From the NCBI RefSeq assembly GCF_001194135.2, contig NC_068981.1:132426020-132464407 (forward strand): a stretch of DNA of 38,388 nucleotides, written 5' to 3'. This document shows positions 1 through 38,388 of the stretch, one piece after another. The translations under genes were made by a program, and so were the position numbers. The notes under the pieces were generated by a model that was not told the origin of the DNA, ran no database searches, and saw nothing but the letters and a program-made list of their open reading frames with translations. Position 1 is the stretch's first letter; the number at the start of each line of letters is the position of its first letter. Origin of the DNA: Octopus bimaculoides. Lineage: Eukaryota.

Positions 1-11428: not shown

Positions 11429-13030
11429 ACTGGTGAGCTGAAGTTTGATTATTGAGTTGCTGTTGAAATATTGTTTTTTTTTTAATTGTTGTAGTGTTCA
11501 TCGAACACTTTGGTTTTTGCTGCCCTGTGACACAGAGAGGAGAGTAAGCAAAGGAAAAAAAATGGAAGAGATTAGTTCTTCAGATTACAGTTACACTGAG
11601 GTGTCCGATTCTGAGCAGTCAGACACCTCGTGGTCCAACAGGAATAGAAACTTCGCAGAGGTGGCTAAAGTAGCAGAGAGTAATATGGATTTGAACGAGT
11701 GGAAGAAATACTACAAAATAATGTAAAGGGATGAAACAAAGGTGGAAGTAACCGCGCCAATGGAGATAATTGATAACAGAACGAAATGTACGGTAGTGTA
11801 CAAAACACACTCAGTAGCTGAAGGAAGAATTAAAGAGATGCCGACGAATCAAGTAGAGAAAGTACTAAGGCTCGTATGGAAGGATATTAGGTTTTTAACA
11901 AGAAGAGGCAGTAAATTTGGTACAAGTAAAGTCCAATTTATTGATATATGCAGTGCATGTTTGAGTGCGGCAATACTATTAAAGATCAAAGAAGTAATGA
12001 TGTTGCCAATATATGGTAGAAATAGTGCGATAAGAGTCAACATAGAAGGAATCCCCCCCCCCCAGACGTCGACGTGGCCTGGACAGTAGCCGTGGTCTTG
12101 CTAGGTAACGAGGAAGAGATAACGGTTGTCCAGGCCACCAAGACGGAAGCAAGGAACTAGAAAGGGCAATCCCTAAATATGGTGATATGGGGACCGAAGG
12201 TTAATATAGAAGAGTTGCCGGAAACAATAGTGTTTGACGACAATGGTAGTCAGAGTAGAGGGCAGGATACCCAGATGCTACAAGTGTGGCCAGAAAGGTC
12301 ACATTAGAGNNNNNNNNNNNNNNNNNNNNNNNNNNNNNNNNNNNNNNNNNNNNNNNNNNNNNNNNNNNNNNNNNNNNNNNNNNNNNNNNNNNNNNNNNNN
12401 NNNNNNNNNNNNNNNNNNNNNNNNNNNNNNNNNNNNNNNNNNNNNNNNNNNNNNNNNNNNNNNNNNNNNNNNNNNNNNNNNNNNNNNNNNNNNNNNNNNN
12501 NNNNNNNNNNNNNNNNNNNNNNNNNNNNNNNNNNNNNNNNNNNNNNNNNNNNNNNNNNNNNNNNNNNNNNNNNNNNNNNNNNNNNNNNNNNNNNNNNNNN
12601 NNNNNNNNNNNNNNNNNNNNNNNNNNNNNNNNNNNNNNNNNNNNNNNNNNNNNNNNNNNNNNNNNNNNNCCTGTTGTTGGACGAGGACCAGAAAGGGAAA
12701 AAATGTTAAAATTCAAAAAAGGATTTATGATATGGCAAGTCGACCTGGACATTCATAAACTGCCGTAGAATATGAACGACACGTTTTTACTGAAGGAGTA
12801 CGGTGTTGATATTTTGGAAGGCTCCGGTTTCAAAAAGAAAAAAAAATGAACAGAGGTTTAAATGAAGTAACTCAGAGGTGGGGCTGAGGAAACTTCATTC
12901 CATTTCTCATTTTCATTGTCATTCATTATAACATACACTTTTCTTTTCTTTTTTTTTTTAATTGTTATGTGTCCCCACATGTGTTTGTGTTGTCCCATCT
13001 GTGTTGGCCCCTTGTAGGCAATAAAGAAAA
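11429..13030 (+). mobile_element. ORF1-only Tx1/L1-like element (HAL1-like; copy 2) with a complete 3' tail
   Basis: ATG at 11562 (MEEISSSDYSY...NFAEVA), RRGSKFG, EGIPP, knuckle RCYKCGQKGHIR before the gap, stop at ~12768. A ~260-nt 3' UTR ends gccccttgtaggcaataaagaaaaa. No ORF2 sequence is visible. Confidence 0.7.
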
Positions 13031-13057
13031 AGAAAAGTTACATTGCAAATACATTCG

Positions 13058-14658
13058 AATTTTATTGTTTGGTTTTGTGCTGTTAGTTTTCGCTGAAGGT
13101 GAGGAGATTGTTATTATTTTTTTTTTCTGACCCAGAAGGTAGGCTGGTCGTTTTAGATTTGACTTTCAGTTGTGGTACAGTGATCACAAGTTTGTCACCT
13201 GTGAGCAGAAACTAGATAAGTTACATAGTAGAGGCTCCGGTTACTGGAAACTCAATAAGTCCCTTTTGGCGATTGAGGATTACAGGAACCGGATTAAGTT
13301 GATGTTACAAAGGGCATTGACAGGTACCATCATTAACAATAAATGGTGGTACGCCCTAAAAAGAGCCATTAAATTTGAGTCTATAGCATAGGTTTAGTAG
13401 CTAGAGAACGTAGGAGGGAATTAGAATTAACCAAGGCCTTAGAGGAAGCAGTGGTGACTGCCAATGCATCTCAGGTGAAGGCTAACAGACTGGAATTAAA
13501 CCAGCACCTCGAAGAAAGCTGGTTTCGTTGAAGATCAGTGTTGGGTACATGGTTTACGGAGTGCCGTAAGGCCCTCCTACTGTTCCGTCGCTCGGGTAGT
13601 GCTAGCGGTTTTGGTACCACCGTGTCATTCTATAGCAAGTTGGTAGAGGCTGGAAACGATGATACCCTGGGGGAGACCCTGGGTCTCGATAATAATCAGT
13701 TAGACAGTCTGTTCCAAAGGACATTCGGGACGAGGGCTTTGGATAACTTCCAAAAATCTCTAACCTGGCAATGTTACCGAGGAGCCTTACCCGTTCGGGA
13801 TAAGCTCACCAGACACGGCCTGCCCGGTCCGTCGGCCTGTCCAAGATATGAGCAGGATAGAGAAACCGTCCTGCACGCTATTGTGCAGTGTTCGAAAGTG
13901 TCAGGAGTGTGTCAGAAGTATTGTCGGATGTAAGAAGAGTACAGCTGTCGTCTGAGTCAATTTTAAAAATTGACCCACCGGATTTCTTCANNNNNNNNNN
14001 NNNNNNNNNNNNNNNNNNNNNNNNNNNNNNNNNNNNNNNNNNNNNNNNNNNNNNNNNNNNNNNNNNNNNNNNNNNNNNNNNNNNNNNNNNNNNNNNNNNN
14101 NNNNNNNNNNNNNNNNNNNNNNNNNNNNNNNNNNNNNNNNNNNNNNNNNNNNNNNNNNNNNNNNNNNNNNNNNNNNNNNNNNNNNNNNNNNNNNNNNNNN
14201 NNNNNNNNNNNNNNNNNNNNNNNNNNNNNNNNNNNNNNNNNNNNNNNNNNNNNNNNNNNNNNNNNNNNNNNNNNNNNNNNNNNNNNNNNNNNNNNNNTTT
14301 TCATCTTTCACCTGAAAAGGAAAGTGGGGCTGGAGAGAAGATGCCTGTCGGAGAGGATATTTAAAGACAGATGGATGTGTGTATCGAGGGTGTTGGGTGT
14401 GAAAGACTCCTCGTGAACGTGCCATAAGGCTGATAAAAAGGGATAGGTAGCGAAACAGGGCTCGTGGAGTCGGAGCGTAACCTGTTCCTCTATCTCATTG
14501 TGTATGTATAATTGTCTTTTGTATTGTATTTTCATCCGTTTGTAATTTCATTCGATTTTATTGTAAACATTATAAATTTTTATTATCATCTGTGTGTCGG
14601 ACCCCATCAAAGCTGTGCTGTCCCCTTTATGCTGGCCTCTTGTGGGCAATAAAGAAAC
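13058..14658 (+). mobile_element. 5'-truncated, internally deleted Tx1/L1-like ORF2 remnant (APE pieces plus C-terminal zinc finger; RT missing) with 3' tail
   Basis: DPEGRLVVLD, YSDHKFV, GSGYWKLNKSLL (APE and linker), then LTWQCYRGALPVRDKL...CPRYEQDRETVLHAIVQC (zf-RVT-like). Tail gcctcttgtgggcaataaagaaac. 26-bp TSD gaaaagttacattgcaaatacattcg at 13032-13057 and 14660-14685. Confidence 0.88.
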
Positions 14659-16242
14659 AGAAAAGTTACATTGCAAATACATTCGCCGATGAAATATAAT
14701 TTCTCTCCTGTTACACCATATGCTACTTTATTTGATTTAAATAATTTCGGCTTACCGATTTTTGGCCATGTTTCTTCATTTATGATAGTGATGTCACTAC
14801 CCGTGTCTAATTGCATTTTAATACTAGTGGTTTCGATTCTCACCTTGAATTTTCTGTTCGTTGTACAAACTTTTCTCTAATGACAAACTATTTATTTTTT
14901 CTCGTTTGGTCCAATTTTTCGTCGTCTTAGTTCTGCAGTGCAATTTAATGTGTCCTGTATTCCCACAGCGAAAACACGGTTTTTTTTTGTTTTGTTTTTT
15001 TGAACGGACACTCTTTTCTTGGGTACCTATCATCACATGTCACACATGGGTTTATCTCCTGATGTATATTGTGTTTTTTGTGAAACACTTTATCCGTCTT
15101 CCGGCTCTTCTACAGTGGTTTTATCTGTAAACAGTTTCTGTGTTGGATTTCTTGTGTCGTTCCTTACTTTTAATATCACATCCCACTCTTCTGACAGTTT
15201 CTGGAGAGTTATAACCTGGTTCATTTCCAGCTTTGCGAGAATTTTTGTTCTGACTTCTGTATCCATTTTAGCAGTAAGTCTCTGAGCAAAAACCGGGAAA
15301 AAAAACCTTAAATTCAAACTACTTTTACATCAATAGATTGACGAATGCCAAACCAATCCTGCATTCGCATTCAATAATTTTCGATTTTATTTGCTTAACT
15401 TAACAATACGCGAAATTATTTTTCATTTTGGCCAGCTGTGTTAACACCTTTTTAATATAATTGCCACCTGGGCAAAAACGTTGCTTGCTCCCAATACCAG
15501 ACATTTAAAATCGATTGAAAAATACGCCAGTGTGCTGGTCAAATTATAATAACATCTGACATGAACTTTTTATAATTGGCAGATTGACTAATTCTTACCG
15601 ATTCTCTAATTAGGCAAATGCGTTGTTTAGCAGTGTTTTCACTTGAGTACATTTTGTTCAAGCGTATAAGAATGATTTATTCGATACTTCTCGACTTAGC
15701 TTTTATCTTCAATTTTCTTAAACTGGATACGTCTGCTATTAAGTTGCAGAAGTTTGGCAGTACAGTTAAAAATCATTTCTGCTTTACTTCTTAGATACAA
15801 TTTTCCCATAAATTTTTACAGCTTCATTTTTTGATGATTGAAATGTCAAACATTTTCTAACCGTTAAAGCAATTCTTTACGTCAACTTTTTAATGCGTCT
15901 CTATTAAAACCATCATAGCTTATGCCTAACTGAAAACGATAGACGATCTCTTATCATTTAGCTGCATGGTTATTCACTACTGTCATTTCTAATCAATTTA
16001 CCGATATTGTCCTTCAAAGCTGCATGCTTTTTTTGAAATGTTTGATTATTTTTTTCTTATTTATCGTTATTCATTTGTTATTATAATAACAGATAAAGAT
16101 TGATACTTCGTTCAAAAACCTTAACGTTTTACTTGCAGAGATGGGTTCAAGTTGCAAAAGACTATACTTTCGTTAAACTTAGTATGTGCATTTTAAAAAA
16201 ATCTCATGACGTTTGGCTTAGTAAAAACCATCTTTACAGATA

Positions 16243-18607
16243 ATGCCTGACCGAAAACGATCAATGCTCTGTTCCAAAAGGAATGCCCTCCTAAAACAGC
16301 GAAAAAGGAAGTTGTGTTCACAGGTACGTTTTTCAACATTCATGTAATTTCGATTTTGCTTCCACACATTCTCGTGTATCCCATTTAAATATTGCACTTT
16401 CATATGTGCTCTACTATTCCTTTCAGGGAACACCAGAAGTAAGAGAGGCCCGTCTTGCTGCTCAGCGTAGTCGTGATCAACGCTCACTACTTGAGGAGTC
16501 AGCAGAAACAAGGCAGGCCCATCTTGCTGTCCAGCGTAGTTGTGATCAACGCTCACTACTTGAGGATCCTGTTGAAGCAAGGCAGGCCCGTCTTGCTTCC
16601 ATGCGTATTCGAAATCAGCGCTCACTCCTTAAGGAGTCAGAAGAAGCAAGGTAGGCCCGTCTTGCTTCCATGCGTAGTCGTGATCAACGCTCAATCCTTG
16701 AGGAGACTGTTGAAGCAAGAGAGGCTCGCGTTGCTGCCCAACATAGTCCATGCCAGCGATCGAGTCTTGAGGAATCATCGGAGGCTAGGGAAAACAGGTT
16801 GGCAGGTCGACGCCAAAGAAATGTTGCTGCTGCAAGGAGCGCATTTTGGATGAGAACTGGATTCAGATACAGTCCTGCAGATGATTTCTCCATTCACCTG
16901 GACGTGACTCTTGGTCAAATGGACAGGGAATGCTAATTTTGTCATGCTAAGAAGTGGGCTGGTGAGGCAGTTGGTCTTTGTTGTTCCGGGGGCAAGGTTT
17001 GACTTCAGCCGCTCACAAATCCACTTAAAGTTCTGAAAACTCTTCTCCTCGACAGCTCCGACCACGCCAAGAAATTCCGAAAAAGCATTTGGAGATATAA
17101 CTCCTGCTTCGCTATGACCTCTTTTGGCGTAAAGAACGTCCACGACAAACATAACATCAACAACGTCAATATTGATGGCAATTTGGCGATTAATCCTGCA
17201 AAAAAGAAGGAGAAACATTACACCTTCAAGATTCAAGGTCAGTGCTATCATCGCATGGGCAGTCTTTGTCCTCAGCCTACCAAGGAACCTAGGTTCTTGT
17301 AGATTTTCTTCATGGGTTGTTCAAACGCAGAAGTTATCCAGCGGTGCAACAGAAATTCAGATGTTGACGCAGCAATTGTTTCTGAGCTCCAAGATATGCT
17401 TCATGCAACACACCCTTATGTCAACGAATTCAAGAATGCGTTGGAGCTTTTGGAAGCCCAACCTGAGCTAAAATTGATAAGTAAAGTTGACAGTTGACCT
17501 GCTGGTGAGCACCCGCGACGTTTTAATGTTCCAACTACCAACGAGGTTGCAGCAATCATAGCTGGCAAAGAAAATGGGAAGCGTGATATTGTCCTCCAGC
17601 ACCGCGATAGCCGACTGTCCTTTGTTTCGGAAACCCATCGGTCGTACGACTGCCTGCAGTACTCCCTAATGTTTCTCTTTGGAGAGGATGGTTACAACTT
17701 TGATATACGCCATGTTGATCCAATCAGGGGTGCTGAATTAACAAAGGCTGTTTCCTGCAAGGAATTCTATGCCTTCAGTCTTATGGTCAGAGACGGTCAG
17801 TTCAACCAACTGCTGCGGTACAAGGAAGTCACAAATCAATTCTTGGTTGACATGTTTGCCAAGATTGAAGGTGAAAGGCTTCTTTATATTCGTCAAAATC
17901 AAAAGAAATTGCGTGTGGACCAATATCTTACCGTTAAGGATCATGTCCAGCTGTACGGTAATGCAAGAAACATTGGCCTTCCGGTGATACTTCCTTCCAG
18001 CCATACCGGGTCTCCACGGTACATGCATCAGCGGACACAGGATGCCATGGCATATGTCCGCAAATTTGATGGACCTGACCTCTTCATCACCTTTACGTGC
18101 AACTCAACTTGGCGAGAGATAAAGGAAAACTTATTCGAGAGCCAGGCGGCATGCGACAAACACGACTTAGTGGCCAGAGTTTTCCACGGCAAATTGCAGA
18201 AGTTAATGTGGCTATTGAAACATGGCACTGTCTACGGAAAACTGAACGCGTGGATGTACACTGTAGAATGGCAAAAGCGGGGGTCTTCCACACGCCCATA
18301 TACTGATTTGGTGCCAAGAAAAAATCAGACCTACGGACGTCGATCAGATTATATGTGCAGAGCTGCTTGACCCTAATGTCGACTTGGAGCTATTCAAAAT
18401 CGTGTTGGTGCATATGATACACGGGCTTTGTGGTGTCTTGAATCCTAATTCTCCATGTATGGAAAACATTAGATGTTCAAAGCACTATCCCAAGGCTTTC
18501 AACAGGTCTACATGTACTGGTATTGATGGCTGCCCCATTTACCGATGACGTGCCCCTGACTTTGGAGGAATTTCGGCGAAAAAAAGGATAAAGGGCAAAG
18601 ACACATA
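16243..18607 (+). mobile_element. Helitron RepHel pseudogene, N-terminal half (STPR-like repeats, Zn-binding region, Rep motifs 1-2), truncated before Rep motif 3 and the helicase
   Basis: One frame from 16427 with scattered stops: C*FCHAKKWAGEAVGLCCSGGKV, YNSCFAMTSFG, FKIQGQCYHRMGSL, HPRRFNVPTTNEVA, YDCLQYSLMFLFGEDG, ILPSSHTGSPRYM, PDLFITFTCN, VEWQKRG then (frameshift at the G-run 18279-18283) LPHAHILIW (HUH). Confidence 0.95.
16446..16800 (+). repeat. 69-bp (23-aa) coding tandem repeat, 5 units plus a partial, STPR-like
   Basis: Units start at 16446, 16515, 16584, 16653 and 16722 (ARLAAQRSRDQRSLLEESAETRQ-like). Confidence 0.9.
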
Positions 18608-18609
18608 TT

Positions 18610-19705
18610 CCATTCTATTATGTTCTTATATCTATATGTACACACAAATTTGCTGTCTTCCAACTCGTTACCATCCAGAATAGCTCCTTATTGTCCTCGT
18701 CCGCCATTATGCAAGCGTAGTTTACTTTATGGGGAGGGGAATTTTTTGTGCTTTGTTGTGTCTGCGATTCTTTTTAGCTTGTCTAGGAGGGGAATGGGTA
18801 GGTTCGGTGTCTGTAGGAAGAGGGTAGGTCTCAGAGGGTATTGGTGGGGTGAGCAAGGTTTGAGGTTCCACATTACACCTTTTCTCTTTTTCCTTTTTCC
18901 ATCTGCCACTCTCCATTCTTCTTCTCTTTCCTCCTCTTTTTCTTTTTCCTCCTCTTGCTTCTTTTCCGGCATTTCTTCTGTTGTTCACTTCTGTAGAGGG
19001 CAGTATGCTCTAATGTGGCCTTTCAATACCAGTTCACCAATTGACACTGCCTCCGCCAAATTTTCTAGTGTCTCCACCGCAGCTTGTATATACACTGAGT
19101 CGTCCGTTTTTGTGGCTTGGAGGATGGCCACCTCCTTCTCGCTACCCAGGAGAATAGCCGCCACGACCCAAACCACACCAATTTCTGGTGGAATTCCTTC
19201 CACCCTTATCCTTGATGTCCTTCTTCTCATATATGTGGGTAGAAGGATCGATCATTTTATCGGTTTTTATTGTTCCCGTTGCATTCTCTATTGCTTTTGC
19301 TTCCGACTTGAATAGTACTATTATGGATCCAAATTTACTTCCTCTGGCCAGATACGTAATATCTGGCCAGACCGAGCATAATGCCTTTTCAATGATCCTT
19401 TCTTCCACACGTTCAATTCTCCTGTTTTCCATCGAGTATACGTTATATATCACAGTTTTTCTGTCAATCTGTTCCATTTTATTCTGAGGTGGTGTCAGCT
19501 TAACGTCACCACCTACTCTGGTAGTCATTCTTCCGTAACTTTCCATGTTGGAGAGGTCTATCTCCCTCTTCCTCACCTCCGCTGCCTCTGCAAAACTTTT
19601 CTTCTCTAAAACTTTATCCATTCTTCCGATGGCACGAACCAACTCCTCCTCCGAAGAGGAGAATTCGGAACCGCTAAATTCCGAATAGTACATTTTCGTT
19701 GCTTA
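18610..19705 (-). mobile_element. Tx1/L1-like ORF1 (copy 3); no 3' tail, abutting the Helitron break
   Basis: ORF 19142-19693 MYYSEFSGSEFSSSEEE...SFAEAA...TVIYNVYS...LARGSKFG; frameshift to RIRVEGIPPEIGVVWV...KGHIRAYC (first two knuckle Cys deleted); acidic/basic C-terminus. Confidence 0.75.
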
Positions 19706-19711
19706 TCTCTC

Positions 19712-20020
19712 GATAATATCTCCTCATGTCACAGCTTTGCGATGTTCCACTACCCTTATTTTGAGGGGGCGCCATGTTTCGCTTTGCATAACCTACCACA
19801 GCTGCATGGGATGGAGTACACGCAGTTTTTGGTCATATTCTCTTCTATTGGTGGTTTTACTCGAAGGAGATATTTGCGAAGTGTTGTATTACTCTTGAAT
19901 ACTGTCCGGATGCCATATGGGCCGCATATCTTTTGTATCTTTTCGGAGACAGTTTATTGGTTTCACCCTCTCTTTTCTTCATAATTGGAGTAGATAGTAT
20001 GTTTTGGGGGTAAGCCCTAA
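19712..20020 (-). mobile_element. Penelope-like element fragment: RT-EN linker and N-terminal half of the GIY-YIG endonuclease
   Basis: Minus strand reads AYPQNILSTPIMKKREGETNKL, then (shift) SEKIQKICGPYGIRTVFKSNTTLRKYLLRVKPPIEENMTKNCVYSIPCSCGRLCK, then (shift) ETWRPLKIRVVEHRKAV. This fits the PLE pattern VY.IPC.CG..Y.GET.R.L..R..EH. Confidence 0.85.
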
Positions 20021-20039
20021 AAATTCACTCCATAATTAT

Positions 20040-20216
20040 CCACGGCATATGGCGTAGTGGTTAAGAGCGCGGGCTACTAGCCCCAAGATTCCGAGTTCGA
20101 TTCCAGGCTGTGACCTGAATAATAATGATAAAAATAACAACAATAACAACAACAATAACAATAGCAACAACAACAATAACAATAGCAACAACAACAATAA
20201 CAATAGCAACAATAAC

Positions 20217-20254
<38 letters not shown>

Positions 20255-20441
20255 TAACATCGAAAAATACTTTAGGAATGAGAATCCAGGTTCGAAATTT
20301 CCCCCAAGACACCTGATGAAGGCTGGAGAGTATATCAGCCGAAACGTTGTGTTAACAACAAACAAAATGAGGACAAATATCCGTCAAATCTAAATAATGT
20401 AAATAATGTACATAATTCCTCATCTCTTAAATATAGAACTG
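20040..20441 (+). mobile_element. SINE-like family D: tRNA-derived head + (AAT/AAC)n + hammerhead-ribozyme module + 93-nt 3' tail
   Basis: A box tggcgtagtgg (20050-20060), B box gttcgattcc (20095-20104), microsatellite ~20118-20258, ribozyme 20308-20353. The 3' part recurs at 27734-27850 (-). Confidence 0.85.
20308..20353 (+). ncRNA. Minimal type I hammerhead ribozyme (palindromic stem III, predicted to act as a dimer)
   Basis: Stem I gacac (20308-12) / gtgtt (20349-53); CUGAUGA 20313-19; extra A 20320; stem II ggctg (20321-25) / cagcc (20336-40); GAAA 20341-44; palindrome AACGUU 20343-48; predicted cleavage after GUU at 20348. Confidence 0.8.
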
Positions 20442-20908
20442 AATAAATGATATGTGTGTGTGTGTATGTGTGTATGTGTGTGTGTGTATATGTATGTATA
20501 CTGACGCACAAACGCGCGCACGCGAGCTTGTCACGTCACTTGACGTGTTATATATCAAGATCATTATTTTGGTTTTAAGTTGTAGAGATTTTGTCACGTG
20601 CTGGCAGTTTCGAATATTTAAACGAGATTATATCACGTTACGTACCTTATGCGTAATAAAAAAAACAGAATATATAAAAGAGTGAGTGCAAAGGACGGAA
20701 AGACATGAGCGAAATTAGAAATGTAAGTGCAGCTGTTCGGGTGGGTATGTGTGTTTGCGCTGCCATTTTAACACAGGGATGCACTGGGCAGTTTCCCGGA
20801 TGTCCAACGGGTGTACGTGTATAATACCAATCTATGTACGTTGTAACTTACTGTCGATAAATAAATATTAAAGGGTCCAATGCAGTCATTTGCCCAAGAG
20901 TCCTATAA

Positions 20909-21742
20909 TAGGGGTTCTCAAACATATTTTATCTATGGACTCCTTTGATTACTATTTTATTCTGGTGGGCCCCCCATAGCCATTCGATGTCTAAAAACTA
21001 GCTTTCTACAAACGTCATTGAAAACTCTTGTTTTGTTTTTCATACATTAACTTATGTAGATTGAACTACGTAAAATGTGAGAGAGATAAACCTAGCTGTT
21101 TCTTGCAATAAATTCATCTAAAGCAAAATGTTTTCAAGGACCCTTAAAATACTACTGTAGATTCCCAAATTTACTATTTTGCTTGTAGGGATCCCCTTTG
21201 GTTACTATCTTATTCTGGTGGACACCCATAGCCATTTGACGTTTAAAATTTTGTTTTATAGATACTTCATTCAAAATTCCTATTTTGTTTTTCACATATC
21301 AACTAGGTTGAACTATGTAAAATGTTAGAGAAAGAAACCCAGCTGTTTCTTGCAATACATACCAATACATACATCTAAAGTAAAATCATTCCAGGTCCTC
21401 TTATAATACCATTGTGAATCTCCAATTTACTGTTTTTCAAAGCATGGACCCCTTCTGTTAACTATTTTATTCTGGTGGGCCCTCATAGCCATTCGATGTT
21501 TAAAAACTTGTTTTATAGAAACTTCTTAGAAAATTCCTATTTTGTTTTTTACACATTAACCTGTGTAGGATGAACGTTCGAGAAAGAAACCTAACTGGTT
21601 CTTGCAATACATACATACCAATACATACATCCAAAGTAAAATTTTTTCATGGGCCCTTAAAATACTATTAGGGAACCCTAACTTACTATTTTGTTGCGTG
21701 GACCCACAAAAATCTTATATGGACCCCGGTTGAGAACCATTA
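20909..21742. mobile_element. hAT (Charlie-like) MITE with three internal ~255-bp tandem units
   Basis: Ends taggggttctcaaac ... ggttgagaaccatta; 8-bp flanks tcctataa / gtctataa. Units begin ggactcctttgattactattttattctggtgg at ~20937, ~21189 and ~21447. Confidence 0.75.
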
Positions 21743-21879
21743 GTCTATAATGTTAAGACAGCATTGTGTATAGGAGGGAGCGAGAAAGAGTAAGATTGAG
21801 AGAAAAGGAGCAAAAAAAAAAAGAGATAGAGATGCTGAGACAAAATGTATGAACTAAGTCTGAATAACCAATATTCGTT

Positions 21880-22735
21880 TCGAATATTGGCACAAGGCCA
21901 GCAATTTCCGTGTGGTGAGGGAGCCGTAGCTGAAAGGCAAGTCAACCTCGGCGGAAATTGAACTCGGAACGTGAAGACGAACGAAATGCCGCAAAGCATT
22001 TTGTCCGACGTGCTAACGATCATGTCAGCTTGCCGCCGTTGTTGGTCGCCAATATTACTGTACGTATAAGGACAGTGAGCTGGCAAAATCGTTAGCACGC
22101 CAGGCAAAATGCTTTGCGGCATTTCGTCTGCTGTTACGTTCTGAGTTCAAATTCCGCCGAGGTCGACTTTGCCTTTCATCCTTTCGGGGTCGATAAATTA
22201 AGTACCAGTTACGCACTGGGGCTCGATGTAATCAACTTAATCCCTTTGTCTGACCTTGTTTGTCCCCTCTATGTTTAGCCCCTTGTGGGCAATAAAGAAA
22301 TAAGAATCGTTAGCACGCCAGGCAAAATGCTTAGCACCATTTCGTGTGTCTTCACGTTCTGAGTTCAGATTCTGCCGATATCTACTTTGCCTTTTATGTT
22401 TTGGGGTTCGATATAATAAATACCAGTTGAACACTGGGGTCGAGATAATCGACTCACCCCCTTTACTGAAATTACTGATCTTGCGCCAAAATTTGAAATC
22501 AATATTATTGTACATATTAGGGCGGCAAACTAGCAGAATCATTAGCACGCCGGGAAAAATGCTTAGCGGCATTTTGTCCGTCTTTACGCTCTGAGTCCAA
22601 CTTCCACAGAGGTTGACTTACCTTTATATTCTTTCGGGGTCGATAAAACAAGTATCAGTTGAGACCCACGGTCGAGTACTCAACTCATCCACTTCTCCTA
22701 AAATTGCTGGCGTTGTGCTAAAATTTGAAAGCAAT
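21880..22735. mobile_element. Cluster of four SINE family A copies: 21880-22037 (-), 22075-22304 (+), 22305-22500 (+), 22520-22735 (+)
   Basis: Repeated heads (gaatcgttagcacgcc...aaatgct), B boxes (gagttcaaattcc) and ggtcgactttgcctttcatcctttcggggtcgataaa modules. 28-bp TSD at 22087-22114 and 22305-22332. Confidence 0.9.
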
Positions 22736-22879
22736 GTTCCCATACATGTATTCGTGTCAATCACGACCTTCAATAACCAATTAGTGTCTTGTTCAAGCAA
22801 TGGGAAGGGTGTGCAACAAAATTTGTTTTTAGTTGCAAAGTGAAAGTGAAATTATAAAACAAGCACAATACACGGGAAC

Positions 22880-22989
22880 GCACAGACGGTCACACACATA
22901 TACATTCACATACACATACACGTACGCTAACTACAGACCTTTCAACAGAGAGTGAGAGAGAGAGGGGTTGTGAGAGAGAGAGAGGGGGT

Positions 22990-23046
<57 letters not shown>

Positions 23047-23183
23047 GGTATGAGGTGCAAGACAATTTTTCTAGTTTACGATCACGTTTCAGCATACGTG
23101 TGTATGTATGTATGTATGTATGTATGTATGTATGTATGTATGTATGTATGTATGCATGCATGCATGTATGTATGTATACATAC

Positions 23184-23228
<45 letters not shown>

Positions 23229-23264
23229 CATGTACATCCATACACACACATATATAAGTATATA

Positions 23265-23351
<87 letters not shown>

Positions 23352-23762
23352 GCATATACATGCATATATATTTTTATATTTTATACATGCATATAAACAT
23401 ACACATAGACGCACATGTATGCATACACATACTCACGAATGCATACTTATATGTATGTACTATAGTTTTTTGTTTACAGAAAGTTGTCAACGAGCAACAA
23501 ATGTCAAGACATATACACACAAACACGCGCGCACACACACATACACATTTATATATATATATATATATGTATGTGTGCGTGTGTATTCACACGCATGCAC
23601 ACGCACATACACATATTAGCATTCATTTGTACATGTACAGTATATGTTGTGTGGGCTATATGTTTGGGTTAATGTGTGTGTGTGTGTGTGTGTGAGTGAA
23701 TGAGTGTGTATGTGTATGTGTATGTGTGTATATGTGTACGCATGTGTGTGTATGTGTGTATG
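22880..23762. repeat. Compound microsatellite block: (GA)n, (TATG)n, (CA)n, long (TA)n, (TG)n
   Basis: Direct read. It explains the low-complexity ORFs 22931-23695. Confidence 0.97.
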
Positions 23763-24160
23763 ATTGGGCTCCCGTAAACTTATATAAAACGAGAGATAAA
23801 TCTGAAATTTTAAATATACTTCGAGCCTTCAGTAATGGAGATCATTGATATCACAATACACTTAAATACACAAAAAGAAAATAGAAGTACATAAATAAAT
23901 AACTAAACAAGATCGACTTGAAAGACTCTATTATATGTACTTTTGAACAATCTGAATCAACCAGTAGAGTTACTCTACTGAAATCGATTAGCAGTAAGCA
24001 GTCTAAATTAATCGAAGGTATGAAAATATTTCCTTTATAGCAAGTAAGAATTATAATTTGTGGTTTTCATTGATATTTTTTTTCCATTTATGTTATTCTG
24101 TGTTGTTTTACACTTTCCTCTGTTGATTTGTCAGAAATGAGTTATTAACAAATAACAGGA

Positions 24161-24191
<31 letters not shown>

Positions 24192-24259
24192 CATACGTAC
24201 ATAAATATATACATATACATACACTTACATATATACACATACACACACATACCTATGTG

Positions 24260-24327
<68 letters not shown>

Positions 24328-24491
24328 CCGTATTTTAACGTGTATAAGGAACCCCCTAATTTTGGGGGCTTAAAATTTGGAAAAAAAGGTTTTGTAAGGG
24401 ATTATAATACTATCCCTCTATTAGAAACTCCCATATTTTTTAAACTTTATTTTTTGACAAAATAAGGTTCCATATACACGTTAAAATACGG
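24328..24491. mobile_element. 164-bp Tc1/mariner-superfamily MITE (Tc2/pogo-like CCGTA termini) with TA TSD, inserted in a (CA)/(TA) microsatellite
   Basis: ta|ccgtattttaacgtgtataaggaac ... gttccatatacacgttaaaatacgg|ta. Confidence 0.88.
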
Positions 24492-25385
24492 TAAACACAC
24501 ACACAAGCACATGTAGTGAGGAAAGGCAAACAATTATGCAAGGCAGTACAATGGTATTTAATTCAATCTAAATTTTGTTACATAACGAACAGTAAAAATA
24601 GTAAAAGATATCTCTGATAGCTATACCTATACCTACTGATTCAGAGGGGAGCTACTTTTAGCCGCTTTTGAATAGAACAATCACCACAACTTCAACTGTT
24701 GTTCAAACTGGAATTTTTGTTGCGCACCTATTTGAGTGCTCAGAACACATACCTATTAGTTTGAGTCATCCTGACAAAAACTCCTCATATCCTCTATCCT
24801 CTACATCTACACTATAATGGAGAAAGCTGCTTATTCATTAGGTATGTAACAATTACTAAAAGTATTAAAAGAAAGTAATATTAAAAGTTTGACCGTCTGG
24901 AAATATTTTTATAAATTCATGTTCTAAGAAATTGTCTATAATTTGGATTTCTGAAGTTTTTTGAATTTTTTTAACTCCAAATTCTCGCAAATTTAAATAT
25001 TCATTGCGTCCAATTCTTCATAAACTTAAATATTCATTGCGTTTTATTTGCAACAGTCTCTCATTCTCGCTCGCCTCTATTTCCATTAATAATAATTTAA
25101 TAATAGCTATATAACTTTGATACGAGGCACAATTTCAAGAATATCATCAGTTTCTGGAGTTTGTTAAATGAATATTTTTGATAAAATGAAAATTCTTTAA
25201 TATATCGGATAAATTTTTTTTTTTCCTCTAAATGAAGAAAAGATTTTGTTGGTATGGCTGCTTGGAACGCTATAAGCCTCATAATAGTAGCTATATGATC
25301 GCTGCTATTTCTAGCACGCTAAACACGATAGTTTTTTAATGAGCTTTCACTTACATGGTTTTCATTTAATGTTTGCAATGTTCTC

Positions 25386-25442
<57 letters not shown>

Positions 25443-25538
25443 AACACACTCACAATGTCTCTCTAATATAAACACACACACGCTCCAGGTTTGATTTCGT
25501 TATTACACAAATATCACATTTGAATTTTGCAATTCAAT

Positions 25539-26700
25539 ATGGGACGTCCAAAAAAGTATGCGACTGCAAAAGAAAATTTAACAGCAAAGCCACAACGGCA
25601 GAGAAAAAAAATGGGCAACTGAATCAGATGAAACCAGGGCAAAGCGACTGAAACAGATGTCTGAATATGCACGACGGAGACGTAGACATGATTCCGTTTC
25701 TGTTTGACATGACCGACTGGTTAGGGTATCTCGAGAGGAGAATATCTACTTCAAAATAATGTGGTGTCAGATCACAAATTGTTGATACAACACTAAAGAG
25801 ATCTTTTCTTTGGGATCATGCGGAAGTAGTGGAGTTGACAACCAATCTAAGACTTCTTGGAGAAGGTCATTCTGATGAAAGAGAGTTCGCAAATTATCTT
25901 CTTGATGTAGGAAATGATAACATTTCTGTTGAACAAAGCCTAGGTGAAGTCAAAATCAAACTACCCAATGACCTTTGCCTTGAAAGTGGTACTCTTTCAG
26001 ATCTATGTGATTTTGTATATGCTGCCCTAAAAATTAATATCACAAACGCTGTGTGGCTTGCAAATAGAACCGTTATTGTTCCAAGAAATGAAGCAGCACA
26101 ATTTGTGAATGATTTTCTATTGACCAGGATCCCAGGGTGATATATATAAGGTCAGATACAGTTGATAATTTATACAGAAGGTCAGATACAGTTGATAATG
26201 AAATTCTGTACCTAACTGAGTTCATCAACAAACTTACACCATGAGGGTTGCCCCCACACGTTCTCAAATCGAAGAAAAAATGCTGCATAATGCGTCTGAA
26301 AAATTTAGACGTTACTAATGGACATTGCAATGGCACACGTTACATCATTGTCAGTTTACATGATCATGTTATTGAGGCTTAAGTTGCCTCTGGTCCTTAT
26401 GCAAGATCAACTCTGCTAATCCCAAGAATACTTCATGTATCTTAAGAAATGAAATTTCCATTCATATTTACACGCAAACAATTTCCTGTCAAGCCAGCTT
26501 TTGCTTTGACGTGCAACAAGGCACAGAGACAGACATTTGAACAAATTGGAATATATCTTCCAACACAATTTTTCTCACATAGTCAGCTGTATGTTGCATT
26601 ATCTAGAGTTCGAAAGAAGGCTAATATCAAAATATTGGCTGAGAGACGTGGAAACAGTATAATTACTGACAATTGTTCCTACAAGGAGATACTACTTTAA
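25539..26700 (+). mobile_element. Internally deleted Helitron: short N-terminus fused to the C-terminal PIF1-like helicase half
   Basis: ATG at 25539: MGRPKKYATAKE, then (shift) WATESDETRAKRLKQMSEYARRRR. From ~25780: SQIVDTTLKRSFLWDHAEVVELTTNLRL...REFANYLLDVG, GLPPHVL...NLDVTNGHCNGTRYII, QFPVKPAFALTCNKAQRQT...FFSHSQLYVALSRV. Confidence 0.92.
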
Positions 26701-26940
26701 AGCAAAATATGCTTTTTAGCAAGTTTCAGTAAATAGAATTAACACATAAACTATAAGTAAAGTAACATATATTTGTAAGGAATTAAATTGTTTTGTCATT
26801 TTTCGACACATGCCGGATGAATGATATCGTTATACTGGATCATTTTAAATTTGGGTACATTTGAAAATGTAAGGAAACACCATTCCCATGTGTTCTCACA
26901 GCACTAGACATTTCTGCGTGTGTGACCGTCCGTCTGTCTG

Positions 26941-26973
<33 letters not shown>

Positions 26974-27733
26974 GCACACCTATGTAAGTTCTACCAATCA
27001 TTAATGATAACAGATTGACTCAGTTATATATCCACATATAAGTTTCTGTGATATCCATTAGTTAGCCACACCCTCCATAATAGCCATAATATAGGTTTGA
27101 CTCTCTGGAAAATTTTAATAAATTCCTCTGTTAATATATGTATCGATAAAAAGTCGCTTTCGGAGCGTCTGTTATTATTTACTGTCTCAAGTTTGAATAT
27201 TTGTTGTCAAGCTTTACGTTCACTGCGGTGTAGGTTTTAACATTTGATAAACAATATTAATATGTTCTGGCAGAATTTTTCGTTTTCATTTGCAACACAG
27301 TCTCTCATATTCTCTATCGCACCGCTAATTGTTTTCATTGATAACAATATATTCATTGCCATTTTTTCATTTCGAGTTTTATTTCGTTATTTCAGACGAG
27401 GAAATCAGGTATTTTGTTGACTTAAATTCGCTGTGAAAATGCCCTCAGTTAATTCTTTATACATACTGAAAATAAATTATATTGGACAGCTTATTAAAAT
27501 TTACTGAAGCTTCGAACTCATGTGACTTATTTCCTTCCTGTCGTTATCTAAGAATTAGTAAGTGAATTTGTTGCTATGGCTATTGATACGCTATAGGTAT
27601 TAAAATATCTCTTTGTGATCGCTGCTATTTTTGGCACATTAAACGTAGTTGAACTATCTTGACGTTTGCTTAAAAAAGAGAGATTATGACTGTGATAAAA
27701 TAATGAAAGCAATATTTACTAAGTAAGTGAACA

Positions 27734-27850
27734 CTGTTCTATATTTAAGAGATGAGGAATTATGTACATTATTTACATTTGACGGATATTTGTCTTCATC
27801 TTGTTTGTTGTTAACACAACGTTTCGGCTGATATACCCTCCAGCCTTCAT
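27734..27850 (-). mobile_element. Second family D copy: 3' tail and most of the hammerhead; the rest is lost in the N gap
   Basis: Reverse complement atgaaggctggagggtatatcagccgaaacgttgtgttaacaacaaacaagatgaagacaaatatccgtcaaatgtaaataatgtacataattcctcatctcttaaatatagaacag closely matches 20316-20441. The one change within the visible ribozyme part is in loop II. Confidence 0.88.
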
Positions 27851-28367
27851 NNNNNNNNNNNNNNNNNNNNNNNNNNNNNNNNNNNNNNNNNNNNNNNNNN
27901 NNNNNNNNNNNNNNNNNNNNNNNNNNNNNNNNNNNNNNNNNNNNNNNNNNNNNNNNNNNNNNNNNNNNNNNNNNNNNNNNNNNNNNNNNNNNNNNNNNNN
28001 NNNNNNNNNNNNNNNNNNNNNNNNNNNNNNNNNNNNNNNNNNNNNNNNNNNNNNNNNNNNNNNNNNNNNNNNNNNNNNNNNNNNNNNNNNNNNNNNNNNN
28101 NNNNNNNNNNNNNNNNNNNNNNNNNNNNNNNNNNNNNNNNNNNNNNNNNNNNNNNNNNNNNNNNNNNNNNNNNNNNNNNNNNNNNNNNNNNNNNNNNNNN
28201 NNNNNNNNNNNNNNNNNNNNNNNNNNNNNNNNNNNNNNNNNNNNNNNNNNNNNNNNNNNNNNNNNNNNNNNNNNNNNNNNNNNNNNNNNNNNNNNNNNNN
28301 NNNNNNNNNNNNNNNNNNNNNNNNATTCACTTTACCGGTTTCATTTCTTTAGAAAAAGATTGTCAAA

Positions 28368-28700
28368 AGTAAAATATAAAGCTTTATATAAGCTTTGTAG
28401 TGTTAAATACAGGTTGTCACAAAAGTATTAAAATACATATATACATTCTCTGATAATAATAAGAAAATGTTAAAAACAGTTTAAGTATTAAAATACATAT
28501 ATAAAAATATACATATTCTTTGATAATAATAGAAAATGTTTAAAAAACAGTTTAAGTATTAAAATACATATATACATTTCTTTGATAATAATAAGAAGAA
28601 TATGTTTAAAATATAAAGCTTTGTATAAGCTCTGTAGTGTTAAGGACTGGTTGTCACAAAAATATTAAAATACAAATATACATTCTCTGATAAAGAGAGA
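28368..28700. repeat. AT-rich ~65-75-bp minisatellite with a higher-order repeat
   Basis: aagtattaaaatacatatatacattctctgataataataagaaaatgttaaaaacagttt recurs 3-4 times; aaaatataaagcttt..ataagct.tgtagtgtta occurs at ~28370 and ~28608. Confidence 0.8.
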
Positions 28701-28917
28701 AAACATGTCAAAAAGATGGGTCAGTTCCTCTCCAATATTTTGTAAATTCTTAAATATATGTTTTTAACATTTTCTTAACCGTTAATTTTTAACTTTTCAT
28801 GAAATAGATATATCCAGGCCCTTCAGGATGGAATTTGAAGGTAGTTTACACACCCCAATATCAATTGAAACGCACACGAGTTGACGTAATGACTATTTTA
28901 GAAATAGATGTTACTAT

Positions 28918-28980
28918 CTCCAACTGATGATTGCAAAGCATGTTTTCTCATGCACAGCATGAAATCAATTGATATGGGGT
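28918..28980 (+). ncRNA. Second, unrelated minimal type I hammerhead candidate (slightly decayed), within a ~48-bp inverted repeat
   Basis: CUGAUGA 28924-30; stem II tgc/gca extended by gcatg/catgc; GAAA 28961-64; palindrome ATCAATTGAT 28964-73; AUA triplet ending at 28974. Stem I ctccaa/ttgggg is intact when read from the inverted copy at 28820-28868. Confidence 0.6.
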
Positions 28981-29138
28981 ATGTAAATTACCTTCAAATT
29001 CATTCTGAAGGTAGGCCTATTCAAGTATTCAAATATTTCATATTATACCTGTTCAGGTAGAAGTTTTGCTAGCCACCTCATTATTACTGTTTTAAGAGTA
29101 ATAATGCTTTTATCTATCTATCTATCTATCTGTCTCTA

Positions 29139-29208
<70 letters not shown>

Positions 29209-29219
29209 TGCGTGCGTCG

Positions 29220-29435
29220 TTGCGTCTGTATTTGTCACCCATCATCGCCATACAACCGGTGCTGGTGTGTTTATGTCCCCGCAATTTAGCGGTTCGGAAT
29301 AGGAGATCGATAGAATAAGTACCATGTTTAAAAAAAAACAGAAAATAGGTACTGGGGTCGATTCATTCTACTAAAATTCTGCATGGCGGTGCCCCAGTAT
29401 GGCCGCAGTCGAATGACTGAAACAAATGAAAGATA
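29220..29435 (+). mobile_element. SINE family B 3' half
   Basis: gctggtgtgtttatgtccccgcaatttagcggttcgg...gtactggggtcgattcattc...ggcggtgccccagtatggccgcagtcgaatgactgaaacaa. Confidence 0.85.
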
Positions 29436-29924
29436 AAAAAGATTCACTCTACCAACCGCATTGAGTTCTATATCAGACAATATTTGTATGCATGTGCGCG
29501 CGCGTGTTGTTTCTCTTTTTATTTTAGAGTTAATTTTGACCAGTCACCTGTGAAGGAAAACGTCTTGTTTTGTTTAACATCGGATATGTCTTAAGACGGT
29601 CTTGCAGATTTTCACAGTCCGAGATATCATGATGCTTTGCAGTGTATGGATTAACCTACATATGCCCATAAAAAAACATGATGTCGTAAAATTTTACTGT
29701 ATTAAAAGTTATGGTAAGCTTTCACAATCTGGAAGAAAAGAACAGTATGCAACTGTTAGCAACGGGTGTCGACTACCAACTGAACATTTCGTATGCTCAA
29801 TCAGATTCTTCCCGGCGCGTTCATGTCCAAACAAGTAGGAGAAGGTTTTAAACCCAGGGGTGGAGCCATGATAACAGAGTGGATACCAAAGAAATTGAAA
29901 AACAATGAGAAAGATAAGGTCGTA

Positions 29925-30164
29925 GCCGGTGAGTTGAGGAGATTGTAGAAACTAAGAAAATTATTTCTGTCGTAACTGGTGCTCAGAAACAACACCCAAA
30001 CTCCTACAGAAGAGACTGAAAGACACAAGAACTGAGATTCACAAAGTCGACCTACGGAATTGAACCATCCCGTATTCCGCTAGAATACCAAGAAGATTCT
30101 TGAGATTTGTCACCAAGCTTCAAGATAATATCCCTGCTAATTACGTTAACGTGTAATAGCTTTT

Positions 30165-30165
<1 letters not shown>
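29925..30165 (+). mobile_element. Decayed R4/Dong-like LINE 3' end (end of RLE domain plus 3' UTR) running into (TAC)n
   Basis: ELRRL*KL...IISVVTGA...TPKLLQKRLKDTRTEIHKVDLRN*TIPYSARIPRRFL parallels the RLE C-termini at 36880-37050 and 37360-37520. Confidence 0.55.
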
Positions 30166-30291
<126 letters not shown>

Positions 30292-31027
30292 CTAGGCTGA
30301 CTAACAGCCAACAATAGACTAACTCTCTAAAATATATTAACACGGACATATCAGCATGACATTTTATTATCGTTTATTGCAGAANNNNNNNNNNNNNNNN
30401 NNNNNNNNNNNNNNNNNNNNNNNNNNNNNNNNNNNNNNNNNNNNNNNNNNNNNNNNNNNNNNNNNNNNNNNNNNNNNNNNNNNNNNNNNNNNNNNNNNNN
30501 NNNNNNNNNNNNNNNNNNNNNNNNNNNNNNNNNNNNNNNNNNNNNNNNNNNNNNNNNNNNNNNNNNNNNNNNNNNNNNNNNNNNNNNNNNNNNNNNNNNN
30601 NNNNNNNNNNNNNNNNNNNNNNNNNNNNNNNNNNNNNNNNNNNNNNNNNNNNNNNNNNNNNNNNNNNNNNNNNNNNNNNNNNNNNNNNNNNNNNNNNNNN
30701 NNNNNNNNNNNNNNNNNNNNNNNNNNNNNNNNNNNNNNNNNNNNNNNNNNNNNNNNNNNNNNNNNNNNNNNNNNNNNNNNNNNNNNNNNNNNNNNNNNNN
30801 NNNNNNNNNNNNNNNNNNNNNNNNNNNNNNNNNNNNNNNNNNNNNNNNNNNNNNNNNNNNNNNNNNNNNNNNNNNNNNNNNNNNNNNNNNNNNNNNNNNN
30901 NNNNNNNNNNNNNNNNNNNNNNNNNNNNNNNNNNNNNNNNNNNNNNNNNNNNNNNNNNNNNNNNNNNNNNNNNNNNNNNNNNNNNNNNNNNNNNNNNNNN
31001 NNNNNNNNNNNNNNNNNNNNNNNNNNN

Positions 31028-31080
<53 letters not shown>

Positions 31081-32251
31081 ACATATGGTATACAGTGCTT
31101 GCGGTAATGTGAAAAAATTCAGTTACCTTTTCTGAAAGTTTCTATGTTAATGTTGAAACAATGTGCTACTTTGAACCGATAGAAATGTTGGACGGAAAAT
31201 ACATCTTGTGGAATGTAATGCAGTTCTTGCTAGCATTAAATGCTATTTATAGTTTATTTGTAGTTTGTGAGAGAGACTATGCACCTGACATTTCATACAC
31301 ATGCGTTTTCAATCGAAATACCTTCAAATTATATCTAACTTCAGTTACCTAAATCAGTTCTTAAACCGCCAGGCAAAGAAAACAGTGGAAAAGGTATGTC
31401 ACAGAAGTCAGTGCCTCCTTGCCCTATGAATTAAGGAAAGGGTGCAGGAGATGGTGGTACACTTACGTTTTTTTGGGGGTTTTTTTTTTGAGAAACCAGC
31501 CTTCAGAAAAAAGGTTAGAAATCTCTGTGCGAAAGGATGTGTGACTGGGAAAGGGCATATGGAAAAATATTTCAGAGCGTAAGACTGAAAATGGGGCGTG
31601 AAAAAAGAAAGAGTAAGCCATGGCTGCTAGCAAACTGCTGTCTAAATACATGGAGGAGAGGAATACAAGCTTGACAGCCTGAAATATTGTTACTGAACTA
31701 ACTTTCAGTTTTGGTTTTTCGTCATCTCTGAAGTATAGCACGAGGAGATAGAATTCATGGAAGAGTTTGACAACAACACGCGCTTTGGTGGTATGTGTAT
31801 AGACCGAAAAAAATCTCATATCCTCCAAAGGCTGCGCGACTATATCATAGCAGTAATCTATTGAGGAAGTAACCTATATTTCTTACAGGGCAGAAGGCCC
31901 AGTTGCTGCACATGTACTAGTAAAAGCCATCTGAAGATCTGTCTAGAAGGGGAAAAGTGAAAAGCTGGAAGCTTAGGCTTGTCAGCAGCAAGAGAGGCAG
32001 CACAAGCAACAATATGCTCCATGACAACTGTCATCGTTGTTTGTAGAGCATTACTGGCTATAGCTTCAAGTATGGCCAAAGTAAAAGAGTACAAAACCAC
32101 CTCATCCTCAGTGCCTCACTCTATTGTGTCAGCGACTATTTTTTTTTCCAGGGAGGTAATCGATTAAATACATCTTAGCAATTCACTATTAAAAAGACAA
32201 GAATAGTATTGACAATGACTTCGAAGTTTCGGCCAGCTAAGACATCATCGG

Positions 32252-32257
32252 ACTATG

Positions 32258-32290
<33 letters not shown>

Positions 32291-32297
32291 GTGTCTA

Positions 32298-32374
<77 letters not shown>

Positions 32375-32436
32375 AAGAGCGGGAGAGCGAGAGAGAAATA
32401 AAGAGAGAAAGAAAGAGTGAAGGAGAGAGAGAGATG

Positions 32437-32467
<31 letters not shown>

Positions 32468-32592
32468 GAGATAAAGAGAGAAATAAAGAGAGAAAGAAAG
32501 AGCGGGAGAGCGAGAGAGAAATAAAGAGAGAAAGAAAGAGTGAAGGAGAGAGAGAGATAAAAAGAGAAAGAAAGAAAGAGAGAGAGAGAGAG
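32252..32592. repeat. (TATG)n, (TG)n and (GA)-rich low-complexity tract with an internal ~65-bp duplication
   Basis: gaaagaaagagcgggagagcgagagagaaataaagagagaaagaaagagtgaaggagagagagagat occurs twice. Confidence 0.9.
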
Positions 32593-32594
32593 CA

Positions 32595-32705
32595 TATGGT
32601 CTAGTGGTTGGGGGTAATGCACTCCCGATCGTGAGATCGTGGTTTCAATTCCTGGGCCGGGAGGTGCGTTGTGTTCTTGCGCAAAACACTTCATCTCACG
32701 TTCAT
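32595..32705 (+). mobile_element. tRNA/CORE-like SINE 5' fragment
   Basis: tggtctagtggtt (A box), gtttcaattcc (B box), gcgttgtgttcttgcgcaaaacacttcatctcacg. Confidence 0.7.
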
Positions 32706-33035
32706 CTCAATGGGCCAAATGTATACATTTCCACGAAAAGAGGAATTAATCTACATCATTGAATGCAAACAAAGTCGCAGGTTCTACATCAGAATTTTCC
32801 TTCTCCTAGAGAGATGTCTAAATAAAGATTAAGCGTCTCTCTCACTCCAAGTTGTTGGATGGCCGTTGACCTTACTAATTTCGTCTGTTCTTTGATAGGT
32901 TTTACTTTTCGTCCCGCGGTGTGTTCAACGAAAGCCATCTTCCTTACCAAGCAGGCTTGGTAGGGTTGCCTCTTTAGTCGTTGACGGTCTGACCATGCGT
33001 CAAGTCGTACTGAATTACATGTTACTTGTAACACT

Positions 33036-33363
33036 GAAAGTGAAGGCAAGTGGCTTAGTGGTTAGGGTGTTCAGCTCACGATCATAAGGTTGTGATTTCG
33101 AAAACCGGCAGCGCGTTGTGTCCCTGAGCAAGACACTTTATTTCACATAGCTCCAGTCCACTCATCTGGCAAAAATGAATAGTATCTGGATTTGAAAGGG
33201 CCAGCCTTGTCACATTCTGAGTCACGCTGAATCTCCCTGAGAACTGCGTTAAGGGTACGCGTGTCTGTGGAGTACTCAGCCACTTGCACGTTTATTTCAC
33301 GAGCAGGCTGTTCTGTTGGTCGGATCAACTGGAACGCTCATCGTCGTAATCGACGGAGTGCCA
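33036..33363 (+). mobile_element. SINE with a CORE-like centre and the family C 3' tail
   Basis: tggcttagtgg A box; ttgtgtccctgagcaagacactttatttcac; tail gggccagccttgtcaca...gacggagtgcca shared with 9610-9775. 8-bp TSD gtaacact at 33028-33035 and 33364-33371. Confidence 0.88.
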
Positions 33364-33394
33364 GTAACACTAAGAGTGACCTGATGTTCATATA

Positions 33395-33815
33395 CACAAA
33401 GAAGCTGCGTCTACCGAATTCATTCACAAGTCATTAATCGGCGCTAAGGTTATAATAGAAGCAACTTTCTCAAAATGTTGCGCTGTGGGACTGAACCTGA
33501 AGCCTGCGTGCCTGCGAAGCAAACTTCTTAACTACACGGCCATGTTAATTTATACCTTCCGCCTTTTATCTTTACTTCAGTCATTGGACGGCAACTATAT
33601 TGGGAGCCGCCTTGAAGGGTTTAGTCGAGCAAATAGACCCCAGTATATATTTTAAAATCTGGTACTTATTCTATCAGCCGCTTTTGCGAAAAAAACTAAG
33701 TTACAGGAACATAAACAAACCAAAACCGGTTGTGAAGCGGATGGAGACCAATACGCACACACTTATACACACACACGCACGCACACACACATCTATCTAT
33801 CTATCTATCTATCTA

Positions 33816-33857
<42 letters not shown>

Positions 33858-34066
33858 CATCTATCTATCTATCACAAAACATACGACGAGCTTCTTTCAG
33901 TTTCCGCCTATCTAATCAACTCATAAGGTTTTGGTCACCCCAAGGCTATAGTAGAAAATACTTGCCCTAGGTGCCGCGCAGCAGGACTGAACCTAAGATC
34001 ACATTGCTAGGAAGCGAGTTTCTCAGCTACACAGCCACGCCTGTGCCCACGCCCTCTAGCCACCTA

Positions 34067-34145
<79 letters not shown>

Positions 34146-34843
34146 TATACTTGTAAGGTGTTTTAAGTACATTTGACATTTCATCAACGCTTTTTATCAA
34201 CGTTAGTGTCGTCTACAGAATCAAGTTAACATCATGTAATACAGGTATAAATATAAATCGTACTTTTAAGAACAGATTGAGATGAATCGAGTTACACATA
34301 ACTGGGAGGTATTTCGATTGAAAAGACGTGTGTGTAAAAACTACTTGTATTCTAAAAGTAACATTTAACCCCAAAACGTTGATGGCCTTTTGTCAAAATA
34401 TGAAATGGATGTGTGTGTGTGTGTGTGTCTATATATTCTGTTATTCTTTTATTCTTTTATTTGTTTCAATCATTTGACTGCAGCCATGCTGGAGCACCGC
34501 CTTTAGTCGAACAAATCGACCCCCAGGACTAATTCTTTGTAAGCCTAATACTTATTCTATCGATCACTTTTGCCGAGCCGCTAAGTTACGGAGACGTAAA
34601 CACACCAGCATCAGATGTCAAGTGATGGAGGAGGGACAAACACAGACACAGACACACACACACATATACACACACACATACACACACACATAGGACGGGC
34701 TTCTTTCAGTTTCCTCTACCAAATCCACTCACAAGGCTTTGGTCGACCGGAGGCTATAGCAGAAGCTACTTGCCCAAGGTGCTACGCAGTGGGACTGAAC
34801 TCAGAACCATGTGGTTGGTAAGCAAGCTACTTACCACACAGCC

Positions 34844-34845
<2 letters not shown>
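33395..34845 (-). mobile_element. Three SINE family B copies (head fragment 33395-33553; near-full 33570-34055 and 34445-34845) with embedded microsatellites
   Basis: On the minus strand: ggctgtgtggtaag A box, gttcagtccca B box, accttgggcaagt CORE-like motif, ccttgtgagtggatttggtag and the family B 3' half. Confidence 0.88.
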
Positions 34846-34846
<1 letters not shown>

Positions 34847-34874
<28 letters not shown>

Positions 34875-36243
34875 CTTCTTCTTCTTCTCAGAGCACCCGG
34901 TCTTGTTTGTTCTGTTTGCTCGGTCTTCTTTTCTCTTTTCGTACATGAAAAGCTTTGATACTTGGTTGTTAATTGTCGTGGGAGCACCATCTTCCTAGCT
35001 ACGCTAGTGTGTGAGACATTCAATATCCAATTACCAATCTCAAAATCCTAGCTGTCTCGGCAGAGCAGTTTTCTGAGCTTGCTCTGTTCTCATGTCAATT
35101 CCAATTTCTCGAACTTGGTTGTTAGTACTCCGAGTTCCCCTATGACTACTGGAATGACAGACACTCTCCTCAAAGTCCACATTTAATCTTTTTTAGGTAT
35201 TGCAATATCTATAATCTTGGTTTCCTTCTTCCTTTATCTAACACAACAATATCTGATCTCCGAGCATCGATTAGGGAGTCACATTGGATTGTAAAATCCG
35301 ACAATAGCTTATATTCCTTGTTCTCAATGACTCATTCTGGTTGATGTTCGTACCATTTCCCTGCTCTGTTCAGGCCGTATTTTTCACATAGCCATAGTGG
35401 ACGAACTTAGCCACGTTATAGTCTCTCCTTTTGTAGTGCTTTTGTGCCAGCTTTCTACACTCACTCACAATGTGAAAGTGTTTCGTTTCTGCTGTCACAT
35501 ATTCTACAAAGGGGCGATTGGCTACTGTTATCTATTTGGAACTTGGTGTAATTAGTTTTCAGAGCTTGTTCCTGGGCGCTGCATATCAATACCTCAGCGC
35601 ATCCTTTCAAATCACTTTTTCTTAGCCATCTCCAAGTGTTGATCATGTCTTTTCCTTCAATTTCTCTGAGGTATTGTCCATGCAGTAATTTTATTTTCCA
35701 GTTGTTTACTCTTTTTTCTTCTTTTTGTTTTTTAAATGTTTGTGGGTGCACCACATTTTCGGTATGTATTGTACTGTTAATTCTAACAGCAGCAAGCAAG
35801 GATTCACTGTGCTCTTTGATGTACCATCCCAGACTGTTATTTTCGTTGATAACACAGATCTTGCATCCTATGAAGTCTCTTCCTCCCTGTTCCTAGGTAC
35901 ACACAGTCTATCGGTATCGCTTTTGGGGCTTGTTAATTGTTATCACTTTTCTGGTTTTCCTGTTCATTTCCTCAAGCTCGTTCTTTATCCACCTAACAAC
36001 ACCTGCGCCTTAGCGCATTAAGTAAACAGCCCACGTGTTCATTGCTTTGATCTTGATTTTTTTTTCATTGAGCTTACTTCCCATAATTAATTTGGTTCTT
36101 CTGAGATATTCTCGCCTAAAGCTTTCCTTCATTTCACTTTCCTTGATTTTGTCGTATTCGAAAATCCCCAGATATTTATATCCATTAGTTTCAATATCCT
36201 TGATTTTCTCGCCGTTGGGTAGTTTTACACCATCAGACGACAC
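34847..36243 (-). mobile_element. R4/Dong-like LINE 3' fragment (RT thumb, CCHC, RLE) ending in (AAG)n
   Basis: GYKYLGIFEYDKIKESEMK...REYLRRTKLIMGSKLN; LHGQYLREIE...WRWLRKSDLK...LICSAQEQAL; CRICDSRNETLSH; DFTIQCDSLIDARRSDIVVLDK...IIDIAIP. (TTC)n on + at ~34846-34889. Confidence 0.85.
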
Positions 36244-36278
36244 TACTTAAACCCCAGAGGTGACATTAACTTTACATT

Positions 36279-36422
36279 GTGAGTTCAAATTCCGCCGAGG
36301 TCGACTTTGCCTTTCATCCTTTTGGGGTCGATAAATTAAGTACCAGTTGCGTACTGGGGGTCGATCTGATCGACTGGCCTCTCCCTCAAAATTTCAGGCC
36401 TTGTGCCTAGAGTAGAAAAAAA
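36279..36422 (+). mobile_element. 5'-truncated SINE family A with a third tail type (ggccttgtgcctagagtagaaa)
   Basis: gagttcaaattccgccgaggtcgactttgcctttcatccttttggggtcgataaattaagtacc. Confidence 0.9.
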
Positions 36423-36779
36423 GGAAAAATATATATATATGCATACAACATATATAAGCATACCACACCTTTTAGTCCCAAACTCCATTCCGATATCCTT
36501 ACTGAATATCTGCACTGATGAAACTAGGCCATTTATTTACGTTCGGTCTTCCCCAAAATCTTTAAGTCATCCATAATAACAGATGATTTAATTTTCCTCC
36601 ACTTTTCAAGGTGAACTCCGATGTCACTTTCTGTAGTATCTGTGTGATGTGTATCACACAAATCACGAACAGCAATGGTGATAGGTTTTCTCTTTGAAAT
36701 ATGCTTCTCGGTGTTAATCCTTGCTAAAATATTTTCCACATGAAGTTAACGCTGTGTTCCAGCTTTTCTGTCGTCGTCA

Positions 36780-37277
36780 TCATCATCATCATCATCATTG
36801 CCTTTGCGCAGCTTCTAACGCTGGAGATGTACTGCGGTGTCAGCTGTTCACTACCAGTGAACTAAGGTAACACCTCTTATTTTTCGAGCCCCTTCCGGAG
36901 TATTCGAGTGGTTCCAGGCAGTGCTATTTTCTGCAAGTGCTCCACCCTTATTGCAACCCCTATTTATTCCATGTACTTCTCGAGATTTTTACTCACTGTT
37001 CCCAAAGCTCCGACAATTATTTGTACTACTACCACCTTTTTCATCGACCACAACTGCTTAACCTCCCAAGCTAACCTGTCATATCTATCGACTTTTCTTT
37101 CTTCCTTATCGCATACCTTGTTGTCAGCTGGGCANNNNNNNNNNCATATCTATCGACTTTTCTTTCTTCCTTATCGCATACCTTGTTGTCAGCTGGGCAT
37201 GCTATATCTATGATCCAGCATAGTTTGTTTTCTTTCTCAATTAAGACTATGTCTGACTTCCTATTCTGAAAACTCAC
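36780..37277 (-). mobile_element. R4/Dong-like LINE 3' fragment (RLE plus 3' UTR) ending in (GAT)n
   Basis: NRKSDIVLIEKENKLCWIIDIACPAD...RYDRLAWEVKQLWSMKKVVVVQIIVGALGTV...LQKIALPGTTRILRKGLEK*. Confidence 0.88.
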
Positions 37278-37279
37278 GC

Positions 37280-38020
37280 CTTACTTTGCTGGGTATGATG
37301 GAAAGTGTCAGCTGTCCACAGCCAGCAGACTAAGGTGATACTTGTTTACTGGTCATGCTTCAAAAACCCTGTGAAGAATTTTTGCAGTTCCAAGTAATGC
37401 TGATTTCTGTAGGTGTTCCACCTTCACACTTATATCAATCATTTTAAGCCATGCTGGTAGTTGAGTGCTGATGCTTTCAAGTGCACCAATTACTATTGGT
37501 ATCACGTCTACTCTCCTCATTGACTACAACCTTCGTATTTCCCACTTCAAATCGTCATAGTTATTTATTTTTTCTTCTTCTTTCTCTTTGATCCTGTTGT
37601 CACCAGGACATGCTATATTGATTATCATGTATGTTCTTTCTTTTTTATTCACCACAACAATGTCCAGTTTCCGATGTCTGGTCAGGTAATCGCACTGAAT
37701 CACTGTATCCTACAGGATTTTGCAATTCTCATTCTCGGTGACTCTTTCTGGGGTTTGCTCATACCACGTCTTTGGTCTTGGTAGGCCGTGATTTCCACAG
37801 AGCTCCCAATAGATCATTCTTGTCACATTGTCATATTGTCTTTTGTATTCGCGTTGTGCCAATTTCGGGCATTCGCTAACGATGTGCTACACCGTTTCAC
37901 CCTTCTCACCATACATTCTGTATTTGTCGCTGTCGGTAGTTTGTCTATTCTGCACTTCACATAGTTGGTCCTTAACTCTTGCTCTTGAGCTGCGCATATA
38001 AATGATTCTGTCTCTATCTT
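37280..38020 (-). mobile_element. R4/Dong-like LINE 3' fragment (CCHC, RLE, 3' UTR), directly upstream of the previous copy
   Basis: TESFICAAQEQ; ETVAHIVSECPKLAQREYK; TVIQCDYLTRHRKLDIVVVNKK...INIACPGD; VIPIVIGALES...LQKSALLGTAKILHRVFEA*. Confidence 0.9.
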
Positions 38021-38388
38021 CGGGTCACTCTTCCTCCTCCCCTCCTCCTCCTTCTATATATATATATATATCTTATAGTAAAAATGGATACATAAGGGTG
38101 GAAAATCACAGGAACAATACCATATGTCCAACGTAAGATACAATATGTGTGTTCAATTCCTTCAAGAATCAATAAATGAATTTATAGTATTCAGTCTCTA
38201 AAGTGTCTAAAAGGTACGGTAAAAAGACCAGCAAATACAACAATAAAAACTTTAGAAATATCATGAATGTTCAAAATATTTATTAAAAGAATATTTATAA
38301 ATATGCATGATTTCTAAGTTGTATAAAAATATGACAAATTAAAGTTAAAACATTACGATGTGTAAACATACATTATGATATAACATAT

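What the first reader, a model, noticed from the sequence alone, without database searches (positions are those of the whole stretch)
22075..22332. SINE with a Tx1-derived tail inserted into the A-box of its own family, rebuilding a Pol III promoter (self-targeting loop)
Seen: a 190-bp unit (22115-22304) is flanked by an identical 28-bp TSD aatcgttagcacgccaggcaaaatgctt (22087-22114 and 22305-22332) that lies in a family A SINE head. Its 3' end (tgtcccctctatgtttagccccttgtgggcaataaagaaa) matches the LINE tails at ~12990-13029 (22 of the last 23 nt) and ~14620-14657. The sequence after the three tails is GAATCGTTAGC or GAAAAGTTACA, and Tx1 ORF1 copy 1 directly follows a SINE head containing GAAACGTTAGC (494-545, -). 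Inference: a Tx1-like endonuclease targets GAA(A/T)(A/C)GTTA in the SINE A-box. The inserted unit lacks an A box but carries the B box, so insertion fuses it to the host A box and regenerates both a promoter and a new target, which should build tandem SINE arrays. A tail-sharing SINE/Tx1 pair whose target is the SINE itself would be unusual.
Basis: partly seen in the sequence, partly recalled or inferred. Interest (0 to 1): 0.8.

Follow-up and report, generated by a model that had tools for sequence, protein, structure and literature searches.

The report
SINE inserted into another SINE's head
An octopus short retroposon (SINE) that borrows the 3' tail of a neighbouring L1-like LINE has copied itself into the front end of an older SINE, duplicating 28 bases; this is ordinary retroposon biology, and the proposed "self-targeting loop" is not demonstrated.

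Summary
AATCGTTAGCACGCCAGGCAAAATGCTT occurs exactly twice (22087-22114, 22305-22332), flanking a 190-bp SINE body. That body ends in a ~60-nt tail sharing 22 of its last 23 nt with two LINE 3' ends in the window. The nested-retroposition reading is well supported. The SINE's 5' junction is in register with the host head, as homology-guided joining of a longer cDNA would give, so the claim that the inserted unit lacks an A box is unsupported. Argonauta SINEs with the same tail have their own heads.

The LINE is L1-superfamily (APE, RT, zf-RVT; ORF1 with RRM and CCHC). Tx1 membership could not be tested. The shared tail holds a hairpin with covariation, conserved across octopods.

A target preference is likely. 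The two independent targets begin AGAATCGTTA and AGAAAAGTTA, one nick site was used twice, and Argonauta relatives show a TCTATT junction, re-used sites and tandem arrays. However, the second target lies in an LTR-retrotransposon protease gene, and related tails elsewhere have unrelated flanks. A SINE-specific, promoter-rebuilding loop remains a hypothesis resting on one or two cases. This is a new member of a known kind, of modest interest.

The parts
22050..22086 (+). 5' leader and first ~20 nt of the host SINE head, containing the first half of the A-box-like motif (TGGCAA, from 22081)
   Evidence: Aligns with the leader and head of other full-length copies. Motif-level A-box match only; no tRNA call.
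22087..22114 (+). Target-site duplication, upstream copy (host SINE head positions ~21-48)
   Evidence: Exact 28-mer, found twice in the window.
22115..22304 (+). Inserted SINE as now visible: rest of head, B-box-like motif (22144-22154), conserved body, and LINE-type tail (about 22241-22300) plus TAAG
   Evidence: 91% identical to the copy at 36272-36375 over the body. Tail matches the LINE tails at 22/23. The junction at 22114/22115 is in register with contiguous SINE copies.
22278..22290 (+). Tail hairpin GCCC-CTTGT-GGGC, followed by AATAAAGAAA (22291-22300)
   Evidence: On 16 LINE and SINE tails from three species, 92% of cells pair versus 67% in shuffles and about 40% when slid; 3 of 4 pairs show changes on both sides.
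22305..22332 (+). Target-site duplication, downstream copy
   Evidence: Exact 28-mer immediately after the tail.
22333..22503 (+). Remainder of the host SINE (unit 2), with the other tail type (...CTTGCGCCAAAATTTGAAATCAAT...)
   Evidence: BLAST gives 73-81% identity to other copies. Tail alignment.
22504..22750 (+). Third SINE (unit 3), head-to-tail with unit 2; its complete head directly follows unit 2's tail
21870..22037 (-). Inverted SINE copy, head-to-head with the composite unit; carries the same GCTTTGCGG variant in a contiguous head
13058..14657 (+). LINE B: 5'-truncated and internally deleted L1-like LINE (APE C-end with the SDH motif, ORF2 C-terminal zf-RVT region, 3' UTR, tail); N gap at 13991-14297
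   Evidence: Translations. 64% identity to an O. sinensis protein and to PF13966-bearing relatives. Tail.
13031..13057 (+). 27-bp target-site duplication of LINE B, upstream copy; it directly follows the tail of LINE A
   Evidence: Exact 27-mer, 2 matches versus 0 expected.
14659..14685 (+). 27-bp target-site duplication of LINE B, downstream copy; lies in an LTR-retrotransposon protease ORF on the minus strand
11445..13029 (+). LINE A: ORF1 (RRM-like plus CCHC; ATG at 11562), N gap 12310-12669, 3' region and tail ending at 13029; 5' boundary uncertain
494..541 (-). SINE head fragment (with AGAAACGTTAGC) that ends at ...AAATGCTTAGCGG and abuts the 5' region of another LINE ORF1 copy (395-12, minus strand)
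   Evidence: The break point lies within 5 nt of the right end of the 28-bp duplication when mapped onto the SINE head.

Best explanation
This is a nested retroposition. The window is octopus DNA; the closest protein relative of its LINE is from Octopus sinensis.

An L1-superfamily LINE (ORF1 with RRM and CCHC; ORF2 with APE endonuclease, RT and a C-terminal zf-RVT zinc finger) ends in a ~60-nt tail. That tail carries a conserved 4-bp hairpin with loop CUUGU, followed by AAUAAAGAAA. A SINE with the common octopus head and body has acquired this tail and is therefore mobilised by that LINE's machinery.

In this event the bottom strand of an older SINE, which has a different tail, was nicked inside its A-box-like motif (TGGCA|[G/A]AATCG). 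The SINE RNA was reverse-transcribed from the nick. The top strand was cut 28-30 bp downstream, giving the 28-bp duplication.

Because the cDNA is homologous to the target head, the 5' end was joined in register, either by annealing at insertion or by later head-head recombination. The upstream composite (host leader and A-box-like motif, then incoming B-box-like motif, body and LINE tail) therefore reads as an intact SINE. The downstream host remnant has lost its first ~20 nt.

The machinery has a short sequence preference at the nick: AGAA..GTTA here, TCTATT in Argonauta. This preference makes it re-use good sites and produce tandem or nested copies. The SINE head happens to contain such a site.

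Shown directly: the duplication, the tail sharing, the LINE domains, the hairpin covariation, the second 27-bp duplication, and nick-site re-use.

Inferred: the order of nicks, the homology-guided 5' joining, and recognition of the hairpin by the RT.
For: - Exact 28-bp repeat immediately abutting the tail, whereas the flanking SINE units are about 77% identical (p about 6e-4).
- The same tail sits on two LINE 3' ends in the window at 22/23. It also sits on an O. sinensis LINE and on a near full-length Argonauta LINE that has ORF1, APE, RT, zf-RVT and a 17-bp TSD.
- The Argonauta RT is closest to human L1 ORF2p (E=7e-43, versus 1e-22 for R2). Its APE domain matches L1 endonuclease.
- LINE B has an exact 27-bp TSD, about the same length as the SINE's 28 bp. 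LINE A's tail abuts that TSD, so the same nick site was used twice.
- The tail hairpin shows covariation.
- The two independent targets start AGAATCGTTA and AGAAAAGTTA. Only 0.057% of window 10-mers match that well.
- In Argonauta, 29 of 40 tails are followed by TCTAT (<=1 mismatch). TSDs of 13-20 bp start with (C)TATT. Tandem copies sandwich a TSD. Tails are followed by a SINE head within 60 nt in 9 of 40 cases, against 2.3% for random positions (p=2.5e-7).
- The 5' junction is in register, and the same junction sequence occurs in a contiguous copy.
- Literature: Tx1-group LINEs and partner SINEs share targets and form tandem insertions that sandwich a TSD (PMC4494074).
Against: - There is only one such SINE event in the window, with no empty-site allele or orthologue to prove the insertion.
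- The 28-bp segment is 'cleaner' than the rest of unit 2: 1 change from the head consensus, all CpG-type, where about 4-5 would be expected. This gives a rough p of 0.02-0.09 by my own count. It hints at a more complex history, such as conversion or a transduced flank.
- Argonauta TSDs are 13-20 bp, not 27-28 bp.
- LINE A's own upstream TSD copy was not found. Only a 16/21 similar stretch lies at about 11400-11430, and there is an N gap inside LINE A.
- This draft assembly contains artefactual duplications at N gaps, although none lies near these repeats.
Confidence: 0.72

Rival explanations
1. A Tx1-like endonuclease specifically recognises GAA(A/T)(A/C)GTTA in the SINE A box. The tail-bearing SINE is a headless unit (B box only) that depends on landing in a SINE head to regain a Pol III promoter. 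Each insertion regenerates promoter and target, giving a self-targeting loop that builds tandem arrays.
For: - The motif AGAAWMGTTA follows all three tails in the window and occurs 6 times against 0.67 expected. The other three occurrences are all in SINE heads.
- A second LINE copy's 5' region abuts a SINE head that breaks within 5 nt of the same head position.
- Nick-site re-use and tail-to-head adjacency are enriched.
- Borrowing a promoter from a transcribed target is an accepted idea for R2 and has been discussed for SINEU (PMC4494074).
Against: - The three tails represent only two independent target sequences, and one of them is an LTR-retrotransposon protease gene rather than a SINE.
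- AGAA may simply be microhomology with the RNA 3' end. Given AGAA, a match of >=8/10 has p of about 0.045.
- A gapped comparison of the two whole TSDs is not better than shuffles.
- B-like tails in L001, L010, L016 and L018 have unrelated flanks.
- The in-register 5' junction is the expected product of homology-guided joining and gives no evidence for a headless source.
- SINEs with this tail in Argonauta have complete heads.
- Other tandem junctions are complete tail to complete head, which this model does not produce.
- Tx1 clade placement was not tested.
Confidence: 0.12
2. This is a template-switch chimera or concatemer. During one TPRT event the RT copied a family-A SINE RNA, stopped about 20 nt short of its 5' end, and jumped to the 3' end of a tail-B SINE RNA. 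The result is two SINEs joined head-to-tail. On this view the 28-bp identity reflects conserved head sequence in two source genes, not a target duplication.
For: - Direct tail-to-head concatenation without a spacer TSD is common in these SINEs. Examples are the Argonauta array at L013 4900-5360 with a 157-bp period, and the unit 2/unit 3 and 2300/2240 junctions in the window.
- The 28-mer is close to the head consensus, as a 'young' sequence would be.
Against: - Unit 2 is about 23% diverged from unit 1 and from every other copy, and shows many CpG decays. It is hard to reconcile this with both units being the same age.
- A 28/28 identity next to such divergence is unlikely.
- The repeat length matches the 27-bp TSD of LINE B, which carries the same tail.
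Confidence: 0.08
3. The pattern arose by local unequal recombination or gene conversion between neighbouring SINEs in the cluster (four copies within 900 bp), or it is an assembly artefact of a repeat-rich draft.
For: - The locus is a SINE cluster with direct and inverted copies.
- The assembly contains exact artefactual duplications flanking N gaps, at 9487/9815 (305 bp) and 37080/37145 (55 bp).
Against: - The repeat begins exactly at the end of a retroposon tail, and a complete extra body and tail lie between the two copies.
- Unequal crossover between tandem SINEs would not place a LINE tail against position 21 of a head.
- No N gap is adjacent to the repeat.
- An independent 27-bp repeat flanks a LINE with the same tail.
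Confidence: 0.05

Closest known systems
SINEU / Tx1-Mar in crocodilians (Kojima 2015, PMC4494074)
   Same: A SINE and a Tx1/L1-group LINE are mobilised by the same machinery and share a target preference for another repeat. Tandem insertions sandwich a TSD. 5' extensions and chimeras arise by template switch or recombination. The paper also discusses dependence on the target's promoter.
   Different: In crocodilians, 13-90% of hundreds of copies sit in one Mariner family, which is a statistically established specificity. Here there are two independent targets, one a SINE head and one an LTR-element gene. The partnership here is shown by a shared 3' tail hairpin. The target would be the SINE's own family, not a DNA transposon.
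Stringent-type LINE/SINE pairs with a common 3' tail (Ohshima & Okada 'common tail' model; eel UnaL2/UnaSINE1, Kajikawa & Okada 2002; recalled from established literature and cited within PMC4494074 and PMC5786205)
   Same: The SINE's 3' ~60 nt derive from the partner LINE's 3' UTR end. They contain a conserved stem-loop next to a short terminal motif, and several SINE families with different heads share the tail.
   Different: The partner here is an L1-superfamily element with zf-RVT, not an L2- or RTE-type LINE. RT recognition of the hairpin is inferred from covariation only.
Homology-assisted resolution or gene conversion when a SINE inserts into a pre-existing SINE (Alu gene-conversion models, e.g. 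Kass, Batzer & Deininger 1995; recalled from memory)
   Same: The incoming cDNA is homologous to the target element, so a junction forms in register and yields a chimeric but continuous element.
   Different: Here a full extra body and tail plus a 28-bp TSD are retained, rather than a partial replacement of the resident element.
Position-specific integration at Pol III genes (Dictyostelium TRE5/TRE3 non-LTR elements; yeast Ty3; recalled from memory)
   Same: Retroelements accumulate next to tRNA-type promoters. In Argonauta, tails lie within 60 nt upstream of SINE heads about 10 times more often than random positions do.
   Different: There is no evidence here for tethering to TFIIIB or TFIIIC. 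The enrichment is explained more simply by re-use of nick sites kept in TSDs and by concatenation.

Membership tests
SINE (tRNA-type, SINE2) | Head derived from a tRNA gene, with internal Pol III A and B boxes | tested here: inconclusive
   Motif-level matches exist: TGGCAAAATCG at 22081-22091 fits TRGCNNARNNG, and AGTTCAAATTC at 22144-22154 fits RGTTCRANNYC. ARAGORN finds no tRNA and the Rfam tRNA model gives no hit at E<=10.
SINE (any) | Short, non-coding, many dispersed copies, with a 3' tail shared with a partner LINE and flanking TSDs | tested here: met
   At least 8 copies in 38 kb. Tail matches the LINE tails at 22/23. A 28-bp TSD here and a 14-bp TSD for a copy in L001.
L1 superfamily (L1/Tx1 group) non-LTR retrotransposon | ORF2 with an N-terminal APE endonuclease and an RT most similar to L1-type RTs; an ORF1 RNA-binding protein | tested here: met
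   Window LINE B retains the APE C-end (SDH motif) and the ORF2 C-terminus. The Argonauta homologue has APE (L1-EN hits), RT (L1 ORF2p at 7e-43 versus R2 at 1e-22), zf-RVT PF13966 and an ORF1 with RRM-like and CCHC motifs.
Tx1 clade specifically | RT phylogeny places the element with Tx1L, Keno, Kibi and Koshi rather than with L1 proper | not testable with these tools
   No Tx1 reference sequences or names were available. The PDB holds only human L1 ORF2p and L1-EN loop chimeras.
Tx1 clade specifically | Pronounced target-sequence specificity, with most copies in one repeat or gene family | tested here: inconclusive
   Two independent window targets share AGAA..GTTA and one site was used twice. 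But the targets are a SINE head and an LTR-element gene. Four B-like tails elsewhere have other flanks. In Argonauta only a 5-7-nt junction motif is conserved.
Stringent LINE-SINE partnership through a 3' stem-loop | A conserved hairpin in the shared tail, maintained by compensatory changes | tested here: met
   A 4-bp stem with loop CTTGT: 92% of cells paired versus 67% (shuffles) and about 40% (slid); 3 of 4 pairs have double-sided changes. RT binding was not tested.
   There is no evidence for a headless source: the junction is in register and Argonauta tail-mates have their own heads. One of two independent targets in the window is a SINE head. None of about 44 related tails outside the window sits inside a SINE A box.

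The most novel reading that the evidence does not exclude
Across octopods, this L1/Tx1-like LINE and the several SINE families that carry its tail hairpin may preferentially re-enter SINE 5' regions. The head, or the TSD just upstream of it, would be the favoured landing site. Targeting could work through endonuclease sequence preference, through homology between a read-through 3' flank and SINE heads, or through the Pol III complex. SINE heads would then act both as landing pads and as donated promoters, and SINE arrays would grow by self-insertion.
Probability: 0.15. Interest if true: 0.6.

Novelty: new member of a known kind. Interest (0 to 1): 0.3.

Why it matters
SINEs are among the most abundant repeats in octopus genomes and are often embedded in octopus transcripts (PMC9115989). 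Knowing which LINE moves them, and where they land, helps in three ways: annotating cephalopod genomes, dating SINE bursts, and judging which copies can still be transcribed.

This analysis gives a concrete partner for one SINE tail type: an L1-superfamily LINE with a conserved 3' hairpin shared across Octopus and Argonauta. It also shows that the machinery re-uses nick sites and makes tandem or nested copies.

If the stronger idea were confirmed genome-wide, with SINE heads as preferred targets, it would add a SINE to the list of repeats targeted by Tx1-like elements. It would also explain SINE clustering. That needs whole-genome counts that could not be made here.

Tried and rejected
- **ORF1 homologue search.** No hits, so no extra loci with LINE 5' ends were obtained.
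- **Public metagenome scan for the tail (CYCTTGTRGGCAATAAAGAAA).** Five hits, all chance matches in unrelated sequence.
- **tRNA detection in the SINE heads.** ARAGORN and Rfam, on the whole window and on a focused 931 bp at E<=10, found nothing apart from microsatellite noise.
- **Alignment of the 5' regions of the three ORF1 copies.** They do not align. These are different LINE families, so ORF1 copy 1 next to a SINE head cannot be assumed to carry the same tail.
- **TSD search for the O. sinensis LINE in L001.** The only match belongs to a local minisatellite, so the target is undetermined.
- **Logan contigs encoding relatives.** These are other subfamilies or species with decayed tails. 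They were useful only as counter-examples for the flank motif.
- **Gapped comparison of the 27-bp and 30-bp TSDs.** It scored no better than shuffles, so the similarity is confined to the first 10 nt.
- **Upstream TSD of LINE A.** Not found; only a 16/21 similar stretch exists.
- **The 22-bp repeat at 20951/21461.** It turned out to be a ~255-bp satellite, not a TSD.
- **Assembly artefact.** Rejected as the main explanation, because the artefactual duplications in this assembly sit at N gaps and these repeats do not.
- **Extending the window leftwards.** Not attempted, because the window's own ORFs did not appear in the protein collection.
Full report
**What the window is**

The window is a draft eukaryotic assembly with ten N gaps. 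It is full of interspersed repeats. The closest protein relative of its LINE fragment is an Octopus sinensis protein (64% identity). Further relatives come from Argonauta hians. I therefore treat the window as octopus DNA.

**Checking the observation**

- The 28-mer AATCGTTAGCACGCCAGGCAAAATGCTT occurs exactly twice, at 22087-22114 and 22305-22332.
- The 190 bp between the two copies are a SINE body. It ends in ...TGTCCCCTCTATGTTTAGCCCCTTGTGGGCAATAAAGAAA followed by TAAG.
- BLAST finds SINE copies at 494-541(-), 1762-1930(-), 21870-22037(-), 22060-22304, 22305-22515, 22516-22750 and 36270-36375. Another lies at about 2170-2360(-).
- Outside the 28-mer, unit 1 (22060-22304) and unit 2 (22305-22515) are about 77% identical. 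Other heads differ from the 28-mer at 3-5 positions. A 28/28 identity from shared ancestry alone has p of about 6e-4 to 1.5e-2.
- The last 23 nt of the tail match the 3' ends at 13029 and 14657 at 22/23 each.
- The quoted flanks, and the SINE head fragment next to ORF1 copy 1, are all as described.

One caveat applies to the labels. 'A box' and 'B box' are motif-level calls only. Neither ARAGORN nor the Rfam tRNA model recognises these heads.

The two LINE tails are each followed by the same 27 bp, AGAAAAGTTACATTGCAAATACATTCG, at 13031-13057 and 14659-14685 (2 matches, 0 expected). The sequence between them (13058-14657, 'LINE B') encodes three recognisable parts:
- the C-terminal end of an APE endonuclease (WYSDHKF...);
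- the C-terminal zinc-finger region of ORF2;
- a 3' UTR ending in the tail.

The 27-mer is therefore LINE B's target-site duplication. 'LINE A' (ORF1 from 11562, tail ending at 13029) abuts the upstream copy, so the same nick position was used twice.

The host of both LINEs is an LTR-retrotransposon protease ORF on the minus strand (DTGSD..., with a gag CCHC upstream). It is not a SINE.

Two conclusions follow:
- A TSD of 27 bp on a LINE and 28 bp on a SINE, both with the same tail, argues that one machinery made both. It also argues that the 28-mer is a true TSD.
- The three flanks after the three tails are only two independent target sequences.

**The LINE and its tail**

- Relatives of the window's ORF2 fragment carry PF13966 (zf-RVT).
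- In Argonauta locus L012 there is a near full-length element (6886-12648). It has an ORF1 (RRM-like plus CCHC), an APE domain, RT, zf-RVT, a 3' UTR and the same tail, flanked by a 17-bp TSD.
- Its RT is closest to human L1 ORF2p (E=7e-43, versus 1e-22 for R2). Its APE matches L1 endonuclease.
- The tail also ends a LINE in O. sinensis (L001).

The tail is therefore the genuine 3' end of an L1-superfamily LINE. Placement in the Tx1 clade proper could not be tested.

The tails of LINEs and of several SINE families in Octopus and Argonauta share a 4-bp stem with loop CTTGT, followed by AAWWRAGAAA. Stem pairs co-vary (GCCC/GGGC, GGCC/GGCT, TGGC/GCCA, AGGC/GCCT). On 16 tails, 92% of cells pair, against 67% in shuffles and about 40% when slid. 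Three of four pairs show changes on both sides. This is the signature of a stringent LINE-SINE partnership through a 3' stem-loop.

**How the SINE-in-SINE structure arose**

The simplest account is target-primed reverse transcription of a tail-B SINE RNA, from a bottom-strand nick in the host head (TGGCA|[G/A]AATCG). The top-strand cut would lie 28-30 bp downstream.

The visible 5' end of the insert (22115) continues the host head without any shift of register. The very same junction sequence, GCTTTGCGGCATTTCG, occurs in a contiguous copy at 22037-21870(-). A random 5' truncation would be in register about once in 250.

A cDNA that still contains head sequence can anneal to the homologous top-strand 3' end and join in register automatically. 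A full-length insertion followed by head-head recombination would give the same product. Either way, the structure gives no evidence that the source element lacks an A box.

Argonauta SINEs with this tail, from two different head families, have complete heads of their own.

After the event, the upstream composite has the A-box-like and B-box-like motifs plus the LINE tail. The downstream remnant has lost the first half of the A-box-like motif.

**Is there target specificity?**

Evidence for a preference:
- The two independent targets begin AGAATCGTTA (or AAAATCGTTA in the upstream copy) and AGAAAAGTTA. Only 0.057% of window 10-mers match AGAATCGTTA at >=8/10.
- AGAAWMGTTA occurs 6 times against 0.67 expected. 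Three follow the tails and three lie in other SINE heads.
- One site was hit twice.
- A LINE of another ORF1 family abuts a SINE head that breaks within 5 nt of the same head position.
- In Argonauta, 29 of 40 tails are followed by TCTAT (<=1 mismatch), and positions from +8 onward are unconstrained.
- Argonauta TSDs of 13-20 bp begin with (C)TATT in both copies.
- There are clear cases of sequential insertions sandwiching a TSD.
- A SINE head follows a tail within 60 nt in 9 of 40 cases, against 2.3% for random positions (p=2.5e-7).

Evidence against the specific model:
- AGAA may be microhomology with the RNA 3' end. Given AGAA, a match of >=8/10 has p of about 0.045.
- The two TSDs as wholes are not more alike than shuffles.
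- B-like tails elsewhere are followed by TTGGATG (L001), TCCAATT (L010), (ATC)n (L016) and TCATTGT (L018).
- Most tandem junctions join a complete tail to a complete head: unit 2/unit 3, 2300/2240, and the 157-bp array in L013. Insertion into the A box would not produce these.

My reading is a sequence-preferring machinery of the kind known for Tx1-group elements. The SINE head contains one acceptable site among many. I do not read it as a dedicated self-targeting loop.

**Caveats**

- The 28-mer is closer to the head consensus than the rest of unit 2 would predict. It has one CpG-type change where about 4-5 would be expected (rough p of 0.02-0.09, my own count). This leaves room for conversion or for a transduced head segment.
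- LINE A's own upstream TSD copy is missing, and an N gap lies inside LINE A.
- The assembly has artefactual duplications at N gaps, though none is near the repeats discussed here.
- No genome-wide count was possible. The protein-based route gave only about 60 kb of Octopus DNA and 43 kb of Argonauta DNA. The metagenome scan gave only chance hits.

**Comparison with what is known**

- Tail sharing between LINEs and SINEs, and tail exchange, are textbook (PMC5786205).
- Target-preferring Tx1 LINEs whose partner SINEs share the target, with tandem insertions sandwiching a TSD, are described for crocodilian SINEU/Tx1-Mar. Tx1 families that target DNA transposons and LTR retrotransposons are also known (PMC4494074).
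- The same paper discusses reliance on the target's promoter.
- What may be new here is the particular partnership: an octopod L1-like LINE with a CUUGU hairpin tail serving several SINE families. A SINE head as one of its landing sites may also be new.

**Verdict**

The nested insertion with a 28-bp TSD is well supported (confidence about 0.72). The self-targeting, promoter-rebuilding loop is not shown (about 0.12). Novelty: new member of a known kind. Interest: 0.3.

Noticed in passing
window 9487-9791 vs 9815-10119 (N gap 9792-9814); 37080-37134 vs 37145-37199 (N gap 37135-37144): Exact duplications of 305 bp and 55 bp flank short N gaps. These are almost certainly scaffolding or gap-closing artefacts of the draft assembly.
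   Followed up: partly
window ~9815-15400, minus strand: An LTR retrotransposon with a gag CCHC knuckle (~14950), an aspartic protease DTGSD (~14800) and RT-like sequence (~10100-10790). It is interrupted by LINE A and LINE B inside the protease ORF.
   Followed up: partly
window 17669-18370 (+): A 233-aa ORF matching the Helitron transposase Helraiser (PDB 7LCC, E=1.6e-39), so this is a Helitron fragment.
   Followed up: yes
window ~19700-19950, minus strand: Upstream of ORF1 copy 3, the sequence encodes ...CVYSIPCSCGR..., which resembles (from memory) the GIY-YIG endonuclease region of Penelope-like elements. ORF1 copy 3 therefore sits in another retroelement, not in a SINE.
   Followed up: no
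window ~20900-21740: A tandem satellite-like repeat with a period of about 255 bp lies immediately upstream of the SINE cluster. It explains the 22-bp exact repeat at 20951/21461.
   Followed up: partly
window 22440-22530, 2230-2310(-), 1930-1990(-), 22030-22072: Full SINE heads are usually preceded directly by the end of the other tail type (...CCAAAATTTGAAA[G/T]CAATATTATTGTACATAT[A/T]AGG). Either this ~22-nt 'leader' is the true 3' end of that SINE and the copies are concatenated head-to-tail, or it is a re-used target. By eye, 3 of 9 assessable tails in the window are followed by a head within 30 nt.
   Followed up: partly
L013 4895-5360 (Argonauta hians): Three tRNA-like SINE units of 157 bp lie in a perfect head-to-tail array, joined by TCTATTT with no spacer TSD. 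The last two units are nearly identical. Template-jump concatenation or unequal crossover could explain this.
   Followed up: partly
L012 1440-2100, minus strand (Argonauta hians): The same target (TATTTATTTTCATTACA...) is present three times, separating successive SINE insertions. One SINE is also nested in another SINE's tail at ...GGC|TAATAGAG. This is repeated use of a single nick site.
   Followed up: partly
window 11395-11430 vs 13031-13057: Where LINE A's upstream TSD copy should lie, there is only a 16/21 similar stretch (AAAAAAGGCGCATCGCAAATATAACTGG versus AGAAAAGTTACATTGCAAATACATTCG). Possible causes are mis-scaffolding across the N gap at 12310-12669, or a more complex history. This is unexplained.
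   Followed up: partly
L012 and L013, junction after the tail: In Argonauta the tail plus junction reads AATAGA-GAAA-TCTATT, a perfect 6-bp inverted repeat formed between the tail and the preferred target. It is not seen in Octopus, and its meaning is unknown.
   Followed up: no
L013 4847 and 11188; L016 2493: LINE-type tails ending AATAAAAGAA are followed directly by (TTA)n or (ATC)n microsatellites, suggesting microsatellite birth or targeting at these 3' ends.
   Followed up: no
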